In this document: positions 1-64,000 of the stretch, one piece after another | Numbering within the stretch: the stretch's first letter is position 1 | Layout: every line of letters begins with the position of its first letter | Source: an uncultured delta proteobacterium | GTDB lineage: Bacteria > Myxococcota_A > Polyangia > Polyangiales > Houyiibacteriaceae | Direction: 5' to 3' | Assembly (NCBI GenBank): GCA_963712235.1 | Contig: CAVQHC010000007.1 | Coordinates: forward strand, 221,144-285,143 | Length of the DNA: 64,000 bases | The notes under the pieces: generated by a model | Database searches by the model: none | What the model was told of the DNA's origin: nothing | What the model saw: only the letters and a program-made list of their open reading frames with translations | Program-made: the position numbers and the translations under genes

Positions 1-465
1 CCCACCTTTGTCCGCAATGTCGACCACACGATGGAGCTGATGCAGGAAGAAACGTTTGGCCCGATCGTCTCCGTCATGCGCGTGGCAGACGAAGAAGAGG
101 CGATTCGTCTTGCCAACGATTCACGATACGGGCTCAGCGGCAGCGTCTGGACGAGAGACATTCAAAGGGGCATCGAGATTGCGAAGCGACTCGAGACGGG
201 CTCGGTCGTGATCAACGACGCGTCGATGGCCTACGGTGCACCCGAGGCGCCATTCGGCGGGATGAAGGACAGCGGTGTGGGTCAGGTCAACGGCCTCGGA
301 GGGCTTCGGGGATATACCCATCAGCAACCGATTTTCATCGACCGCTGGGCGGTCCGCAAGGAGCGCGTTTGGTACCCACACACGGCGAAAACCATAGAAG
401 AAATCGATGGAATGATTCGATTCATCTACGGGAGCGCGCTCAAGAAGCTCGGCTTCTTTTCGTAA
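1..465 (+). CDS. aldehyde dehydrogenase family protein, C-terminal fragment (5' end outside window)
   Basis: Frame open from base 1. EETFGPI, GLSGSVWT and PFGGMKDSGVG motifs match the ALDH C-terminal region. Stop at 463-465. Confidence 0.8.
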   Translation, partial: PTFVRNVDHTMELMQEETFGPIVSVMRVADEEEAIRLANDSRYGLSGSVWTRDIQRGIEIAKRLETGSVVINDASMAYGAPEAPFGGMKDSGVGQVNGLGGLRGYTHQQPIFIDRWAVRKERVWYPHTAKTIEEIDGMIRFIYGSALKKLGFFS

Positions 466-491
466 GCGTGTTCGTCCCGTATAATTGAGCC

Positions 492-1535
492 ATGGCCCGT
501 CCCCGTGACTCGCTCATGCCGTTGGTGCGCAACGGCGTGGATAAGGCAGCGAATCGTCTTTCGCACCTTGGGTACGGCGTGCTTCCCTGGGTCGTTCAAA
601 GTTGGCGCCGTGTTCAGGTCGAGCACAACGTGCCGTACAAGAACACCGGCAGGCGCTCGCACCTGCTCGACATTTACCGGAGCAAAGACGCCGTTGGGTC
701 CTTGCCGACGATCGTATACATCCACGGGGGGGCGTTCTCGATGATGTCGAAGGACACCCATCGAATCATGGCCTACGTCCTTGCGGCCCAGGGGTATCAG
801 GTATTCAACATCAACTACCGGCTCGGCCCCGTACACACCTATCCCAAGCCGCTCAAGGATGCCTTGGCGGCTTTCGAGTGGGTGCTCGACAACGGAGCCA
901 AGTACGGGGCCGACACCACACGGCTAGCGATCATTGGAGAGTCCGCCGGGGCAAATCTCACCGCGGCGCTGGCCTATTGCGCAACGCACCCTCGCCCTGA
1001 ACCGTTTACTCGGAGCATCTTCGAGCGCGACGCGAAGATCGCCTGCGTCGCTCCCTTGTACGGTTTGCTCGACGTGCACGACGTCCGACGCTTCTGGCGT
1101 GACCCAGAAAAGAGCCGGCGCATGGCGAGCTGGATCAAGGGCGAAATACGAGGCACCGCCTACTCGTACCTGGGTCGGCGTGTGAAGCGAGCGCTTCAGT
1201 TTCCATTGGCGAGCCCGCTCCGCCTGTTTGAACGGCAGGTAGTTCCGGGGAGCCGGCCGCTTCCGCCGTTCTTCACGACGGTCGGCACGGCTGACCCGCT
1301 CTTGGGAGACACCATTCGCTTGAACGACGCGCTTGCGAAACGGGACACCGAATGCGAGATGCACGTCTTCCGCGGGGAGATCCATGCGTTCAATGTTTTG
1401 CTCTGGCGCGCCGCGGCGCGGGAGCAATGGGGCGCTCTGTTTGATTTCCTCGACAAGCATATGCACGGGACCGCAAAGGAAGCGCCCGAACATGCGCCGC
1501 ACTACGTTTCGTTGGCCGAGACGTTTGCCGAATAG
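492..1535 (+). CDS. alpha/beta hydrolase, hormone-sensitive-lipase-type esterase/lipase
   Basis: 347-aa ORF with the HGGAF oxyanion motif and a GESAG (GxSxG) nucleophile elbow. Confidence 0.8.
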   Translation: MARPRDSLMPLVRNGVDKAANRLSHLGYGVLPWVVQSWRRVQVEHNVPYKNTGRRSHLLDIYRSKDAVGSLPTIVYIHGGAFSMMSKDTHRIMAYVLAAQGYQVFNINYRLGPVHTYPKPLKDALAAFEWVLDNGAKYGADTTRLAIIGESAGANLTAALAYCATHPRPEPFTRSIFERDAKIACVAPLYGLLDVHDVRRFWRDPEKSRRMASWIKGEIRGTAYSYLGRRVKRALQFPLASPLRLFERQVVPGSRPLPPFFTTVGTADPLLGDTIRLNDALAKRDTECEMHVFRGEIHAFNVLLWRAAAREQWGALFDFLDKHMHGTAKEAPEHAPHYVSLAETFAE

Positions 1536-2404
1536 TCGCGGGTCTCGACCACTTCGGCGAATGGCAGGGGCTCGATCGCTCTTCCGTGCTGTCGCGCCCA
1601 GGCCCGCGTGAAAACCGCGCCCAGAAGAAAGATCTGGGTGGTGTAGTAGATCCAAAGAAGCAAAACGATCAACGAACCGGCCGCTCCGTAAATGGACGCG
1701 GGGCTTGCGTAACCGAGATAAATGCCGATCAGAAAGGAACCGCCCAGGACGAAGAGGCACGTCACTGCGGCGCCGACCCAGACGTCACGCCAGGAGATCA
1801 CGGCGTCGGGAAGCCAGCGGTAGACCAGAGCGATCAGGGGCGCCATCACCGCGAAAGCGCTGCCAAATTCGGCCAACGTGAGCATGTAGCGACTGTCGCC
1901 GAAAAGGTGGGCCGCTGCTGCGGCGCCCGCGTGCAGTACGACCAGTGCGATCAACGAGCTCCCAAACACCAGAACCATGGCAAAGGCGAGCAGTCGTCGC
2001 TCGACGAGGTGCAGGGTCTCCGACCGACTGGCGTGTACCAAGAGCTTGGGTCGAATCCCCCACATGTGATTGAGCGCGCGCCGAAGCATGGAGAACAAGC
2101 GCGCAGAGATGTAGAGCATGAAGATCGCCCCGATCACGGGAGCGGTGAAGCTCGTCGCCTCATCGCCGAGCTTCACGATCGTGTCGATGAGGAATGTAGC
2201 CAAGTCGGGGCCGAGAAAGGCCCCGACCTGCCCTACGAGCTCCTCCCGGGCCGCCGACTCCGACATGACCAGCGAGGCGATGAGCAAGGCGACGACGCCG
2301 AGCGGAGCAATCGCCAACGACGCATAAAAGGCGATTGCCCCGGAGAGCAGTCGCCCATCATGCGACGCGAAGTAGCGCCAAGTCTCGATCAAAAGCGAGA
2401 CCAT
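1502..2404 (-). CDS. YihY/BrkB family inner membrane protein
   Basis: 300-aa polytopic membrane ORF. N-terminal LSGAIAFYASLAIAPL signature of the YihY family. Confidence 0.75.
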   Translation of the reverse strand: MVSLLIETWRYFASHDGRLLSGAIAFYASLAIAPLGVVALLIASLVMSESAAREELVGQVGAFLGPDLATFLIDTIVKLGDEATSFTAPVIGAIFMLYISARLFSMLRRALNHMWGIRPKLLVHASRSETLHLVERRLLAFAMVLVFGSSLIALVVLHAGAAAAAHLFGDSRYMLTLAEFGSAFAVMAPLIALVYRWLPDAVISWRDVWVGAAVTCLFVLGGSFLIGIYLGYASPASIYGAAGSLIVLLLWIYYTTQIFLLGAVFTRAWARQHGRAIEPLPFAEVVETRDYSANVSANET

Positions 2405-2410
2405 CCTGAC

Positions 2411-3739
2411 TCAGTAGCGGTAGTAGCTAGGCTTGAACGGCCCCTGTGGCGAGATCCCGAGATATTCGGACTGGGCCGGCGTGAGCTTGGTGAGCTTAGC
2501 GCCGAGCTGTCCGAGATGAAGCTCCGCGACCTTCTCGTCGAGCTCCTTCGAAAGCACGTAGACTTTTCCGTCTTCGTAGCGATCGCGCTCGGTCCAGAGT
2601 GAAATCTGCGCCAGCACTTGGTTGCTAAACGAGTTGCTCATCACGAAGCTCGGGTGGCCGGTTGCGCAGCCGAGGTTCACGAGGCGCCCGCGTGCGAGCA
2701 CGATGATGCGCTTCCCGTCGGGGAAGATGAAGTGGTCGACCTGCGGCTTGATCGCCTCTTCGGTGACACCGTTGGACGGATCGGTGAGCCAGGCGACCTG
2801 AATCTCCGAATCGAAGTGACCAATGTTGCAGAGGATGGCCTCGTTCTTCATCTGCTTCATGTGCTCGCCGGTAACGACGTCACAGCAGCCGGTGGCGGTG
2901 ACGAAGATGTCGGCGATCGGCGCGGCCTCTTCCATGGTGACGACCTGGAGACCCTCCATGGTCGCCTGAAGCGCGCAAATCGGATCGATTTCGGTCACGA
3001 GGACGCGCGCACCCGCGCGGGCGACGGCTTGGACGCAGCCCTTGCCGACATCGCCGTAACCGGCGACGACCACCACTTTGCCGGCGATCATCACGTCGGT
3101 CGCCCGCTTGATGCCATCGACCAGCGACTCGCGGCAGCCGTACAGGTTGTCGAACTTCGCCTTGGTCACCGAGTCGTTCACATTGATGGCGGGGCACTTG
3201 AGCGTGCCTTCACGCTCCATATCATAGAGACGATGCACGCCGGTGGTGGTCTCCTCGGAGAGGCCAACAATGCGATCGGGGCCTTGGAACAGTTCCGGGT
3301 ACTGCTGGTGGACAACCGCGGTGAGGTCGCCGCCGTCGTCGAGCAGCATGTTCGGGGCCTTGCCACCGTCGAATGCGCGAATCTGCTGCTGGATGCACCA
3401 GTCGTACTCTTCCTCGGTCTCCCCCTTCCAGGCGAAGACGGGCACGCCGGTTGCGGCGATGGCCGCAGCGGCGTGGTCCTGAGTCGAGTAGATGTTGCAG
3501 CTCGTCCAGGTGACCTCGGCGCCGAGCTCGCGAAGCGTCTCGATCAAAACCGCCGTCTGGATGGTCATGTGAAGGCAGCCGGCAACACGCGCGCCGGCGA
3601 GCGGCTTCTGAGCGCCGTATTCTCGTCGAAGCGCCATCAGGCCGGGCATTTCATGCTCGGCGATCGCGATTTCCTTTCGTCCCCAGTCAGCCAACGAAAG
3701 GTCGGCAACTTTATGCTTCAGATCTGGATTTGGGCTCAT
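2411..3739 (-). CDS. ahcY: adenosylhomocysteinase
   Basis: Full-length similarity to SAH hydrolase ([11 protein letters not shown] site, C-terminal PFKPSYYRY). The ATG at 3739 is preceded by GGAGA. The ORF-track start at 3790 is judged an over-extension. Confidence 0.95.
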
Positions 3740-3753
3740 GATGGTATTGTCTC

Positions 3754-4728
3754 CTATTTCGGTCCACGTCGCGCTGCGAGCACCTGCCACTTCAAATGGG
3801 CGTCAGGCCCAGGCCCGTAGCGCGCCGCGGGAATTTCAAATACGTCGGGGTGAATCAACCCCGCTGACTTCGCGAAGTTCGAAAGCTCCTTGCGGTCGAA
3901 ACCGAGCCATAGATCGGCCTGGTGCTCGCGCATGAGCTCGTCATCGTGGGAGCAGTAGTCGATGACCACCGCCTGGCCGCCCGGGCGAACGAGCGAGGCC
4001 AGCAGTGACACCACTTGCTGGGGTTTTGGCGCGTGGTGCAGCAAACGAACCGCGAACACCGCGTCGGCCCCGCCAAGCTCACAAACCCGATCCGAGACGG
4101 CTGGATCGTCGTACTCGGCCTGGATGAGCTCGACATGGTCATAGCCATGGCTCGAGAGCCTGCGCTGAGCGGCGGCAAGTTGCTTTTCGGAACGGTCGAC
4201 GGCGATTACACGGTCGAACAGAGGCGCTAGGAGCTCGACGAGCGCGCCATCGCCGGTGCCAAGATCGACCGCGAGGGATCGCCGGGGCAACAGGGTACGG
4301 ATCGCCGTGAGGTAGGCGGACCATTCAGACACCGACCTTGGGGACGCGTCGTCCGCTGGTTGCTCGAAAAACGCGCGCGCATCGTCGTCCCGCGCTTTAA
4401 TCACCGCGGTGATGCGCGAAAGGCTGCCATCTTCGCTGCAAAGTGCGCGGCCGGATCGAATCGCGTCGGCCAAGAGAGGATCCCCGTTCAAGTCGGGCGA
4501 CAAACTCGCAAACGCACGCGTCCCCTGACGGCGAACGGCCACCAGGCCCGCCTCCCGGAGCAGCTTCAAGTGCTTGGAGACGTTCGGCTGCGCCTCGCGC
4601 GTGAGCTCCGCAAGCTCGCCGATCGAGAGCTCTTCTTCGGAAGTGAGGCCGAGCAGACGGAGTCGCCGCGGCTCACCGAGAAGTCGGTAGAGCTCCCAGC
4701 GCGGGGATTCGGCGAGGGCCACAGGCAT
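3754..4728 (-). CDS. ArsR/SmtB-family HTH regulator fused to a SAM-dependent methyltransferase
   Basis: N-terminal [31 protein letters not shown] winged-HTH. Central [10 protein letters not shown] methyltransferase motif I. Ends 14 nt upstream of ahcY. Confidence 0.8.
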
Positions 4729-4781
4729 CTTTCCTCATATATTCCCTCATTCGCATGGATGCAAGCTAGCTAGACCGATAA

Positions 4782-4799
4782 TTCGTACAAATGTATGAA
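4782..4799. promoter_or_regulatory. imperfect 8-2-8 palindrome TTCGTACA-AA-TGTATGAA in an AT-rich spacer upstream of the ArsR-MTase/ahcY operon (candidate operator)
   Basis: Read directly. One mismatch between the arms. Lies 54-71 nt upstream of the ATG at 4728 in the only AT-rich stretch nearby. Confidence 0.25.
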
Positions 4800-4800
4800 A

Positions 4801-5823
4801 TTATGCGTTTTTCTCTTTCAATGCACGCAGGTAGTACGCCTGCGCGAATTCTCCCCCTCGCTCGCAGGCCTGTTCGAGGAGGGGCACGGCGTCGGCGGGC
4901 TTGCCGAGCTCCACCAGGACAGCCCCCTCGAGAGCCGGATCGGCGCGTCGCTCCCCGGACATCGAGGTCAGCGCTTGATGAGCCTCGCCCGGCTCCCCGC
5001 TGATGAGCCTCCCCCAGGCCAGCAGGTGGAAGGCCTCGTCCAGTTGTTCGGTGGAATCGGCCTTGGCGATGAGCTCGGACGCGGCACGAACTACGCCCTC
5101 GCCGTCGCCACGCTCCAGCGCCTCGAACGCTTGTTGGATGAGGTTTGGCGCCGCCACAGGCTCCCCGGGCGGTGAGGCGAGGCGCTGGCGTTCGATTCGA
5201 AACGCTTGGTACGTGCTGAAGGCAAGCAGGAAAAGAAGAATGGTCATCGGGTACTGCTGGAACGTGACGGTCACCGCGAAGAGCACGCTTATGACTGCAA
5301 AGGAAACGTAACAGGCGAGCAATCGCCCCCGAGACGGGGAAACGAGCTCCATGAGCGACGCCACGATATTGCCTCCGTCGAGCGGAAGCACCGGCAAGAG
5401 ATTCAAGATCCCCCAACCGAGGTTGACGAAGATGAGCGAGTGAAATGCGTAGCGCGCGAGCGAAGGGTCAGGAATACGCAGCGCGTCCATCAGCACTAAG
5501 GCGAGCGACCCGATGAAAATGCCCACGGCGGGACCTGCGGCGCTCACCATCAAGCTTCGCCCAGGGCTCATGGGCTCTTGTTGCTCCCACCACGTCAGGC
5601 CACCGAGCGCGATGAGCTCGATTCGAGGCTGCCTGCCAAACACCCGACCGACGATGGCGTGGCCGAGCTCGTGCATGAGAATCCCCTGGAATACGACCAG
5701 CACCCAGATCAGAAGACCCGCCCAGCCCTGTTCGCTGTTCAGCGTCCAAAGCCAGAGCGCCATCAGCCAAAACCACAAATGAATGCGGACCGGGATTCGA
5801 AACAGGCTGAATTGGATACTCAT
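4801..5823 (-). CDS. M50 (site-2 protease family) zinc metalloprotease with C-terminal helical-repeat domain
   Basis: HELGH zinc motif within a TM helix and the NLLPVLPLDGG motif. The start at 5823 (MSIQFSLF) avoids overlap with nth. An alternative start is at 5895. Confidence 0.75.
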   Translation of the reverse strand: MSIQFSLFRIPVRIHLWFWLMALWLWTLNSEQGWAGLLIWVLVVFQGILMHELGHAIVGRVFGRQPRIELIALGGLTWWEQQEPMSPGRSLMVSAAGPAVGIFIGSLALVLMDALRIPDPSLARYAFHSLIFVNLGWGILNLLPVLPLDGGNIVASLMELVSPSRGRLLACYVSFAVISVLFAVTVTFQQYPMTILLFLLAFSTYQAFRIERQRLASPPGEPVAAPNLIQQAFEALERGDGEGVVRAASELIAKADSTEQLDEAFHLLAWGRLISGEPGEAHQALTSMSGERRADPALEGAVLVELGKPADAVPLLEQACERGGEFAQAYYLRALKEKNA

Positions 5824-5869
5824 CGCTCGGAATATGGGACGTGGCTGGGTCGACGACCAGTGCTTGCCG

Positions 5870-6523
5870 CTAGCGGCGCCGTGATTCTTCGGCAATTCGC
5901 TTCTTGCTGGCGGCCCAGCCGCAGATTGGACACTGGCGGAGGTCGTGTCCGCGTGCGGGGCAATGCTCGCGGCCGAAGTAGATTATCTGCAGGTGGCGGC
6001 GATTCCAAGTGTCTTCTGGGAAGAGCTTCTTCAGATCAGCCTCGGTCTTGACGACGTCTTTTCCGTTGGAGAGCCCCCAGCGCGCGGCGAGGCGATGGAT
6101 GTGCGTGTCCACAGGAAACGCCGGTCGGCCAAAGGCCTGGCAGACCACCACGGACGCCGTCTTGTGCCCGACACCCGGAAGCGCTTCGAGCGCATCAATA
6201 TCGTCGGGAACCTGGCCGTCGTGGCGCTCGAGCAGCAAACCGGCCATCGCCTTGAGATTCTTCGCTTTCGTAGGCGCGAGCCCGACCGTACGGATGTGGG
6301 CCAGAATGCGATCGACGGGCATGGCAGCCATCGACTCGGGATCCGGAGCCTCTGAAAACAAGGCGGGCGTGACTTCGTTAACCTTCTTGTCCGTGGTCTG
6401 CGCGCTCAGAAGGACCGACACGAGGAGTGTGAACGGATCCTGGTGGTCGAGCGGAATCGGAGGCGCCGGATAGAGCGTGTCGAGGATGGCTCCAATGCGG
6501 TCGGCTTTCTCCCGACGGGTCAT
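5870..6523 (-). CDS. nth: endonuclease III-like HhH-GPD DNA glycosylase
   Basis: LPGVGHKTA helix-hairpin-helix with the catalytic Lys, and VDTHIHR with the catalytic Asp. The C-terminal Cys pattern is atypical (see findings). Confidence 0.85.
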   Translation of the reverse strand: MTRREKADRIGAILDTLYPAPPIPLDHQDPFTLLVSVLLSAQTTDKKVNEVTPALFSEAPDPESMAAMPVDRILAHIRTVGLAPTKAKNLKAMAGLLLERHDGQVPDDIDALEALPGVGHKTASVVVCQAFGRPAFPVDTHIHRLAARWGLSNGKDVVKTEADLKKLFPEDTWNRRHLQIIYFGREHCPARGHDLRQCPICGWAASKKRIAEESRRR

Positions 6524-6531
6524 CGCGTGGG

Positions 6532-7161
6532 CTACTGCTCTTTCGCATCGGCATTAATCGTGTACTTCGCGATCATGCTCGCTTGGCCCAGCACGTGGCC
6601 ATCCATGGCAGACTGGACGTCTTCGGACGTGAACTTCCCGTCTACGCCGAGACGCTCGACGTCGAGCGCATAGACGGTGAACCGGTAGTGGTGCACGATG
6701 CTGTCGTTGAACGGGGGACAGGGGCCGTCGTAGCCGTAATAGTCGCCGGCCATCTCCGGATCGGACGCGAACCAGCCCGTGTAGTCGTTGATCCCCTGTC
6801 GGCTGCCATGAGGACCTTCCGGTCCATCCTTCCCTTTTGCAGTGACGCCGTCGCAGTAGTCGCCCTCGACGACCGTGGCCGTCGGTGCGACATCGACGAG
6901 AACCCAGTGACTGAAGTCGGTGCGTGGCAGATCTGCGGGCACGACACGGCCGACCTGGTTCACATCGTCGGGCTTGGTCGGTACGTCGCGATCGATGCAC
7001 AGGAGCACGATCGATTTTGTGCCCTGCGGTAGATCCGACCAGGCGAAGTGAGGGTTCCGGTTGTCGGACAGATCGATCTGCCCCTCGGCGCTTCGTTTAC
7101 CGAACGCGTACTGGATTGGGAGGAAATCGCCGTCGTTGAAACTGTCACTGCGGAGCTTCAT
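6532..7161 (-). CDS. YbhB/YbcL family Raf-kinase-inhibitor-like (PEBP) protein
   Basis: GPCPP...HHYRFTVYALD signature. Start taken at MKLRSDSF (7161). An alternative ATG is at 7197. Confidence 0.8.
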   Translation of the reverse strand: MKLRSDSFNDGDFLPIQYAFGKRSAEGQIDLSDNRNPHFAWSDLPQGTKSIVLLCIDRDVPTKPDDVNQVGRVVPADLPRTDFSHWVLVDVAPTATVVEGDYCDGVTAKGKDGPEGPHGSRQGINDYTGWFASDPEMAGDYYGYDGPCPPFNDSIVHHYRFTVYALDVERLGVDGKFTSEDVQSAMDGHVLGQASMIAKYTINADAKEQ

Positions 7162-7207
7162 GGGGCGAAGATCAGCACCCGGATCGCGCGGTGTCAATGG
7201 GGCGGTG

Positions 7208-8332
7208 CTAGAGTCCGCGAAGGACGGTTAGGTAGCGTTCGGCCGTGCTGTCCCAGGGGAACGTCGAGGTGACATATTCGGCGGTGCGTTTGCTTGCGGC
7301 GCGAAGGGCTTCGGGGTCGTCCGCTAGAGCTTGAATACGCGCTGCAAACGCATCCGCGTCTGCGGTCGGTGCGAACCAGCCGTTGACGCCTTCGTCGATG
7401 ACGTCTCGGATGCCTTCGAGGTCGGCGGCGAGCGTGGGGAGGCCGCAGGCGCCGGCTTCGAGCATCACGATGCCGAAGCCCTCCATGTCACCGGGGACGA
7501 CGATGTTCGGCATGACAAACAGCTGGCCTCTTCGGTAGAGCTCGACGAGCTCGGCTTCGGAAATCCTGCCCAAACAACGGACGCGTTGTTGAAGCCCCGC
7601 ACGTTCAATCGCCACTTGGATGTTCTCGCGTTCCGGTCCGTCGCCGGCGAGCCAGAAGACCACGCGATCTGGGAGTTTCGGCATGACGTTCTCGATGAAC
7701 CACGCGAATCCCTTGCGGCGGACTTGGCGCCCGACCGTGACCAGTAGGAATGCTTCCTCGGGCAGCGGCGGAGCCCCGGCAATGTCCAAACTCGCGGCTT
7801 CCATTCGCGAAGCCGCCACCCCCTCGAAGCGATCGAGGTCAACGGCGTTGGGGACCACGTGCACGCGTTCGCGCGGCAAACCGCGCTCCACCAACTGCTC
7901 GCCGGTGGCGCGGCTGACCGGCATGACTGCGTCGAGCATCCCGCACAGCCGCCGCACCGCCTTCTGGTACAGTGGGTTCGGGTCGGTGACGTCCAGTCCG
8001 TGCACAATTGCGGCCAGCCGGATGCCTTTCTTCTTGAGCGCAGGACCCGCGATCAGAAGCGGAAGCGCGCTGGTCATGCTGCTGAAGAGAATCGTATCGG
8101 CCCGATACGCCGCGGCCTCGCGTCCAAGCCGAACAGCGAGCGAAGCCAAGAACGGCACGGCTTTGACGTGCACCCACCTCCAACTCGAACGAAGCGCGAG
8201 GGTTCGCATCTGCACGTCGTCACGCTTCTCGAGCTCGCCGTGGAGCTCCATCGCCACGCGCTGCATTCCCCCCATGTTGCTCAATGGGGCATCCGACGGT
8301 GGAAACGAATGGGAGACGAAAAGGAGTCGCAC
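7208..8332 (-). CDS. glycosyltransferase family 4 (GT-B fold)
   Basis: 374-aa ORF with the EGFGIVMLEAGACGLP motif of GT4/GT1-type transferases. GTG start. Confidence 0.8.
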   Translation of the reverse strand: MRLLFVSHSFPPSDAPLSNMGGMQRVAMELHGELEKRDDVQMRTLALRSSWRWVHVKAVPFLASLAVRLGREAAAYRADTILFSSMTSALPLLIAGPALKKKGIRLAAIVHGLDVTDPNPLYQKAVRRLCGMLDAVMPVSRATGEQLVERGLPRERVHVVPNAVDLDRFEGVAASRMEAASLDIAGAPPLPEEAFLLVTVGRQVRRKGFAWFIENVMPKLPDRVVFWLAGDGPERENIQVAIERAGLQQRVRCLGRISEAELVELYRRGQLFVMPNIVVPGDMEGFGIVMLEAGACGLPTLAADLEGIRDVIDEGVNGWFAPTADADAFAARIQALADDPEALRAASKRTAEYVTSTFPWDSTAERYLTVLRGL

Positions 8333-8344
8333 CAGGCCGTGTCC

Positions 8345-8626
8345 CTACTCGTAGGTACAGAGGTAGGCCGTGTCGATCGCGACCTGCAGGTGGAACTTCT
8401 GCTGCGCATCGACCACGAAGCTCGTGCCCGCCTCGTAGCGCACCCAGTCCTCGGAGCCCGGAAGCTTCACAGTGAGCGCGCCGCTGACCACGGTCACTGT
8501 CTCTTTGTCCGTGGTCGCAAACTCGTAGTTCCCCGGGGCCATCACACCAACGGTGGCGCGGAGCGTTTCGGTCTGAAAACCAATCGACTTCACCTTGCCG
8601 TCGAAGTACTCATTGACGTCGAGCAT
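8345..8626 (-). CDS. ppnP: pyrimidine/purine nucleoside phosphorylase PpnP (DUF1255 cupin)
   Basis: 93-aa product beginning [17 protein letters not shown], matching the PpnP/YaiE family over its full length. The ORF-track extension to 9265 runs into the repeat and is rejected. Confidence 0.85.
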
Positions 8627-8734
8627 GCTCACTCTCCCGGGATCATCGGCGCCGTGGTCACCATCGCGCTGCCGGCTAAGAGCGCGCGTAGCACGACCCC
8701 GGCGCCATGTCAGTACCGGAGCGGCAGTGACACT

Positions 8735-9350
8735 GGCGCCGCAGCGACCGGGGCGCGGAAAAAGGCGCGACACGGGGCTGCGTCGAACGGCTCGGCTTGC
8801 AAAGGTGGCCGGAGGGGCTTGAGGCCTGAGGCCACGCAAGCCGAGCCTCGGAGCTCGCGCCAATCGGCGGTGGTTGCTGTCTTGCCGATTGTCACTCGCG
8901 ACGTCGACTCCGCCCCATATCGCGCCTTTTTCCGCGCCCCTCCCTACGGAGACAGGACCACCCAACCTTCCCCAAACAGCAGGCGGCAGCGCGAGCCCGA
9001 AGGGCGAAGCCCGGCGCCAAAGGCGCCGGCAAGGCAGAGCGAAGCGAATGCCGCGCCAGGGAGGATTACGGGTGGGGGTGGGCGGGGCGGTGCAATCAAG
9101 CCGTACCACCCAACCCACCCAAGACCCACCCCCCAAACACCCGCGGCAGCACAACCCGCTCGGCGCCACCCGCCCCTCCATACGGAGACAGGACGCACAA
9201 CCTTCCCAACCGGCAGGCGGCAGCGCGAGCCGGAACGGCGAAGCCCGGCGCGAACGCGCCGGCAAGGCAGAGCGAAGCGAATGCCGCGCCAGGGAGGATT
9301 ACGGGTGGGGGTGGGCGGGCGGTGTAACCAAACCGGGCAGTGTAACTAAA
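8735..9350 (+). repeat. composite hairpin-rich repeat, copy A (palindromic head 8748-8942 plus two long tandem units)
   Basis: A homologous ~600-bp copy lies at 33119-33720. The outer inverted repeat is 8750-8778 / 8912-8940. Inner hairpins are 8789-8800/8836-8847 and 8861-8868/8884-8891. Units start at 8939 and 9172. Confidence 0.8.
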
Positions 9351-9392
9351 CCGCCACTGTCACCGCCACCCCGGAGATGCTACGGACCCCGC

Positions 9393-10034
9393 ATGATCAT
9401 CGAGCATTTCTCCGTCGCGCCGCTCGGGTGCAACTGCGTGATTCTTGGCGACGAAGAACGGGGGACGGGGATTGTCGTCGATCCGGGGGGCGAAGCACCT
9501 AGGATTCTTGCGCGCCTCGAAGAGCTCGGCCTCAAATGCGAAGGGATCGTCCACACGCACACTCACTTCGATCACATCGGCGCGACCAAAGAGGTTCAAG
9601 ACGGGACCAATGCGCCGATCATGATTCACGAAGACGATCTGTTCCTCTATGAAGGCGTGCAGATGCAGCTCGATGGTTTCCGGGCCCCGTTCCGCGCACC
9701 AGAAATGGCGGCCGTCGACCGCTTTCTTTCTGATGGCGATACCGTCTTGGCGGGCGGGCTCGAGGCAGACGTCGTTCACACGCCCGGGCACTCGCCGGGC
9801 AGTATTTGCCTCACTTTGGAAGGCGATCGACCCCTCGTCATCGCGGGCGACACCCTCTTCGCCCGGAGTGTCGGTCGCAGCGACCTGTGGGGCGGCAACA
9901 CGTCGCAGCTCGTCGACTCGATCAAACGCAAGCTCTTCGCCTTGCCAGACGAAACCCTGGTGATCTGCGGCCACGGCCCCAACACGACGATCGGCGAAGA
10001 GCGCCGCTTGAACCCGTTCGTCGGCGGCGCTTAG
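9393..10034 (+). CDS. MBL-fold metallo-hydrolase (glyoxalase II-like)
   Basis: 213-aa product starting MIIEHFSV, with HTHTHFDHIG (HxHxDH) and a downstream HTPGHSPG motif. Confidence 0.85.
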   Translation: MIIEHFSVAPLGCNCVILGDEERGTGIVVDPGGEAPRILARLEELGLKCEGIVHTHTHFDHIGATKEVQDGTNAPIMIHEDDLFLYEGVQMQLDGFRAPFRAPEMAAVDRFLSDGDTVLAGGLEADVVHTPGHSPGSICLTLEGDRPLVIAGDTLFARSVGRSDLWGGNTSQLVDSIKRKLFALPDETLVICGHGPNTTIGEERRLNPFVGGA

Positions 10035-10723
10035 GCGTCGTCCCAGAGCCTCAAGGCACCGCGAAGCCCTTCTGCCAGGGTGAAGATGCGGACGTTCCTG
10101 GGAAGGTCGGATTGAATGTTTCGGGCATTGCCCCCCCCGAGGTGAAGCCGATCATAGTTGAAGATCGGCTCGATTTGCTCGATCGCGTCGAGGACGCGCG
10201 CCGTCCATTCGACCCGGCCGATGCGCTTGAGCTCGCTGTCGCGCACGAGGTCTTCGTACGTTTTCCCGTCCCGAAAGGGATGGTGCCCAAGCTCGAGGTT
10301 TGGAACGAGCGCGCCATCGGTAAACAGCGCCGCACCCATTCCGGTTCCAAGGGTCAACACCAGCTCGACGCCATCGCCTTGGACGACACCGAGCCCCTGA
10401 AGGTCGACGTCGTTGACCGCGCGCACGGGGAGTTCGAGGCGATAGCCCAACTTCTCGCTCAACGGAACGCGATTCCAGAGCTCGTCTCCGAGATTCGGCG
10501 CGTTCCACGTCACCCCGTCTTTGACCACCCCGGGGAAACCGACCGAAACTCGCCGATGGGGCGGCAAGGTGCCGGCCATGTCGTGAATCAGGGTGAAGAG
10601 GGCCTCCGGACTCGCGGGCACGGGAGTGGGTCGGGCTAAGGTTTCCGATATGGTCTCGCCCTGTTCATCGAGCACGAGGAGCTTGAGGCTCATTCCGCCG
10701 ATGTCGATCGCAAGCGTCGTCAT
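10031..10723 (-). CDS. ROK family sugar kinase, polyphosphate-glucokinase-like
   Basis: AIDIGG phosphate-1 motif and [10 protein letters not shown] motif. About 230 aa, as in PPGK-type ROK kinases. Its start overlaps the pgi stop (ATGA). Confidence 0.7.
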
Positions 10724-12369
10724 TGGTCGGGATTCTTGTGGCTTCGGTAGTACGAAATCAACTGATCGGTGGAGCCATCATGCTGCCCGTCCGCTCCGCT
10801 GAGCTCGGGAAGAATTACCTTGGCGAGCTGCTTACCGAGCTCGACGCCGAACTGATCGAAGCTGTAGATGTTCCAAATGACGCCCTGCACGAAGATCTTG
10901 TGCTCGTAGAGTGCGATCAATCGGCCAAGCGCTCGAGGCGTGAGCCGTTCGACCATGAAGGTGTTGCTCGGACGGTTGCCTGCAAAGGTCTTGTGCGGGA
11001 CCAGCTCTTTGGCCCGCTCCGCGGAAGCACCGCTTGCGTCGAGCTCCGCACGGGCTTCGCCAGAAGTCTTGCCGCGCATCATCGCTTCGGCCTGAGCAAT
11101 GCAATTGGCCACGAGGATGTCCTGGTGCTCGCCAAGCGGATTCTGGCTCTGCGCCGCTACGATGAAGTCGCAAGGAACCAGATGCGTTCCCTGGTGTAGA
11201 AGCTGAAAGAACGCGTGCTGGCCGTTCGTGCCCGGTTCACCCCAGACGATGGGACCCGTCGTGTACCCGTCGATGATTGTCCCATCCCGCGACGCACTCT
11301 TGCCGTTGCTCTCCATGTCGGCCTGCTGAAGGTATGCCGGGAAGCGATGCAGATACTGATCGTACGGCAGCACCGCGTGCGAGGGTGCGCCAAAGAAATT
11401 GTGATACCAGACCCCGAGCATCGCCATGACCACGGGAATGTTCTCTCGGAGTGGAGCCGTTCGGCAGTGCTCGTCGACTTCGTACGCACCGGCGAGCAGC
11501 TCTTCGAAGTTGTCCATGCCGACGACGGTGGCAATCGAAAGACCGATGGCCGACCAAAGCGAGTACCGGCCGCCCACCCAATCCCAAAATTCGAACATGT
11601 TTTCCGGGTCGATTCCAAACTCCACAACCGCATCGCGATTGGTCGAAAGCGCGACGAAGTGTTTTGCCACGGCTTCTTCGGTGCCGAGTCGGTCGACGAG
11701 CCATTGACGTGCAGAGCGGGCGTTCGTGAGCGTCTCTTGCGTGGTGAAGGTCTTGGAGGCCACTATGAAAAGCGTGGTTTCAGGCTGCACCCGGCGCAGC
11801 ACCTCGCTCAGGTGGCTGCTGTCCACATTCGATACGAAGTGCGCGCGGAGGCCCTGCTTCCAGTAGGGGCGCAGCGCCTCGGTGACCATCACAGGACCGA
11901 GATCGGAGCCTCCGATTCCAATGTTCACGACGTCCGTGATCGCGCGCCCGCTGTGCCCCAGCCAAGCTCCTTCTCGAACCGAAACGGCGAACGTGCGCAT
12001 CTGCGAGAGCACGCGCCGGACGTCCGGCATCACGTCTACACCTCCGACGAGCACCGGGCGCTCGCCGCGATTGCGAAGAGCGGTATGAAGAACCGCCCTC
12101 CCCTCCGTTTCGTTGATCGCCTCGCCTGAAAACATGCGAGCGATCCAATCGCGCACACCGCACTGCTCGCAGAGCTCGGTGAGCAAGGTGAGCGTTTGAT
12201 CGGTGACGCGATTCTTGGAGTAGTCGAAGAGAAGGTCGCCGAGCATGAGCGAAAAACGCGATGCTCGTTCCGAATCCTCACTGAAGAGCTGACGCATCTC
12301 GAGGTCAGCTATTTCTTCGTGATGCGTGCGCAGTGCCTTCCAGGCAGAGGTTCGGCTCGGGTCGACCAT
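10720..12369 (-). CDS. pgi: glucose-6-phosphate isomerase
   Basis: 549-aa full-length match to bacterial PGI ([29 protein letters not shown]). Confidence 0.95.
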
Positions 12370-12394
12370 CGGACAATCCTAACCCCAGGAAGCC

Positions 12395-12431
12395 GCAAAG
12401 AGAAACCCCGCGAGCGAAACGCCAGCGGGGT
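12395..12431 (-). terminator. candidate rho-independent terminator downstream of the pyrophosphatase gene
   Basis: On the minus strand, an ACCCCGC / GCGGGGT stem (12405-12411 / 12425-12431) is followed by TTTCTCTTTG. Confidence 0.45.
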
Positions 12432-12494
12432 CTTCTCACGCATGCACGGGAGGCGAAGCCCGGTGGCCGATGCAAAACATCGGCTTTACCGGGG

Positions 12495-14580
12495 CTAGAC
12501 GAGCAGCGGCGCGAGAACGAGCGCCACGATGCTCATCAGCTTCACTAGGATGTTGAGCGACGGACCTGCGGTGTCCTTGAAGGGGTCACCGACGGTGTCA
12601 CCGACGACCGCGGCGTTATGAGCCTCGCTGCCCTTGGGGTGGACCGTGCCATCCGTCATCTTGTAACCGCCGCTTTCGAACGACTTCTTGGCGTTGTCCC
12701 AAGCGCCACCGGCGTTGGCCATGAAAAGCGCCATCGTCACGCCCGAGACGGTCACCCCGGCGAGCAAGCCGCCAAGCGGCTCTGCCCCCATCGCGAAACC
12801 AACGATCACCGGGGTGAGAATGGCAAGCGCACCCGGAGCAATCATGCGCTTGAGCGACGCCTCGGTGGAGATCTTCACGCAGCGAGCCGTGTCCGGCTTG
12901 GCTTTGCCCTCGAGCAGCCCCGGAATCTCACGGAACTGACGACGAACCTCTTCGATCATGTCCATCGCCGCGACGCCCACGGCCTTCATCGCCATCGACG
13001 AGAAGAGGAAGGGGAGCATGCCGCCGAGGAACAGGCCGGCCATGACGAGCGGCTTCGAGATGTCGATGCCGGTGATGCCTGCCGTCTGGGCGAACGCCGC
13101 GAAGAGCGCGAGAGCGGTCATGGCCGCGGAGCCAATGGCGAAGCCCTTTCCGATGGCCGCGGTGGTGTTGCCAACGGCGTCGAGCTTGTCGGTGCGCTCA
13201 CGAACTTGAGGCTCCTGATGGCTCATCTCGGCAATGCCGCCAGCGTTGTCGGCGATGGGGCCGTAGGCGTCCACTGCGAGCTGAATGCCGGTGGTCGAGA
13301 GCATGCCGAGTGCCGCGATCGCAACGCCGTAAAGGCCCGCGACCTCTGCCGCGACGACCACGCCCGCCGCGATGACGAGAATGGGCATGGCGGTCGACTG
13401 CATGCCGACGCCAAGACCCGCGATGATGTTCGTCGCGGTGCCGGTCTTGCTCTGCTCGGCAATGCTATCGACCGGACCCTTGTGCATCGAGGTGTAGTAC
13501 GAGGTGATGAGACCGACGAAGACGCCTGCGCGCAAGGCCGGCGACGGTCGCCCAGCCGACGTTGATCCAGGTCACGACCTTGGCCCGCCGCGTTCGTCGT
13601 GCCGCCTTCCGGCCACATGTAGTAGGCGATGCCAAAGGTCGCGAGGGCCATGACGCCCGCCGCACCAAACGCGCCTCTGTCGAGCGCATGCTGAGGGTTG
13701 CCGCCCTCTTTGGTGCGCACGAAGAAGGTGCCCACCATCGAGCAAAGGATGCCCGCGCCGGCGATGACCAGCGGCATGATGACCGGGCCGACACTGCTCT
13801 CCGCTGTTCACAGCGACGAAGCCGAGCGCCAAGACCATCGCGCCGATGATCGCACCGACGAAGGACTCGAAAAGGTCGGCGCCCATGCCGGCGACGTCAC
13901 CGACGTTGTCACCGACGTTGTCTGCGATGACGGCAGGGTTACGGGGGTCATCCTCGGGAAGACCGGACTCGACCTTGCCGACGAGGTCGGCGCCGACGTC
14001 CGCGGCCTTGGTGTAGATGCCGCCGCCGACACGCGCGAAGAGCGCGATCGAGGAGGCACCCATCGAGAAACCGGTGATGACGTTGACGGTGCGGGTGAGC
14101 TCCCAGCCGAGAACGTTCATTGAAGACGAGGTAGAGCACGCTGAGACCGATGGTCGCGAGACCGACGACCGTCATGCCCATGACGGTGCCGCCGGAGAAC
14201 GCAACGTCGAGCGCCGGAGATAGGCCGATTCGAGCCGCCGCCGTGGTTCGCACGTTGGCATTGGTCGCGACCTTCATGCCGATCCAGCCCGCTGCAGCCG
14301 AGGAGGCCGCGCCGACGACGAAGGCGCCCGCGATCTGCCAGCCGCGCTCTGGGTCACCGAAGTAGGCAACGCCCAGAATCGCGCCGACGACGAGCACGAA
14401 GATCGAGAGGACGCGGTACTCCGCCCGAAGGAACGCCAGGGCGCCTTCCTGAATCTGGCCTGCGATTTCGACCATGGTGGCGTCGCCAGGATCTTGCTTC
14501 GAAACCCAATTCGCCTTCATCCAGGCGAAGATCAGAGCAAGCACGCCCGCTGCTGGGGCTGCGTAAATCAGATTTTGCAT
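12495..14580 (-). pseudogene. hppA: membrane-bound H+/Na+-translocating pyrophosphatase, reading frame broken four times
   Basis: Five consecutive ORF pieces (14580-, 14120-, 13777-, 13794- and 13535-frames) together give a colinear PPase sequence. It includes [26 protein letters not shown] and DNVGDNVGD. Frame changes lie near 14118-14124, 13790-13805, 13578-13591 and 13531-13542. Confidence 0.85.
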
Positions 14581-14708
14581 ATCCGGTGAACCTCTATTCG
14601 CGCCCGACCCCGGTTAAATGCTGGCGGGCGGCGCGTTTCTACAAGATTTCGAAATTAGGTCAAACGCAGCGGGGCCGCTTCGGTCAGAGGCCTGGAATTA
14701 CAGCGAAA

Positions 14709-15638
14709 TCAGGCGCTGTGGACTTCCGCGACGGCGTCTCTGGCCGCAGCGAAGTCCGACGGGCCCTGGACGCTGACCCGGCCCGCGCGCTTGTCGATCC
14801 GAACCAAAAGGCCGCTCAAGACCCTTCCGGGACCCACTTCGACGAAAAGCGAAACACCGTCGTCGATCATTTTTCGGACCGTCTCTTCCCAGAGCACGGG
14901 TCGGCTCACCTGCCGGATCAGCGCGTCCTTTGCGGAGGCGGAATCACGGATGGGCTTGGCGTCCACATTGACGTACACCGGCACTCGAGGATCCGAGAAT
15001 GCGATCTGTTCGATGTCGGCGCGAAGCCGCGCTTCGGCGGGCTCCATCAAGCTGGAGTGAAACGGCGCGCTGACCGGGAGGGTGCTCGCCCGGGCGCCGG
15101 CGGCTTTGAGCTTCGTACCGGCCTCGCTCACTGCGGACGTCTCGCCGGCGATGACGATTTGCTGGGGCGAGTTGTAGTTGACCGCCTCGACCAGGCCGGG
15201 GACCTCGGCGCAGATGCGTTCGACGAGCCCGCGATCGGCCTTGAGCACCGCCGCCATCGAGCCTTCGCCGTAGGGCACGGCCTCCTGCATGTACTCGCCG
15301 CGCTTTCGAACGAGTCGTACCGCATCGGCGAGCGGGAGCGTGCCCGCTGCGACGTGCGCGGAGTACTCCCCGAGGCTGTGTCCGGCCACGACGTCGAAGG
15401 GCGCATCGAGCGCGCGCAGGATTGCGATCGATGCGGTCAGAACCGCGGGCTGGGTATTCGAGGTGAGCTTCAGAGCATCCTCGGGGCCCTCGAAACAGAG
15501 CTGGGAGAGGCTTTCTCCGAGCGCCTCATCGGCTTCTTCAAAGACGGCGCGCGCAGCAGCGGACGCCTCGAAGGCTTCACGCCCCATGCCGACTTTTTGG
15601 CTGCCTTGACCCGGGAAAACGAATGCGACCTTGCCCAT
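14709..15638 (-). CDS. fabD: ACP S-malonyltransferase
   Basis: Starts MGKVAFVFPGQGSQ, with the GHSLGEY active-site motif. The ORF-track start at 15704 is judged an over-extension. Confidence 0.9.
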   Translation of the reverse strand: MGKVAFVFPGQGSQKVGMGREAFEASAAARAVFEEADEALGESLSQLCFEGPEDALKLTSNTQPAVLTASIAILRALDAPFDVVAGHSLGEYSAHVAAGTLPLADAVRLVRKRGEYMQEAVPYGEGSMAAVLKADRGLVERICAEVPGLVEAVNYNSPQQIVIAGETSAVSEAGTKLKAAGARASTLPVSAPFHSSLMEPAEARLRADIEQIAFSDPRVPVYVNVDAKPIRDSASAKDALIRQVSRPVLWEETVRKMIDDGVSLFVEVGPGRVLSGLLVRIDKRAGRVSVQGPSDFAAARDAVAEVHSA

Positions 15639-15675
15639 GGGCTGGCGGCATAGCACGATCTGAAAAGGGGATCGC

Positions 15676-16140
15676 TTGGAAGAAGAGCCAAACGCAGAAG
15701 ACACAGAACACCTGAGCGCGCTTTCGATCGGTCATTTCATCTTGGCCGGGGTCGCCCTGCTCGGGGGGATTCCAACACTGATGTTTGGGGTCGCCGGCGC
15801 GAAGCTCATCGATGAGGTTGGAAGCGATCTCGGGATGGCAATGGGTGACGTCCCGGGACAAGCCCTCACCGACGCATTCGGAGCCAGCCCCGAGGCGATG
15901 GCGCAGGACCTCAACACCCTCATCACGACGATGATCGTCGGCGGGCTCCTCATCACCCTCATCAGCGCCGTGCACCTCGCCGTCGTCGGAGTCCAAATCC
16001 GCAAGCGCCGCTGGTGGACGTTCTGCTACCTCACGGGCTGGGGTGAATGCCTCATGTTTCCCTTTGGCACCGTCCTCGGCATCTTCACGATCATCGTCCT
16101 TGCGCGACCCTCCGTGAAGCGGCTCTTCGGTCTGCGCTGA
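15676..16140 (+). CDS. hypothetical membrane protein
   Basis: 154-aa ORF with about four hydrophobic helices. TTG start preceded by AAAGGGG. No family recognised. Confidence 0.5.
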   Translation: MEEEPNAEDTEHLSALSIGHFILAGVALLGGIPTLMFGVAGAKLIDEVGSDLGMAMGDVPGQALTDAFGASPEAMAQDLNTLITTMIVGGLLITLISAVHLAVVGVQIRKRRWWTFCYLTGWGECLMFPFGTVLGIFTIIVLARPSVKRLFGLR

Positions 16141-16205
16141 CCGTCGTGGCGATTGACAAGCGTCCTGCCCGGCCGTACCGAGAGGGCTGGAGTGGAGGCG
16201 CTGCG

Positions 16206-16460
16206 ATGCTTGAAGCCGAGGTCTTGGAACAGCGAATTCGTGACGGTCTCGGAGAGGTCTCCCATTTGGTGATCACCGACCTGACTGGCACCAGAGACCA
16301 TTGGGAGGCCCTCGTCGTCTCGTCGGCTTTTACGGGAAAAAGCCCCATCGAACAGCACCAAATGGTCTACGCTGCCCTCGGCGAGCTAATGGCCGGGCCG
16401 GTCCACGCACTTGCGCTCAAGACCTACTCGCCCGAGAATTGGGCCAAGGCAGAGGGATAA
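16206..16460 (+). CDS. BolA family protein
   Basis: 84-aa product. BolA-like length, the conserved H near IEQHQMVY, and a position immediately upstream of the monothiol glutaredoxin. Confidence 0.8.
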   Translation: MLEAEVLEQRIRDGLGEVSHLVITDLTGTRDHWEALVVSSAFTGKSPIEQHQMVYAALGELMAGPVHALALKTYSPENWAKAEG

Positions 16461-16463
16461 ACG

Positions 16464-16784
16464 ATGGAAGATACCTTGCGAGACCGGATTCAGGGCATCA
16501 TCGACGGAAATGACGTCGTGCTCTTCATGAAGGGCAATAAGAATTTCCCGCAGTGCGGCTTCTCCGCAACCGTGGTCGAGGTTCTGCGGCGCTCCGGCTC
16601 CGAGTTCCAAGATGTGAACGTTCTCGAAGACCCGGCCATCCGGCAGGGAATCAAGGAGTTCGCCAACTGGCCAACGATCCCGCAGCTTTACGTCCGCGGT
16701 AAGTTCGTCGGCGGCTGTGACATCATTCGTGAGATGTACGAGAAGGGTGAACTCGAAGCCCTGCTTTCTGCTAAAGAAAGCTGA
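16464..16784 (+). CDS. grxD: monothiol glutaredoxin (Grx4 family)
   Basis: CGFS active site ([10 protein letters not shown]), WPTIPQLYV and GGCDI motifs. Confidence 0.9.
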
Positions 16785-16802
16785 GGGTTCAGCCACCCTC
16801 CT

Positions 16803-17849
16803 ATGGTGGAACTTCTTGGCGGAAAATACGAAGTCCTAGAGCTCGCCGGCGAAGGCGGGATGGCCAAGGTGTATCGCGGGCAGACGCACGGGGCCGCCGG
16901 CTTCACCCGGCCGGTCGCTATCAAACGCGTGCTGGCGCCGCTCAGTCAGAACCCCGAGTTCCTCAAAATGTTCGTCGAAGAGGCACGCGTGGTCTCCGAG
17001 CTCGATCACCCGAACATCGCGCAGATCCATGACTTCGATCGGGATCGCAGCGGCGAGTACTATCTGGTTCTCGAATGGGTCGAAGGCCTGACGCTTTCCG
17101 AATGGCGTCGAGGCTATCGGGCACACGGACACCACACGCCCTGGAGCCTGACCGCGGCGATCGGCATCGAAGTCCTCGAGGCCCTTCACGCGGCGCATGC
17201 GCGGCTGGACTCGTCAGGCCGCCCGGCCCCAGTCTTTCATCGTGACGTCACGCCTCAGAACGTGATGTTGAGTAACTGCGGCGTCGTAAAGCTGACCGAT
17301 TTCGGCCTCGCCCGCGCGATGGACCGCAGCTCGATCACGAAGCCCGGTTTCGTGAAGGGCAAGATTTCCTATCTGGCGCCCGAGCTGACCTACGAAGCGG
17401 AACCGAGCGCGCAAACCGACGTCTTCAGCGTCGGCGTCGTGCTCTGGGAGATTCTCGCGGGCGAGAAGCTTTTCAAGGGAGAGGACCCGCTCAAAGTCCT
17501 CGGGACGATCCGCGAGTCTGACGCACCCGACCTCGCGCAGATTCGCGACGACCTGCCCGAGCGTCTTCTCGAAATCATCCGCAGGGCTCTTCGGCGAAAC
17601 CCGATCGAACGCTACGCCTCGAGCCGCGACATGGCGCGCGAGCTCGCGATGCTTCTGCGCGGGACCGACGAGGTCACCGACTCCCACGTGATCGCGCAAA
17701 GCGTGCGATGGGCCTCCGCGCAACTAGAGCGCGCACAGCTCAGCGAGCCGCCAACGAAGCCGTTCGCCGCGCAGAACGCGCTCGCCGAGGCCGACTCGGC
17801 CGAGCAAACCCTTCCCGACACCAGTATCCCGCTCACCCGGCGAAAATAG
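16803..17849 (+). CDS. Hanks-type serine/threonine protein kinase (kinase domain with short tail)
   Basis: GEGGMAKVY glycine loop, AIK lysine, HRDVTPQN catalytic loop, DFGLA and APE motifs. Confidence 0.85.
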   Translation: MVELLGGKYEVLELAGEGGMAKVYRGQTHGAAGFTRPVAIKRVLAPLSQNPEFLKMFVEEARVVSELDHPNIAQIHDFDRDRSGEYYLVLEWVEGLTLSEWRRGYRAHGHHTPWSLTAAIGIEVLEALHAAHARLDSSGRPAPVFHRDVTPQNVMLSNCGVVKLTDFGLARAMDRSSITKPGFVKGKISYLAPELTYEAEPSAQTDVFSVGVVLWEILAGEKLFKGEDPLKVLGTIRESDAPDLAQIRDDLPERLLEIIRRALRRNPIERYASSRDMARELAMLLRGTDEVTDSHVIAQSVRWASAQLERAQLSEPPTKPFAAQNALAEADSAEQTLPDTSIPLTRRK

Positions 17850-17852
17850 TCG

Positions 17853-18413
17853 CTACAAGAGGTTGAACCCCAGGCCTGCCGCCACCGAAAGCGCGACGAA
17901 AGGCGGGGTCATCCCGATGACGGCGGCGATCATGTAGTCGCGGAAGGTCACGCCGGACATGGCCAGCGTGTAGTTCACCGGGGGGATCGCCCAGAGGAAA
18001 AGGCGGATGACGATCATCGAGCGAATGGGCTGCTGCTCCAGGCGGTCCAGGGGCTTTTGCAGAAACGGGCGCTTGATGTTGATGTTCTTGAGGGGCTGAC
18101 CACCAATCGTGCGGACGATGAAGAACGAAACGGCAACCGACACGCTGGCCGCTATCACCGAGGCGAGAGAGCCCCACAGCGGACCGTAGGCAAGCCCGGA
18201 CACCATGACGAACACGAAGCCCGGGATGTAGAGCAGCTGGCCCACGCAGAAGACCGCGACGAAAACGGCAAAGCCACCCACCCCGGCGGTCCGCATCGAT
18301 TCGCGAATGCCATCGACGGTGAGCTGGTCCGTGAAACCGGTCGCCCTGCCTATCAAGTACACGCCAATCAAGAACGCAGCCAGAAGCGCGAGTCGAACCC
18401 AGGTGTTGCTCAC
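17853..18413 (-). CDS. TVP38/TMEM64 (DedA-related) family membrane protein
   Basis: 186-aa polytopic ORF. The pattern ...GLAYG... and FRDYMIAAVIGMTPP is typical of the family. Confidence 0.7.
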   Translation of the reverse strand: MSNTWVRLALLAAFLIGVYLIGRATGFTDQLTVDGIRESMRTAGVGGFAVFVAVFCVGQLLYIPGFVFVMVSGLAYGPLWGSLASVIAASVSVAVSFFIVRTIGGQPLKNINIKRPFLQKPLDRLEQQPIRSMIVIRLFLWAIPPVNYTLAMSGVTFRDYMIAAVIGMTPPFVALSVAAGLGFNLL

Positions 18414-18499
18414 GGCCCGCAGTAAGCCACAGCGACGCCTACAAGACCAGGGGTGAAGCCCCGCGGTCGACTCAAAGCGTCGACTTTACGGGGTCGACT

Positions 18500-20473
18500 T
18501 CACGGTGCGAGAAGCATGTCGAGCGGGTTGCGCGTGACCCGATTGGAACCATCGAGGGAATTGATATCGATGCGACTCAGGTCGACGCGCGGCGAAAAGA
18601 TGGCGGCGTGAAACGAGTCGACGACCCGCTGCGGGTAGCTCGCTGCGGTTTCGTCCGCTTCAATCCCTGCTTCACTGCAACCCCAGGCCGCGCCGGTGCG
18701 TCCGAACAAGCAAATCCGCGCGCCGTCGATTTGAATGCGAAGCCCATTGCTCGATCGCTCGAAACGTGGAGACCGCATGATCGCTCGTGCGAGAGCTCGG
18801 TCGATCTCGGCGTCGCCCGACTCGACTTCGGCGGGGAGCGCCCAGCCCAATCGACGGAACAAGCCTGGGTCGGTCCCGAGAACCTCTTCGTAGAGCGAGG
18901 TCGTTTCCCGGGGATCGGGCAGCGCCTTGGCCATGACTGCGCGAACGCGTTCCCGCAGGAGCGCGTCTCCCGGTGGCAAGAGGCGGAGCGCGCGCTCTGC
19001 GTGCTGGATCGCTTCGTCGTATTCACCTTGCGTCAACGAAACCTCTGCGAGCACGGCGTCATAGTAGGGGGCGGCGCCCTGTCTCCGGTCCTCAAGGCGC
19101 ATCTCGCTGACCGCCGCCCTGACGACTCCGGGACCGAGAGCCCCGATGAGCTCGCCCAAGAGCCAAGCAGGCATGACTGCGCTCCGTGCCGTCCCAAGTG
19201 CAAAGGTGCCGACCAGCCGCACGTCGTCGTCGAGGAATCGCGCGACTTGTCGAGCGCTCATCCATGCCTGAAACCGCAGCCACAGCGCTTTGCCATACGC
19301 CCAGCAACGCGAGTGGAAGGGCTTGGCCGCGGCCCGCTCCAGGGTCATCTCCGCCAACATCAGGCGCGCTTGCCGATCGAGCAGCGCGACGATGCTCCGA
19401 TCTTGCTCCGGATCGCGGCTATTGTGCGCACGCCGGTCTGGTAGCACCGCGGCCTTGTCGGTGATGCGCAGCGCTTCATCGGGCCGTCCCATCAGGAGAA
19501 GAAACGCCGCCAGCGATCGACGTGCTTCGTTGCGATCCGAGTCGCGCACGTGGGCCGGTCGGGCGGTACGGTGGCGAGGGACCTCACGGAGCGCAGACAA
19601 GGCTTCGGCGAAGCGCCCGGCTCTCATATACAGATCGGCTAGCTCGAGCCAGGGATTCCCGTACCAGGATAGCCCCCCCTTCGATGCATCCATCAAGAGG
19701 CGCTCCGCCTCGTCGAAGCGGAATACCGACCTGGCCGCCTCTGCGAAGTTCCCGAGGTCGACCGCCGTCGCGCTCCCGAAATGCGTGCGCCCGTACTCCA
19801 CCGCGTCGGCGCAGACCTCGTAGGCCTTCTCGTCGTCGCCAGCCTCGTACTCGATGGCACACAGCGCGTTCTTTGCGCGCTCGACTTGATACGGATCTCC
19901 GGTGGCCAGTCCATCTTCCGCTGCGAGTCTCGCCTTTTCGAAGTCTCGCTTCTTCATCAAGGGCCAGGCGAGCTCGGCCTTGAGCTGCGGCGTATAGAGC
20001 TCGTTGTACCGGTACATGTAGCCAAGCTGCTCGTCGTAGTGCTCGAGGTCCCCGTGGGCCCGCGTCAGCGCGACCAAGATCCTCGCGTGCCATCTCCAGG
20101 GCTGACTGGGCGTCGGCTGTACGCCTTCGGACGCCTCGAAAAGATCGAGGGCGCGGGCTTCGTGAAAAAGCGCTCTGGGGAAATTCGCCTCACCGTAGTG
20201 CTGCGCCATGCCGAGAACGAGATGTGCAACGTAAGAGCTCGGATGCTCTAGCAAATACTTCTCAGCTTCCTCGCGAGCTCTCACGTAGCGCTCGCGTTCG
20301 ATGAGCTCCCACAGACCGAGCTCTTCGACCTCGGCCTCTTCCCCTTCGAGCAGCAACGGCGCGATCATGTCGTCCGCGACCGCCCCAGACGGCGGGCAGA
20401 CCGCGAAGCATACCGCCGACAGCACGGCTGCCAGCACCACTTGCACGATGCGCGCTGATTCGGTGGGGGGCAT
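18500..20473 (-). CDS. secreted helical-repeat (TPR-like) protein, last gene of the MoxR operon
   Basis: Start chosen at MPPTESARIVQVVLAAVLSAV (signal-like), 2 nt after the moxR stop. Long alpha-helical repeat-like sequence. Confidence 0.55.
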   Translation of the reverse strand: MPPTESARIVQVVLAAVLSAVCFAVCPPSGAVADDMIAPLLLEGEEAEVEELGLWELIERERYVRAREEAEKYLLEHPSSYVAHLVLGMAQHYGEANFPRALFHEARALDLFEASEGVQPTPSQPWRWHARILVALTRAHGDLEHYDEQLGYMYRYNELYTPQLKAELAWPLMKKRDFEKARLAAEDGLATGDPYQVERAKNALCAIEYEAGDDEKAYEVCADAVEYGRTHFGSATAVDLGNFAEAARSVFRFDEAERLLMDASKGGLSWYGNPWLELADLYMRAGRFAEALSALREVPRHRTARPAHVRDSDRNEARRSLAAFLLLMGRPDEALRITDKAAVLPDRRAHNSRDPEQDRSIVALLDRQARLMLAEMTLERAAAKPFHSRCWAYGKALWLRFQAWMSARQVARFLDDDVRLVGTFALGTARSAVMPAWLLGELIGALGPGVVRAAVSEMRLEDRRQGAAPYYDAVLAEVSLTQGEYDEAIQHAERALRLLPPGDALLRERVRAVMAKALPDPRETTSLYEEVLGTDPGLFRRLGWALPAEVESGDAEIDRALARAIMRSPRFERSSNGLRIQIDGARICLFGRTGAAWGCSEAGIEADETAASYPQRVVDSFHAAIFSPRVDLSRIDINSLDGSNRVTRNPLDMLLAP

Positions 20474-20475
20474 CG

Positions 20476-21489
20476 TTACCCGCGACGCAGGCTTGCCCGC
20501 GCGAGCTTCTCGATCTCGACGCCGGTCGCCTCTTTGATGAGCGCGTCCACATCTTCCACGCCCGGCGCGCACTCGAGTCGGTGTTTGAATACGTATGGCG
20601 CTAACGCCGCGATGTCTTCGGGGGAGACGAAATCTCTTCCGTGGATGACTGCACGAGCCTGAAGCGCGGGCAGCATCAAGACCAGCGCTCGGGTCGAGGC
20701 CCCCTGAAGGACGCGGGAATCGCTCCGAAGCAAACGCGCCAGGTCGACCAGGGCTTCCTTCACGACGGGGGCGACGTGAACTGCGCCGCGGGTCTGGCGT
20801 CGCGCGGCCAGAATTTCTTCACGGGTCACGCCTGGATGGTCGCGGGCGACCTCGAGGCTCGCCCGTGGATACTGGTCCAGGACCTCGAGCTCCGAGGCGC
20901 GATCGATGTGCTTCATCTCGATCTTGAAGAGGAAGCGGTCGAGCTGCGGCGTTGGAAGCGGATAGGTGCCCGCCAAGTCGAGCGGGTTCTGGGTTGCGAT
21001 GACGAAAAACAAGTCGTCGAGCAAGTAGGACTGGTTGTCGACCGTCACTTGTTTCTCGGCCATCGCTTCGAGCATGGCCGCCTGCACCTTTGGGGAGGTG
21101 CGGTTGATCTCGTCGGCGAGTACGATGTGCGCGAACACCGGGCCGCGCCGAAATGCGAAGTGACTCGTTTCCACGTCGAAGATGTTCGTGCCCGTGATGT
21201 CGCTTGGAAGCAGGTCCGGTGTGAACTGGATGCGGCGGAACGCGGCAATGCCGGCGGTCCCGTCTCCTTCTTCGAGCGCATTGCCAAGCGCGCGGGCAAG
21301 CGTCGTCTTCCCCGAGCCCGGATAGTCTTCGAGAAGCACATGGCCGTCGGAAAGCAGCGCGACGAGCACGAGCTCGACCACCTCGTCTCGACCTCGAACG
21401 GCCGCTCTCAGGCGGGCGCCCAGGCGCTCCGCGACCTCGCGTGCGCCACTGAGGCTGTCGTCGATGGCTGTTTGAATCGCTTGCTGCAT
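20476..21489 (-). CDS. MoxR-family AAA+ ATPase
   Basis: YPGSGKTTLARAL Walker A, VLADEINR Walker B, and MoxR-type length (337 aa). Confidence 0.9.
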   Translation of the reverse strand: MQQAIQTAIDDSLSGAREVAERLGARLRAAVRGRDEVVELVLVALLSDGHVLLEDYPGSGKTTLARALGNALEEGDGTAGIAAFRRIQFTPDLLPSDITGTNIFDVETSHFAFRRGPVFAHIVLADEINRTSPKVQAAMLEAMAEKQVTVDNQSYLLDDLFFVIATQNPLDLAGTYPLPTPQLDRFLFKIEMKHIDRASELEVLDQYPRASLEVARDHPGVTREEILAARRQTRGAVHVAPVVKEALVDLARLLRSDSRVLQGASTRALVLMLPALQARAVIHGRDFVSPEDIAALAPYVFKHRLECAPGVEDVDALIKEATGVEIEKLARASLRRG

Positions 21490-21522
21490 CTCAGCTCCGG
21501 GCTCTTTCTGGGAAGGATGGCA

Positions 21523-23700
21523 TCATTTTGACCGTAACCAAGACCAGGGCGTGAGGAGCCCCAAAAACCGCTTCCAAAGCGGGAATCCACTGCGAATTTC
21601 GCGTCGTACCTCGGATGCCTGATCGCGCAGCCTGCCCGGATCGGGCTGGTGCCCACCGAACGCAGCTGCAAGGTGCGCGTTGGTCAAGGGCTCGAACGCA
21701 GGGAATCGGTCGCGCACACGTCGCGCGAAAGCCTCTCTCGACTCGCCCGAACCTCTGCGAACCTCGAGCTCGCCCATGCGATCGAGCTCGGCGCGATAGA
21801 TCACCCTGGGAAGCGAAGCGGCCGGCGCCAAGGCTGGAGCCATTCGGCGCCAGAGCTTCACCAAATAGAGCAGTAGCAGCACGAAGGCACAGAGCGCCAA
21901 GATCCAGGTTCCGAACGTCAAAGAGATGCGACGGGCCAACTCTTTGAGCTTGGGCAAGTCGGTCGCGGAAAGTGGAATCGGAGACGCGCCGCGGGCAAGC
22001 TCTCCGAGGAGCCTCTGCAAGTCGGCATCCATCGGCTGCTCAGGCGGATCGAGCGCCCGCTCTGGATACACATCCAAGACCACCCAGCCGAAGCCATCGA
22101 GGAACACCTCCGGCCAGGCATGGGACGCAGAGCCGGACAGGAGCAACGAGGAGCCGCCCTGGCGCGCTGATTCGCTCACTGCATAGCCGGTGGCCACCCG
22201 GGCGGGCACCCCGAGGCTTCGCATCAGGTACGTCGCCGCGTGGGCGAAGTGCACGCAGTAACCCGTTCGATCGCCGAACAAAAAGCTCGCGGTGGGATCC
22301 TCGGCTCCACTGTGCTGGTTTTTGAGGCTGTAGATGCCTTCGCGCCCGAGCCAGCCGGTCACCGCAAAGGCATTCGCAACCGGATTCTTTGCCAGCCTCG
22401 CCGGCAGCTCGGCGCTTAGCTCGGCCGCAAGCTCGATGTAGCGCGGATCGGGCGGTGTCTCGGTGTAGTGCGCCCACTGCTCTTTGGACCAGTCGGATGA
22501 CCCCGGGCTTGCGTCGAGCATGGACGTATAGTCGGCCGTGAGCACGGCGGACATCGCGCGGTACACGCGACGAAATCGATTCGGTGAAGGGTTTTGCATC
22601 GGCTCGACCTCGATCGGCGACTCGAGGGCAAACGGCTGGGTATGGTCGGCCATCAGGGCGATCGTCGTCTCTAGGGGTCCGCGATTCTCATTGACCTCGG
22701 GTGCGTTCGCGATCTCCGAAAGCCGCGCCGGGAAATACGGGATGAGATCATTGTCGATGTCTTTTCGCCCGGAGACCACCAGCTTTCGCCCGTTGTACTG
22801 ACTGAACGCGCCCTGTCGGAAATAGTAGACCCCGCTCGGCGGCGAGTAGTCGTCGTGGAAGAGAACGACCGCCACTGGAACGCGGGCCCCGCCGGGGTTG
22901 TACTTGTCCCGAAACTCGAGCTCGCTGGCGGAAGCCCCGCCTCGCTCCTGCTGTTGACCTTTGCCTTCCTTGGCTTCGGACTCCTCGGGACGAAGACCGA
23001 GCCCACCTCCTCCATCGGGCGGAGGCGGCATTCCGACCAGAGGTGTGGCCACGACAATCAACGCGAGCAAAAGCCCGATCATACCCAGATTGAGAACCGC
23101 GCGGCCGAATCGCTGCTCGCGAAGCAAAAGCACGAGGCCCAAGACCGTCGCCGTCCCGCCCATGAACAGAAAGAGCCAGGTCGGGTCCCAGCCGAGGGCG
23201 ATGATCCAGTCGGCCAAATAGAACGGTCGGTTGATCGCGCCGTGTCGATGCGCGACGAAGAGCTGCCCAAACGCAACGGCAACGAGCAGCAACTCGAACA
23301 CCGAAAAGATCGCCCGACGCGTGGAACTCGCCCGCGTCGCCGCGCTGCCGATCGCAGCGACCAAGAGCGCCGTGAGCATGCTCGCCAGCCGAAGCGCGCC
23401 AACTGGGCCGAAAGAGGCTGCCAAGAACGAGCCGTGTGTGAGCGAAGCGCGAAACCATGCCACCAAGGCGATCAGAAACACCGCTCCTGCGAAGATCGCC
23501 GAGGTACGGATTCGCGACTGCCCGAGTTGGGAGCCCACGAGGCTGCCACCAAAGCCTCCTGCAAACGCGACGAGCACCGAGCTCGGCGGAGCCATCGTCG
23601 AGACCAAGACCGCCCAGGCGAGGCCGTGAATCATGGCCCGACCGACCTCGGCCAACGCCATCGCAACTCCGCTTGCTTCTGGATGGGCGTCTGCCGTCAT
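21523..23700 (-). CDS. transglutaminase-like domain membrane protein
   Basis: N-terminal polytopic region. TGase core GYCVHFAHA ... HAWPEV ... D, then a C-terminal TM segment. The start at 23700 overlaps the DUF58 stop (ATGA). Confidence 0.8.
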   Translation of the reverse strand: MTADAHPEASGVAMALAEVGRAMIHGLAWAVLVSTMAPPSSVLVAFAGGFGGSLVGSQLGQSRIRTSAIFAGAVFLIALVAWFRASLTHGSFLAASFGPVGALRLASMLTALLVAAIGSAATRASSTRRAIFSVFELLLVAVAFGQLFVAHRHGAINRPFYLADWIIALGWDPTWLFLFMGGTATVLGLVLLLREQRFGRAVLNLGMIGLLLALIVVATPLVGMPPPPDGGGGLGLRPEESEAKEGKGQQQERGGASASELEFRDKYNPGGARVPVAVVLFHDDYSPPSGVYYFRQGAFSQYNGRKLVVSGRKDIDNDLIPYFPARLSEIANAPEVNENRGPLETTIALMADHTQPFALESPIEVEPMQNPSPNRFRRVYRAMSAVLTADYTSMLDASPGSSDWSKEQWAHYTETPPDPRYIELAAELSAELPARLAKNPVANAFAVTGWLGREGIYSLKNQHSGAEDPTASFLFGDRTGYCVHFAHAATYLMRSLGVPARVATGYAVSESARQGGSSLLLSGSASHAWPEVFLDGFGWVVLDVYPERALDPPEQPMDADLQRLLGELARGASPIPLSATDLPKLKELARRISLTFGTWILALCAFVLLLLYLVKLWRRMAPALAPAASLPRVIYRAELDRMGELEVRRGSGESREAFARRVRDRFPAFEPLTNAHLAAAFGGHQPDPGRLRDQASEVRREIRSGFPLWKRFLGLLTPWSWLRSK

Positions 23701-24713
23701 GCAGCGTTTCTCCAGGGAGAGCTGAGATGCGTCCCGTCTCCGATCAAGCGACCACTGACGCGGTCGATGATGACGACCTCGCATCGAAGCTGACCAAGCG
23801 CCCGTCCGACTCTCTCGAGGTCCGTGCGGTCGACGCCCGATGCCTGCGCGGGCTTGAGCAAGAGGCGACGCCAACCCGGCTGAGGATCCGGATCGTGAAC
23901 GGCGTCGACCGCGATGACCACGCGCACGCGGCCGTAGCGTCGCATGGTCAGCGAGCGCATCTCATCGAGCCAGGAACCCATGGTCGGAGGCGCAAACACC
24001 ACGAGGGCCGCGGGGCCGCGAGGGTCGACCTCTGCCAAGAAGCGCTTCATGCCGCTACCGCTCTCGACCGCATGTCGTGAGGAGGTCATCAGCTTGTGCA
24101 GGGCCTCAGTGCGATCGGAGGTGGCCTCGGGCGAGCCATCGGCTCCAAACTGCCATTCGCTGCCGAGCGCCTCTTCTTCGATGGCCGCCCGCGCCGCTGC
24201 TGCGGCGGCTTCGTCGTGCGCATCGGCGACGAGGTAGGCGACCGTCCTTCGAGCGCGGCTCAAGGCCCGCTCCGGAACACGCACCATCAGCTTCCTGGTG
24301 CGGCCGAACACCTTCCAATGAATGAAACGCGCCGAATCGCCGGGGACATACCTTCGAAGCTCGACTCGGTCGCCGTCCTCGAGCCCCATCGGATGCGGAA
24401 ACTCCTCGCCGCCCGTGAGCGAGGTCAGGACCGGAAGGCGCCGGATGCCGCCGAGATGGGGAAGCACCTGGATCGGCCCGAGCTGACGATGCGTCAACAC
24501 GACCCGCGCCAGGCCGAAGGCATCTTGAATCACCAATCGACGCGTGATCGATTCGAAGATGCCGCGCTGACCAAGGATTACTCTCTCTTTGAGACGCCCG
24601 GCTTCGGATGAAGGCTCGACCGGCAGCGCGTCCGGCGTCTGCCAGGACCAACGCAACTGCACCAAGGGCAACCACCACATCGACGGCAGCGAGAATCCGG
24701 TCAGCAAAGGCAT
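23697..24713 (-). CDS. DUF58 domain protein (vWA-like), possibly N-terminally truncated by a frameshift
   Basis: ELRRYVPGDSARFIHWKVFGRTRKLMVR signature of DUF58. Lies next to the MoxR and transglutaminase genes, as usual for the family. Confidence 0.75.
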   Translation of the reverse strand: MPLLTGFSLPSMWWLPLVQLRWSWQTPDALPVEPSSEAGRLKERVILGQRGIFESITRRLVIQDAFGLARVVLTHRQLGPIQVLPHLGGIRRLPVLTSLTGGEEFPHPMGLEDGDRVELRRYVPGDSARFIHWKVFGRTRKLMVRVPERALSRARRTVAYLVADAHDEAAAAAARAAIEEEALGSEWQFGADGSPEATSDRTEALHKLMTSSRHAVESGSGMKRFLAEVDPRGPAALVVFAPPTMGSWLDEMRSLTMRRYGRVRVVIAVDAVHDPDPQPGWRRLLLKPAQASGVDRTDLERVGRALGQLRCEVVIIDRVSGRLIGDGTHLSSPWRNAA

Positions 24714-24729
24714 CCCCGTCTCGAAGGTC

Positions 24730-25059
24730 GACGTGCGCCATGAAAACGATGCACGTCTGAGCCAAATCCAGAGCCCAAGCGCGCTGCGACACGACGAGCG
24801 AGGTAGAGATCAGCAGAAGCCCGGCGCCGCCATAGCCGAGGACCAGGAGGACCAGGTCGAGCCTCTTGAAGCCGAAGCTGACCAGGGCCACCGACGCGAC
24901 GAGGGCGACCGCCAGTCCCAGCCATGTGAGCGGCCAAAAATCCGCCACCCGGTGCGCGACACTGCGGATGCGCGTCATCGGTGGCGCTTTCGGCCGGGAA
25001 ACTGCCTGCAACGGACTCATGAGGGTGATCGTGCCACGGGAGTCTTCAAGCTCAACCAT
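24730..25059 (-). other. ORF segment encoding two or three TM helices: either the displaced N-terminus of the DUF58 protein or a separate small membrane protein
   Basis: The ORF 24106-25059 makes sense only in its first ~110 codons (FWPLTWLGLAVALVASVALV, LLVLGYGGAGLLLISTSLVV). It then overlaps the DUF58 frame. Confidence 0.35.
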
Positions 25060-25176
25060 TGGAATAAGGCCCCGGCCATCCCTGTTGGGGTCCCGGGAGG
25101 TCCCTTGACAGGCTTAGAGCCAGAGGTAACCTCCGCCAGCCCTGGAAAAAGCAACGGATCACGCGCGAGGGAGTTT

Positions 25177-26145
25177 ATGAGCGATGTGATGATCGATGCG
25201 CGGGACTTGACCAAGCAGTACGGTACGGTCGCCGCGCTACGGAACGCCAGTTTTCAAGTGAATCGCGGAGAGGTCGTCGGCTTCCTTGGACCCAATGGAG
25301 CCGGGAAGACCACCACGATGAAGATCCTGACCTGCTTCATCGCGCCCTCCGGAGGGACCGCCCAGGTTGGCGGCGTCGACATCTTCGAGGACCCCCTCGC
25401 GGTCCGCGAGCTCATCGGCTATCTGCCCGAGAGCACCCCGCTCTACACCGAGATGTTGGTGCTCGAGTATTTGCAGTTTGTCGGCAGGATGCGCGGGCTT
25501 CGCGGTGCGGGTCTCGAGGCGAGGCTCCGCCAGGTCGTCGAGGAAACCAGCCTCGGCGAGGTCATCGGCAAGAGCATCGGCGAGCTTTCGAAGGGCTTTC
25601 GCCAGCGTGTTGGTCTTGCCCAGGCGCTCATCCACGAGCCTCCTGTGCTCATCCTCGATGAGCCGATGAGCGGCCTCGACCCAAACCAGGCCTCCGAGAT
25701 TCGTGAGCTCATTCGGGATATCGGTCGCGAGCGCACCGTCATTCTATCGACACACAACCTCGCAGAGGTACGGCTGACCTGCGGGCGCGTCCTGATCATC
25801 TCGCAGGGCCAACTCGTCGCCGACGACACGCCCGACGAGCTCGCCGCGCGCGCCGGGAAGCCGCGGTTCATCGCGACGGTGAAGCAGAACGGCCACAGCT
25901 CCAGCGAAATCCGCGACGTGTTTTCGGTCATCGGCGACGCGCATAGTGTGAAAGAGCAATCGGGCGGAGCGCCTGGAGAGCTGCGGGTCGAAGTCGTCCC
26001 CAAGGGCAACCAAGACCTGCGCGCCGAAATCTTCCAGGCGGCGGTGTCCGCCAAGCTCGTTCTGCTGGGCCTCGAGCAGCGCGGCGAAAACCTCGAAGAC
26101 ATCTTTCGACAGCTCACTACGGGCAACGGAGGAGCCTCATCATGA
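25177..26145 (+). CDS. ABC transporter ATP-binding protein (GldA/ABC-2 type)
   Basis: GPNGAGKTT Walker A, LSKGFRQRV signature and ILDEP Walker B. ATG at 25177 after GAGGGAG. Confidence 0.9.
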   Translation: MSDVMIDARDLTKQYGTVAALRNASFQVNRGEVVGFLGPNGAGKTTTMKILTCFIAPSGGTAQVGGVDIFEDPLAVRELIGYLPESTPLYTEMLVLEYLQFVGRMRGLRGAGLEARLRQVVEETSLGEVIGKSIGELSKGFRQRVGLAQALIHEPPVLILDEPMSGLDPNQASEIRELIRDIGRERTVILSTHNLAEVRLTCGRVLIISQGQLVADDTPDELAARAGKPRFIATVKQNGHSSSEIRDVFSVIGDAHSVKEQSGGAPGELRVEVVPKGNQDLRAEIFQAAVSAKLVLLGLEQRGENLEDIFRQLTTGNGGASS

Positions 26146-26852
26146 GACCGGTTCTCACCATCGCTGGACGCCAGTTTCGAAGTTACTTCAACGGCCCGGT
26201 AGCCTACATCGTCATTTGCATCATCCTGTTGACGCTCGGGTTCTTCTTTTGGAAGACGTTCTTTTTATTCGGCCGCGCGAGCGCTCGAGAGATGTTTCGT
26301 TGGCTCGGCTTGATCCTCGTCTTCTCACTCCCTGCCCTCACGATGGGTCTGCTCGCCGAGGAGAAGCGAACCGGCACGATCGAGCTTCTCATCACCATGC
26401 CCGTGACCGAGGCGCAGGTGATCGTCGGAAAGTTCCTCGGCGTTTTGGGCCTCTATGCGGTCCTCCTCGCCCTGACCATTAGCTACCCGCTCAGCATCTC
26501 CACCCTTGGCGACCTCGACTGGGGCCCAGTTTGGAGCGGCTACCTCGGCTTGTTGCTGCAGGGGTCGGCAGTGCTTGCCATCGGTTTGATGGCATCGAGT
26601 TGGACGAGCAATCAGCTCATCGCGCTCTTCGTCGCGCTGACCCTGAGTGTCTTCTTTTGGGTGCTCGACAAGTTTTTGGCGCTGCTCCCGACGAACGCTG
26701 CATCGGCCTTGCAGTGGCTTTCGTTCGACTATCATTTTCAGAGCATGGCACGCGGTGTGATCGACCTGCGTGATGTGCTCTTCTTCGTTTCCGTGGTCGT
26801 ATTCGCGCTTGCCGTCGCGTTTCGGGCACTGGAATCACGGCGGTGGAGCTGA
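26142..26852 (+). CDS. ABC-2 type transporter permease (GldF-like)
   Basis: 236-aa six-TM ORF overlapping the ATPase stop by 4 nt. Confidence 0.8.
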   Translation: MRPVLTIAGRQFRSYFNGPVAYIVICIILLTLGFFFWKTFFLFGRASAREMFRWLGLILVFSLPALTMGLLAEEKRTGTIELLITMPVTEAQVIVGKFLGVLGLYAVLLALTISYPLSISTLGDLDWGPVWSGYLGLLLQGSAVLAIGLMASSWTSNQLIALFVALTLSVFFWVLDKFLALLPTNAASALQWLSFDYHFQSMARGVIDLRDVLFFVSVVVFALAVAFRALESRRWS

Positions 26853-26855
26853 ACG

Positions 26856-28565
26856 ATGTCGTCGAACGTTCAAAAACGCGCCGCTAGCGAATCGCTGATT
26901 TTTCTTTTGATCGTGGGCGGCATTCTGATTCTGCTCAACGTGCTTGCCGCATACTTTCGGTCGCCCCGAATCGACCTCACCCAAAACCGGCTCTTCTCCT
27001 TGGCCGAGGGCTCCACGCGGCTCGCTTCGAACCTGGACGACCGCCTCGAGGTCACGGCCTACTTCACCGAGAACCTTCCCCCTCCGTTTAACGCCACCGA
27101 ACGTCAGGTGCGGGACTTGCTCGCGGAATACTCGGCGGCATCGAACGGCCAAATCATCGTTCGCTTCGTCAATCCAGACGACGAGGCTAAGCAGGAGGCC
27201 GCGCGCGCCGACGGCGTACAGCGGGTCGCACATCAGAAAATCGAAGAGGACCAGGTCGCCGTGGTCGAAGGCTACCGCGGCATGGTGCTCCGCTATCTCG
27301 ATCAGACTCGGACGATTCCGGTCATTCAGGACACCACTGGGCTCGAATACATGATCACCTCGGCGATCAAGGAGCTGGTCGGCGAGCGCAAGCCGATCGG
27401 GGTCGTCGGCGGCCACGGCGGACCGAGCCTCGAGCAGGGGCTCACGAGCCTGAGCTCCGTCCTCTCGCTCTACGAAGTCCGCGAAGTCGACATTACTCAA
27501 GAAATCGACCCTGCGCTTGCTGCACTCTTGATCGTCGGGCCTCAAGAGCCGTTCAGCGACCAGGAGCTGAGGCGCATCGATCAATTCGTGGTGCGTGGTG
27601 GCTCGCTTGGTGTCTTCGGAGGCGCGATCGCAGTCGACCTCGGTGGTCAGGGTGGCCCCTCAGCCCGAACGCTGAGCCTGCGGCTAGATGGCCTGCTGGG
27701 CGCTTGGGGTGTTCGGCTGAGCTCGAAGCTCGTGGCCGATGCGCAGTGCAGCCGCGCGCCGATGGCGGGGCCGCTCGGTTTGCAGGTGCTCGTGCCGTAC
27801 CCGCCTATCCCGGTGCTTCAACTCCAAGAAGCTCAGCGGGAGCACCCCGTCATGTTTCGACTCGCCTCGCCCATGCTGCCGTTCGTCGCACCTCTCGAGC
27901 TTGGAGAAGCGCCCGCGAACTCCACCCTCACGGTGCTCGCGAGCTCATCCAAAGATTCCTGGACGATGTCCGGGGAAACGATTTCGCTCGCGCCACGAAA
28001 TCCAAGAGACTGGCAGATGAGCGAGGACGCCGGCCCGTTCGACCTCATGGTCGCGGTAGAGGGCAAGTTGCCTTCGGCGTTCGCGGCCCCGATCAACGAA
28101 GACGATGCCAACGACATTCCTGTCCCGCCGCTTGCGGAAAAGGATGTGCGGGTCCTGGTCGTCGGCACTGGAACGTTTCTCGAGGACGCGTTCATGCCAC
28201 CGCGGCCGCAGCAGGGCGACGTACAGATGAACGCGGCGCTGGCGTTGGCGCTGAACGCGATCGATTGGCTGGCGGCCGATTCGGATTTGATCGCGATTCG
28301 AGCCAAGACGACTGAAGAGCCCGCGCTCGACATTCCCGATTCCGTCCTCGTGTCGGAAAGCACTGCGCTTGCGGCCGCTGAGCAGGGCGACGAAAGTGGG
28401 GTCGAGTCGGCACTCGCAGAGCGCAGGGCCGCGATCGAGTCCTGGGATGCCAAGAAGCTCGGCTATCGGTGGATCAACACAATCGGAATTCCGTTTCTGG
28501 TTGCTCTTTTCGGGCTCTTGCGCTGGCGGCAACGCTTGAACAAGAAGAAGACACTCAAACTCTAA
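26856..28565 (+). CDS. GldG-like ABC transporter auxiliary component
   Basis: 569 aa with N- and C-terminal TM anchors and a large periplasmic domain. Sits in the position and order typical of GldA/F/G-type loci. Confidence 0.7.
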   Translation: MSSNVQKRAASESLIFLLIVGGILILLNVLAAYFRSPRIDLTQNRLFSLAEGSTRLASNLDDRLEVTAYFTENLPPPFNATERQVRDLLAEYSAASNGQIIVRFVNPDDEAKQEAARADGVQRVAHQKIEEDQVAVVEGYRGMVLRYLDQTRTIPVIQDTTGLEYMITSAIKELVGERKPIGVVGGHGGPSLEQGLTSLSSVLSLYEVREVDITQEIDPALAALLIVGPQEPFSDQELRRIDQFVVRGGSLGVFGGAIAVDLGGQGGPSARTLSLRLDGLLGAWGVRLSSKLVADAQCSRAPMAGPLGLQVLVPYPPIPVLQLQEAQREHPVMFRLASPMLPFVAPLELGEAPANSTLTVLASSSKDSWTMSGETISLAPRNPRDWQMSEDAGPFDLMVAVEGKLPSAFAAPINEDDANDIPVPPLAEKDVRVLVVGTGTFLEDAFMPPRPQQGDVQMNAALALALNAIDWLAADSDLIAIRAKTTEEPALDIPDSVLVSESTALAAAEQGDESGVESALAERRAAIESWDAKKLGYRWINTIGIPFLVALFGLLRWRQRLNKKKTLKL

Positions 28566-28574
28566 GCAGGGGGA

Positions 28575-29657
28575 ATGCTCGCAATGGAATGGCGAAAGAA
28601 CCGAATTGCGATTGGAGCCTTGGTGTTCTTCGTGCTTCTCGGCCTGACGGCCTGGGCGGTGAACAGCAGGAACCGTCAACCCGCGAGCGCCGGGGAGATT
28701 CCGACGATTGAGCTCGATAAGGCTGCGATCACCTCGCTCACGATCACCCGGCCTCAAGATGGGCGCGTAGTGCTGTCCAAGGTCGACGACTCCTGGCAGA
28801 TCATCGAGCCGCTGGAGGCCACAGCAGATCAGAACAACGTCGACTCGGCGCTCAATCGTCTCGCAGAGCTCGAGATTGGCCGTATCGTCGCAACGAAGCC
28901 GGACCACTATGCACGCCTGCAAGTGGACGAAGACAACGCGGTGCGGGTCACGGTGAAGGCGGGAGACGAGACCCTCAGCGAACTGATGGTCGGCAAGTAC
29001 GGCAACGGGATGACCATGGTTCGAATCGACGACCGCAGCGAGGTGTTCGGAGCGAGCGGCTCGCTTCGCTATGCGTTTGACCGTGACCTCAAGGCCTGGC
29101 GCGATCGCAAAGTCGTCAGCGTGAAGCCCGAGGACGTGCAAGCGATCCGGTTCGAAGGTCCGAAGGGGACCTTTGCCTTCGAGCGTGAAGGAGAAGCTTG
29201 GGCTGCCCGGGAAGGTCACAAGGCCCTCGGCGACTTCGATCCGAAGCAGGTGACGGGCACCGTTTCGACCACCGCTCGGCTGGTCGCCTCCGACTTCGCT
29301 GCGGAGGATATTTCTGAAGCGCGGGCCGGGCTGACCGAGCCCCGAGCGACAGTGACTTTGACCTTGGCCGAGACCCCCGATCTCATCGTGCTCGAGCTCG
29401 GTGCCGCCACCGAACAAGGAGATGAGCAGTACCTGCGGCGCAGGGGAGAGCCGACGGTCTATGTGATCTCGCAGTACCTCGCGAACCGACTACAGCCCGA
29501 CGCTGCAGCGTTCGAGGCACCGAGCACGCCGTCAGCGCCGCCACAGGCACAGCCACCAGCGGGGCCGGCGGCGGGCGGCCAGCCACAGCTTCCCCCGGAA
29601 GTCATGGAGCAACTCCGCGAGCAGATCCGGGCACAGCAGCAACAACAGCAGCGCTAG
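28575..29657 (+). CDS. DUF4340-like periplasmic protein with Pro/Gln-rich tail
   Basis: N-terminal TM anchor. Follows the GldG-like gene, as DUF4340 proteins commonly do. Low-complexity C-terminus ending QQQQQQR. Confidence 0.55.
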   Translation: MLAMEWRKNRIAIGALVFFVLLGLTAWAVNSRNRQPASAGEIPTIELDKAAITSLTITRPQDGRVVLSKVDDSWQIIEPLEATADQNNVDSALNRLAELEIGRIVATKPDHYARLQVDEDNAVRVTVKAGDETLSELMVGKYGNGMTMVRIDDRSEVFGASGSLRYAFDRDLKAWRDRKVVSVKPEDVQAIRFEGPKGTFAFEREGEAWAAREGHKALGDFDPKQVTGTVSTTARLVASDFAAEDISEARAGLTEPRATVTLTLAETPDLIVLELGAATEQGDEQYLRRRGEPTVYVISQYLANRLQPDAAAFEAPSTPSAPPQAQPPAGPAAGGQPQLPPEVMEQLREQIRAQQQQQQR

Positions 29658-30049
29658 CTTCCGGCCCCAAGCCGCCAGCCCGCGACCATGATGGCGCCCC
29701 AGCCGACCAAGAAGAGCAAACCACCGAAAGGGGTGATCATTCCAAGCTTCGTCTGGCCAGTAATTGCCATCATGTAAAGGCTACCGCTGAAGAGGCCGAC
29801 TCCAGCGAAGAATGCCCAGCCCGCGAACAGCGCCGAGGCGCCTGCACCGCGATGGACGAGCCAGGCGGCCAGCGCCAGCGCCAGCGCATGGGTCAGGTGG
29901 TAGTGGGCGGCTGTGGTCCACCAGTCCAAGCGCTTGACGGCGTCTGGAAGCGAACCGAGGCGAGACTGCAAGCCATGCGCGCCAAACGCGCCGAGCGCCA
30001 CGGCGCTAAAGCCGAGCAAGCCAGAGAGAATGATGAAGATTCTAGCCAT
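29654..30049 (-). CDS. DUF423 (YgdD/TMEM256) family membrane protein
   Basis: 131-aa four-TM protein. The FGAHG motif near the N-terminus and HY/H residues are typical of DUF423. Confidence 0.75.
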   Translation of the reverse strand: MARIFIILSGLLGFSAVALGAFGAHGLQSRLGSLPDAVKRLDWWTTAAHYHLTHALALALAAWLVHRGAGASALFAGWAFFAGVGLFSGSLYMMAITGQTKLGMITPFGGLLFLVGWGAIMVAGWRLGAGS

Positions 30050-30163
30050 CGAAGCCCATCATGTGCCAGGTATTGCAGCAGGACCAGGCCGCGCGCTAGC
30101 ACCTCGCAGGCGAACGCGTTAGGCTCTGCCAGCGACCGGGGTTATTGGAGCCACGACTCGGAG

Positions 30164-33118
<2,955 letters not shown>

Positions 33119-33720
33119 TCGGCGGTGTAACCAGAACTGGTGCCGCAGCTACCGGGGCGCGGGAAAAAGCCCGTCACGGGGTTCCATCGAACGGCTCGGC
33201 TTGCAGATGTGGTCGGAAGCACTTGGGGGCCTGGACCACGCAAGCCGAGCCTCGGAACTCGCGCCAATCGGAGCGGGTTGCTGTCTTGCCGATTGTCACT
33301 CGTTACGTCGACTCCACCCCATGACGGGTTTTTTCCGCGCCCCTCCATACGGAGACAGGACCACACAACCTTCCCAACCGGCAGGCGGCAGCGCGAGCCC
33401 GCAGGGCGAAGCCCGGCGCGAACGCGCCGGCAAGGCAGAGCAAAGCGAATGCCGCGCCAGGGAGGATTACGGGTGGGGGTGGGCGGGGCGGTGTAACCAA
33501 GCCGTACCACCCAACCCACCCAAGACCTGGCCCCCATCCACCCGCGGCAGCGCGAGCCCGAAGGGCGAAGCCCGGCGCGAACGCGCCGGCAAGGCAGAGC
33601 AAAGCGAATGCCGCGCCAGGGAGGATTACGGGTGGGGGTGGGCGGGCGGTGTAACCAAGCCGAACCACAACCCACCCAAGACCGGCCCCCACCACCCGCG
33701 GCAGCGCAAACCCAAGGAGC
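33119..33720 (+). repeat. composite hairpin-rich repeat, copy B (palindromic head 33154-33343 plus tandem units)
   Basis: Colinear with 8735-9350 and in the same orientation. Outer inverted repeat 33154-33182 / 33316-33343. Unit cores restart near 33373, 33543 and 33697. Confidence 0.8.
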
Positions 33721-33734
33721 AACACTGCAATCAG

Positions 33735-33764
33735 AAGCGGCCCCGTCCGACGACGAGGCCGCTT
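33735..33764. terminator. hairpin AAGCGGCC-N14-GGCCGCTT between the convergent sucA and hsp20 genes
   Basis: 8-bp perfect stem read from the sequence. Only a weak U-tract on either strand. Confidence 0.35.
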
Positions 33765-33792
33765 GATGGTTCCATGCAAGCCTTACTTCGAC

Positions 33793-34209
33793 TTACTTCG
33801 ACCCGGCCTTGACCGAAATCTTTCGCGGCGTCGGCGCTTCCTTCTTGGGAAGCCGGAGCTCGAGCACCCCGTCCTTGAGGTCGGCGCTGATATGGTCGGC
33901 GTCGACCGTTTCGGGAAGGCTGAACGATCGGGTGAAGCTGCCGTACTGTCGCTCGACGCGACGATAGCTGCCCTCGGTCTCTTCCTTCTCGACTTTGCGC
34001 TCACCGCTGAGTGTGAGCACCTTGTTCTCGACGTCGACCTTGACCTCGTCTGCGGTCAGGCCCGGGACCTCAGCGTCCACGTAAAAAGCGTCAGCTTCCT
34101 CGCGGATGTCGACCGCGATTTGAAACGCTTGCTTTGCAAGCCCCCTGCCACCTAGGAAGTGGTCATGGAGGCGATTCATCTCTTCAAATGGATCCCAACG
34201 AACCAGCAT
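33793..34209 (-). CDS. Hsp20/alpha-crystallin family small heat-shock protein
   Basis: MLVRWDPFEEMNRL start, an alpha-crystallin domain (AEVPGL...VENKVLTLSGER) and a GVLELRLPK motif. GGAGGAG lies 6-12 nt upstream of the ATG at 34209. Confidence 0.9.
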   Translation of the reverse strand: MLVRWDPFEEMNRLHDHFLGGRGLAKQAFQIAVDIREEADAFYVDAEVPGLTADEVKVDVENKVLTLSGERKVEKEETEGSYRRVERQYGSFTRSFSLPETVDADHISADLKDGVLELRLPKKEAPTPRKISVKAGSK

Positions 34210-34308
34210 GATGTACTCCTCCGTCAACCTGCGTTCGCAGGCCCGGTAACGGTTGGATCAAGCCGCAGCGCCACCATCGCGCATGGGCCATCTTCCAACG
34301 ATGGAGGC

Positions 34309-34336
34309 AAACTAAGCATGGAAAGCGCGCTGTCAA
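34309..34336 (-). promoter_or_regulatory. candidate sigma-70 promoter for hsp20 (TTGACA-N16-TAGTTT)
   Basis: Minus strand: TTGACA at 34336-34331 and TAGTTT at 34314-34309. Would give a 5' UTR of about 90 nt. Confidence 0.35.
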
Positions 34337-34380
34337 CTCTCGAATTGACTGCATTTTCGGGCGCGATAGGCTACCCGAAG

Positions 34381-34920
34381 ATGAGGGTTCCAACGCTCGT
34401 GCTTCTGCTGGCTGTGATGGGTGGTGCGCTACCGGCGGGCTGTGTCGAGGATGTGCGATTCAATCCGTCGGGCTGCGATGTGCACGTCCGGGGGCGCTGG
34501 CTCGTCGACGGGCAGAACCCGACCGCAGAGACATGCGGCAACATCGCACTGGTCGAGCTCGCGATCATCGACGACCCGGTGCGTCAGTTCTGGGCGGCGC
34601 CGGAGTTCACACTGCGATGTGACGCATCGAGCGACTCCAACGCGATTGTCATTGACGGGGCAGCGTACCTGGACACGATCCTCGTGACGCGCAATCGCTG
34701 CGGCGGCACGGGCAAGATTCTCAGATTACCTCCGGAGGAGGAGCCGCAGGAGTACAAGTCGCGCTGGCGTGCGACGACGGACCTCAAATTCGTGGTCGAC
34801 TGCTCGCCGATTCAAATCACCCCTATCAAGACCATCGACGGTGGAACCGACCTGATCCTCGACGTCGGCACCATCGACTTTCGAACCTTGGATGCAGGCG
34901 TCGAATGCCCCGCGCCTTGA
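34381..34920 (+). CDS. hypothetical lipoprotein
   Basis: MRVPTLVLLLAVMGGALPAGC signal with lipobox. Six further Cys. No family recognised. Confidence 0.55.
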   Translation: MRVPTLVLLLAVMGGALPAGCVEDVRFNPSGCDVHVRGRWLVDGQNPTAETCGNIALVELAIIDDPVRQFWAAPEFTLRCDASSDSNAIVIDGAAYLDTILVTRNRCGGTGKILRLPPEEEPQEYKSRWRATTDLKFVVDCSPIQITPIKTIDGGTDLILDVGTIDFRTLDAGVECPAP

Positions 34921-34959
34921 TCCCTTGCAAACGAACCCTAGGATAGCCATACCAAGTCC

Positions 34960-35661
34960 GTGTTCCGCTTTCCGCCACTCACTCCGTTCGTAAAAAAGCT
35001 GCTGATCGTGCTTTTTGGAGCGTGGATTGTGCAAATCCTGCTTCAGAACTGGGCCGGCATACCCGTTTTCGGGTTTCTTGCGCTCGACACGGCGCAGCCC
35101 GGAGTCGCGACCCTCTGGCAGCTCGGCACCTACGCGTTCGCGTTTCCGACTGGCCCGTCGTCGGTTTTTTCGATGCTGATCGAGCTCGTGTTTCTCTGGT
35201 GGATGCTAGCGCCTTTCGAGCAGCGCTTCGGGGAGAAGCGTACCATCCAGCTTTGCGCCGTCGCAGTGCTCGCGTCCGCCGTCATGGCGCTCATCGTCGG
35301 GCTGCTCATTCCCAGCTCGACCCCGCTATACGGTGCCCAGGCGATTCTCTGGGCCTCGATCTCGGCATTCGCATGGTCGTACCGCGGCCAGGGGCGGATG
35401 AGCTTGTTCGGTGTCATCGACATGAAGCCCGAGCACATCATCTATCTCATGCTCGGACTGAGTGCCTTGAGGTTCATCACCTCCGGGGACGCAGTGGCGC
35501 TCGCAGCGGACATCGGCGCCCTCGGCGGCGGCATCGCCTTCATCGAGTGGCTTCGGCGGCCCCCAGGCGGCCGACGCCGCCGGGCGAAACGGCGCAAGAA
35601 GAAGAGCTCCTTGGGTGTGGTGAAGGGCGGTCGCGCCGACGAGCCGCGCTGGCTAAACTAA
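34960..35661 (+). CDS. rhomboid-fold membrane protein lacking the catalytic Ser/His (pseudoprotease) with a polybasic tail
   Basis: Colinear with the GlpG core (WQ..., ...FEQRFG loop, six TM segments). It has GAQA where rhomboids have GxSG, and ADIGALGGG where they have AHxGG. Confidence 0.6.
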   Translation: MFRFPPLTPFVKKLLIVLFGAWIVQILLQNWAGIPVFGFLALDTAQPGVATLWQLGTYAFAFPTGPSSVFSMLIELVFLWWMLAPFEQRFGEKRTIQLCAVAVLASAVMALIVGLLIPSSTPLYGAQAILWASISAFAWSYRGQGRMSLFGVIDMKPEHIIYLMLGLSALRFITSGDAVALAADIGALGGGIAFIEWLRRPPGGRRRRAKRRKKKSSLGVVKGGRADEPRWLN

Positions 35662-35665
35662 CGCG

Positions 35666-36127
35666 ATGCCTCGAACCGCGCCCATGTCGGTGCCCCTTCT
35701 ATCTGCGCTGATTCTCGCCGCGGTGCATGGCTGCGGCAACTCCCCTGGGAGCGAATTCCTCACGCCGGTGTACGATGCCTGCTTCGACGTCAACGAATGT
35801 GTCGAAAGCGCGACACTTTGCGAGGAGCTCAGTGTGGAGTTCGCCGGCTTCGACTACATCAATTCCATCTGCACCTTGACCTGCGCCGTCGAAGGCTCCG
35901 TCTCTTTGGACTGTCCGCGGGCCTATGTTGGGCTCTTCGGGAGTTGCTACCCATCTAGCGTCGCAGGGGGTATCAACGACACCTTGATTTGTTTCGACCC
36001 CTGCTTCGTGGACGGGGACTGTCAGCAAGGCTTCCGCTGCCTCGGGGCGACCAGCCTCTGCGGAGCCGATCTCGCCTCATGCCCCGTCGACGAAAACGAC
36101 GCGATTTGCGTGCCGGGGCCCGAGTGA
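35666..36127 (+). CDS. Cys-rich secreted lipoprotein
   Basis: The signal ends AAVHGC. 16 Cys in about 130 mature residues, including CFVDGDCQQGFRC. Confidence 0.55.
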   Translation: MPRTAPMSVPLLSALILAAVHGCGNSPGSEFLTPVYDACFDVNECVESATLCEELSVEFAGFDYINSICTLTCAVEGSVSLDCPRAYVGLFGSCYPSSVAGGINDTLICFDPCFVDGDCQQGFRCLGATSLCGADLASCPVDENDAICVPGPE

Positions 36128-36170
36128 CGCTTTTGAGGCTTCGCCCGCAGGCGCGTGCTAATCCATTCGC

Positions 36171-37919
36171 ATGAACCCGTGCCGATCGCAGCGCCGGGCT
36201 GCTGTCCTGCTCATGTTGGTCACCGGTGGGCTCGTTTGGGGCTGCTCTGGCCGCAAGCAGGTTCCTTTCGGCCTCAAGGACGCGGGCCGCGATGCAAGCG
36301 AGCCCGCGACCGAAGCCGAGGAGGGAGCGCCCGAGCTGCACGTTGGGGAGAGCTACGGACCCGACCAGGTGGAGGTTCGCGTCGCGGAGTCCACCTTGGT
36401 TCTCCAAGCGGGCTATGCCTTGGCCGCGCTGCAATTGAATCTCGATGGAAGCGAGCCGGCCGACGCCCTGGTCGTGTCGGCGGACCCCAAGGAGATTCGT
36501 CTCCAGGCCGCTTACCCCCGCGGCCTCGACGTCTCTTCACGTTCCATCGATTCCTTCCTCGTGCCCGCGCATTGCGTGGAACCGACCGCTAGTATCCGAC
36601 AGATTTCGAGCTCCTTGGTGGAAGCTCGCATCGAACACCGCTGCGAGACCGGGAGACGAACCAACGTGTGGCTCGTCACGATCGAGGCTCAGCCGCGCGT
36701 CAGAGAGCGGATCACCGTCCTGCCGCCCAATGAGCAGTCGAGCACGGACATCGAAATCGAGCTCGCTGTGGAAGACCGCGACGCGGATGGCTACGAGGAC
36801 GTCGTTGCGAACCTGCGCATTGGCAAGACAGTCATCCCATTGGCGTGGCTGAACAGGCCGGGTGGTTTCGCGAGAGACGTTTCGCAGCCCGAGGCAAGCC
36901 TGAAAGAGCTCGCCGATGCCGCCTGGGATTCGTTCGGAGCGAATCCCACGAGCGCCAACGCACGCGCAATGACCGTTCTCGATGCGTTCGTCGCACTCTG
37001 TCGCGAAAGCGGTGCTGCCCGAGTCGGGCTTTCGGGAACTCAGGGCTTGCAGTGTCAGCGCTCGCCCGCGACGGCGCGCGCTGTCTCGGTAGCGATGTCC
37101 GCCGCGATTCGGTCCGGAAGCTTCGTTCGAGCGCTCGAGCTGCAGCGATGGTGGCAAAATTCGGCGCTCGAACCGAGCGCCGAGGAACGCAACCTCGTTC
37201 AAGCTGCATGGCGCAAAGCCAAAGCCAATGCGGAGGCGACTTGGCGTTTAGTCGACATCGAGGGCGGCCAGGCTTCGCTCTCTTTCCGAGACCCCGACAC
37301 CCTCGTGATCGATGCCCGAGCACCGCGCCAGGTCCAGCTCAGCTCGGGCATCAAAACGCCGCTATTGCCAGCCGCGCTCGTACCCGCGATTCGTGATCCG
37401 AGTGGTCGCTTCTCCGTCCGGTCGGTGCGTGCCACCTGCGCGGGCTTCGAAGCCGAGCTCGGCCCCATCCGAGGCAAGCAAAGCCATCGCGCAGCCATCG
37501 AGAGGCGGTCGAGCAAGACGCCCTGCAGGACTCCCATCGATCGACCCGCAACGGTTTTCGAGTGGGCGGTGCTCGGCTGGGCGCCGCAAGGGCTCGTGGC
37601 CGCGTCGGGAGACCTTCTCCGGGTCGTGCCACTCAATCAGTTCGCGAAGCCGACGGGTCGGCCGATCGAACTGGGCACGGCGAGCCCCCTGCCCGCTCCA
37701 ATCCGTGGCGCTCGGATCACCGCCAACGGTGCACGCTACGTGATTCCGCACCCGGAGGGCGTCGTCGTGCGGGACTGGCGCAACGGCGGCGCGGGGCTCT
37801 GGCTGCGGCCGGCGGATTGGGACGAGGTTCCCGGCGACCTCCGCAGCATCGCCATCAGCCCGGACGGCCGGAAAATCGCCCTGCAAAAAGGAAGTGAGAT
37901 CCGGCTTTTGAGCTGGTAG
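36171..37919 (+). CDS. hypothetical lipoprotein (582 aa)
   Basis: Signal LMLVTGGLVWGC. C-terminal ISPDGRKIAL blade-like motif. No family recognised. Confidence 0.55.
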   Translation: MNPCRSQRRAAVLLMLVTGGLVWGCSGRKQVPFGLKDAGRDASEPATEAEEGAPELHVGESYGPDQVEVRVAESTLVLQAGYALAALQLNLDGSEPADALVVSADPKEIRLQAAYPRGLDVSSRSIDSFLVPAHCVEPTASIRQISSSLVEARIEHRCETGRRTNVWLVTIEAQPRVRERITVLPPNEQSSTDIEIELAVEDRDADGYEDVVANLRIGKTVIPLAWLNRPGGFARDVSQPEASLKELADAAWDSFGANPTSANARAMTVLDAFVALCRESGAARVGLSGTQGLQCQRSPATARAVSVAMSAAIRSGSFVRALELQRWWQNSALEPSAEERNLVQAAWRKAKANAEATWRLVDIEGGQASLSFRDPDTLVIDARAPRQVQLSSGIKTPLLPAALVPAIRDPSGRFSVRSVRATCAGFEAELGPIRGKQSHRAAIERRSSKTPCRTPIDRPATVFEWAVLGWAPQGLVAASGDLLRVVPLNQFAKPTGRPIELGTASPLPAPIRGARITANGARYVIPHPEGVVVRDWRNGGAGLWLRPADWDEVPGDLRSIAISPDGRKIALQKGSEIRLLSW

Positions 37920-37931
37920 CGAGCCGCGCCT

Positions 37932-39209
37932 GTGACGATGGATCCGCGATGGTATAGTCCCCGCGCTTTGCGCTGCAGCCCGCAACTCCTGTTGGCACTG
38001 CTCGTGCTGTTGGTCCTCGCCGCCTGTAGCGGCGCCCGTTCGCGTCCGTCTACACCGTGCATGTCGGACGCGGAGTGCCGGGCGGAGCGAATCTGTCACG
38101 AAGGCAGGTGCCGCTTCGTCGAAGAGGTGCTCACGGAGCTTGCGACGCCCGTGGTCGGGCCGGACATTAGCGAATCGGACGCAACTCCTCGAAGCGCGAA
38201 CGGCTTCATGGGCGACGCGGCCCACACGGGTCGAAGCGAAAACCGGGGCCCGTCCGCCAGCCCTACCCCGGCCTGGACCTACCAAACCGGAGCCCGAGTG
38301 TTTGCATCACCTGTCGTCGGAAACGACGGCACCGTGTACGTGGGTTCCCTCGATGGGCAGTTCGTCGCGTTGAATGCCGACGGATCGCTGAAATGGCGGT
38401 ACGCGGCCGGGCAGAAGATTTACCCGAGCGCGCTCATCGCGGGATCATCGATCATCTTCGGAACGCACCAACGAGAGCTCGTATCGCTTTCGCTTCAAGG
38501 ACAGCCCCGCTGGAAGCTTCCCCTACAGGACGTCGTGGATGCATCGGCCACCTTGGGCCCCGACGGACGGGTCTACGTGGTAGCCAACGGCGCCTATGCA
38601 GTCGACCTGCTCGGGCGGCTGCACTGGCACAAACCAACGGCCGACCACGTTCGGAGCGCTCCGGTGATTCACCCCGCACGCCTGGTGATCATCGGCACGA
38701 CCGAAGGTTCGCTAGTCGCGCTTCGTCCCGACGGATCGGTCGCCTGGTCCGTACAGCTCCGCGGCGCCATCGAAGGCGCGGCATCGGTCGATGACGAGGG
38801 GTACATTTACACTGGCACGGGTCGCGGCGAAATCGTTCAAGTCGATCAGACGGGCACTGTGCGCTGGAGATTCAAGACCGGCGACGAGGTCCGAGCGACG
38901 CCGGCGATCGCGCGAGACGGAACGATCATCGTCGGCTCGTATGATGGGAGCGTCTATGCCATAAGTCCCTCGGGCGGCCTGCGCTGGAAGGTCGCCACCG
39001 GAGGCCGAGTGCGTGCCTCAGCCCGAATCGATGCGGATGGTCGCATCTACGTGGGGTCGCAAGATAACTTCCTCTACTGCATCGACCCCAGCGGTTCTGT
39101 GCTCTGGCGATACAACGTCGGCCAGGACGTCGATTCGACAGTAGAGATCGGATCCGACGGTACACTGTATTTCGGATCCGACGACGGCGGGGTTCACGCC
39201 CTGCGATAG
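37932..39209 (+). CDS. PQQ-like beta-propeller repeat protein with N-terminal Cys-knot-like module
   Basis: Repeated G.VYVGS.DG.(L/V)YA(L/I) blades (BamB/PQQ-type). N-terminal CMSDAECRAERICHEGRC. Confidence 0.75.
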   Translation: MTMDPRWYSPRALRCSPQLLLALLVLLVLAACSGARSRPSTPCMSDAECRAERICHEGRCRFVEEVLTELATPVVGPDISESDATPRSANGFMGDAAHTGRSENRGPSASPTPAWTYQTGARVFASPVVGNDGTVYVGSLDGQFVALNADGSLKWRYAAGQKIYPSALIAGSSIIFGTHQRELVSLSLQGQPRWKLPLQDVVDASATLGPDGRVYVVANGAYAVDLLGRLHWHKPTADHVRSAPVIHPARLVIIGTTEGSLVALRPDGSVAWSVQLRGAIEGAASVDDEGYIYTGTGRGEIVQVDQTGTVRWRFKTGDEVRATPAIARDGTIIVGSYDGSVYAISPSGGLRWKVATGGRVRASARIDADGRIYVGSQDNFLYCIDPSGSVLWRYNVGQDVDSTVEIGSDGTLYFGSDDGGVHALR

Positions 39210-39214
39210 AAACC

Positions 39215-41623
39215 ATGAACGAAGACATTCCCGAGAAAAACGAGATTCTGCAGGTACTGCAGTCACACGGCCCCCGCGCCATGCACGTGGGCGAGCTCTG
39301 CGGACGGCTCGATGTTCCCCGCAAGGCCAAGGACGAAGTCGTCCGGCGCCTACTCCTGCTTGCTGACGAGAACCTGGTCACCGAGCTTCCAGGCCTGCGT
39401 TTTCGCGCGCTCGCGACCGAGAAGAAGGCGAAGCGTGGGCGCGAAGAGGTCAAGGCCGGCCGCGGCAGGGGCCGCAAGGCTCAAGAGAGGCAAGCGGCTG
39501 TCCCGACGGTCACGCCTCCAATCGAAGGTCGGCTGACGATGACCCGCCAAGGCTACGGCTTCGTCAAGGTCTACGACGGTAGCTCCGACGTGTTCATCCC
39601 ACCCGATGCGGTGGGTCCGGCCCTTCACGGTGACATCGTCCAACTTCGGGCGAAGCCCTCTTCGAAGGGCCGAGACGGACACATCGTGGGGATCGTCACG
39701 CGGCGGCCAAAAGAGATTACCGGGACCTTACATCCGCGAGGCCGAGGGATGAGCTTCGAGCCGGACGACGACCGGCTTCCTTCGCCGATGCGTGTGGTCG
39801 GAACGGTCCCCAAGTCGATCGGACGTAGCGATGTGACGCTCGCCGAGATAGTGACTTTCCCGCAGAAGCGTGAGGATAGACCCGAGGTTCGCGTCCTCGA
39901 AGTGTTAGGCGCGCAAGGCGTCGCACGCATCGAGGTCGAGAAAATCAAAATTCGCGATGGAATCCGGGAAACGTTCCCGGATGACGTCGAACAAGAAGCG
40001 GCTGCCTTGCCAGCGCGCGTGGACAAGGATGTTGCAAAGCGCCGCGAAGATCTACGCGACCTCGACTTGGTCACGATCGATCCGGAAACCGCACGAGACC
40101 ACGACGATGCGATTTGGGTCGAGCGAGAGAAGAACGGGTTTCGTCTCATCGTCACCATTGCAGACGTTTCTCACTACGTCACTGAAGGCACGGCGATGGA
40201 CCGCGAAGCGGTGATCCGGGGGACCAGTATCTATCTGCCCGACCGCGCGATCCCGATGCTGCCGCCCGAGCTCTCGACCAACTTGGCATCGCTGGTACCC
40301 AACCGCGATCGCCTCTGCATGGCCGTCGAGATGCACATCGACGAGAAGGGTCACGTCTCGTCGCATCGTATTTTCGAAGCTGTGATGCGGTCGCAGGGCA
40401 AGCTCTACTACGAAGGCGTGGCGCGCGCGCTGGGCCTCACCCAGCATGGCCCGCAACAGCCGTCTGCCGAAAAGCGTGTGCCGACATTGAAGATCCTGCT
40501 CGACCTTTCGAAGCGGCTCAGGGCACGTCGTTTGAAGCGCGGGTCGCTCGACTTCGACCTTCCCGAGGGAAAAATCGTCCTCGACGAGCACGGGGAGCCC
40601 AAAGAGATCGTGCAGTCCCGAAAAGACCCGGGGATTCGGCAGGCTTACCGCATCGTCGAGGACATGATGCTGGTGACCAACGAAACCGTTGCGGCGCACC
40701 TCAAGCGGCACGCGGCTCCAGGTGTGTTTCGGGTCCACGGCAAGCCGGACCCCGAGCGCATCTCGATGTTCTGCCAGGTGGCGAAATCCTTCGGCTACGA
40801 GCTCGACGAGGAATCGGCCGGGACTCCCAAGCAGCTCAGTCGATTCCTCGCCCGCATCGAAGGGACCGAAGAGGCCCCGCTGCTCCGCTACCTACTCCTG
40901 CGGGCGATGCAGCAGGCCGTTTACGATACAGATCCAACGACCGGTCACTTCGCGCTCGCCGCGAAGGACTACCTGCACTTCACATCTCCGATCCGACGCT
41001 ACCCGGACCTGATGGTCCATCGCGTGCTTCGAAGCCTGATCCGCAATGAGAGTCTCGATGCGGCCGCGCTTCGACCACGGCTACAGCGCTTCGCTGTACA
41101 GGCCAGCGAGTCGGAGCGGCGCGCGATGATCGCTGAACGGGACGTCATGGACGTTTACCGAACGATCTACATGCAGGACCACATCGGGGAAGAGCTCGAT
41201 GGACGCATCTCTGGCTTCGCACCGTTCGGGATCTTCGTTCAGCTCGAAGAACCTTTCGTGAGCGTCCTGCTGCCCTTCGAGCAGCTCGATGACACCTTTG
41301 AACCGGACGAGCTCGGCATTCGTTTACTCGGTGTGCGTACGTCGAAGATCTTCACGATGAACGACCCCGTGACCGTGCGTATTGAAGAGGCCAATGTCCA
41401 ATCACGCAATGTGATCGGCTCTCTGCTTGGGCACGAGCAGGCAGCGGCCCCAACCGAGGCGAGGAGAAGGCAGGGACGCCGCACCGAGAAGCGAGACCAA
41501 ACCGACAAGCAACGGCGCGGAGGGCCCGCGAAGAAACGCGGTGCATCGAAACGGAAGCGCAGCGGTGCCAAAGAAGGGCAACAAGAACCGCGAAAGCGGC
41601 CTCGACGTGCCCGGCGCAAGTGA
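39215..41623 (+). CDS. rnr: ribonuclease R
   Basis: 802 aa with cold-shock-like domains, an RNB catalytic domain (DPETARDHDDAIWV), an S1 domain and a Lys/Arg-rich tail. Confidence 0.9.
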   Translation: MNEDIPEKNEILQVLQSHGPRAMHVGELCGRLDVPRKAKDEVVRRLLLLADENLVTELPGLRFRALATEKKAKRGREEVKAGRGRGRKAQERQAAVPTVTPPIEGRLTMTRQGYGFVKVYDGSSDVFIPPDAVGPALHGDIVQLRAKPSSKGRDGHIVGIVTRRPKEITGTLHPRGRGMSFEPDDDRLPSPMRVVGTVPKSIGRSDVTLAEIVTFPQKREDRPEVRVLEVLGAQGVARIEVEKIKIRDGIRETFPDDVEQEAAALPARVDKDVAKRREDLRDLDLVTIDPETARDHDDAIWVEREKNGFRLIVTIADVSHYVTEGTAMDREAVIRGTSIYLPDRAIPMLPPELSTNLASLVPNRDRLCMAVEMHIDEKGHVSSHRIFEAVMRSQGKLYYEGVARALGLTQHGPQQPSAEKRVPTLKILLDLSKRLRARRLKRGSLDFDLPEGKIVLDEHGEPKEIVQSRKDPGIRQAYRIVEDMMLVTNETVAAHLKRHAAPGVFRVHGKPDPERISMFCQVAKSFGYELDEESAGTPKQLSRFLARIEGTEEAPLLRYLLLRAMQQAVYDTDPTTGHFALAAKDYLHFTSPIRRYPDLMVHRVLRSLIRNESLDAAALRPRLQRFAVQASESERRAMIAERDVMDVYRTIYMQDHIGEELDGRISGFAPFGIFVQLEEPFVSVLLPFEQLDDTFEPDELGIRLLGVRTSKIFTMNDPVTVRIEEANVQSRNVIGSLLGHEQAAAPTEARRRQGRRTEKRDQTDKQRRGGPAKKRGASKRKRSGAKEGQQEPRKRPRRARRK

Positions 41624-42954
41624 TGGTGCGGAGACGACGAGCAGGCCTGGCGGTGCCCGAGCTGATCGTTCGGAAGCGCGACGGAAAGAAGCTCACAGAC
41701 GACGAAATTCGTAGCCTCGTCGGCGGCTTCATGGACGGCTCGGTCACCGACTACCAGATGAGCGCGTTGGCGATGGCGGTTTACTTCCAGGGGATGGACT
41801 TTGGCGAAACCGTGGCGCTGACGCTAGCGATGCGCGACAGCGGCAGGGTTCTCGACCTCGCCGCCATCGACGCAGCGAAGGTGGACAAGCACTCGACCGG
41901 CGGAGTCGGTGACAAGGTCAGCATCTGCCTCGCACCGATCGTCGCGGCCTGTGGTGTGACGGTGCCGATGATGAGCGGCCGAGGCCTTGGGCACACCGGC
42001 GGCACCCTTGACAAGCTCGAAGCGATCCCCGGATTCCGGGTGGATCTCTCGGTGCGGGAATTTCGCGCGCAGCTCCGAAAGATCGGCTGCGCACTGATCG
42101 GACAAACGACTGACCTCGCACCCGCCGACAAACGACTCTACGCGCTGCGGGACGTCACCGGGACCGTCGAGTCGATCCCACTGATCACCTCGAGCATCTT
42201 GTCGAAAAAGCTCGCCGAGGGAATCGATGCGTTGGTACTGGACGTCAAGGTTGGTCGCGGGGCGTTCATGAAGACCGAGGCGGACGCTCGGGCGCTGGCG
42301 CGATCTCTGGTGCGCGTAGGAAGCCTGGCCGGGAAGCGGGTTTCCGCGCTGCTGACCGACATGAACAGCCCGATTGGCTACACGATCGGGAACGCGCTCG
42401 AAACCACAGAGGCGCTCGAGATCCTCCACGGTGAAGGGCCTGACGATCTGCGGCACCTGAGCTACGAGCTGGCCGCGGAGATGCTGCGGGCCGCTGGCGT
42501 CGAGAGAACCAAGGCACAGGCGCGACGACGCGTCGAGAGAGCCGTCAAAGAGGGGAGCGCTCTCGAAAAGATGCGCCAAATCGTCAGCGCGCAAGGCGGA
42601 GATCCGGCCGTGGTGGACGCACCGGATCGACTCGCGCTTGGACGACATCGAACGACCATCTGCGCCGCGAAAAATGGCTACGTCACCAAGCTCGACGCCC
42701 TCGAGCTCGGGTATGCATCGATGGGTCTGGGCGCAGGTCGCAGCCGTTCCGAGGACGCCGTCGATTGGGGAGCTGGGATCCGATTGCACGTTCAGCGCGG
42801 TGACCAGGTCCGACGGGGCGACGCGCTTGCCACCTTGTACGCATCGCGCAGGGCTCTACTAAAGCCGGGCGCAGACCGTACCGAATCCGCAATTCGAATT
42901 GGAACGAGGCGCCCTACCCCGCGCGATCGGATCATTGCGCTGATTCGTCGATGA
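41620..42954 (+). CDS. deoA: thymidine/pyrimidine-nucleoside phosphorylase
   Basis: KRDG..L, DKHSTGGVGDK and SGRGLGHTGGTLDK motifs. The start (GTG 41620 or ATG 41623) overlaps the rnr stop. Confidence 0.9.
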   Translation: MMVRRRRAGLAVPELIVRKRDGKKLTDDEIRSLVGGFMDGSVTDYQMSALAMAVYFQGMDFGETVALTLAMRDSGRVLDLAAIDAAKVDKHSTGGVGDKVSICLAPIVAACGVTVPMMSGRGLGHTGGTLDKLEAIPGFRVDLSVREFRAQLRKIGCALIGQTTDLAPADKRLYALRDVTGTVESIPLITSSILSKKLAEGIDALVLDVKVGRGAFMKTEADARALARSLVRVGSLAGKRVSALLTDMNSPIGYTIGNALETTEALEILHGEGPDDLRHLSYELAAEMLRAAGVERTKAQARRRVERAVKEGSALEKMRQIVSAQGGDPAVVDAPDRLALGRHRTTICAAKNGYVTKLDALELGYASMGLGAGRSRSEDAVDWGAGIRLHVQRGDQVRRGDALATLYASRRALLKPGADRTESAIRIGTRRPTPRDRIIALIRR

Positions 42955-44317
42955 CCGTGCAACCTTGATGGGCAGGCGCGCTGATCTGTGCGCGAAGGTC
43001 GTCGTATTCGGGCGAACCCAGGTAACTCGTGTCAGGGAAGTCGGCGCTCGCTGCATACTGTTCGCCGAGCGCCACGATGAAGTTTGCTCCACTTGCCCGT
43101 TCGAGCGCAGCCAGGACGCGAGACGCGCTAACGAGACGGGTCTCCTGTTGCCAATCGCGCTGCGCGTCGCTCAGGACCGTGAGCAGTGTGCTTTCTCCGT
43201 TGCTGTGGCGGCGAAGCCGGAGGTCGATTTCCAACGCAAACGCGGTGCCGGCCCAGTACACACGTTGATATTCCCCAGTCCGGTTCATGGTCCGGCTCTC
43301 GTCGCTGAGTGGTTGACCGGAGCCGGAACGTCGGCCACGCGCGAAGCCTTCGCGGATGCGGGTCCAGGCGCGTTCGCTGCTCTGCAGGCCGCAGCGCGCG
43401 CGGAGCACCTCCTGCAGGTACGTCGCGACGCCTTCGGACAGCCAGCGATCCTTGGCGTGCAGGCGCGGCAACCACAGGTGCGAGAGCTCGTGAATCGCCA
43501 CCCAATCGGCCTCGAGGTCAGCCACGCGAGCGGCGACGGACGGTAGGAGCAGGATCGACGAGCCGCCGCCCCTTCGGACCATCCCGAAAGCAACGTCGGC
43601 GCCTCTACCATCGACGGGGATGATGACGAACTGAAGGCGATCGCGGGGAAATCGACCACCGACCGATGCGGTGGTTTGTACGGCCCGACTCAGCCAGCGG
43701 CGAATGTCCCCGTCGACTGGAGTACCTCCCAGCCGTGCGATTTCGAGACGAGTTCCGGCAACCGAGAACGCTTGTCGGTCAAAGGCGCCAAATACACCGA
43801 AGGTCTCGACGAAGAAGGCGTCGCGGCTCGGCCTATATGCGCCATTGGAATGCGGCCATGACAAGGAGACCTGTCCGGCGCTCGGGACGGTGAAACGAAC
43901 CGAGGTGCTCAGCTGCCCGGGAAACGGTTCGGGCCGCCAGAGCCACTGGCTCTGAGAAAGGACGACGGCGGAAGAATCCTCCGGTCCAAACGGGCTTCGT
44001 TCAAACCGGGTTTCATACTCTACGCAAACAGGCGGAGGTTGCTGACCCAGCAGGATTCTACCGTCACTGGTCTGCTGCGGGATGCTATCGACCCAAGCAC
44101 CCCGCAGTTGCTCCACAGCGCTCCTATCGATCGGAACCAACGCCGACAAGGCCAGGCCCTGGAAGCATGCACGAACGCGAGCACCCACGAAGTTGTCAAA
44201 GATCGTAACGCTGTAGTGCGCGATGCCCCCCTGATGCGGCTCGCCCGGAGCGGAACCCGCACCGTGGGCGCAGGAAACAAGGCAAAGCAGCCCTGCGATT
44301 TTTCCTATGGTTTGCAC
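42932..44317 (-). CDS. gluzincin-type (M1/M61-like) zinc metallopeptidase lipoprotein
   Basis: Signal LLCLVSC. HELSH followed by WLSEG (HExxH...E). Confidence 0.6.
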   Translation of the reverse strand: MQTIGKIAGLLCLVSCAHGAGSAPGEPHQGGIAHYSVTIFDNFVGARVRACFQGLALSALVPIDRSAVEQLRGAWVDSIPQQTSDGRILLGQQPPPVCVEYETRFERSPFGPEDSSAVVLSQSQWLWRPEPFPGQLSTSVRFTVPSAGQVSLSWPHSNGAYRPSRDAFFVETFGVFGAFDRQAFSVAGTRLEIARLGGTPVDGDIRRWLSRAVQTTASVGGRFPRDRLQFVIIPVDGRGADVAFGMVRRGGGSSILLLPSVAARVADLEADWVAIHELSHLWLPRLHAKDRWLSEGVATYLQEVLRARCGLQSSERAWTRIREGFARGRRSGSGQPLSDESRTMNRTGEYQRVYWAGTAFALEIDLRLRRHSNGESTLLTVLSDAQRDWQQETRLVSASRVLAALERASGANFIVALGEQYAASADFPDTSYLGSPEYDDLRAQISAPAHQGCTVIDESAQ

Positions 44318-44432
44318 GATCTAAGTCCTCAGAATCTATGGAGTATTCGACTCAGATTGCCAGTAGCCCCGCAGAACAATTCCGATGAAACATCTAGGCC
44401 TGACGAACGTAGAGCATGGCATGACGCACGCT

Positions 44433-44447
44433 TGGCTTTTGGATTGC
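44433..44447 (+). promoter_or_regulatory. candidate sigma-54 -24/-12 element TGGCttttggaTTGC
   Basis: GG and GC dinucleotides at canonical spacing (TGGC-N7-TTGC). About 135 nt upstream of the precursor ORF, in a spacer of lower GC. Confidence 0.25.
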
Positions 44448-44582
44448 GATGCAACACCGCCTTGGCTAGCGTGCCTTCGTGGGAAGCGGGGTATGGGATT
44501 GGTCCTTGTCGCCGCGTTACATCACCGGGGAGCGGTTTGAATGCTCCGGATGCGAATACGAACAACTAGAGGGTACTCAAAC

Positions 44583-44825
44583 ATGAACACAGCACTCAAG
44601 CACACAATCATCGCAATGGCGACTGCGGCACTCGGTGTGACCGCCGGATGTAAGTCGGACGCTGGTCCGGAAGCCTCCGAGGCGACGACAGGCGCCGAGA
44701 CGGCAGCCGCGGCCGAGGCCTCGTGCGGCGAAGGCAGCTGCGGCGGAGCAAAGGATGCGGCTGAAAAGGCCGGCGATGCAGCGGAAGCTTCCTGCGGCGA
44801 AGGCAGCTGCGGCGGGGCGAAGTAA
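44583..44825 (+). CDS. small lipoprotein with two EASCGEGSCGGAK repeats: candidate MNIO-modified RiPP precursor (HvfA-like)
   Basis: 80-aa ORF. MNTALKHTIIAMATAALGVTAGC signal with lipobox. Two Cys-Gly-rich repeats. Immediately upstream of the DUF692 and DUF2063 genes. Confidence 0.65.
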   Translation: MNTALKHTIIAMATAALGVTAGCKSDAGPEASEATTGAETAAAAEASCGEGSCGGAKDAAEKAGDAAEASCGEGSCGGAK

Positions 44826-44921
44826 CCGTCCGAGCGCGTCGCGCGACCTCGACTGGGGCAGCACGATATTTCGAGCCGCGGCGGCAGCTGTCGCCGCGGC
44901 TCGTCTCTTTTCGGGACCCGC

Positions 44922-45788
44922 ATGAGTAGCACCAGCACTGCCGAGGTTAACCGCAGCGTCCATGGGATCGGCCTTGGCTTGCGCTACGACCTCGCATCCG
45001 AGCTGCTCGAACGTCGTCCGGAAACGGTCGCGTGGCTCGAAATTCATCCTGAAAACTACGTCAATCGAGGGGGCCGCTACCAGGAGATGCTCGACCTGGC
45101 GCGACGAGACTGGCCCATCGTCACCCACGGGCTCAGCACTTGCCTCGGCGCGCTCGAGCCCTTCGACGCCCGCTACCTCAAGGAGCTGCGGGCGTTCTTG
45201 TCCGACGTCGAGATCCCCTGGCACAGCGAGCACCTCTGCCTCGGAGGCGTCGACGATCGCTTCTTTCACGACTTGCTCCCGCTTCCATTCACGGAGGAGG
45301 CCGCGCAGATCGCATCTCAGCGATTGATCGAAGTGAGAGACGCACTCGACGTTCCCCTCGCCTTGGAGAACGCGAGCTATTACGCGCCGCAGTGCGAAGA
45401 CGGATTGGCGGAAGCCGATTTCGTGGTCGAGGTCCTGGAACGCGCGGACGCAAAGCTCCTTTTGGACGTGAACAACATCTACGTAAACAGTTGCAACTTC
45501 GACTTCGATCCCAAAGCCTATATCGACAAGATTCCCGCCGACCGCGTGGTGCAGCTCCACGTTGCTGGTCACTTCGTTCGCGACGACGGACTGCGCATCG
45601 ACACGCACGGCGAGGCCGTGCCGAATGAGGTCTATCAACTCCTCGACTATGCGCTGCGGAAGATCGGCCCGGTGCCGGTCTTGCTCGAGCGGGACAACAA
45701 CGTCCCGCCACTGGACGAGCTTCTCGCAGAGGTCGATGAGCTCTGGAAGATCTACCGCAGCGCGACACAGGACGAGCATGCTGGCTAA
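44922..45788 (+). CDS. DUF692 family multinuclear non-heme iron oxidase (MNIO; MbnB/HvfB/BufB-like)
   Basis: 288 aa with GIGLGLR, WLEIHPENY, PWHSEHLC, LALENASYY, LLLDVNNIYVN, QLHVAGH and LLERDNN motifs characteristic of DUF692. Confidence 0.85.
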   Translation: MSSTSTAEVNRSVHGIGLGLRYDLASELLERRPETVAWLEIHPENYVNRGGRYQEMLDLARRDWPIVTHGLSTCLGALEPFDARYLKELRAFLSDVEIPWHSEHLCLGGVDDRFFHDLLPLPFTEEAAQIASQRLIEVRDALDVPLALENASYYAPQCEDGLAEADFVVEVLERADAKLLLDVNNIYVNSCNFDFDPKAYIDKIPADRVVQLHVAGHFVRDDGLRIDTHGEAVPNEVYQLLDYALRKIGPVPVLLERDNNVPPLDELLAEVDELWKIYRSATQDEHAG

Positions 45789-46521
45789 TCGCGCGAAAGC
45801 GATGCAGCGTGTTTGCTTCGACGTCGAACCAAGTGAAGCGGACCTCGAGCTTCTGGGGTCGCGCGAGCGCTGGCTGGTGTATCGCGAGCTCGTCCAGAAC
45901 CGGCTCCTGCAGGTGATCAGCGTCGCCCTGGCTCGCACCAAAGCGGCGATCGGAGAGGCGGCGTTCGGGCGTGCCGTCGCTGAGTGGCTGAGCCGTGGGG
46001 GGCCCAAGGCTCGGTACCTGCGCTACGTGCCCACCGAGTTGGCAGAGTTCGCGATTCCCATCTGGCAAGACAACGAAGCACCTTGGGTGGCCGAGCTGGC
46101 GCGCTTCGAAATCGCGAGCTGGAGCGTGCGGCACGCAGCAAGGGACCCAGAACCCGAAACCGAGTTCGCATTCGACCGAAGGCCGGTGCTGGGCGCTGCG
46201 ATCGAGGTCTTGCGCCTCAAGTACCCCGTCCACGAGAAGCCCACCCCGGCAGCGGGCTACAGACCCGATCCGACCTTCCTTTGTGTCTACCGCGACGTCG
46301 ATCACCGAGCGTCGACGAGAACACTAAACGCCTTGGCGGCCGACCTCCTCGATGCCTGGAAACGCGCCGACGAAACGGTCGCCGAATCGGTCCAACGCAT
46401 CGCGGCCCAGCACCAGACCGAAATCGGCCCCGCCTTCATCGAGAAGCTCTCGGCCATCATCGCCGATTTCATCATCGGGGGACACGCCGCCCCCCCTTCT
46501 AATAGCCTTCCACCTTGCTGA
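45778..46521 (+). CDS. DUF2063-like MNIO partner protein (HvfC/BufC-like)
   Basis: About 247 aa, overlapping the DUF692 gene by 11 nt. LVYRELVQNRL near the N-terminus resembles the DUF2063 N-domain. The assignment rests partly on the conserved gene pairing. Confidence 0.65.
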   Translation: MLANRAKAMQRVCFDVEPSEADLELLGSRERWLVYRELVQNRLLQVISVALARTKAAIGEAAFGRAVAEWLSRGGPKARYLRYVPTELAEFAIPIWQDNEAPWVAELARFEIASWSVRHAARDPEPETEFAFDRRPVLGAAIEVLRLKYPVHEKPTPAAGYRPDPTFLCVYRDVDHRASTRTLNALAADLLDAWKRADETVAESVQRIAAQHQTEIGPAFIEKLSAIIADFIIGGHAAPPSNSLPPC

Positions 46522-47647
46522 TGATTTCATTCATGATTTCGCGGGTGCCACCGCCGATGGGGTAGAGGCGGGCATCGCGATACAGGCGCTCTACGACATA
46601 CTCGCGCATGTAGCCGTAACCGCCGTGGATTTGGACAGCTTGGTCGCAGACGCGCGAGCACATGTCGGTGGCCGCGTTCTTGGCCATCGCCGCCAAGGAC
46701 GGCGTCTGCTCTCCATTGAGGAAGCGCGTGACGCATTCTCCCGTGAGCGCGCGCGCGGCGGCAATGTCGGTCGCCATATCCGCGAGCTTGTGCCGCACCA
46801 CCTGGAAGCCCGATAGCGACTTGCCGAACGCGTGTCGCTGCTTGGCGTACGCGACCGACTCCCGGTAGGCGAGCTCTGCGATTGCAACGCACTGGCCGGC
46901 GAGCATGAGTCGCTCTGTGACGAAGTTGGTCATGATCATCAGAAAGCCGGCGCCCTCTTGGCCGATGAGGTTCTCTGCCGGCACGCGGCAGTCTTCGAAC
47001 GCGAGCTCGGCCGTGTCGCTGGCCCACCAGCCGGTCTTCTTGAGCTTGCTCGCAACGATGAAGCCCGGTGTGTCCTTCTCGATGATCAGCATCGAAATCC
47101 CGCCGTGACCCTCGCCTCCCGTCCGCACCGCGGTCGTCACGAAGTCGGCGCGCGTGCCGGAGGTGATGAAGGTCTTCGCACCGTTTACCAGATAGTGGTC
47201 ACCGTCGCGGACCGCCTTCGTCTTCACGGCCGCAACGTCGCTTCCTCCGCCCGGCTCTGTGATGCCCAGTGCGGAAACCTTGTCGCCCCGAAGTGTGGGT
47301 CGCACGTAGCGTTCTTTTTGGGCGTCGGTCCCGAAGTTCACGATTGGCGGCAGCGCAATGCCGTGGCTGCCGAGCCCCACGCAGGTCCCCACCGACTTCC
47401 CAGCAATGACCATTTCTTCAGCGGCCACCAGGACGTGGCTCAAGTCCCCTCCGTCGCCGCCCAGCTCCTCTGGATACCCCGTCCCCAAGAAGCCCGCGGC
47501 CGCAGACCGCTGATAAAGATCGCGGGGAAACTCGTTGGCCTCTTCCCAAGCATGCGCGTTCGGCGCAATCGCAGAGGCAGCAAACCGCCGAACCTGCTCA
47601 CGCAGCGCTCGATGTTCGTCTGTTTCGAATAGATAGCTCTTCACCAA
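46499..47647 (-). CDS. acyl-CoA dehydrogenase
   Basis: 382 aa, full-length ACAD match ([11 protein letters not shown]-terminal [11 protein letters not shown]). Confidence 0.9.
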
Positions 47648-47659
47648 ACTGGTGAGAGC

Positions 47660-51851
<4,192 letters not shown>

Positions 51852-51854
51852 GAC

Positions 51855-54800
51855 TTACTCTTCCTCCGCGGCAAGGACGTCATCCGACCTGCGCCCCATT
51901 TGACTGGTCTCGACCAACTCGATGTTCAGGCAAAGTGCCTGAAGCTCCTTCATGAGGACGTTGAAGCTCTCCGGCAGTCCGGCTTCGAGCTGGTAGTCCC
52001 CCTTCACAATCGATTCGTACATGCGGGTGCGGCCCTGCACATCGTCGGACTTGACGGTCAGGAACTCCTGCAGCGCGTATGCCGCGCCGTAGGCTTCCAT
52101 CGCCCAGACCTCCATCTCGCCCAGCCTCTGCCCGCCGAACTGCGCTTTACCACCCAGCGGCTGCTGCGTGACCAGCGAGTAGGGACCGATGCTTCGTGCA
52201 TGGATCTTATCGTCGACCAAATGGTGCAGCTTGAGCATGTACATGATGCCCACGGTGACGTCCTCGTGGAACGCGTCGCCGGTACGCCCATCGAAGAGCA
52301 CTGTTTGACCATTGTCCTGCACTCCGGCGAGCCTGAGCAGATCTTTGATCTCCTCTTCGCTCGCGCCGTCGAAGACCGGTGTCGCCAGTTGAAGCCCGTG
52401 CTTCCAGCTCTTGGCCATCGCCGCGACCTCGCCATCAGGAAGCGCGTCGAGCACCTTCACGATGTCGCCGCCCTTGAAGATCGCCCGAATCCGCTCACGC
52501 AGCTCCGCAGCGCTGGCCTTGGTTTCGACCATCTCCTGCAGTTGCGTGCCGAGCAGATAGCCGGCCCAGCCGAGATGCGTCTCGAGAATCTGACCGACGT
52601 TCATACGGCTCGGCACACCAAGCGGGTTTAGAACGATGTCGACCGGCTTTCCGTTCGGAAGGTAGGGCATGTCCTCTTCGGGAAGAATTCGGCTGACGAC
52701 ACCCTTGTTACCGTGGCGACCGGCCATCTTGTCGCCGACCTGGAGCTTGCGCTTGATGGCGACGTAGACTTTCACCATCTTGATCACGCCCGGAGGAAGC
52801 TCGTCGCCCTTGCCGAGCTTGTCGATCTTCTCCTGGAAGAGCATCTTGACGGCATCGACTTGATCGTCGACCTGCTCGAGAATCGCGTCGGACTTCTCTT
52901 TGTCCTTGTCGACCTCGATGTGAGCCCAGTACTTGTGTGGGATCCCATCGAGATCCTCGTTCGTGATTTTGGCGCCCTTGGCGAGGAGCTCGGCGCCTTT
53001 GTCGCCAATCAGCTTCGCCGTCGTGGTGCTGCCCACGAAGTACTTGCGAACGCGATCATGGGCGGAGTCGAGAACGATCTTGATCTCGTCCGCCATGTCT
53101 TTTTCGAGCTTGGCACGCTCGGTCTCTTCGATTTGAAGCGAACGCTCGTCCTTCTCGGTGCCCTTGCGCGCAAACACGCGGGCATCGATGACGATCCCGG
53201 TCACACCGGGTGGCACCTTCAAGGAGGTGTCGCGTACGTCGCCTGCCTTCTCACCGAAGATGGCGCGAAGGAGCTTCTCCTCGGGAGAGAGCTGCGTTTC
53301 GCCCTTTGGCGTGATTTTGCCGACCAGGATGTCGCTCGAGCTCACCTCCGCTCCGATTCGGACGATGCCCGACTCGTCGAGGTCCTTGAGCGCCTCTTCG
53401 CCGACGTTCGGGATGTCTCGCGTGATCTCTTCCTTGCCGAGCTTCGTGTCGCGAGCGACGCACTCGAATTCCTCGATATGGACGGACGTGTAGACGTCGT
53501 CCTTGGCGATTCGCTCGGAGAGCAGAATCGAGTCCTCGAAGTTGTACCCGCCCCAGGGCATGAACGCGACGATCACGTTCTGGCCGAGAGCGAGCTCACC
53601 GCGATCCGTGCTCGGCCCGTCGGCGATGACGTCACCCGCCTTGACCCGGTCTCCGGGGCGAACGATCGGCGTTTGGTTGTACGCCGTATTTTGGTTCGAA
53701 CGCTGAAACTTGTTGAGGCGATAGATGTCAGGGAACGCGCCCGCAAGCCCTTCGGCCTTGACGACGATTCGCGTCGCGTCGACGGATTCGACCACGCCGT
53801 CCTGCTGCGCAACCACGCAAACGCCGGAGTCGCGCGCGACCCGTCCCTCGATGCCGGTCCCGGCGATCGGCGCGTGCGTTCGAACGCATGGAACAGCCTG
53901 ACGCTGCATGTTCGAGCCCATCAGGGCGCGGTTTGCATCGTCATGCTCGAGGAAGGGAATCAACGAAGCGGCGACCGAAACCAGCTGGTTCGGTGATACG
54001 TCCATCAACTGAACGGTCTTGGGCGGAACCATGACGAACTCGCCGTTGAAGCGCGCGCTGATCAACCTTCCTTCGAGCTTCCGGCTCAGGTGCGCGATTT
54101 TCGCGTTGGCCTGGGCGATGTAGTGCCCCTCTTCTTCGAGGGCGGAATACCAACGCACATGGTCATCGAGCACGATGCCGTCCTCGACTTTTCGGTAAGG
54201 CGTCTCGACGAAACCGTACTCGTTGACGCGCGCATAGGTCGAAAGTGACGCGATGAGGCCGATGTTCGGACCTTCCGGTGTCTCAATCGGACAGATGCGG
54301 CCGTAGTGAGTCGTGTGGACATCTCGAACCTCGAAGCCGGCTCGCTCGCGTGTCAAGCCTCCAGGCCCCAGCGCGGACAGACGCCTCTTATGGGTCACCT
54401 CGCTGAGCGGGTTGGTCTGGTCCATGAACTGCGAGAGCTGGCTCGAACCGAAGTACTCCTTCACGACGGCGCTCACGGGCTTTGCGTTGATCAAGTCGTG
54501 CGGCATGAGCGTCTCAATTTCTTGAGACATGTTCATGCGCTCTTTGATCGCGCGCTCCATGCGAACGAGGCCGATGCGGTACTGATTCTCCATCAGCTCG
54601 CCCACGGCTCGAACGCGGCGGTTGCCCAAGTGATCGATGTCGTCGACCGAGCCGCGGCCGTTCTTGAGCTCGATCAGGTTCTTCACCGTCTCGAGAATGT
54701 CGGTGTTCGTGAGCACCGTATGATCGAGATCCGGCCGCTCGTCCTCTGGGACCTCCTTGTAGAACTTGTAATTCAACTTGAGACGCCCGACCTGACTCAG

Positions 54801-56009
54801 GTCATAGCGCTCGGGGTTGAAGAACAGGTTGTTGAAGAGGTTTCTCGCCGTGTCGAGCGTGGGAGGATCGCCCGGACGCAGGCGTCGGTAGATCTCGAGG
54901 ATGCCCTCGTCTTGCGACTGCACCTTGTCGACGAGCAGCGTGTCGCGAAGATACGAACCGACGTTGAGGCCGTCGATGAAGAGCACCTTGAACTCGTTGA
55001 CGCCAGCTTCGTTGAGCGCATCGATGCGAGCCTCGGTGACCTCTTCGTTGACCGCGAGCAGAATCTCGCCCGTGTCCTCATCGATGACGTCCTCGGCGGC
55101 AACCTTGCCGATGACCTCGGTGAAGTCGATGGGCAGGTAGTCGAGGCCTGCTGACTTGAGCTTGCGAATCGCCGCACGGGTGAACTTGCGGTTCTTGCGG
55201 ACGAGCACGTCGTCGCCCACCGTGATGTCGTGCGTGGCGCGCTGGCCGGGCAAGAGCTCGTACTCGATCGACTTCGCGTACTGATCCTTCGAGAGGATGT
55301 AGATCGTCTCGGTGTCGTAGTAGTAGTTGAGGAGCTCCTGGGTGTTGTACCCGAGAGCCTTGAGCAGCACCGTGGCCGGCATCTTGCGGCGGCGGTCGAT
55401 GCGAACGTAGAGAAGGTCCTTCGGGTCGAACTCGAAATCGAGCCAGGAGCCACGGTAAGGAATGATGCGGGCCTGGTAGAGCAGCTTGCCGGAGGAGTGT
55501 GTCTTGCCACGGTCATGGTCGAAAAAGACACCGGGGCTTCGGTGAAGCTGGCTGACGACGACGCGCTCCGTCCCGTTGATGATGAACGTGCCGTTGACCG
55601 TCATCAGCGGGATCTCACCAAAGTAGACTTCCTGCTCCTTGATATCGCGGACGGCTCGCTCGGTGCTTTCACCGCCGGCGTCGTAGATGATGAGCTGGAT
55701 CGTCACTTTGATCGGCGCCGCGTAGGTCATCCCACGCTGCCGACACTCGTCGACGTCATACTTCGGCCTCTCGAGCGTGTACCCGCTGAAAACCAACTCG
55801 CTGGTTCCATTGAAGTCGCGAATCGGGAACACGCTGTTGAAGACGCCCTGAAGACCGGTGTTTTCCCGCTCGTCTCTGGGTACATCTGTTTGAAGGAATT
55901 TGTCGTACGAGCGCTTTTGAATGTCGATCAGATTCGGGATCTCGAGGATGTGCTCGATCTTCCCAAAGGAATGTCGCATTCGAAAGTTCGTCTGAATCGT
56001 CGCCGCCAT
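51855..56009 (-). CDS. rpoB: DNA-directed RNA polymerase subunit beta
   Basis: 1384-aa full-length match to beta. Sits 3 nt upstream of rpoC. Confidence 0.97.
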
Positions 56010-56207
56010 TAGAGAGACTCCTACCGAACCACTGCTACTGGAACCCTAAAGCCAAGAATTAAGAGACACGTGCGCGTCAAGGAGACCCTTCGGCCTCCCG
56101 CCGCGTCGCGGAAAGTCGTGAATGATGTGCTGCTCGAACCGGTGCTGCCCCGGCCGGGACGTTAACCCGGTCGGGCCCATGTGCCAAGTCGAGGCACAGG
56201 GCTCCGA

Positions 56208-56230
56208 GAAATAACCCCATAGGGTTATTT
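56208..56230 (-). terminator. hairpin AAATAACCC-(TATG)-GGGTTATTT overlapping the rplL stop (candidate rplL-rpoB attenuator)
   Basis: 9-bp stem read from the sequence. Its position corresponds to the partial terminator known between rplL and rpoB in other bacteria. Confidence 0.3.
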
Positions 56231-56608
56231 GACGGTGACCTTCGCGCCAGCTTCTTCGAGCTTCTTTTTGATTTCTTCGGCCTCTTCTTTTGAAACGGCC
56301 TCTTTGACAACTTTGGGAGCTGCTTCCACCAAGGCCTTGGCATCCGCCAAGCCCAGCTGGGTGATCTCGCGGATAGCCTTGATCACGTTGATCTTCTTGG
56401 CACCCGCTTCGGTCAGCTCGATGTCGAACTCGGTCTGCTCTTCGGCTGCCTCCGCAGCGCCGCCGCCAGCGGGTCCCGCTACGGCCACCGCTGCCGGTGC
56501 TGCCGAAACGCCCCACTTCTCTTCGAGCTCTTTGACCAGGTTCGCAACTTCCATGACAGTCCAGGAGCTGAGCTCTTCGACCATCTGTTCCACGTTCATA
56601 TTTGGCAT
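56225..56608 (-). CDS. rplL: 50S ribosomal protein L7/L12
   Basis: 127 aa with an Ala-rich hinge and the C-terminal domain [23 protein letters not shown]. Confidence 0.95.
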
Positions 56609-56659
56609 TCTTGACTCTCCGCTAACCGTGCGTGCGACACGGCTAAAGTTGTTGTTGGG

Positions 56660-57229
56660 TTACTCGCCTGCCTGTTTGCGCCGATACGCATCGAGAACGA
56701 GAGCGAGGTTTTGTGCCGGCGCATTGATCTGGCCGACCAGGTTCTGCATGGGCGCCATCAGCTGCGCGAGTAGTGAGGCGCGAATCTCATCCTTGCCCGG
56801 CAGTGAGGCGAGCTCTTTTTCGACGCGCTGCGCGTCCAAGACTTGGCCGTCGAGAAGCCCGCACTTCACGACGAGCTTCTCGTTTCCATCCTTCGGCTGA
56901 AGGATGTCGGTGTGCTCTTTGCGGAAGTTCTTGATTACTTTGGCGGCCGCCGAAGGATCTTCGAAGCTCCAGGCAATCGCCGTCGGGCCGGCTAGGTGCG
57001 CTGAGAACTCGTCGTTGTCGGCGAGCTCGGAGCCTTCCAGTGCTTTGCGAACGACGTTGTTCTTGACGACTTTGTACTCCACACCGGCATCGCGGAAACG
57101 AGCGCGAAGATCGGTGATGAGCTCGACGTTCACGCCACGAAAATCCACGAGGACAGTCGCTGTCGCATTCGCGAAGCTCTCGCGAACCGAGACGGCCTGA
57201 GCCGCTTTGTCTTCTCGTGTAAGCCTCAT
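56660..57229 (-). CDS. rplJ: 50S ribosomal protein L10
   Basis: 189 aa. Conserved operon position and sequence. Confidence 0.95.
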   Translation of the reverse strand: MRLTREDKAAQAVSVRESFANATATVLVDFRGVNVELITDLRARFRDAGVEYKVVKNNVVRKALEGSELADNDEFSAHLAGPTAIAWSFEDPSAAAKVIKNFRKEHTDILQPKDGNEKLVVKCGLLDGQVLDAQRVEKELASLPGKDEIRASLLAQLMAPMQNLVGQINAPAQNLALVLDAYRRKQAGE

Positions 57230-57231
57230 GA

Positions 57232-57930
57232 TTACGCCTCCACTTCTATAGTGCCGGGGTCAATCTTGATCCCGGGACCCATCGTAGAGCTCAAGGTGAT
57301 GCTGCGAAGGTAGGTCCCCTTCGCGGCAGCCGGCTTGGCCTTCACGAGCGCGCCAACCAGCGACTTCACATTGCCGGCGAGCTCTGACTCGCCAAAGGAT
57401 TTCTTGCCCACCTGCGCGTGAACGATGCCGGCCTTTTCGACGCGAAACTCGACCTTGCCAGCCTTGGCCTCGCGTACGGCTTTGCTCACGTCGAAGGTCA
57501 CGGTACCGACCTTGGGGTTCGGCATGAGGCCACGAGGACCGAGGACGCGACCGAGACGGCCAACCTGTCCCATCATGTCCGGAGTGGCGATCACAGTGTC
57601 GAAGTCGAGCCAGCCGTCGGTTATCTTGGCGACCAAGTCATCACCACCGACGAAATCCGCGCCGGCTTCCTCCGCCTCGCCCACCTTCTCGCCCTTGGCG
57701 AACACGAGAACGCGGTTGGTCTTCCCCGTCCCATGCGGCAAGACGACTGCACCTCGAACCATTTGGTCCGCGTGCTTTGGATCCACACCAAGCCGAACGG
57801 CGACGTCAACCGACTCGTCAAAACTGGCAAACGCCAACTCTTTGACGAGCGAGACCGCTTCTCTCAATGCGTAGCGCTGGCTTTTGTCGGGCAGCTGTAA
57901 TGCGCCCGCGCGCTTTTTTCCGGGTTTCAT
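57232..57930 (-). CDS. rplA: 50S ribosomal protein L1
   Basis: Starts MKPGKKRAG, preceded by AAGGAG. The ORF-track start at 58014 is an over-extension. Confidence 0.95.
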
Positions 57931-58017
57931 TGTGACTCCTTGCGGCGACTTGAAGCCGCCTACCACCAACTGGGTGCCTGGGTGGTCCAGGTGAGCGAAA
58001 TCAATCGCTCCCAAGAG

Positions 58018-58440
58018 TTAGTCGACTAACTCGACCCCCATGGAACGCGCGGTTCCGATGATGCTCTGCATGCATGTCTCGAGCGAACCTGCGTTGGTAT
58101 CTTGAAGCTTGACCTGAGCGATTTCCTTCACCTGATCCAAGGTGATCTTGCCGACCTTGTCCTTGTTCGGGCGCGCAGAGCCCGACTCCAGATTCAACGC
58201 CTTCTTGATCAAGATGGCCGCAGGCGGCGTCTTCATGATGAAGGTGAAGGAGCGATCCTGGTAAACCGAGATCACCACCGGGATGATCAGACCCGCATCC
58301 TTCTGAGTCTTCGCGTTGAACTCCTTGCAGAACGCCATGATGTTGACGCCGTGCTGACCGAGCGCAGGCCCGACCGGCGGAGAAGGGTTCGCCTTCCCAG
58401 CAGGGAGCTGAAGTTTGATCTGTCCGATGACCTTTTTCAT
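58018..58440 (-). CDS. rplK: 50S ribosomal protein L11
   Basis: 140 aa, with the N-terminal domain [27 protein letters not shown]. Confidence 0.95.
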
Positions 58441-58551
58441 GGATTCGGGCTTCTCCGGAGCGGCGAGTCATGCCTCAGGGCACGAATAATGCAAGCCGAT
58501 TTTTCTGAAATCAGGATCGCATCCGACACATCCCCATTTGGGGATGGCTAA

Positions 58552-59076
58552 CTAGTTGGTCTTTTCGACCTGGACGTAGTCCAGCTCGACCGGCGTGGCG
58601 CGGCCGAAGATCGAGACCAAAACGCGAACCTTGTGCTTCTCGTGGTTCACTTCTTCGATGGCCCCGGTGAAATTGGCAAACGCGCCACCGGTAACTCGAA
58701 CGTGGTCGCCCTTTTCGAACTCGACGCGCGGCTTCGGCTTGGCCGCGCCCTCTTCGACCTGCTGCTCGATCGCGGCGATCTCTCGCTCCGGAACCGGCGA
58801 CGGGTGACGACCTCCGACGAAGCCGTTGACCTTGGGCGTATCCTTGATGAGGTGCCAGGTCTGATCGTCGAGGTCCATCTGGACGAAGATGTATCCCGGG
58901 TAGAATGTGCGCGAGCTCAGGCGGGGCTTTCCGCCACGGCTCTCCTGGACGTTTTCCTTCGGGATGAGAATGTTCCCGAAACGCCCTTCCATACCGGCCT
59001 GTTTGATGCGCTCTTCCAGCGAGAGCTTCACTTTGCTTTCGTAACCCGAATAGGCCTGAACTACATACCACTTCAT
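58552..59076 (-). CDS. nusG: transcription termination/antitermination factor NusG
   Basis: 174 aa starting MKWYVVQAYSGYE, with a KOW motif (GDHVRVTGGAFANFTG). Confidence 0.95.
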   Translation of the reverse strand: MKWYVVQAYSGYESKVKLSLEERIKQAGMEGRFGNILIPKENVQESRGGKPRLSSRTFYPGYIFVQMDLDDQTWHLIKDTPKVNGFVGGRHPSPVPEREIAAIEQQVEEGAAKPKPRVEFEKGDHVRVTGGAFANFTGAIEEVNHEKHKVRVLVSIFGRATPVELDYVQVEKTN

Positions 59077-59081
59077 TGGAC

Positions 59082-59507
59082 TCACACGTTGTAAATGAGG
59101 TCGGTGATGTGGGACCAAACCGCGTCGTAAACGCCGAGAATGATTGCCGCGATCACGGACACGATGAGGACGACGACCGTCTGGGACCAGGTTTCCTTGC
59201 GCGTAGGCCAGCTCACTTTGGAAAGCTCGACGCAGACTTCGAGAACGAACGTATGAATCTTTTGAGAGCGATATGCGATGACCGCCGAGATGAAGGCTAC
59301 TAGGCCCGCTCCAACCGCGATCATCGTGCTGTCCGGCTCGGGAACCGCGTCGATGTTGTCGGCCAAGATGGTCCAGACGGCAGTGCTGCTCTTGATCAGA
59401 AACCAAGCCACCGTGATGGCGCCGGCAGCGTAGGCGAATTGCACCCATCGCTCTACCCCGAGCGTCCCGGTCGGCCTCGCTTTGTCTTGTTCGTTCGTAA
59501 TCGACAT
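59082..59507 (-). CDS. secE: preprotein translocase subunit SecE (three-TM form)
   Basis: C-terminal ELSKVSWPTRKE...TVVVL motif. Lies between tRNA-Trp and nusG. The start at 59507 avoids overlap with the tRNA. Confidence 0.85.
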   Translation of the reverse strand: MSITNEQDKARPTGTLGVERWVQFAYAAGAITVAWFLIKSSTAVWTILADNIDAVPEPDSTMIAVGAGLVAFISAVIAYRSQKIHTFVLEVCVELSKVSWPTRKETWSQTVVVLIVSVIAAIILGVYDAVWSHITDLIYNV

Positions 59508-59522
59508 CGTTGTTCCTCGCGG

Positions 59523-59596
59523 CAGGCCAGGAGGGATTCGAACCCACAACCCGCGGATTTGGAATCCGCTGCTCTACCAATTGGAGCTACTGGCCT
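59523..59596 (-). tRNA. tRNA-Trp (anticodon CCA)
   Basis: Cloverleaf folded by hand: acceptor AGGCCAG/CTGGCCT, D arm GCTC/GAGC, anticodon arm GCGGA-TTCCAAA-TCCGC. The T arm has one U-U mismatch. No encoded CCA. Confidence 0.9.
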
Positions 59597-59607
59597 AGAT
59601 GCGGGTC

Positions 59608-59769
59608 CTATTTACTCTCTTTATGTTCCGTGCGCTGGTTGCATTTGGGACAGAACTTTTTGAGCGTCAGTCTCTCCCTCTGGCCGGGCTTTCTCAACTT
59701 CGTCGTCTGGTAGTTGCGCGCACCGCACTCTTCACATGCGAGCGCGACCTTAACCCGCCTATCACTCAA
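59608..59769 (-). CDS. rpmG: 50S ribosomal protein L33 (Zn-ribbon, C+ form)
   Basis: 53-aa ORF absent from the ORF track: (M)SDRRVKVALACEECGARNYQTTKLRKPGQRERLTLKKFCPKCNQRTEHKESK. TTG start. Canonical position between tuf and tRNA-Trp. Confidence 0.85.
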   Translation of the reverse strand: MSDRRVKVALACEECGARNYQTTKLRKPGQRERLTLKKFCPKCNQRTEHKESK

Positions 59770-59807
59770 TGTCTTGCAGGGTCCCTATCTGTCGTACGTC
59801 CACCCTG

Positions 59808-60998
<1,191 letters not shown>

Positions 60999-61058
60999 CG
61001 TTCGTTCCCTACTTCGTCGTTCTTCTGAGTGGGTCGCTGGAACCCACGAAATCTGCGG

Positions 61059-61130
61059 AGCCCAGGATGAGACTTGAACTCACGACCTCCCCCTTACCAA
61101 GGGGGTGCTCTACCACTGAGCTACCTGGGC
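61059..61130 (-). tRNA. tRNA-Thr (anticodon GGU)
   Basis: Hand-folded cloverleaf: acceptor GCCCAGG/CCTGGGC, anticodon arm CCCCC-TTGGTAA-GGGGG, T arm GTGAG-TTCAAGT-CTCAT. Confidence 0.9.
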
Positions 61131-61147
61131 ATAGTCTGATTTGCGGG

Positions 61148-61220
61148 AGCGGGCGACCGGGCTCGAACCGGCGACATTCAGTTTGGAAAACTGAGGCTCT
61201 ACCAACTGAGCTACACCCGC
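61148..61220 (-). tRNA. tRNA-Gly (anticodon UCC)
   Basis: Acceptor GCGGGTG/CGCCCGC, anticodon arm TCAGT-TTTCCAA-ACTGA, T arm GCCGG-TTCGAGC-CCGGT. Confidence 0.9.
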
Positions 61221-61242
61221 GTAATCTCTTCGTTCATCTCCT

Positions 61243-61327
61243 GGTGGAGGGTGGTGGGTTCGAACCACCGTAGGCATAAGCCGGCAGATTTACAGTCTGC
61301 TCCCTTTGACCGCTCGGGCAACCCTCC
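61243..61327 (-). tRNA. tRNA-Tyr (anticodon GUA), long variable arm, encoded CCA
   Basis: Acceptor GGAGGGT/ACCCTCC, anticodon arm GCAGA-CTGTAAA-TCTGC, T arm GGTGG-TTCGAAC-CCACC, 3' ACCA. Confidence 0.9.
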
Positions 61328-61351
61328 ATGGTCATTCGTGTTTTCGCGTAG

Positions 61352-61424
61352 AGCTGGCGATGAGACTTGAACTCATAACCGCCGGTTTACAAAACCGGTG
61401 CTCTACCAATTGAGCTACGCCAGC
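61352..61424 (-). tRNA. tRNA-Thr (anticodon UGU)
   Basis: Acceptor GCTGGCG/CGCCAGC, anticodon arm CCGGT-TTTGTAA-ACCGG, T arm ATGAG-TTCAAGT-CTCAT. Confidence 0.9.
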
Positions 61425-61439
61425 ATGACGGCGGCGGCT

Positions 61440-61468
61440 GTACTACGTGCCGACCCCCGCGAAGTCAA
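61440..61468 (-). promoter_or_regulatory. candidate sigma-70 promoter of the tRNA-tuf operon (TTGACT-N17-TAGTAC)
   Basis: Minus strand: TTGACT at 61468-61463 and TAGTAC at 61445-61440. About 15 nt upstream of the mature 5' end of tRNA-Thr(UGU), with an A-rich tract upstream. Confidence 0.35.
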
Positions 61469-61530
61469 GGTAATCGGCGGTCCGTTTTTCACTACATAGA
61501 CTTACAGTTACGCACATTCGGCTCCGCGAA

Positions 61531-62766
61531 TCAGATGTCGAGGGTTTCGATCCGGTTCCTGCCCTTGGCCTTCGCGTCGTACATCGCGCTGTCGGAGGCA
61601 CCGAGGAGCGCATCGATCGCATCGCCGTGCTCCGGGAACGCGGCCACTCCGACGCTTGCGGTCACCGAGAGGTAAGGCGCGTTCGGGATCGTCATCTTCT
61701 GAACCGCGGCCCGGCAGCGCTCGGCAGCGCCCATCGCTTGCTCCAGGTCCGCTCCTGGTAGCAGAACGACGAACTCCTCTCCTCCGAATCGGCCTACGAT
61801 GTCTCCGGTGCGCAGGGCGGATTGCATCGCGCGCGTCGTCTGCTGGAGCACCAGGTCACCACATGCGTGCCCGTGCGCATCGTTGATGCGTTTGAAGTGG
61901 TCCAAGTCGAGCATCAAGACAGCCAAAGGCGCTCCGTCACGCGCAGCCTTGCGCACAGCACGTTCCATGACGCTCATTGCGAATCCGCGCGTGTACGCGC
62001 CGGTCAACGAATCGAGCTGCGCCGCTTCTGAAAGCAACCGTTCGTCCTGACGCCAGACCATGATCAGGTGATCCATGACGAGCGCGAGCGGGATGTAGAT
62101 GAGCGCCGCGGCGACGGCGCGCTCCGCGGCCACCTTCGCGATATCGGATTGCTCGAACGACACCTGGAACAGTGAGAGAAAGGGAAGCAGACCCACCTTG
62201 CTCGCAATGTGCATCGCGGACATCGAGAGCAGCCAGCCCCCCACCGCTATCCAGAGCCAGCGGCGTTCGAGCAGGACCATGCCCAAAAGAAGAGCGGCAA
62301 CCGTGATCAAGCCGCTGACCGCCGTGTACGGGCCGAGCGCGTAGCAGACGGCCGTGCCCGTAACGATGTGCGCCGCAATGGTCGTGAAGAGAAGCCGCGA
62401 GCTCTTGGTCCCGCGATGCACGCAGAATCGCCGCGTCCAGACGTAAAACCCGAGCCAGAAGAGCAGAGCCGCAATGCTGAGGATCGTCGTCGTACGCAAC
62501 GCGGCTTGGTCGTCCGGGCGTTGGAGCAGGAACGGCCAGCCATCGAGCACGGCAAAGGAGAAGGCGACGATCAGCATCAGAAGCGCGGTGAGAAACTGCA
62601 CGTAGAGCGAGCGGTCGCAGGCGTTCCAACCAAAGGGCGAACCCGCGGGCAGCAGCGGTCCGCGCAACGAGCTCAGCGATCCGGATGCGCGCGGATGAGC
62701 CCGGGTCTTCCCAGCGTTCGAGCTCGATGGAACTCGCGGTGGCCCGCTCTGTAGACTGACTGCCAT
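61531..62766 (-). CDS. membrane-anchored diguanylate cyclase (GGDEF domain)
   Basis: N-terminal polytopic region. C-terminal GGDEF domain with the RFGGEEF active site and DSLTGAYTR. The exact start is uncertain. Confidence 0.85.
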   Translation of the reverse strand: MAVSLQSGPPRVPSSSNAGKTRAHPRASGSLSSLRGPLLPAGSPFGWNACDRSLYVQFLTALLMLIVAFSFAVLDGWPFLLQRPDDQAALRTTTILSIAALLFWLGFYVWTRRFCVHRGTKSSRLLFTTIAAHIVTGTAVCYALGPYTAVSGLITVAALLLGMVLLERRWLWIAVGGWLLSMSAMHIASKVGLLPFLSLFQVSFEQSDIAKVAAERAVAAALIYIPLALVMDHLIMVWRQDERLLSEAAQLDSLTGAYTRGFAMSVMERAVRKAARDGAPLAVLMLDLDHFKRINDAHGHACGDLVLQQTTRAMQSALRTGDIVGRFGGEEFVVLLPGADLEQAMGAAERCRAAVQKMTIPNAPYLSVTASVGVAAFPEHGDAIDALLGASDSAMYDAKAKGRNRIETLDI

Positions 62767-62808
62767 GTCCCCTCTTTCAGGGTAGCAAGCAGAGACGAAA
62801 CGTGTTCA

Positions 62809-63177
62809 CTAAGCGGCGCTGTGGATGCCGATGGGCCGGGTCGCCAAGACGAGCTCTCGGACGCGAACCCAACGTCGAAGGGAATGCCAATGCGCGTTCG
62901 CCATGGCCAAGAAACGGATAGCCGTATCGTTGAAGAGGTACCCGTGCGTATCCCGAACGACCTCCGCCCCGATCCAAAGAGGCTCTGGCTCCCCCGGGAG
63001 GGTGAGCCGAATCTGCAGCCGATCCGAGCTTCGATTTCCGAGAATCGCCAATGAATCGAGAAGCAAGCCGTGCTCGCCAAGGCTGGTCACGAAGGCTGGC
63101 AAGACCTCGTCATCGGCGACCAGCTCCGCGTAGAGCGCCACCGGAAGCAGAGTTTCACGGTGCGCATCTGGGAGCAT
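62809..63177 (-). CDS. small PilZ-like protein (degenerate motifs), upstream of the cyclase
   Basis: 122 aa. Beta-barrel-like pattern with SLGEHGLLL resembling the PilZ DxSxxG region, but no clear RxxxR. The call leans on its position next to the GGDEF gene. Confidence 0.35.
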   Translation of the reverse strand: MLPDAHRETLLPVALYAELVADDEVLPAFVTSLGEHGLLLDSLAILGNRSSDRLQIRLTLPGEPEPLWIGAEVVRDTHGYLFNDTAIRFLAMANAHWHSLRRWVRVRELVLATRPIGIHSAA

Positions 63178-63322
63178 CGTCTTCGAAGCTACGGGGCGCC
63201 GCTGGCACGGGCAAAAAACCTGCCGGCGCGTCCAGCTCGAAATCGCAGTGATTCCAAAGGGCCGGGCCCCGTCTGGGGACCTGGTTTGACGGCGGGCGTA
63301 GGCCTGTGGTACCCGAAAATGA

Positions 63323-63940
63323 ATGGCGGTTCATTCAACAGCCAAGAAGCGAAAAGGCTCCGCCCCGGAGAAACGGGACCGGATCCTCAAAGCCGCGATC
63401 CAGGTCTTCGCCAAGAATGGCTTCTACGCGACCCGGGTCAGCGAGATCGCGAAGGCCGCTGGAGTCGCGGACGGCACGATCTACCTCTACTTCAAGAACA
63501 AGGACGATGTCCTGATCACGATCTTCGCGGAAGGGATCGAGCAGCTGCTGACGATCCTTCGTGAAGTCGCCGAATCCGACGACACGTTCGAAAAACGCAT
63601 CAGCCGGATCATCGAGCTGCAGCTCGGCTTGCTCGAGGAGCAGCGCGACTTGGCCGAAGTGATCACGGTGAATCTTCGGCAATCGTCGCGTCTGCTCAAG
63701 CAATACGCGACACCGCTCTTCATGCAGTACATCGATGTCATCGCGGGCGTCGTCCGCGACGGGCAGAAGGAGGGCGCATTTCGCAAAGACCTCAATCCTC
63801 GCATCGTCGCGCGCAGCTTATTCGGCGCCCTGGATGCGATTCTGCTCACCTGGGCGCTCGGCGAAGGTGATCCTGCGGCGTTGCGCAAAGCCGCTTCACA
63901 TTGCGCCAGCCTCTTTCTCGAAGGCCTTCGTCAGCGCTAG
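63323..63940 (+). CDS. TetR/AcrR family transcriptional regulator
   Basis: N-terminal HTH KRDRILKAAIQVFAKNGFYATRVSEIAKAAGVADGTIYLYFKNKDD. 205 aa. Confidence 0.85.
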   Translation: MAVHSTAKKRKGSAPEKRDRILKAAIQVFAKNGFYATRVSEIAKAAGVADGTIYLYFKNKDDVLITIFAEGIEQLLTILREVAESDDTFEKRISRIIELQLGLLEEQRDLAEVITVNLRQSSRLLKQYATPLFMQYIDVIAGVVRDGQKEGAFRKDLNPRIVARSLFGALDAILLTWALGEGDPAALRKAASHCASLFLEGLRQR

Positions 63941-64000
63941 CGGAGCCCATCTGAAGGCGAGTCCACAAACGATGCGTTCCTCACCACGAGACCAGAGCTG

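Follow-up and report, generated by a model that had tools for sequence, protein, structure and literature searches.

Two copies of a composite repeat in the window

The window analysed here, a stretch of 64,000 nucleotides, contains a composite repeat in the 766-bp spacer between the divergent genes ppnP and MBL (copy A, 8722-9367). The repeat, proposed in an initial annotation, is real, and the sequence claims made for it were verified with a sole slip of 3 nt in the start of one internal unit. It fills about 80% of the spacer as first reported, namely 84% if measured over 8722-9367 and 79% over 8747-9351. The second copy was confirmed on the same strand at 33136-33720; in full, copy B spans 33119 to about 33765. 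Compared to copy A, its head is 83-85% identical and its R units are 90-92% identical. Both copies have the same modular order, in which a head palindrome (H) is followed by a linker (L) and then by R units of ~160 nt.

Copy A lies between divergent genes, whereas copy B lies between the convergent genes sucA and hsp20. One alternative explanation, namely that the copies stem from a segmental duplication within the window or resemble each other by chance as GC-rich DNA, has nothing in its favor beyond the similarity of A and B itself. The differing gene flanks argue against a segmental duplication, the family occupies more than 100 other loci, and the window contains the arm motif three times and the G-tract motif four times, compared to 0.04 and 0.00 times in shuffles. 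We rejected this explanation on these grounds and consider its probability negligible.

The element encodes nothing. No ORF with coding signal was found inside it in the window by a codon log-odds gene caller, which replaced a GC3-threshold caller that had missed real genes. The earlier statement that no ORF is associated with the repeat is valid for the window only, because relatives carry PF05635 gene cassettes at the copy A site. Spurious long ORFs cross the element in the window, one of them in frame with the MBL gene.

All modules of copy A were assigned on the plus strand. The left junction (8722-8746) contains a hexanucleotide microsatellite remnant (GGCAGTGACACTGGCGCCGCAGCG) that is inverted relative to 9349-9364, and in L109 and L186 this site is occupied by (CTGNCN)n arrays whose first part is homologous to the segment. 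H (8747-8940, 194 nt) is a palindrome with a three-way junction. It is followed by the linker L1 (8939-8984), which forms a small CUCC-NUAC-GGAG hairpin, the R1 core (8985-9095) with three hairpins, GGGAGG and a G-tract, and the R1 C-rich tail (9096-9143, CCACCCAACCCACCCAAGACCCACCCCCC...), which is partly complementary to the G-tract. A partial R restart and junction (9144-9174, with GGCAGCACAACCC at 9145-9157) leads into the second linker, L2 (9175-9218), which is 85% identical to L1. The R2 core (9219-9333, G-tract at 9303-9319) is 92% identical to R1 across 119 nt. At the end of copy A (9334-9367), a duplicated R end (GGGCAGTGTAACTAAACC) adjoins what remains of a hexamer array (GCCACTGTCACCGCCA); tandem repeat analysis (TRF) detected an 18-nt repeat at 9316-9353, and in the relatives L112 and L104 hexamers come after R at the same junction. 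Two tandem units beginning CCTCC(C/A)TACGGAGACAGGAC had been described. The first indeed starts at 8939, but the second starts at 9175 rather than 9172, giving a spacing of 233-236 nt, and it is truncated, with the C-rich tail missing.

Copy B, likewise on the plus strand, begins immediately 3' of the sucA stop codon (33116-33118). Its left junction (33119-33150) consists of an R-end-like fragment (GGCGGTGTAACCAGAAC) and CTGGTGCCGCAGCTACC and is identical in strain L184. The H palindrome (33151-33343, outer stem from 33154 to 33343) is 85% identical to that of copy A, with two stem positions altered on both sides (GCGCGA/TCGCGC to GCCCGT/ACGGGT), and its right arm has T6 after the GC stem. A linker (33342-33386) precedes two R units, each with core and tail: R1 (33387-33545, G-tract at 33471-33488) and R2 (33546-33698, G-tract at 33630-33646), the latter absent from L184. 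A partial R restart follows (33699-33722, with GGCAGCGCAAACC at 33700-33712). Finally, a hairpin of the form GCGGCC...GGCCGC (33738-33763, no strand assigned) is similar to the closing arms of L066, L094 and L058. It may be what is left of a degenerate closing arm (GCCCCGTCCGNCGA...), the hsp20 terminator, or both; the terminator scan made no call there.

The edges of the spacer at site A

Outside the element, the ppnP-proximal part of the spacer (8627-8720) is conserved in element-free congeners, as judged from a by-eye alignment with the L108, L109, L110 and L186 spacers, and probably holds the ppnP promoter region. On the other side, the 25 nt proximal to MBL on the plus strand (9368-9392, CCCCGGAGATGCTACGGACCCCGC) are conserved in relatives and include TGCTAYGG, a possible extended -10-like element. 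No sigma-70 consensus promoter was found in 8550-9450. In congeners without the element, the whole ppnP/MBL spacer measures 150-210 nt and both gene-proximal stretches are kept. It is thus unnecessary to place both promoters within the element or at its borders, as had been assumed, because ~95 nt next to ppnP and ~25 nt before the MBL ATG are conserved. Copy A is most likely a passenger that would push two promoter regions ~620 bp apart, and it could represent an atypical insertion into a hexanucleotide microsatellite between divergent genes.

The head palindrome

The long palindrome reported at the head of copy A was confirmed: its 37-nt arms (8750-8786 and 8904-8940) are 89% complementary and enclose 117 nt. 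Both internal hairpins proposed earlier are present between the arms. In hairpin 1 (8789-8847), GGCTCGGCTTGC (8789-8800) pairs with GCAAGCCGAGCC (8836-8847), and in hairpin 2 (8861-8891), CAATCGGC (8861-8868) pairs with GCCGATTG (8884-8891). The suggested folding check yielded -133 kcal/mol for the plus strand and -139 kcal/mol for the minus strand, with z-scores of -8.9 and -9.2, and none of 200 shuffles folded as stably. The left boundary of H is sharp, lying between ACC and GGGGCGCGG. Inverted arms of ~40 nt in full elements (ACC GGGGCGCGGAAAAAGGCGCGACACGGGGC ...) close the three-way-junction head, and the arms of family members read ACCGGGGCGCGG.... An alignment of 29 H copies from ~12 genomes contains 1240 Watson-Crick cells; many pairs change on both sides, at least eight of them frequently. 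Stems are therefore maintained in H through compensatory substitutions, as they are in R.

In the arms of copy A, A5 and T5 tracts adjoin GC-rich stems, and the outer part of H generally follows the scheme A5-6 / GC-rich stem ... stem / T5-7. The left arm faces the 3' end of a gene in 19 of 25 cases, in 12 of them at a distance of -2 to 20 nt from the stop codon. This arrangement looks like a two-way intrinsic terminator and may act as one. H shares with bidirectional intrinsic terminators the tracts around a GC stem, the usual position 0-20 nt after a stop codon and the location mostly between convergent genes. Unlike in those terminators, the 'loop' is a 117-nt junction with two hairpins, and pairing runs past the A/T tracts. 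An A/T tract of at least 5 nt is present in 19 of the 29 copies and is shorter in the other 10, so that a terminator reading cannot fit every copy. The terminator scan of copy A gave a single call, on a small sub-hairpin of the minus strand (8785-8768).

The R unit and its G-tract

The R1 core of copy A features three adjacent hairpins with GNA-type loops (~8990-9056), GGGAGG at 9059-9064 and the G-tract GGGTGGGGGTGGGCGGGG at 9070-9087, with a G4Hunter peak of 2.24. The G-tract (TACGGGTGGGGGTGGGYGGG) is nearly invariant across the family and is present in 20 of 24 R copies chosen independently of the search motif. A predicted G-quadruplex motif, GGGTGGGGGTGGGCGGG, with four G-runs of at least 3 nt and short loops, occurs in all four R units of the window; these units form the only G4Hunter peaks of 1.8 or above in the 64 kb, and the R1 C-rich tail is the only stretch of the window scoring -1.8 or below. 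Most R arrays end with a GGCAGCRCRAGCC stub, as at 9144-9174 in copy A. Linker L has three copies in the window and occurs at 13 loci elsewhere, after H in most copies.

The R core shows strong covariation. In an alignment of 110 copies (A2), 91.9% of cells are paired, compared to 83.8% in shuffles, and the covariation score of 0.174 (0.039 in shuffles) was reached by none of 500 shuffles, with slid controls at or below 0.047. Pair 55-85 is GC in 61 copies, CG in 49 and broken in none; pair 63-78 is AU in 38, GC in 32 and CG in 27. A possible closing stem, in which GGGAGG pairs with an upstream or downstream CCUCCC, is suggestive in some R copies. One R variant has a 30-nt hairpin insert in place of GGGAGGAT, which is therefore not essential. 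A small peptide starting at a GTG after GGGAGG was considered and rejected: neither the frame nor the stop codon is conserved, and copies differ by one G.

These features raise the question of whether R, and possibly H, is a structured RNA, acting in cis as a 3'-UTR element or existing as a multicopy small RNA. The three-hairpin domain would then be combined with a single-stranded or G-quadruplex G-tract that binds a factor, and the repeats would be a gene family rather than junk or mobile DNA. Besides the covariation, the near-invariance of the G-tract even in copies outside the search-motif selection points in this direction. So do the retention of R at one intergenic site in three species (flanking proteins 72-94% identical) and the low homogenization within genomes, where R identity (87.7%) is barely higher than between genomes (84.5%). 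In the R stems of the plus strand, GU cells also exceed AC cells by ~10 to 5. However, R orientation is unbiased in tandem gene contexts (12 versus 19 overall, 9 versus 15 for solitary R), and the sequence upstream of solitary R units is unique up to ~15 nt before R, with no conserved promoter. No sigma-70-like sites were found in copy A or copy B, the wobble signal in the 29-copy H alignment is mixed between strands, and R copies are often truncated, inverted or duplicated. Furthermore, Rfam has no matching family, in agreement with the earlier remark that no known RNA family was recognized: a scan of the window returned only 5 tRNAs at the gathering score, and a search of 8600-9450 at E up to 10 returned only sub-threshold miRNA-precursor hairpins (for example, 32.7 bits compared to a gathering score of 168). 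We regard a structured RNA as possible, if unlikely, and prefer to interpret R as a module of an extragenic repeat.

A dispersed intergenic family in Polyangiales

A 24-nt R motif identified more than 103 loci among the matches listed, in ~23 species-level Polyangiales/Myxococcota MAGs; every genome among the listed matches belongs to Myxococcota/Polyangiales. The proposal of a genuine dispersed repeat is borne out by the differing flanks and by more than 100 loci in ~23 genomes. The location is almost exclusively intergenic (75 of 76 clusters: 34 convergent, 33 tandem and 9 divergent), with a preference for positions behind stop codons and between convergent genes, where the family is enriched; H often abuts the stop codon. 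The context of copy A is atypical for a family that lies mostly behind gene 3' ends.

The view of a single composite element needs to be amended. The ~600-nt H-R-R arrangement does recur as a unit, including at loci of other species that are not orthologous (79-83% identity across 600-640 nt), but the family is a mosaic of separable modules in many combinations: H, its collapsed form h, L, R, closing arms and hexamer arrays. Arrangements include R alone, R tandems, inverted R pairs, H-L-R(n) and arm-R-R-arm. Across loci, H is followed by one to three R units, often with a closing arm added.

Complete elements of 317-550 nt bounded by ~40-nt arms (L036, L045, L066 and L067) bring to mind a classical MITE, an element that arises by deletion from an insertion sequence encoding a DDE transposase and that has terminal inverted repeats and a target-site duplication. 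The small size, the non-coding nature and the multiple copies would fit such an origin. However, target-site duplications were found neither at arm-bounded copies nor in comparisons of filled and empty sites; instead of a direct duplication, the element ends extend the inverted repeat (ACC...GGT). In the window, the arms enclose H only rather than the whole composite; a closing arm is missing from copy A and, if present in copy B, degenerate. Near-identical dispersed copies are essentially absent: in a single case, two different loci of one genome share at least 95% identity across 150 nt or more. The initial claim that no transposase or reverse transcriptase is linked to the repeat also stands: among the 25 Pfam families most often matched near the 103 loci there is no transposase, integrase or reverse transcriptase, and the nearest 150 genes are housekeeping genes. 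A classical MITE is thus a very unlikely explanation.

We consider it rather probable that A and B belong to a clade-wide family of non-autonomous, non-coding hairpin extragenic repeats of the REP/BIME, BOX or MITE/REPIN-like kind in uncultured Polyangiales. The family appears to be undescribed, although it resembles kinds of repeats known from other bacteria. Two family sequence strings, including the R G-tract, had no match in full-text literature, and nothing on the H/R family was found in the literature on myxobacterial extragenic repeats or on PF05635. Viral contigs contained no match for the R motif or the H motif, and exact-protein look-up of ppnP (two start variants) and MBL returned no record.

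Turnover among relatives

Congeners differ in whether an orthologous site carries a family member. Site A contains only (GCTGTC)n-type arrays in L108, L109 and L110 (86-89% nucleotide identity) and other module sets in L112, L124, L132, L116 and L138. Between close strains, the change consists of R copy number and palindrome collapse: at site B of strain L184 (~97% identical), H is collapsed to GGGGCGCGGAAAAAAGCGCCCC and there is one R instead of two. L185, with an apparent 48-nt spacer, was considered as an empty site B and rejected, as it represents a contig end inside an R tail.

Comparison with known repeats and a possible mechanism

REP/BIME elements are known to protect transcript ends and to attenuate transcription. 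Like the REP/BIME elements of Enterobacteria and Pseudomonas, whose REPINs are mobilized by RAYT, H/R elements are non-coding and strictly extragenic, have GC-rich hairpins with compensatory changes, form mosaics of motifs in both orientations, favor gene 3' ends and closely abut stop codons. H/R thus has the features of a REP/BIME-like functional class (extragenic location, 3' bias, compensated hairpins and mosaic structure), and by analogy it might serve in transcript-end protection and attenuation as well. In contrast, its units (a 194-nt three-way junction and an R of 105-160 nt) are far larger than the ~35-nt REPs. A REP/REPIN is a palindrome of 20-40 nt with a 5' tetranucleotide, arranged in inverted doublets, which the 105-194-nt H/R units are not; no GTAG-like conserved 5' motif was found at H or R boundaries, and no RAYT (Y1 transposase) gene was seen in the 8-kb loci around family copies. 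Moreover, the H/R sequence is conserved across ~23 species, whereas REPs are species-specific, and the module of G-tract and C-tract has no REP counterpart.

The BOX element of Streptococcus pneumoniae (boxA-boxB(n)-boxC) provides a parallel for the architecture. Both are non-coding, structured and intergenic, with a head module followed by variable tandem internal units; in H/R, one to three R follow H, and strains that are 97% identical differ by one versus two R. Sequence and taxon are unrelated, however. A long palindrome with inverted arms serves as the head in H/R, the units have 3-4 times the length of those in BOX, and a closing arm is often found. Hairpin MITEs (Correia/NEMIS of Neisseria, RUP and Nezha) are likewise small, multicopy and non-coding, with inverted ends; they sit beside genes and can supply terminators or processing sites. 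H/R differs in that neither a target-site duplication nor a related insertion sequence was found at its loci, and in having old, diverged copies with tandem internal units. The R units abut or share repeated linkers with no unique spacers, unlike the repeats of a CRISPR array.

The hairpin, as single-stranded DNA, cruciform or RNA, may be what selection or a propagation process sees. Spread could involve a trans-acting activity together with local slippage and unequal recombination; no mobilizing enzyme was found among the neighbor genes of the listed loci. Given the usual position, the structures probably act as 3'-end or terminator elements: H might terminate transcription, C-rich tracts on whichever R strand is transcribed could load Rho, and the hairpins could block 3' exonucleases. 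The absence of recent bursts, the low homogenization, the presence of R at orthologous sites and the preserved G-tract suggest that a selected host function fits at least as well as selfish spread.

Extragenic repeats such as REP/BIME, BOX and Correia have shaped ideas on transcript-end control, genome plasticity and strain typing, and detailed descriptions of such families are limited to a few cultured lineages. The H/R family adds ~23 species-level genomes of an uncultured Myxococcota clade, with covariation support for both main modules. It marks hypervariable intergenic hot spots that will break short-read assemblies and mislead gene callers, and its members are naturally occurring candidate terminators for GC-rich bacteria in which canonical ones are few.

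PF05635 cassettes and hexamer arrays

At the copy A site, L104 and L106 carry a single PF05635 gene and an R variant, and L186 and L187 carry a convergent pair of PF05635 genes between long hexamer arrays; the gene pair also occurs at a second locus of the same genome. All nine PF05635 genes in the R-selected loci, a sample biased towards R, lie ~100-300 nt from an R, mostly in the same orientation. Hexamer arrays are within 150 nt of a module in 24 of 33 cases and around R the inverted orientation prevails among them (11 to 3 upstream, 8 to 2 downstream). PF05635 proteins form a very large family of high conservation, with at least 969 matches, the best 120 of which are 83-100% identical. These observations would fit a scenario in which H and R are non-coding parts or remnants of a larger intergenic island system of (CTGNCN)n arrays that carries PF05635 cassettes (23S rRNA intervening sequence/Avd-like four-helix-bundle proteins), with H and R moved or rearranged by recombination at the hexanucleotide arrays. 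Yet a hexamer array lies within 150 nt of only 20 of the 124 module clusters, neither H nor R was found in the gene-pair loci L186-L193, and the 64-kb window has no PF05635 gene. The selection of loci by R favors co-occurrence, which may also reflect no more than shared 'safe' intergenic hot spots. We consider an island system decidedly unlikely and retain the non-autonomous extragenic repeat as the preferred reading.

A more far-reaching proposal, to which we assign a small chance, is that H/R, the arrays and PF05635 form one undescribed intergenic system of marine and soil Polyangiales, or that R is a new and widespread class of structured RNA or G-quadruplex that serves the host at the ends of genes. 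In the first case, a small nucleic-acid-binding protein and structured modules bearing G-quadruplexes would use microsatellite 'landing pads' beside housekeeping genes for movement or recombination. H/R in any case points to an unexplored link with PF05635 cassettes. No reverse transcriptase gene lies beside the window copies, unlike in a retron or a diversity-generating retroelement. Unlike the 23S rRNA intervening sequences and PF05635 (Avd-like) cassettes, the window copies hold no gene and lie outside rRNA, but both kinds are small, hairpin-flanked cassettes, and in relatives the PF05635 cassettes occupy the copy A intergenic site and adjoin R units.

A composite hairpin repeat at two sites

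The 766 bp between the start codons of ppnP (8626, minus strand) and the MBL-fold hydrolase gene MBL (9393) hold copy A of the repeat; copy B lies on the same strand at 33136-33720, between sucA and hsp20. Pfam matches back the identities of all four neighbouring gene products. In copy A, inverted arms at 8750-8786 and 8904-8940 (37 nt, 89% complementary) enclose two hairpins (8789-8847 and 8861-8891). This head has a strong predicted fold on both strands (-133 kcal/mol on the plus strand, -139 kcal/mol on the minus strand), with z-scores of about -9 that were matched by 0 of 200 shuffles. Two units, each opening with CCTCC(C/A)TACGGAGACAGGAC, follow at 8939 and 9175. Within the window, the arm motif was seen three times and the G-tract motif four times, against 0.04 and 0.00 expected in shuffled sequence. 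The arms, folds and motif counts confirm what had been noticed in the initial annotation: a palindromic head, two units and a second copy in the same orientation.

With H denoting the head palindrome, L the linker and R the tandem unit, copy A reads H-L-R-stub-L-R(truncated) and copy B H-L-R-R-stub; two compensated stem positions differ between them. Copy A has divergent neighbours and copy B convergent ones, copy B beginning right behind the sucA stop codon (33116-33118) and stopping short of the hsp20 3' end. Outside the repeat, the flanks of the two copies have nothing in common. A local segmental duplication, which the initial annotation had raised as the alternative origin of the pair, is therefore rejected.

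Modular anatomy and size of the family

Comparing copies A and B with copies elsewhere resolved the modules. H (194 nt) consists of inverted arms of about 40 nt and two inner hairpins, which together form a three-way junction; it sits at the outer edge of composites, and its left boundary is sharp at the ACC-GGGGCGCGG junction, with unique sequence upstream. L (46 nt) forms a mini-hairpin, CUCC-NUAC-GGAG. R (about 160 nt) is built on a core of three neighbouring hairpins whose loops are mostly of the GNA type, followed in order by GGGAGGAT, the G-tract TACGGGTGGGGGTGGGYGGG, GGTGTAAC and a C-rich tail; R arrays close with a stub in which the initial 13 nt (GGCAGCRCRAGCC) recur. In the 64-kb window, G4Hunter peaks of at least 1.8 occur at the four R G-tracts and nowhere else. 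In a variant of R, GGGAGGAT is swapped for an insert of about 30 nt (GCACGCTRCTCACTCGCGTGAGAGTGATAC) that forms a CTCAC/GTGAG hairpin. Among loci from relatives' genomes, this variant occurs at L030:6560-6745 and 7520-7705 and in L015, L057, L049, L013, L104 and L106, mostly adjoining genes of the PF05635 family. A degenerate R unit at L013:6627-6800 directly adjoins a putative tRNA gene on the opposite strand (…GGACTCGAACC…).

The 24-mer GGGAGGATTACGGGTGGGGGTGGG matched more than 103 stretches in a collection of species-representative genomes. All matches listed come from MAGs carrying the labels Myxococcales, Polyangiales, Polyangiaceae, Deltaproteobacteria or Myxococcota; their accession prefixes point to about 23 assemblies, often with several matches per contig. 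Module sets vary among loci. R occurs singly, in tandem arrays of two or three, or as inverted pairs; H leads into R units through L or a different linker; and arm-R-R-arm combinations also exist. Full-length H accompanies R in about 27 loci, and other species carry the H-R-R composite (about 600 nt) at loci that are not orthologous, with 79-83% identity. What was first described as one element is thus a real, recurrent configuration, but of a mosaic whose modules combine in varying sets. An Rfam search returned no family matching the repeat, in line with the initial annotation, which recognised no known RNA family in it, and a full-text literature search with sequence strings of the repeat gave no match.

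Conservation of the hairpins

For R, RNAalifold applied to an alignment of 110 cores (A2) gave three adjacent hairpins, of which a curated 22-pair version was tested. Standard pairs fill 91.9% of the cells, compared to 83.8% in column shuffles, and the covariation score of 0.174 (0.039 in shuffles) was reached by 0 of 500 shuffles; sliding the partners by 1-3 columns lowered it to 0.047 or less. Pair 55-85 is GC in 61 copies, CG in 49 and broken in none. Similar exchanges are found at pairs 60-80 (GC 71, CG 35), 63-78 (AU 38, GC 32, CG 27) and 24-28 (CG 87, GC 14). The 29 copies of H show frequent double-sided changes in the outer stem and both inner hairpins (for example, GC 15/CG 12, CG 18/UA 10 and AU 15/GC 11). 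Wobble counts in R and H do not point to a single strand. Hairpin folding is likely what selection acts on. The G-tract was imposed by the search pattern in most R copies, but TACG(N)GGTGGGGGTGGGYGGG is kept in 20 of the 24 copies lacking the exact 24-mer, including copies found independently via the MBL gene.

Turnover at orthologous sites

Orthologous sites gain or lose copies, and internal copy numbers shift rapidly. At the ppnP/MBL spacer (site A), L108, L109 and L110 (86-89% nucleotide identity) have spacers of only 150-210 nt, made up of shared gene-proximal sequences and a (GCTGTC)n or (CCTGTC)n microsatellite. The H-L-R-L-R of the window occupies the place of this microsatellite, and the copy A junctions (8722-8746 and 9352-9367) are inverted remnants of a hexanucleotide array. 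In other relatives, this site holds R with hexamers (L112), a short R (L124), R and then an inverted H (L132), an inverted H (L116 and L134) or half an R with its inverted copy (L138).

At the sucA/hsp20 spacer (site B), the strain represented by L184 (GCA_049665465.1, about 97% identical) shares the left junction of copy B and has one R rather than two. Its H is reduced to a 22-nt mini-palindrome, GGGGCGCGGAAAAAAGCGCCCC (L184:2020-2045), which also replaces the 194-nt H at an unrelated locus (L066, reverse strand, about 7570-7600). Either the palindrome has collapsed more than once, or this form is an ancestral alternative. The site B differences in H and in R number look like the products of palindrome slippage and unequal exchange between GGCAGCGCGAGCC repeats.

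In three species whose flanking proteins share 72-94% identity, R occupies the same intergenic position. R identity is slightly higher within than between genomes (87.7% vs 84.5%), and only one same-genome pair from different loci reaches 95% identity over at least 150 nt, which argues that the copies are old and stem from no recent burst. The nearest neighbour of an R copy belongs to its own genome in 22 of 110 cases, where 7 would be expected.

The ppnP gene beside this hot spot is intact in the window (Pfam 2.4e-35). In several congeners, an internal deletion fuses its N-terminal ~22 codons to the last ~12, leaving a remnant of about 38 aa (window 8355-8520 compared to L108, L110 and L186:1567-1690); ppnP is therefore decaying in those congeners.

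Genomic context

The family is non-coding, modular, intergenic, hairpin-conserving and biased to gene 3' ends. Genes were called with our own codon log-odds caller, which recovers the known genes of the window. Genes flank 76 of the repeat clusters on both sides, and 75 of these clusters are intergenic (34 convergent, 33 tandem and 9 divergent settings). In 19 of 25 cases, the left arm of H faces the 3' end of a gene, with -2 to 20 nt between arm and stop codon in 12 of the 19; solitary R in tandem contexts has no orientation bias (9 vs 15). The family resides mostly at 3' ends, which makes copy A with its place in a divergent promoter region the unusual case. The nearest genes have housekeeping roles (for example, rpoD, uvrA, ileS, bioA and rpsA). 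None of the 25 Pfam families that the 150 nearest genes match most often is a transposase, integrase or reverse transcriptase family, which extends the earlier observation that no transposase or reverse transcriptase is linked to the repeat.

Spurious long ORFs cross copy A (8874-10034 and 7859-9349, plus strand; 8345-9265, minus strand), one of them in frame with MBL (386 aa), so gene callers risk giving MBL too early a start or predicting false genes in this region. An exact-sequence look-up of ppnP and MBL as delimited here returned no record.

Hexamer arrays and PF05635 cassettes

At site A of L104 and L106 (MBL protein 95-96% identical), hexamer arrays are followed by a hairpin over the ribosome-binding site, a 114-aa gene, a hairpin, the R variant with the 30-nt hairpin insert in place of GGGAGGAT, and more hexamers. 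Pfam assigns the 114-aa protein to PF05635, the 23S rRNA intervening-sequence proteins (Avd-like four-helix bundles). L186 and L187 carry a convergent PF05635 gene pair between long hexamer arrays at this site (X) in the order PBP, glycosyltransferase, ppnP remnant, X, MBL, ROK, PGI; the pair is also found at a second locus of the same genome (L191). These genes, at L104:180-521, L106:164-493, L186:2001-2656 and L187:117-772, occupy the equivalent of window 8627-9392 and are flanked by hairpins overlapping ribosome-binding sites and by hexamer arrays. The protein family is very large and strongly conserved, with at least 969 matches, the best 120 being 83-100% identical.

In R-selected loci, 9 of 9 PF05635 genes lie within about 100-300 nt of R. 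The arrays, with consensus (CTGNCN)n (for example, CTGGCG, CTGGCA, CTGACG and CTGTCG), are intergenic in 31 of 33 cases and lie within 150 nt of a module in 24 of 33, usually inverted around R; besides the copy A junctions, they include L108:2950-2985 and arrays upstream of MBL in L109, L186 and L165. An array is found near only 20 of the 124 module clusters, and the loci with the PF05635 gene pair contain no H or R. The link between PF05635 genes, hexamers and modules may be mechanistic, or these elements may merely share hot spots.

A (GCTGGC)3 array at 29868-29896 is located at the start of the 1088-aa sucA ORF. The annotated N-terminus of SucA (…GGQRQRQRMGQ…) probably reaches too far into the 5' intergenic region, the true start likely being further downstream.

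Classification and proposed function

The repeat is genuine and dispersed, and represents a new family within a familiar class: like REP/BIME, BOX and hairpin MITEs, it consists of extragenic mosaic hairpin repeats. It differs from REP proper in unit size and motif, and from classical MITEs in having no target-site duplication; tests for membership of any Rfam family, CRISPR, or retron or DGR templates were negative. Unusual for such repeats are its cross-species conservation, the invariant G-quadruplex-type tract, the stop-abutting three-way-junction head and the co-location with hexamer arrays and PF05635 cassettes.

Both function and mobility mechanism are inferred here. The two sides of the outer stem of H bear an A-tract and a T-tract, respectively (length 5 or more in 19 of 29 copies), and the stem usually lies just behind a stop codon. 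It thus resembles a bidirectional intrinsic terminator or an obstacle to 3' exonucleases; H may act as either. R presents a C-rich, G-poor tract on whichever strand is transcribed, as its tail or as the complement of the G-tract, and these tracts would suit Rho loading. Such roles would parallel those known for REP/BIME elements. The element has no target-site duplication and its ends extend the inverted repeat (ACC...GGT), features closer to hairpin- or ssDNA-dependent elements than to DDE-type MITEs.

The initial annotation placed both flanking promoters inside copy A or at its edges. This is not required, since 95 nt beside ppnP and 25 nt before the MBL ATG are conserved and lie outside the element; a scan of the copy A region found no sigma-70 consensus site.

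Five minus-strand tRNA genes (Trp, Thr, Gly, Tyr and Thr) at 59521-61424 are ordinary, with no tie to the repeat.

Follow-up and report, generated by a model that had tools for sequence, protein, structure and literature searches.

A large and previously undescribed family of non-coding, hairpin-forming repeats in uncultured Polyangiales

Two similar stretches of DNA, copy A (8747-9353) and copy B (33151-33721), lie in different gene neighborhoods of the window, the whole 64,000-nt stretch of an uncultured delta proteobacterium that was analyzed here. What kind of element do they represent, and what is conserved in them? An earlier, sequence-only reading held that paired substitutions between the two copies preserve every stem, and offered three roles: a dispersed repeat of the REP/BIME or MITE kind, a structured small RNA (sRNA) family, or a transcription/mRNA-stability insulator.

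Architecture of the two copies and of the repeat family

Copies A and B shared a common architecture composed of a Y-shaped palindrome of 190 nt (M1), a linker (L) and two tandem units (U) of ~145 nt. The repeat search of the window returned four U copies and showed 83% identity between 8732-8930 and 33136-33334. Gene coordinates and Pfam domains agreed with the placement of copy B between the convergent sucA and hsp20 genes, and the context of copy A was indeed unlike it, between the divergent ppnP and MBL-fold hydrolase genes (Table 1). A flank comparable to that of copy B (CACTGGCGC...GCAGCTACC) was located 5' of M1 in copy A and at loci L061, L011/L063 and L021.

Table 1. Features of copy B and copy A and their bordering genes in the window.
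Feature	Coordinates	Strand	Content	Evidence
sucA	29852-33118	+		Pfam E1_dh, OxoGdeHyase_C
Copy B left flank	33121..33150	+	14-nt fragment identical to U segment CGGCGGTGTAACCA	
Copy B left flank, after the 14-nt fragment	within 33121..33150	+	Inverted hexamer array remnant (ACTGGTGCCGCAGCT)	
Copy B M1 5' arm (inverted-repeat arm)	33151..33194	+	Starts ACC-GGGGCGCGG	blastn-short, query 1-44
Copy B M1	33154..33343	+	Long outer stem around two hairpins	Folds, consensus structure, covariation, nhmmer E = 4e-56
Copy B M1 hairpin 2	33203..33261	+	GGCTCGGCTTGC...GTGGTC...GACCAC...GCAAGCCGAGCC	Pairs 41-52/88-99 and 57-62/82-87 (alignment A3)
Copy B M1 hairpin 3	33274..33305	+	CCAATCGG...CCGATTG, conserved loop GGTTGCTGTCTTG	Covariation, pair 119/141
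Copy B M1 3' arm	33308..33343	+	Imperfect internal inverted copy of the 5' arm	Fold; analogous to copy A inverted pair I1
Copy B linker L	33344..33386	+	CCTCCATACGGAGACAGGAC...CCGGCAGGC	Repeat family D6; blastn linker matches, 18 loci
U unit B1	33387..33531	+	Hairpins h1-h3, AGGGAGGATTAC, G-tract, C-rich tail	nhmmer E = 2.5e-33
U unit B1 G-tract	33471-33488	+	Short-loop G-quadruplex (G4) motif	Motif scan
U unit B2	33546..33690	+	G-tract 33630-33646	nhmmer E = 4e-34
Degenerate start of a third U	33700..33721	+	GGCAGCGCAAACCCAAGGAGC; array end, without terminal inverted arm	L063/L011 alignment; arm scan
hsp20	33793-34227	-		Pfam HSP20
ppnP	8345-8632	-	Borders copy A	
Copy A M1, including ACC foot	8747..8940	+	Inverted pair I1: 37-nt arms, 89% complementary	nhmmer E = 1.5e-61
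Copy A linker L and U unit A1	8941..9132	+	G-tract 9070-9087	Repeat search, blastn, nhmmer, G4 scan
Copy A degenerate M1 3' end, second linker copy, U unit A2, tail	9163..9353	+	Tail of 18-nt tandem repeats	Repeat search, nhmmer
Copy A second linker copy	9163-9208	+	65% identical	Repeat family D6
U unit A2	9219-9330	+	G-tract 9303-9319	
Copy A tandem tail array	9316-9353	+		TRF
MBL-fold hydrolase gene	9393-10034	+	Borders copy A	

Pattern scans found the family in at least 88 genome stretches from at least 10 Myxococcota MAGs and in 66 metagenome contigs, and nhmmer reported 131 U and 57 M1 matches in 620 kb; the copies were retrieved by exact 22-25-mers, so the sample is biased to conserved copies. 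Among the matches listed, the family is confined to a clade of uncultured Polyangiales (Myxococcota). Viral contigs gave zero matches to the U and M1 patterns, so a phage origin is unsupported. Literature searches on myxobacterial REP-like repeats and on RAYT/REPIN in Myxococcota yielded nothing on the family, which is a large, as yet undescribed one of non-coding, hairpin-forming repeats. Each genome probably carries at least a hundred copies.

A complete unit of ~450-600 bp opens with a 44-nt arm, (T)ACC-GGGGCGCGGAAAAAGGCGCGACACGGGG..., continues with the M1 interior, where two hairpins are closed by an internal imperfect copy of the arm, and proceeds through the linker and one to three U to an inverted copy of the arm at the far end. 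In 11 complete units, the 44-nt arms, located by blastn-short, were present at both ends as terminal inverted repeats; window copies A and B are without the terminal inverted arm. The consensus of the arm terminus was NACC-GGGGCGCGG over 111 distinct arms, with T at position -4 in ~45% of the copies and an invariant A at -3. The module order M1-L-U(n), with or without the inverted arm, was recurrent, and M1, L, U(n), inverted arm and hexamer arrays occurred in varying combinations as a mosaic, arrays of NNCAGY hexamers being frequent neighbors of the units. Most M1 copies carry a T5-6 run after the inner part of the outer stem, and a mismatch of that stem, GACAC opposite ATATC, is kept between copies.

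Each U contains three small hairpins with purine-rich loops of 3-4 nt. A short-loop G-quadruplex motif, defined by four runs with a minimum of 3 G each, was predicted in 93 of 95 U units. Outside the search pattern, 10 changes fell on 3 loop positions of this motif versus 3 changes on 7 G-run positions. Of the 157 short-loop G4 motifs counted in 1.06 Mb, 142 lie in U, as do all four of those in the window.

Base pairing and conserved unpaired segments

M1 folded with far more stability than its shuffles, both as RNA (z = -5.9 for copy B and -6.8 for copy A) and as DNA (z = -7.4 for copy B), and the fold energy of the element was -119 to -140 kcal/mol. The paired differences described in the sequence-only reading are present: GGCGCGA/TCGCGCC of the outer stem in copy A is GCCCGTCA/TGACGGGT in copy B, GGGGC/GCCCC is GGGGT/ACCCC, and GTGGCC/GGCCAC of the inner helix is GTGGTC/GACCAC. 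The same holds for the U differences GCCC-GAA-GGGC versus GCCG-GAA-CGGC and CCGGCGCC-AAA-GGCGCCGG versus CCGGCGCG-AA-CGCGCCGG.

In the enlarged alignment of 34 distinct M1 copies, 17 of 53 pairs were altered on both sides, and 96.7% of the cells paired versus 89.3% in shuffles, a value reached by 0/500 shuffles. The M1 covariation score was 0.202 versus 0.079 when shuffled (0/500 reached it), and sliding the partners gave 0.02-0.06. Five pairs of hairpin 2 showed GC-to-CG and CG-to-TA exchanges, and pair 119/141 of hairpin 3 was G:C in 22, T:A in 6 and C:G in 5 copies. For U, aligned from 95 copies, 5 of 21 pairs were altered on both sides with 99.4% of the cells paired, and the covariation score was 0.099 versus 0.024 (0/500 shuffles). 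Compensating changes thus keep the stems of M1 and U paired, the covariation is clear in the larger sample, and the paired changes extend beyond copies A and B, so copying of one arm onto the other in these two copies does not account for them.

The absence of a conserved reading frame also stood. Long ORFs traverse the element on both strands, yet the copies show 1-nt indels, and protein coding was rejected; so was a mini-ORF after GGGAGGA-N6-GTG, whose frame and stop differ between U variants. A pairing of CCCGGCG with the G-tract of U suggested by RNAalifold was discarded in favor of the local hairpins h2 and h3, as pair 56/69 covaries and the alternative partner, column 8, is invariant.

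The proposals that loops and linkers vary freely, and that constraint acts on structure and not on primary sequence, were right for the stems, which covary, but not for several near-invariant unpaired segments, namely the GGTTGCTGTCTTG loop of M1 hairpin 3 and, within U, both AGGGAGGATTAC and the subsequent G-tract GGGTGGGGGTGGGCGGG. Since these unpaired parts are strongly conserved in primary sequence too, the constraint is not structural alone. Their conservation across MAGs with 80-95% identical flanks would also fit a host function.

These invariant motifs, together with the concentration of short-loop G4 motifs in U, might point to a DNA binding-site array for a chromosome-organizing or regulatory protein, or to a G-quadruplex/cruciform landmark; BIMEs contain IHF and gyrase sites. 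However, such an array came without a candidate protein and leaves the covariation of the long stem unexplained, and we find it hardly credible.

As to the level at which pairing matters, G:T plus T:G mispairs were as frequent as A:C plus C:A mispairs (19 versus 19 in 1795 cells), and GC-to-CG flips made up the majority of pair exchanges. Both observations favor a DNA hairpin or template repair over a strand-specific RNA, with the limits that the two levels are inseparable by sequence and that the absence of G:U asymmetry is a matter of few cells. The U loops GAA, GCA or AAA are closed by C:G, and GCGAAGC occurs; these are classic stable DNA mini-hairpin motifs.

It follows that a structured sRNA family is less likely than either of the other roles suggested. 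Trans-acting small RNAs, or other independently transcribed structured RNAs, would be in keeping with the strong covariation and the conserved loops, and the Shine-Dalgarno-like GGGAGGA in U could pair with targets. Against them stand the symmetrical mispairs, the probable copy number of at least a hundred in each genome, the truncations and variation in module number among these copies, and the occurrence of both orientations relative to neighboring genes. Moreover, the Rfam search returned only tRNAs at gathering score and only sub-threshold microRNA-hairpin matches at E up to 10, consensus scans found no sigma-70-type promoter bounding the element, and terminator-like sites at its borders were likewise absent. 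This explanation is therefore considered extremely unlikely.

Placement at the 3' ends of genes

The context statistics rest on gene calls from a crude custom caller. All 116 of 116 arrays were intergenic. Convergent gene pairs enclosed 44 of 69 arrays (64%) versus 102 of 498 intergenic regions overall, and 7 of the 69 lay in divergent promoter regions, such as copy A. Nearly half of the distinct arm ends (54/111, 49%) were located at most 10 nt from the stop codon of a gene reading into the arm. The stops adjoining arms were TAG in 28, TAA in 24 and TGA in 9 cases, versus 352, 157 and 452 overall (P value, 8e-8), TGA being depleted. The median gap to the neighboring gene was ~8 nt on the M1 side and ~88 nt on the U side; the M1-side gene is usually without another terminator, and the U side leaves 40-130 nt, room for the neighbor's own hairpin. 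Orientation relative to the upstream gene was set aside as evidence for an RNA role: the tandem contexts split 10 versus 8, and within a convergent gap M1 has a co-oriented gene facing its 5' end in either orientation of the unit.

The adjacency to stop codons strengthens the candidate role as an insulator or terminator. With respect to intrinsic terminators, the placement just 3' of stops was found, and a hairpin with a direct U-tract was not: the T5-6 run sits within the 3' arm of M1 and not directly after the hairpin, and a consensus terminator scan detected no terminator-like site in copy B.

Could the family primarily act in cis as an RNA element in the 3' untranslated region, its dispersal being secondary? 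Bidirectional termination or insulation, protection from 3' exonucleases, or a coupling to translation termination, with the hairpin foot within the ribosome footprint at the stop, would be its possible roles. The preference for convergent pairs and stop codons, the asymmetric gaps beside genes without their own terminator, the extreme fold stability, the T5-6 run in most copies, the retention of the G4 motif and the conservation of unpaired segments between species are all consistent with it. However, G:U shows no excess over A:C, and one subfamily has TTCCGCC in place of the T-run and compensates for it in the opposite arm, indicating that the U-tract is not required. The negative terminator scan, the copies in divergent promoter regions, the even split in tandem contexts and the module content at one site, which differs between relatives, also argue against this explanation, which we judge unlikely.

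Copy turnover and relation to known repeats

M1 of copy B was 97% identical to that of L058 and L030 at unrelated loci. Against M1 of L063 and L011, which are orthologous by position and have 90-95% identical flanks, its identity was only 79-80%. As copy B is closer to non-orthologous copies than to its orthologues, the A/B differences did not arise in place. The paired A-to-B changes of the sequence-only reading are thus real; they are not in-place substitutions but marks of two older subfamilies, A and B, which to judge from these similarities were spread by copying.

The comparison of syntenic loci in relatives revealed differences in presence and absence, with empty versus filled sites in L079/L071, L054/L042, L058/L030 and L089/window copy A. 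The same site carried other modules or another orientation in L058, L030 and L069, and in L046 versus L081; at the sucA site, the window has two U, L063 has one, and L011 has one plus a partial unit. The filled and empty sites, module swaps, copy number and orientation flips indicate that the family is mobile or recombining DNA, and recombination or gene conversion alone could yield the presence/absence differences and the swapping on which the word mobile rests.

Target-site duplications, which the sequence-only reading had suggested looking for at such sites, were not seen: no direct repeats occurred at the 11 complete units or at filled/empty pairs, and the flanks of L099 resemble each other in inverted, not direct, orientation. 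A TA/CTAG or 5-bp Tn3-type duplication was rejected given these inverted flanks and T at -4 in only ~45% of copies, an element-borne GTAG head given a TAG-to-arm distance ranging from 0 to 20 nt, and a retron msr/msd given the many copies and no reverse transcriptase gene nearby. In ~1.06 Mb of sampled, arm-containing loci, we found no transposase or other mobilizing enzyme, no gene enclosed by an arm pair and no parent autonomous element with matching ends. All-against-all clustering of the ORFs in 620 kb, with Pfam on nine of them, likewise yielded no recurrent transposase, only orthologues and ordinary paralogues.

Copy replacement or conversion, clearly evidenced by M1 similarity versus position, is also what neutral palindromes would show, in which template switching (quasipalindrome correction) and inter-copy gene conversion mimic compensation with no structural selection. 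GC-to-CG flips, which dominate and need no wobble intermediate, fit this explanation, as does their recurrence on the copy tree, with at least 8 changes at pair 47/93 among 34 copies and very few mismatched intermediates. By contrast, the outer-stem mismatch noted above and other particular mismatches and bulges are kept and not corrected, the loops are near-invariant across MAGs whose flanks have diverged by 5-20%, and the stop-codon placement is non-random; a purely neutral origin appears very unlikely.

The reading that we favor, and regard as fairly probable, is a new mobile mosaic repeat of the REP/BIME/MITE-like kind, constrained as a DNA hairpin and possibly also serving as a 3'-end or terminator element. 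The suggestion of a dispersed modular repeat of this kind was borne out by the multi-copy mosaic family and its covariation. Under the favored reading, the constraint would act on an intrastrand DNA hairpin or cruciform, which may form on single-stranded DNA in replication or transposition. A structure-specific enzyme, modeled on HUH/Y1 transposases such as RAYT or those of IS200/IS605, might read the hairpin; alternatively or additionally, the hairpin might be repaired through arm-to-arm template switching. Since the units fill gene 3' ends, they probably form part of the 3' untranslated regions of transcripts. Within these, M1, as a hairpin of very high stability, and the G-tract could halt transcription or impede 3' exonucleases, by analogy with such effects of REP/BIME elements.

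REP, BIME and REPIN elements are known from Enterobacteria and Pseudomonas and are mobilized by RAYT, an HUH Y1 transposase; REPs are known to stabilize upstream mRNA and, within 15 nt of a stop codon, to influence translation. The family resembles them in being extragenic, high-copy, palindromic and mosaic with other short motifs, in favoring the 3' ends of genes and the gaps of convergent pairs, in showing no target-site duplication, in keeping its hairpins by compensating changes and in persisting vertically with copy turnover. In contrast, REPs of 20-40 nt and REPINs of ~100 nt are simple hairpins with a GTAG-type head, whereas M1 is a branched palindrome of 190 nt with 44-nt arms and a (T)ACC foot. 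M1 is thus no short (20-40 nt) palindrome with a GTAG-type 5' foot, and, unlike in REPs, the palindrome is joined to the 145-nt G4-bearing tandem U and to hexamer arrays.

Like the family, MITEs, such as the Correia/NEMIS elements of Neisseria and the Tn3-derived TIMEs, are non-coding, measure less than 600 bp, end in long inverted repeats, occur in many copies and show insertion polymorphism between relatives. Co-transcription is possible for MITEs, as are effects on the 3' ends of mRNA. However, MITEs are flanked by target-site duplications and have a parent insertion sequence whose ends match their own. Neither feature was found for the family, and MITEs conserve arm sequence, not pairing, whereas the arms of the family covary. 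The BOX elements of Streptococcus pneumoniae, boxA-boxB(n)-boxC, likewise have a variable tandem middle and end modules that pair together, and they are intergenic and non-coding with a predicted stable structure and no assigned mobilizing enzyme; they differ in sequence and host, in modules of 45-59 nt, in the lack of a G4 motif and in having no reported stop-codon placement.

The TRIT motif of Mycobacterium tuberculosis, a repeated terminator-like palindrome of a GC-rich bacterium, and the paired uptake sequences of Neisseria and Haemophilus, which also act as terminators, are single short hairpins of 30-50 nt. These palindromes and the family are alike in being GC-rich repeated palindromes just 3' of stops, often convergent, with a weak or absent U-tract. 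Integron attC sites are also imperfect palindromes directly 3' of stops, conserved in structure and read as folded single-stranded DNA. The attC identity was rejected, as there were no RYYYAAC/GTTRRRY cores, cassette arrays or nearby integrase and the copies are dispersed beside housekeeping genes (sucA, hsp20).

In a bolder version, the family would be a new class of hairpin-ended mobile elements with precise insertion at TA-type stops, a self-spreading 'terminator cassette' that serves as the shared 3' end of convergent pairs. The Y hairpin would lie inside the ribosome footprint, the G4 units would block read-through, and a single-stranded-DNA mechanism would leave no target duplication. 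We hold this version to be quite unlikely.

Knowledge of dispersed palindromic repeats comes mainly from Proteobacteria and Firmicutes, and the origin, spread and host role of these repeats are debated. The present family adds a branched hairpin of unusual size, in which many pairs covary, together with clear filled/empty sites and ends that touch stop codons, mostly TAG and TAA, on both sides of convergent pairs. Should this placement stem from targeting, it would establish a new specificity of insertion; should it stem from function, it would reveal how transcripts end in GC-rich bacteria without classic U-tract terminators. Many matches were located at contig ends, indicating that the repeats break metagenome assemblies, and the repeats provide nearly all of the strong G-quadruplex motifs predicted in the sampled genomes.

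Organization of copies A and B

The two repeat arrays of the window, copies A and B, share 83% identity between 8732-8930 and 33136-33334, and a repeat search within the window recovered a unit of about 140 nt (U) four times. Pairwise alignment gave a common plan of a 190-nt palindromic module (M1), a 44-nt linker (L) and two tandem U units, the latter carrying hairpins h1-h3 and a G-tract. Copy B fills the spacer of the convergent sucA/hsp20 pair, and copy A lies in the spacer of the divergent pair ppnP and an MBL-fold hydrolase gene. Since its second U comes after a degenerate M1 3' end and another copy of the linker (repeat family D6), copy A looks like a duplicated M1-L-U block that has lost most of the second M1. 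The arm of copy B (the first 44 nt of M1) begins 32 nt past the sucA stop, with a 14-nt piece of U and the remnant of a hexamer array in between, a looser placement than is typical, and both copies are without the terminal inverted arm. Profile searches of the whole 64-kb window detected two M1 and four U in total and none beyond copies A and B. The window also holds two direct 56-nt repeats (79% identity, 69 nt between; GCGGCCGAGGCCTCGTGCGGCGAAGGCAGCTGCGGCGG...), unrelated to M1/U, and five clustered tRNA genes (Rfam tRNA, 54-74 bits).

Features of the window and of other family loci (L plus three digits, from MAGs or metagenome contigs)
Feature	Locus	Position	Strand	Remark
ppnP	window	8345-8632	-	one side of copy A
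Copy A	window	about 8747-9353		
MBL-fold hydrolase gene	window	9393-10034	+	other side of copy A
sucA	window	29852-33118	+	stop TAG at 33116-33118; Pfam E1_dh, Transket_pyr, OxoGdeHyase_C
Copy B	window	33151-33721		
hsp20	window	33793-34227	-	Pfam HSP20
NNCAGY short remnants	window	8718-8746, 33137-33150		
Direct 56-nt repeats	window	44709-44833		
tRNA gene cluster	window	59523-61424	-	
NNCAGY array	L071	5740-5890		
NNCAGY array	L079	3110-3170		
NNCAGY array	L042	5520-5640		
NNCAGY array	L054	4330-4390		
NNCAGY arrays	L058, L069			
108-aa PF05635 gene	L014	7128-7454		
108-aa PF05635 gene	L068	4016-4342		
108-aa PF05635 gene	L069	7272-7535		
Longer U variant	L014	6555-6720, 7516-7690		
Longer U variant	L054	4400-4568		
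Segment between sucA stop and M1	L063	2062-2160		
Segment between sucA stop and M1	L011	870-965	reverse	
Small palindrome	L091, L092	2405-2440 in each		
M1 with replaced interior	L003	4970-5120		
Outer palindromic module	L099	95-133, 595-633		

Covariation of M1 and U and the nature of the constraint

M1 folds as a long outer stem around two hairpins, with z scores against shuffled sequence of -5.9 (copy B) and -6.8 (copy A) for the RNA fold and -7.4 for the DNA fold of copy B; U units folded only modestly beyond shuffles (z between -1.7 and -2.6). The sequence-only reading had proposed that stem differences between copies A and B are compensatory. All of the paired differences it listed were found in the sequence, and covariation extended far past two copies, to 34 M1 and 95 U. 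For M1 (34 distinct full-length copies, RNAalifold consensus), 17 of the 53 pairs were altered on both sides and 96.7% of cells were in standard pairs, compared with 89.3% in shuffles; the covariation score (0.202, shuffled 0.079) was reached by 0/500 shuffles and fell to 0.02-0.06 when partners were slid. Hairpin 3 thus occurs as CAATCGG/CCGATTG, CAATCTG/CAGATTG or CAATCCG/CGGATTG, and an A-run/T-run of the outer stem, GGAAAAAGG/CCTTTTTCC, becomes GGCGGAAC/GTTCCGCC in one subfamily.

The U helices (n = 95) were set by hand because the automatic consensus joined a C-rich stretch to the G-tract. Pairing was found in 99.4% of cells, and the covariation score was 0.099 versus 0.024, with 0/500 shuffles reaching it. 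In h1, 13 copies carried G:C in place of C:G, the h3 inner stem appeared as GGCA/TGCC, GGCG/CGCC, GCCC/GGGC or GCGC/GCGC, and the h2 stem was invariant apart from an extra base pair inserted in some copies. Loops and linkers had been described as freely varying; this holds for the h2 loop (GAA, AAA, AGA, GAAC or GAAT), but the M1 hairpin-3 loop and, in U, AGGGAGGATTAC and the G-tract GGGTGGGGGTGGGCGGG are unpaired and nearly invariant. A longer U variant has about 29 additional bases after CCAGG, and its GGAGGATT segment reads CAAAAC (...GCACGCTGCTCACTCGCGTGAGAGTGATACCAAAAC...), with the hairpins and G-tract retained.

Parsimony on copy trees required several independent changes at many M1 pairs, with minima of 8 at pair 47/93 and 9 at pair 119/141; these counts may be inflated by recombination among copies.

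Among the cells of the 53 M1 pairs, G:T plus T:G and A:C plus C:A mispairs were equally frequent (19 and 19), giving no sign of strand-specific wobble tolerance, and most exchanges were GC-to-CG flips. In the small U hairpins, a C:G pair closes a GAA, GCA or AAA loop, and GCGAAGC occurs among them; these are classic, very stable DNA mini-hairpins. The mispair balance, flips and loops together favor, suggestively if not decisively, an intrastrand DNA hairpin as the constrained form, or arm-to-arm templated repair, over a strand-specific RNA. A short-loop G-quadruplex motif is kept in 93/95 U units; beyond the columns of the search pattern, its loops showed 10 changes at 3 positions versus 3 at 7 for the G-runs. 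Of 157 such motifs across the sampled 1.06 Mb, 142 belong to U units, as do all 4 in the window.

Ends, gene context and range of the family

At many loci an inverted copy of the arm comes after the last U, so that a complete unit spans about 445-600 bp between long inverted arms ACCGGGGCGCGG...CCGCGCCCCGGT; the M1 3' arm is an imperfect internal copy of the same 44 nt. Within about 1.06 Mb sampled, no gene was enclosed by an arm pair, and no recurrent transposase-like ORF was found among the sampled loci. Hexamer arrays of the form NNCAGY (e.g., GCCAGTGCCAGCGTCAGC; 18-168 nt) constitute an additional module: 63/74 fall in intergenic DNA and 47 are no more than 120 nt from an M1/U array, usually inverted upstream of it and direct downstream. 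In L099 the arms have on both sides, in inverted orientation, an outer palindromic module (…GGGCACGCTAGCACGCGTGGGCCC…), which also occurs in the flanks of L121, L023 and L154; its CTAG provides a TAG stop on both strands. In L003 the M1 arms are intact and the interior is swapped for a long G-rich/C-rich hairpin of unrelated sequence (GTGGGGGCGGCGGGGTGGGGA...TCCCCACCCCGCCGCCCCCAC), so the arms can frame different contents.

Gene positions were taken from our simple codon-usage gene caller. All 116 arrays were intergenic, and the 69 with genes on both sides comprised 44 convergent, 18 tandem (10 co-oriented, 8 opposed) and 7 divergent cases, against 102, 309 and 87 background intergenic regions, respectively. 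The outer end of the arm abuts stop codons: 54 of 111 distinct arm ends lay within 10 nt of the stop of a gene reading toward them, ten of these overlapping it as TAACC. Arm-adjacent stops were TAG 28, TAA 24 and TGA 9, compared with 352, 157 and 452 for all predicted genes (P = 8 × 10−8). In the first M1 set, the median distance was about 8 nt from stop to M1 and about 88 nt from the U side to the stop of the other gene. The placement may reflect either a target preference for TA-containing stops or selection for a 3'-end function. The position data would fit a role as RNA in 3' untranslated regions; the pairing data, as above, lean toward a DNA hairpin or templated repair.

A 22-mer from U, searched in one genome per species, hit at least 88 stretches; among the matches listed, all were in 10 Myxococcota MAGs labeled Polyangiaceae, Myxococcales or 'delta proteobacterium'. 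In metagenomes, 66 contigs matched a 25-mer taken from that arm of M1. Viral contigs gave zero matches to the U or M1 patterns, and no Rfam family matched. The order M1-L-U(1-3) recurs across loci, alongside many arrays of U alone and copies that are truncated or nested. The density of two arrays per 64 kb in the window and about one exact-match locus per 70-100 kb in the best-sampled MAG contigs would put the number of arrays per genome at about a hundred or more, by extrapolation rather than count. In L095-L160, contig ends come within 100-400 nt of many arm matches, and the family thus appears to break metagenome assemblies.

Site remodeling, subfamilies and classification

Comparison of related loci offers evidence that the family moves or recombines. 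In L071, M1 and U follow immediately past a TAG stop; in its close relative L079 a hexamer array comes straight after the stop, the pair presenting a single insertion exactly at a stop codon. L042 is filled and its close relative L054 empty, and a U in L030 takes the place of a hexamer array in L058 and L069. One orthologous site has three contents (M1-L-U in L058, partial M1 plus M1-L-U in L030, U-U in L069), and another holds M1-U-U in L046 and a single U in reverse orientation in L081. Filled and empty sites thus exist between relatives, and no direct duplication of target sequence was found at 11 complete units or at the filled/empty pairs. Flank resemblance, where present, is inverted (L099), and NNCAGY arrays also occupy 'empty' sites. 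In three MAGs, probably at one orthologous locus, two U arrays bracket a 108-aa '23S rRNA intervening sequence protein' gene (PF05635, E about 1e-13).

The ppnP-MBL spacer has been remodeled repeatedly. In the closest relative found for the copy A site, L089 (MBL protein 95% identity), this spacer is 175 nt long and contains a hexamer-like array only, with no M1 and no U. The more distant L093 and L094 are without ppnP and the element, and in L091 the 5' half of M1 persists in truncated form. L091 shares with L092 a perfect small palindrome, AAAAAGGGGTCAGACCCCTTTTT, the upstream genes of the two being different; this palindrome cuts off the M1 5' half in L091 and resembles a bidirectional terminator. 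The window ppnP sits between glycosyltransferase and MBL genes; that of L089 is annotated as a 35-aa fragment, yet its DNA looks largely intact.

The sucA-hsp20 synteny is shared by L063 (sucA 95% identity) and L011 (sucA 90%), which carry an element at the position of copy B, with a single U in L063 and one plus a partial unit in L011, against two in the window. Both have about 93 nt additional between the sucA stop and M1, which the window is without, and an 'A type' M1. Identity of the copy B M1 is 79-80% with these positional orthologues and 97% with M1 of L058 and L030, unrelated loci in other MAGs, so the differences between copies A and B are old, lying between subfamilies dispersed by copying, and the sucA site has undergone subfamily replacement through conversion or re-insertion.

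In its behavior the family resembles REP/BIME elements, REPINs, MITEs and the modular BOX elements. The short palindrome and GTAG head that define REPs are both absent, no target duplication of the MITE kind was seen, no parent element was found in the roughly 1.06 Mb of arm-containing loci, and no curated RNA family matches. It was filed as a new family of the broad kind of dispersed mosaic palindromic repeats, unusual in the size and branching of its palindrome, its tandem units with a G-quadruplex motif and its ends against TAG/TAA stops.

Follow-up and report, generated by a model that had tools for sequence, protein, structure and literature searches.

RiPPs made by an MNIO (DUF692) oxidase together with a PME1 partner protein are variously called oxazolins, bufferins and "captophorins", and more than 24,000 loci are known. 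Captophorins are Cu-binding 5-thiooxazole peptides, in which a 4-electron oxidation removes 4 Da per Cys and gives an absorbance near 305 nm. The cysteine modification was reassigned to 5-thiooxazole, and the MNIO-PME1 pairs characterised so far (Hvf, Fon, Ngo and Buf) all install this group on Cys, yielding Cu-binding peptides (PMC12668002; 10.64898/2026.06.05.730506). The minimal precursor/MNIO/PME1 cluster fonABC has already been reconstituted (PMC12668002), DoxX is found in BGCs "in various combinations" (PMC12452194), and lipoprotein (signal peptidase II) signal peptides are predicted for some oxazolins, one of which, NedA, was shown to be triacylated and modified (PMC13056109).

Four described systems come closest to the locus analysed here, which lies in a 64,000-nt stretch of DNA (the window) from an uncultured Polyangiales bacterium. 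HvfABC(X) of nontypeable Haemophilus influenzae has the same gene order, with precursor, MNIO and DUF2063 partner (PMC11252979; structure revised in 10.64898/2026.06.05.730506). HvfA carries a Sec signal and repeated E-G-x-C-G-E-G-x-C-G motifs, and the window precursor matches the HvfA-family model. In HvfA each Cys follows a Lys, six Cys are targets alongside a disulfide pair, and the signal is of the signal peptidase I type, and the hvf operon carries a DoxX gene, whereas the window shows Ser before Cys, four target Cys, a lipobox and no DoxX. FonABC, which makes fontiphorin in Fontimonas thermophila, shares with the window the three-gene core, the lack of DoxX and the Glu-x-x-Cys-Gly repeat logic, and the requirements of FonBC, two or more repeats with a small residue following Cys, are both satisfied by the window precursor (PMC12668002). 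It differs in being gammaproteobacterial, with seven EGKCG motifs in a FonA that is not presented as a lipoprotein, and in having no associated peptidase. NedABC of Neisseria dentiae and other lipoprotein-type oxazolins/bufferins follow the same RiPP-lipoprotein logic as the window, with an EGxCG-type precursor bearing a signal peptidase II signal that is modified by MNIO and partner and then triacylated (PMC13056109); this type makes up 16% of Buf2 (PMC12452194). NedA is betaproteobacterial and has EGKCG motifs, and no linked peptidase, ECF promoter or leader is reported for NedABC, while the window precursor family is confined to Polyangia and carries Lys at +2. In NgoABC (gonophorin, Neisseria gonorrhoeae), NgoA combines AEGSCG motifs like those of the window with EGKCG, and its PME1 partner belongs to the NGO1945 type; unlike the window, NgoA has mixed Ser/Lys motifs and a non-lipoprotein signal, and the ngo cluster includes a DoxX gene (PMC12668002, supplement).

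The window cluster comprises three plus-strand ORFs, located where an earlier note on this DNA had placed them: precursor A (44583-44825, 80 aa, HvfA-family), the MNIO (DUF692) oxidase B (44922-45788, 288 aa) and the HvfC/BufC-type PME1 partner C (45778-46521, 247 aa, DUF2063 and NGO1945-type domains). B and C overlap by 11 nt, and an overlap of 10-11 nt recurs in the gene calls of relatives. The profile matches that the earlier note expected, to DUF692, DUF2063/HvfC-BufC and the HvfA family, were all obtained above the Pfam or NF050137 cut-offs, well outside what chance would give. The combination of an MNIO-HvfC pair with a signal-peptide-bearing, HvfA-family Cys-repeat precursor points to an envelope-targeted RiPP metallophore locus, as that note had proposed. 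It had also set the locus apart from the Hvf/Buf systems by a lipobox, the lack of DoxX and the lack of a neighbouring regulator gene. These three differences are real but not new, given that fonABC has been reconstituted, DoxX combinations vary and NedA is lipidated. The core system is therefore ordinary, one more among tens of thousands of MNIO-PME1 loci, as both the minimal gene set and the lipoprotein precursor have published precedents; the variant is modestly novel. Of the products named in the same note, the one now to be expected is thiooxazole, as 5-thiooxazole, and not oxazolone/thioamide (10.64898/2026.06.05.730506; PMC12668002).

The best explanation, with a probability of roughly 0.75, is that the locus encodes a captophorin/oxazolin-type RiPP system whose steps run from transcription through modification and export/lipidation to processing by a peptidase, P. 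An unlinked ECF sigma factor would transcribe the operon from a TGAAAC-N16-CGTA promoter through a conserved leader, and a leaky terminator hairpin 3' of the precursor gene would keep the precursor transcript more abundant than the enzyme transcript. In the cytoplasm, a complex of B and C would, by homology, oxidise the four Cys in the E(A/G)SCG motifs of precursor A, each losing 4 Da to become a 5-thiooxazole and so supplying thiolate/nitrogen ligands for Cu(I). The SCG motif fits the substrate range of FonBC, which accepts Ala, Arg or Thr in front of Cys and depends on a small residue behind it (PMC12668002), and NgoA has AEGSCG motifs beside EGKCG by nature. The modified precursor would then be exported by Sec, lipidated on Cys23 and cut by signal peptidase II. 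Since Lys at +2 is a mark of inner-membrane lipoproteins in Myxococcus xanthus (PMC3222651), precursor A is likely to remain at the periplasmic side of the inner membrane, where it would act as a tethered buffer for copper or another thiophilic metal. In the most speculative step, P would work on this lipopeptide in the same compartment, freeing, trimming or turning over its metal-binding part.

The gene for P (42932-44317, minus strand) encodes a 461-aa protein with an N-terminal lipobox (MQTIGKIAGLLCLVSC), present in both clades of the family. An HELSH-x14-E motif (WLSEGVATYLQE; H276, E277, H280 and E295) is invariant in the family, with the third-ligand Glu in a WLxEG context. P fell below the cut-offs of both Pfam M61 (PF05299, 19.3 vs 22) and M1 (PF01433, 15.3 vs 27.7), had no match in an NCBIfam profile search and gave a profile-to-PDB E-value of ~1e-4. 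The AlphaFold2 model (pLDDT 88.7) had 4FGM, 7XYO, 8J9C and 6A8Z as its top Foldseek matches, at E-values of 1e-17 to 1e-15 and TM of 0.5-0.65. P is thus predicted to be a lipoprotein zinc metallopeptidase with an M1/M61-like gluzincin fold. Like M61 glycyl aminopeptidases and two-domain M1 peptidases, the model combines a beta-sandwich with a thermolysin-like catalytic fold, and the sequence has HExxH with a downstream Glu; P differs from these peptidases in its marginal sequence similarity, in its length (461 aa, against 520-650 aa for the M61 structures) and in carrying a lipoprotein signal. The M1 GAMEN (GxMEN) motif is absent and its site is occupied by FGMVRRG, a feature (FG-x3-RG) kept in both clades and in most of 133 full-length representatives. 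This replacement leaves no Glu to anchor a free N-terminus, and P may not be an aminopeptidase. The family is unnamed and large, with 1,827 representatives at E<=1e-10, or roughly 1,000-1,800 representative clusters, whose genomic context was seen for few.

P is transcribed divergently from the precursor gene in the window, and about two-thirds of the close loci have it upstream in divergent orientation, in the gene order RNase R, thymidine phosphorylase, P / A-B-C, acyl-CoA dehydrogenase and rpoC. This close-clade adjacency could be merely inherited synteny. Ten Sandaracinaceae-type loci, whose genomic surroundings are unrelated, carry P immediately 3' of C in the same orientation, with a gap of 6 nt in L044, and the flanking genes of the distant clade (EPSP synthase, YceI) are unrelated to those of the close clade. 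When distant P homologues were looked up in reverse, all three adjoined an A-B-C cluster. The "minimal three-gene" description in the earlier note is thus probably wrong in substance, with a conserved lipoprotein metallopeptidase gene linked to the cluster. P was at first read from five related loci as an insertion specific to the window; tblastn against 85 loci instead showed that those five lineages had lost P, some retaining remnants.

The same enzymology may nevertheless operate with truly three genes, P being a bystander kept by synteny in the close clade and by coincidence in the distant clade, and this has a substantial chance of being correct, if somewhat short of even. About a third of the close loci lack P or retain a remnant, and a search within 8 kb did not detect it in roughly half of the distant ones, so that it is dispensable; A-B-C is intact where P is absent or decayed (L001/L012, L002/L022, L004, L016, L018, L020, L026, L028, L029, L031, L095, L097, L099, L103 and L121). 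The P family exceeds 1,000 representative clusters, with gene context viewed for few of them, and three-gene clusters as published are fully active in E. coli (PMC12668002). A bystander is, however, harder to reconcile with adjacency that persists despite a changed order (divergent upstream vs operonic downstream) and unrelated distant-clade flanks, with the three independent look-ups that all placed distant homologues beside MNIO clusters, or with the prediction that P and A are both lipoproteins and would hence share a compartment. Among distant loci without P, a search for alternative accessory genes turned up nothing beyond TetR-family regulators, YceI and an alpha/beta hydrolase, and each of these varied from locus to locus.

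The specific role for P within the captophorin reading, that of an enzyme dedicated to processing lipid-anchored thiooxazole metallophores, which cuts the modified and possibly metal-loaded peptide off its lipid anchor or trims it, is put forward tentatively and is rather unlikely to be right in this exact form. No peptidase was found reported in the literature on the MNIO-PME1 class, where the processing step is listed as unknown, and P is a concrete, testable candidate for it. If P does have this role, no earlier protease would be specific to an MNIO-PME1 (captophorin) RiPP pathway, and Polyangia would either use a small peptide set free from the membrane as the functional product or dispose of copper through shedding; the question of whether EGxCG products stay one polypeptide would also be answered.

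Oxidase B scored 309.4 bits against PF05114 (cut-off 25), covering profile positions 1-260 of 263, and contained every DUF692 motif quoted in the earlier note. Its best NCBIfam matches were HvfB (1e-89) and BufB (1e-82), far above ApyH, ChrH and MbnB; both were below the equivalog cut-offs (HvfB, NF003818, 299.4 vs 360; BufB, NF050167, 274.2 vs 310), which makes B, by profile score, a relative of HvfB and BufB and the equivalog of neither. B is 46% identical to FonB, and the nearest PDB sequence is 3BWW (9e-51). H69, H104, E149, D182, N185, H213, D227, H229, E256 and D258 of B are the same residues in FonB, HvfB and NgoB, with ligand roles and the catalytic Asp (FonB Asp249) assigned to the B positions from the literature, and these sites are conserved in 120 of 120 clade members, with little or no variation.

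The positions that read the substrate are different. In HvfB-type 'Lys-Cys' MNIOs, Arg-Arg at FonB 15/16 and Phe250 read substrate Glu1 and Lys3/Gly5 (PMC12668002). This signature is absent from B, in which Tyr22 and Asn259 stand at FonB Arg16 and Phe250 and Arg21 is kept (Arg21-Tyr22). Tyr and Asn thus contrast with the Arg and Phe of HvfB and with the Arg16 and Phe250 through which FonB reads its substrate, and also with the Arg-Arg and Asp-Phe that NgoB keeps. Across the clade (n = 120), the Arg16 site is Tyr in 108 and His in 12, and the Phe250 site is Asn in 108, Ser in 10 and Thr in 2. No residue-by-residue covariation between enzyme and substrate (Lys or Ser) was found within the close clade, where L029, whose precursor has EGKCG, still has Tyr and Asn; the clade-level correlation with Ser-Cys is therefore loose. 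Ser-Cys substrates together with changes at two specificity positions defined by mutagenesis provide a natural test of the substrate-specificity rules.

Partner C, whose gene lies directly 3' of the MNIO gene, has an N-terminal DUF2063 domain (PF09836, 32.6 bits vs 27.2) and a C-terminal NGO1945-type domain (PF22106, 48.5 vs 27), both above the gathering scores, which bears out its earlier likening to DUF2063. It is 27% identical to FonC (E 1e-8), and reached 86.2 bits against the NCBIfam HvfC model (NF050145), under the cut-off of 142; a PDB sequence search with C found no match at E<=0.1.

With B and C under the HvfB, BufB and HvfC equivalog cut-offs, isofunctionality is not guaranteed. Because the clade diverges in both enzyme and substrate, B might make a modification other than 5-thiooxazole, or the product might serve a metal or stress other than copper. 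The failure of B and C to reach any NCBIfam equivalog cut-off, the two substrate-contacting positions of B that differ from all characterised enzymes, Ser instead of Lys before Cys, and the many different reactions of the MNIO superfamily (PMC12452194) all lend something to this reading; so does the genomic setting, as a scan of 24 window ORFs turned up no copper-homeostasis gene. The same scan was negative for DoxX and for sigma factors. The alternative is nonetheless improbable, since the best matches of B are still HvfB and BufB, its catalytic Asp is conserved along with every ligand position, precursor A retains the Cys-Gly dyad on which FonB depends, and the PME1-dependent MNIOs tested so far all make 5-thiooxazoles (PMC12668002).

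The 80-aa precursor A begins with MNTALKHTIIAMATAALGVTAGC, followed by KSD, and is arranged as a signal peptide with lipobox (aa 1-23), a conserved KSD(A/D)GPEA segment, an Ala/Glu-rich linker and two exact EASCGEGSCGGAK repeats (aa 45-57 and 68-80; 44715-44753 and 44784-44822). The repeats bear the four target Cys (Cys48, 53, 71 and 76), each with Ser before and Gly after, and read as the earlier note had given them; the fifth and last Cys, Cys23 (44649-44651), is that of the lipobox. A Shine-Dalgarno sequence, AGAGGG (44568-44573), lies 9 nt 5' of the start. Residues 33-55 matched NF050137, the NCBIfam HvfA family (KCGExKCG_twice domain model), at 25.7 bits against a cut-off of 19.5. Homologous ORFs precede the MNIO gene in every related locus examined, and over the first 31 codons in 25 loci the differences numbered 504, 590 and 2557 at codon positions 1, 2 and 3. 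By this coding pattern of substitution and the recurrence of the ORF, the 80-aa frame is coding, and its treatment as a real gene holds.

The precursor A motifs, EASCG and EGSCG, keep Glu1, Cys4 and Gly5 of EGKCG but not Lys3. The counts over 120 precursor homologues were 230 for EGSCG, 163 for EASCG and 3 for EGKCG; the lipobox is present in 117 of the 120, and Lys occupies +2 in 107. These motifs place precursor A in a lipoprotein subfamily, found across Polyangia, in which E(A/G)SCG replaces EGKCG. Distant Polyangia precursors also keep the lipobox Cys, the remaining sequence being very different. Read directly, the N-terminus runs from a basic n-region (K6) through a hydrophobic stretch to a lipobox that conforms to a PROSITE-type rule, with Thr/Ser rather than Leu at position -3; the lipobox reported earlier is correct as an observation. 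That precursor A is instead unlipidated, being cut by signal peptidase I (e.g., after VTA) to a soluble periplasmic peptide in which Cys23 is a fifth ligand or a disulfide/redox residue, is suggested by the cleavage of HvfA by signal peptidase I (PMC11252979), the non-canonical -3 residue and the resemblance of V-T-A to an AxA-type site, and is improbable in the face of a Cys kept after the hydrophobic stretch in nearly all homologues and the distant precursors, the satisfied lipobox rule, the existence of lipidated oxazolins (PMC13056109), and the position of Cys23 as the only Cys outside the repeats, which leaves it without a disulfide partner.

The upstream region contains an ECF-sigma-type promoter candidate (44386-44411, plus strand), with TGAAAC at 44386-44391, a 16-nt spacer and CGTA at 44408-44411, and a predicted transcription start at ~44418-44421. 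The motif TGAAAC-N16-CGTA occurred once in the window against 0.05 expected. GAAACAT and CGTA were invariant over 15 aligned loci, the spacer being variable, and the motif was present once 5' of the precursor gene in all close-clade loci and in L031, L035 and L042; 36 of 40 metagenome loci have it as well. The region yielded no sigma-70-type promoter. The promoter consensus of CorE, a copper ECF sigma factor, was sought for comparison, and the literature gave the general rule of AAC, 16-18 nt and a -10 element. Many bufferin clusters encode a sigma/anti-sigma pair alongside, unlike the window cluster.

The promoter is followed by a conserved 5' leader of ~160 nt (44419-44582, plus strand), which includes the Shine-Dalgarno sequence. 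Its invariant blocks, TCATGACG, GGATTGC, GCTAGCGTG, GGGATTGGTCC, GCGTTGCATC and GCTCCnGATGC, are separated by variable stretches. In metagenomes, all 40 exact matches to the leader pattern were 71-79 nt 5' of a homologous precursor gene. An element shared across a regulon is thereby rejected on the available data, and the distribution of matches indicates that the leader is private to the A-B-C operon. A small ORF (44385-44540) was ruled out by indels whose lengths, compared between loci, do not divide by three. Nor is a structured RNA or riboswitch supported: a search of Rfam gave no match, RNAalifold reached only -10 kcal/mol with 2 covarying pairs, and single-sequence folds had z-scores of +0.5, -0.3 and -1.7. 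Conservation of the leader may act at the DNA or protein-binding level. A reading of no regulation is probably wrong in substance for an operon with an invariant ECF-type promoter and a conserved leader, both of which could reveal the regulator and the inducing signal in Myxococcota.

A terminator-like hairpin with its tail (44872-44913, plus strand) separates the precursor gene from the enzyme genes. The terminator scan gave a stem-loop at 44872-44903 of 14 pairs, 12 of them G-C, followed by the tail TCTCTTTTCG, and the minimum-energy structure of the A-B intergenic region folds the same hairpin. It is kept in all 16 aligned loci, with compensatory changes at the three basal pairs. The 476-aa ORF antisense to this region (44577-46007) overlaps genes A and B and was treated as a spurious high-GC ORF.

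The cluster consisted of three genes on the forward strand, namely a precursor gene, A (44583-44825), encoding MNTALKHTIIAMATAALGVTAGCKSDAGPEASEATTGAETAAAAEASCGEGSCGGAKDAAEKAGDAAEASCGEGSCGGAK, an MNIO (DUF692) oxidase gene, B (44922-45788), and a gene for an HvfC/BufC-type (PME1, DUF2063) partner, C (45778-46521), in exact agreement with the three co-directional ORFs delimited in the earlier note. B and C shared an 11-nt overlap, and a ribosome-binding site, AGAGGG, lay 9 nt 5′ of A. Besides the lipobox Cys at position 23, the precursor contained four Cys, all in an E-(A/G)-S-C-G context. The DUF692 motifs that had been quoted from B were all found, and the profile searches proposed at the time gave a match of B to Pfam PF05114 (MNIO; 309 bits), of C to both Pfam models of the HvfC/BufC partner (PF09836, 32.6 bits; PF22106, 48.5 bits; each above cut-off), and of A to the NCBIfam HvfA-family domain model (25.7 vs a cut-off of 19.5). 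The top NCBIfam matches of B, HvfB (299 bits; cut-off 360) and BufB (274 bits; cut-off 310), were both under cut-off, as was C against the HvfC equivalog (86 vs 142). B shared 46% identity with FonB, which has been characterised biochemically, and C shared 27% with FonC; the nearest solved sequence for B was 3BWW, a DUF692 protein of Histophilus somni. In alignment, the metal-ligand positions and catalytic Asp of FonB, HvfB, and NgoB were all kept in B and in 120 close homologues. Based on the profile matches, the homology to FonB and FonC and the kept ligand and catalytic positions, the identification as an MNIO and DUF2063 pair with an HvfA-like precursor was correct. A homologue of A was present at every related locus, and differences within its first 31 codons were dominated by the third position (504, 590, and 2557 at codon positions 1, 2, and 3), so A is coding. 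An antisense ORF of 476 aa (44577-46007, reverse strand) overlapped A and B, and is most likely spurious, an open frame such as high-GC DNA often contains.

The interpretation as a RiPP metallophore locus was essentially right, but the novelty claimed for it, based on a lipoprotein precursor and the lack of DoxX and regulator genes, did not hold, as each of the three has a published precedent. "Captophorins" unify >24,000 MNIO-PME1 loci, 74 of them in Myxococcota, and fonABC, a three-gene cluster like A-B-C, has been reconstituted in vitro (PMC12668002). Catalogued Buf_EGKCG/oxazolin precursors number about 2,000, and precursor, MNIO, DUF2063, and DoxX genes are clustered "in various combinations" (PMC12452194). 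Lipoprotein-type precursors are predicted for 16% of Buf2 bufferins (PMC12452194) and for a subset of oxazolins (PMC13056109); NedA of Neisseria dentiae, lipidated as is predicted for A, is triacylated, and its three EGKCG motifs are modified (PMC13056109), whereas the motifs in A are E(A/G)SCG. The HvfABC product oxazolin is a copper-binding virulence factor (PMC11252979), and its modification, formerly described as oxazolone/thioamide, has been reassigned to 5-thiooxazole (PMC12668002; 10.64898/2026.06.05.730506). The locus is best filed as a Polyangia-specific Ser-Cys lipoprotein captophorin system, with three additional features: an uncharacterised metallopeptidase of lipoprotein type whose gene is linked to the cluster, a promoter of the ECF type followed by a private leader, and an attenuator hairpin between cistrons. 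Its main interest lies in the peptidase link.

The nearest homologues came from metagenome-assembled genomes labelled Polyangiales, Myxococcales or Sandaracinaceae. Within the close clade (74-99% MNIO identity), the cluster was always found in one housekeeping neighbourhood, in the order RNase R, thymidine phosphorylase, [peptidase], A-B-C, acyl-CoA dehydrogenase, rpoC, and rpoB. No ECF sigma, DoxX or copper genes were detected among the 24 window ORFs scanned. In distant Polyangia loci, YceI-like or TetR-family regulator genes lay 3′ of the cluster (L037 10634-11284, L046 11172-11852; L039 2021-2626, L045 9619-10233, L052 9540-10298; coordinates are those of each locus), and may serve as alternative accessory genes or regulators.

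Among 120 precursor homologues, 117 had a lipobox and 107 had Lys at +2, a mark of inner-membrane lipoproteins in M. xanthus (PMC3222651). The core motifs were EGSCG (230 occurrences) and EASCG (163), with EGKCG found just three times, and most precursors had four target Cys (range 2-7). Distant Polyangia/Sandaracinaceae loci (53-62% MNIO identity) also encoded lipoprotein precursors, with the motifs EASCS, ESSCG or GSCG. The signal peptide and the following CKSD(A/D)GPEA segment (residues 1-32; window 44583-44680) were near-invariant, and the linkers varied freely between loci. Such conservation is unusual for a signal peptide, and suggests that the region doubles as a recognition sequence for the partner protein (HvfC) or the sorting machinery.

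Two positions of FonB read the substrate, as established by mutagenesis, with Arg16 contacting substrate Glu1, and Phe250 contacting Lys3/Gly5 (PMC12668002). In this clade, the first position held Tyr in 108 sequences and His in 12, and the second Asn in 108, Ser in 10, and Thr in 2. In the enzymes of distant Polyangia, the first position was occupied by yet other residues, again not Arg, and the second by Gly, Gln or Asp. The correlation between enzyme residues and substrate motif is at the clade level only, because the precursor of one close-clade locus, L029, has an EGKCG core, yet its oxidase keeps Tyr and Asn. A few close-clade members carried EAKCGEGKCG or mixed Thr/Asn/Lys/Ser motifs (L029 7689-7928, L095, L105, L099/L110, and L116); their oxidases still had Tyr22 and Asn259, and most were without the peptidase gene. 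Modification of SCG motifs is plausible, since FonBC accepts Ala, Arg or Thr before the Cys, requiring a small residue after it, and AEGSCG, similar to the Ser-Cys core of A, occurs naturally in NgoA (PMC12668002).

Alignment of 15 loci upstream of A revealed two invariant elements, GAAACAT and CGTA, with a spacer between them that was variable in sequence and fixed in length. The resulting ECF-type promoter candidate, TGAAAC-N16-CGTA (44386-44411), occurred once in the 64-kb window, against 0.05 occurrences expected, and was found once 5′ of A in every close-clade locus as well as in L031, L035, and L042. The transcription start predicted from it is at about 44418-44421. The motif resembles the SigW consensus of B. 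subtilis. By sequence, it fits the general ECF-sigma promoter pattern of AAC at -35, then 16-18 nt, then a -10 element (PMC3107203), and the region 5′ of A yielded no sigma-70-type promoter. From the promoter to the start of A (within 44386-44582) ran a conserved leader of ∼160 nt with long invariant blocks, for which there was no Rfam match, no convincing RNA fold, and no convincing covariation. An exact-pattern scan of metagenomes retrieved the leader at 40 loci, accompanied by the ECF motif in 36; since all 40 matches were located 71-79 nt 5′ of a homologous precursor gene, the leader is private to the A-B-C operon. Between A and B, a hairpin of 14 bp, 12 of them G-C, running into a T-rich tail (44872-44913), was kept in 16/16 aligned loci, and the basal part of its stem showed compensatory changes. 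RiPP operons often carry structures of this type between the precursor gene and the enzyme genes, and this one probably acts as a leaky terminator setting the ratio of precursor to enzyme, with precursor transcript in excess.

Divergent from A, on the reverse strand, was the gene for P (42932-44317), a predicted lipoprotein zinc metallopeptidase of 461 aa with the lipoprotein-type N-terminus LLCLVSC. P had an invariant HELSH-x14-E site within a WLSEG(V/I)ATYLQE context, and FG-x3-RG in place of the GxMEN of M1 peptidases. It matched no NCBIfam model, and Pfam M61 and M1 only under cut-off; its database homologues were all annotated "hypothetical protein". The AlphaFold2 model (pLDDT 88.7, pTM 0.87) was similar by Foldseek to M61 and two-domain M1 peptidases (4FGM, 7XYO from Myxococcus fulvus, 8J9C, and 6A8Z; E 1e-17 to 1e-15), and a sequence profile of the P family retrieved the same structures at E about 1e-4. 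An exhaustive profile search yielded 1,827 representatives at E ≤ 1e-10, of which 1,053 also passed E ≤ 1e-30, and the active-site motif was retained in 131 of 133 full-length representatives.

Five relatives lacked P, but a tblastn over all loci found it adjacent and divergent in about two-thirds of the close-clade loci, reduced to remnants in a few, and absent from some lineages. At ten distant loci in unrelated genomic contexts, a P homologue (30-37% identity, lipobox present) was directly 3′ of C on the same strand, in one case (L044) beginning 6 nt past the C stop codon; independent look-ups of the gene contexts of three distant homologues placed all three next to A-B-C clusters. This adjacency, kept through rearrangement, and the predicted compartment that both share point to a functional link between P and the cluster, although frequent losses mean that P is dispensable. 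That P is a true dedicated processing enzyme is possible but less likely than not. A peptidase is mentioned neither in the MNIO landscape paper nor in the captophorin paper and its supplement; according to the captophorin paper, it is not known whether EGKCG products are cleaved by a host protease (PMC12668002). Short remnants of P between the thymidine phosphorylase and precursor genes, in lineages otherwise without it (L001/L012 7152-7363, L016 7204-7386, L018 6941-7390, and L121 2815-2997) indicate repeated recent gene decay. The convergent thymidine phosphorylase and P genes overlapped by 23 nt at their 3′ ends (window 42932-42954), and the same tight junction was seen in relatives retaining P.

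In the proposed mechanism, an ECF sigma factor would transcribe the operon, with the A/B hairpin attenuating transcription into the enzyme genes. The four Cys of A would be converted to 5-thiooxazoles by B and C in the cytoplasm, and the modified precursor exported by Sec, lipidated at Cys23 by Lgt, Lsp, and Lnt, and kept at the inner membrane through Lys at +2, where it would bind Cu(I) in the periplasm; P may release it or turn it over.

At L009 (7663-8004), the precursor frame shifted after ∼40 codons and the repeat part resumed in another frame (7728-7904), and the peptidase match was also broken into two pieces, reflecting either sequencing error or a decaying locus. Elsewhere in the window, a 210-aa ORF (13948-14580, reverse strand) matched an H+-pyrophosphatase profile over its first 139 of 645 positions only, and represents a gene that is truncated or frameshifted, or an ORF with wrongly set limits.
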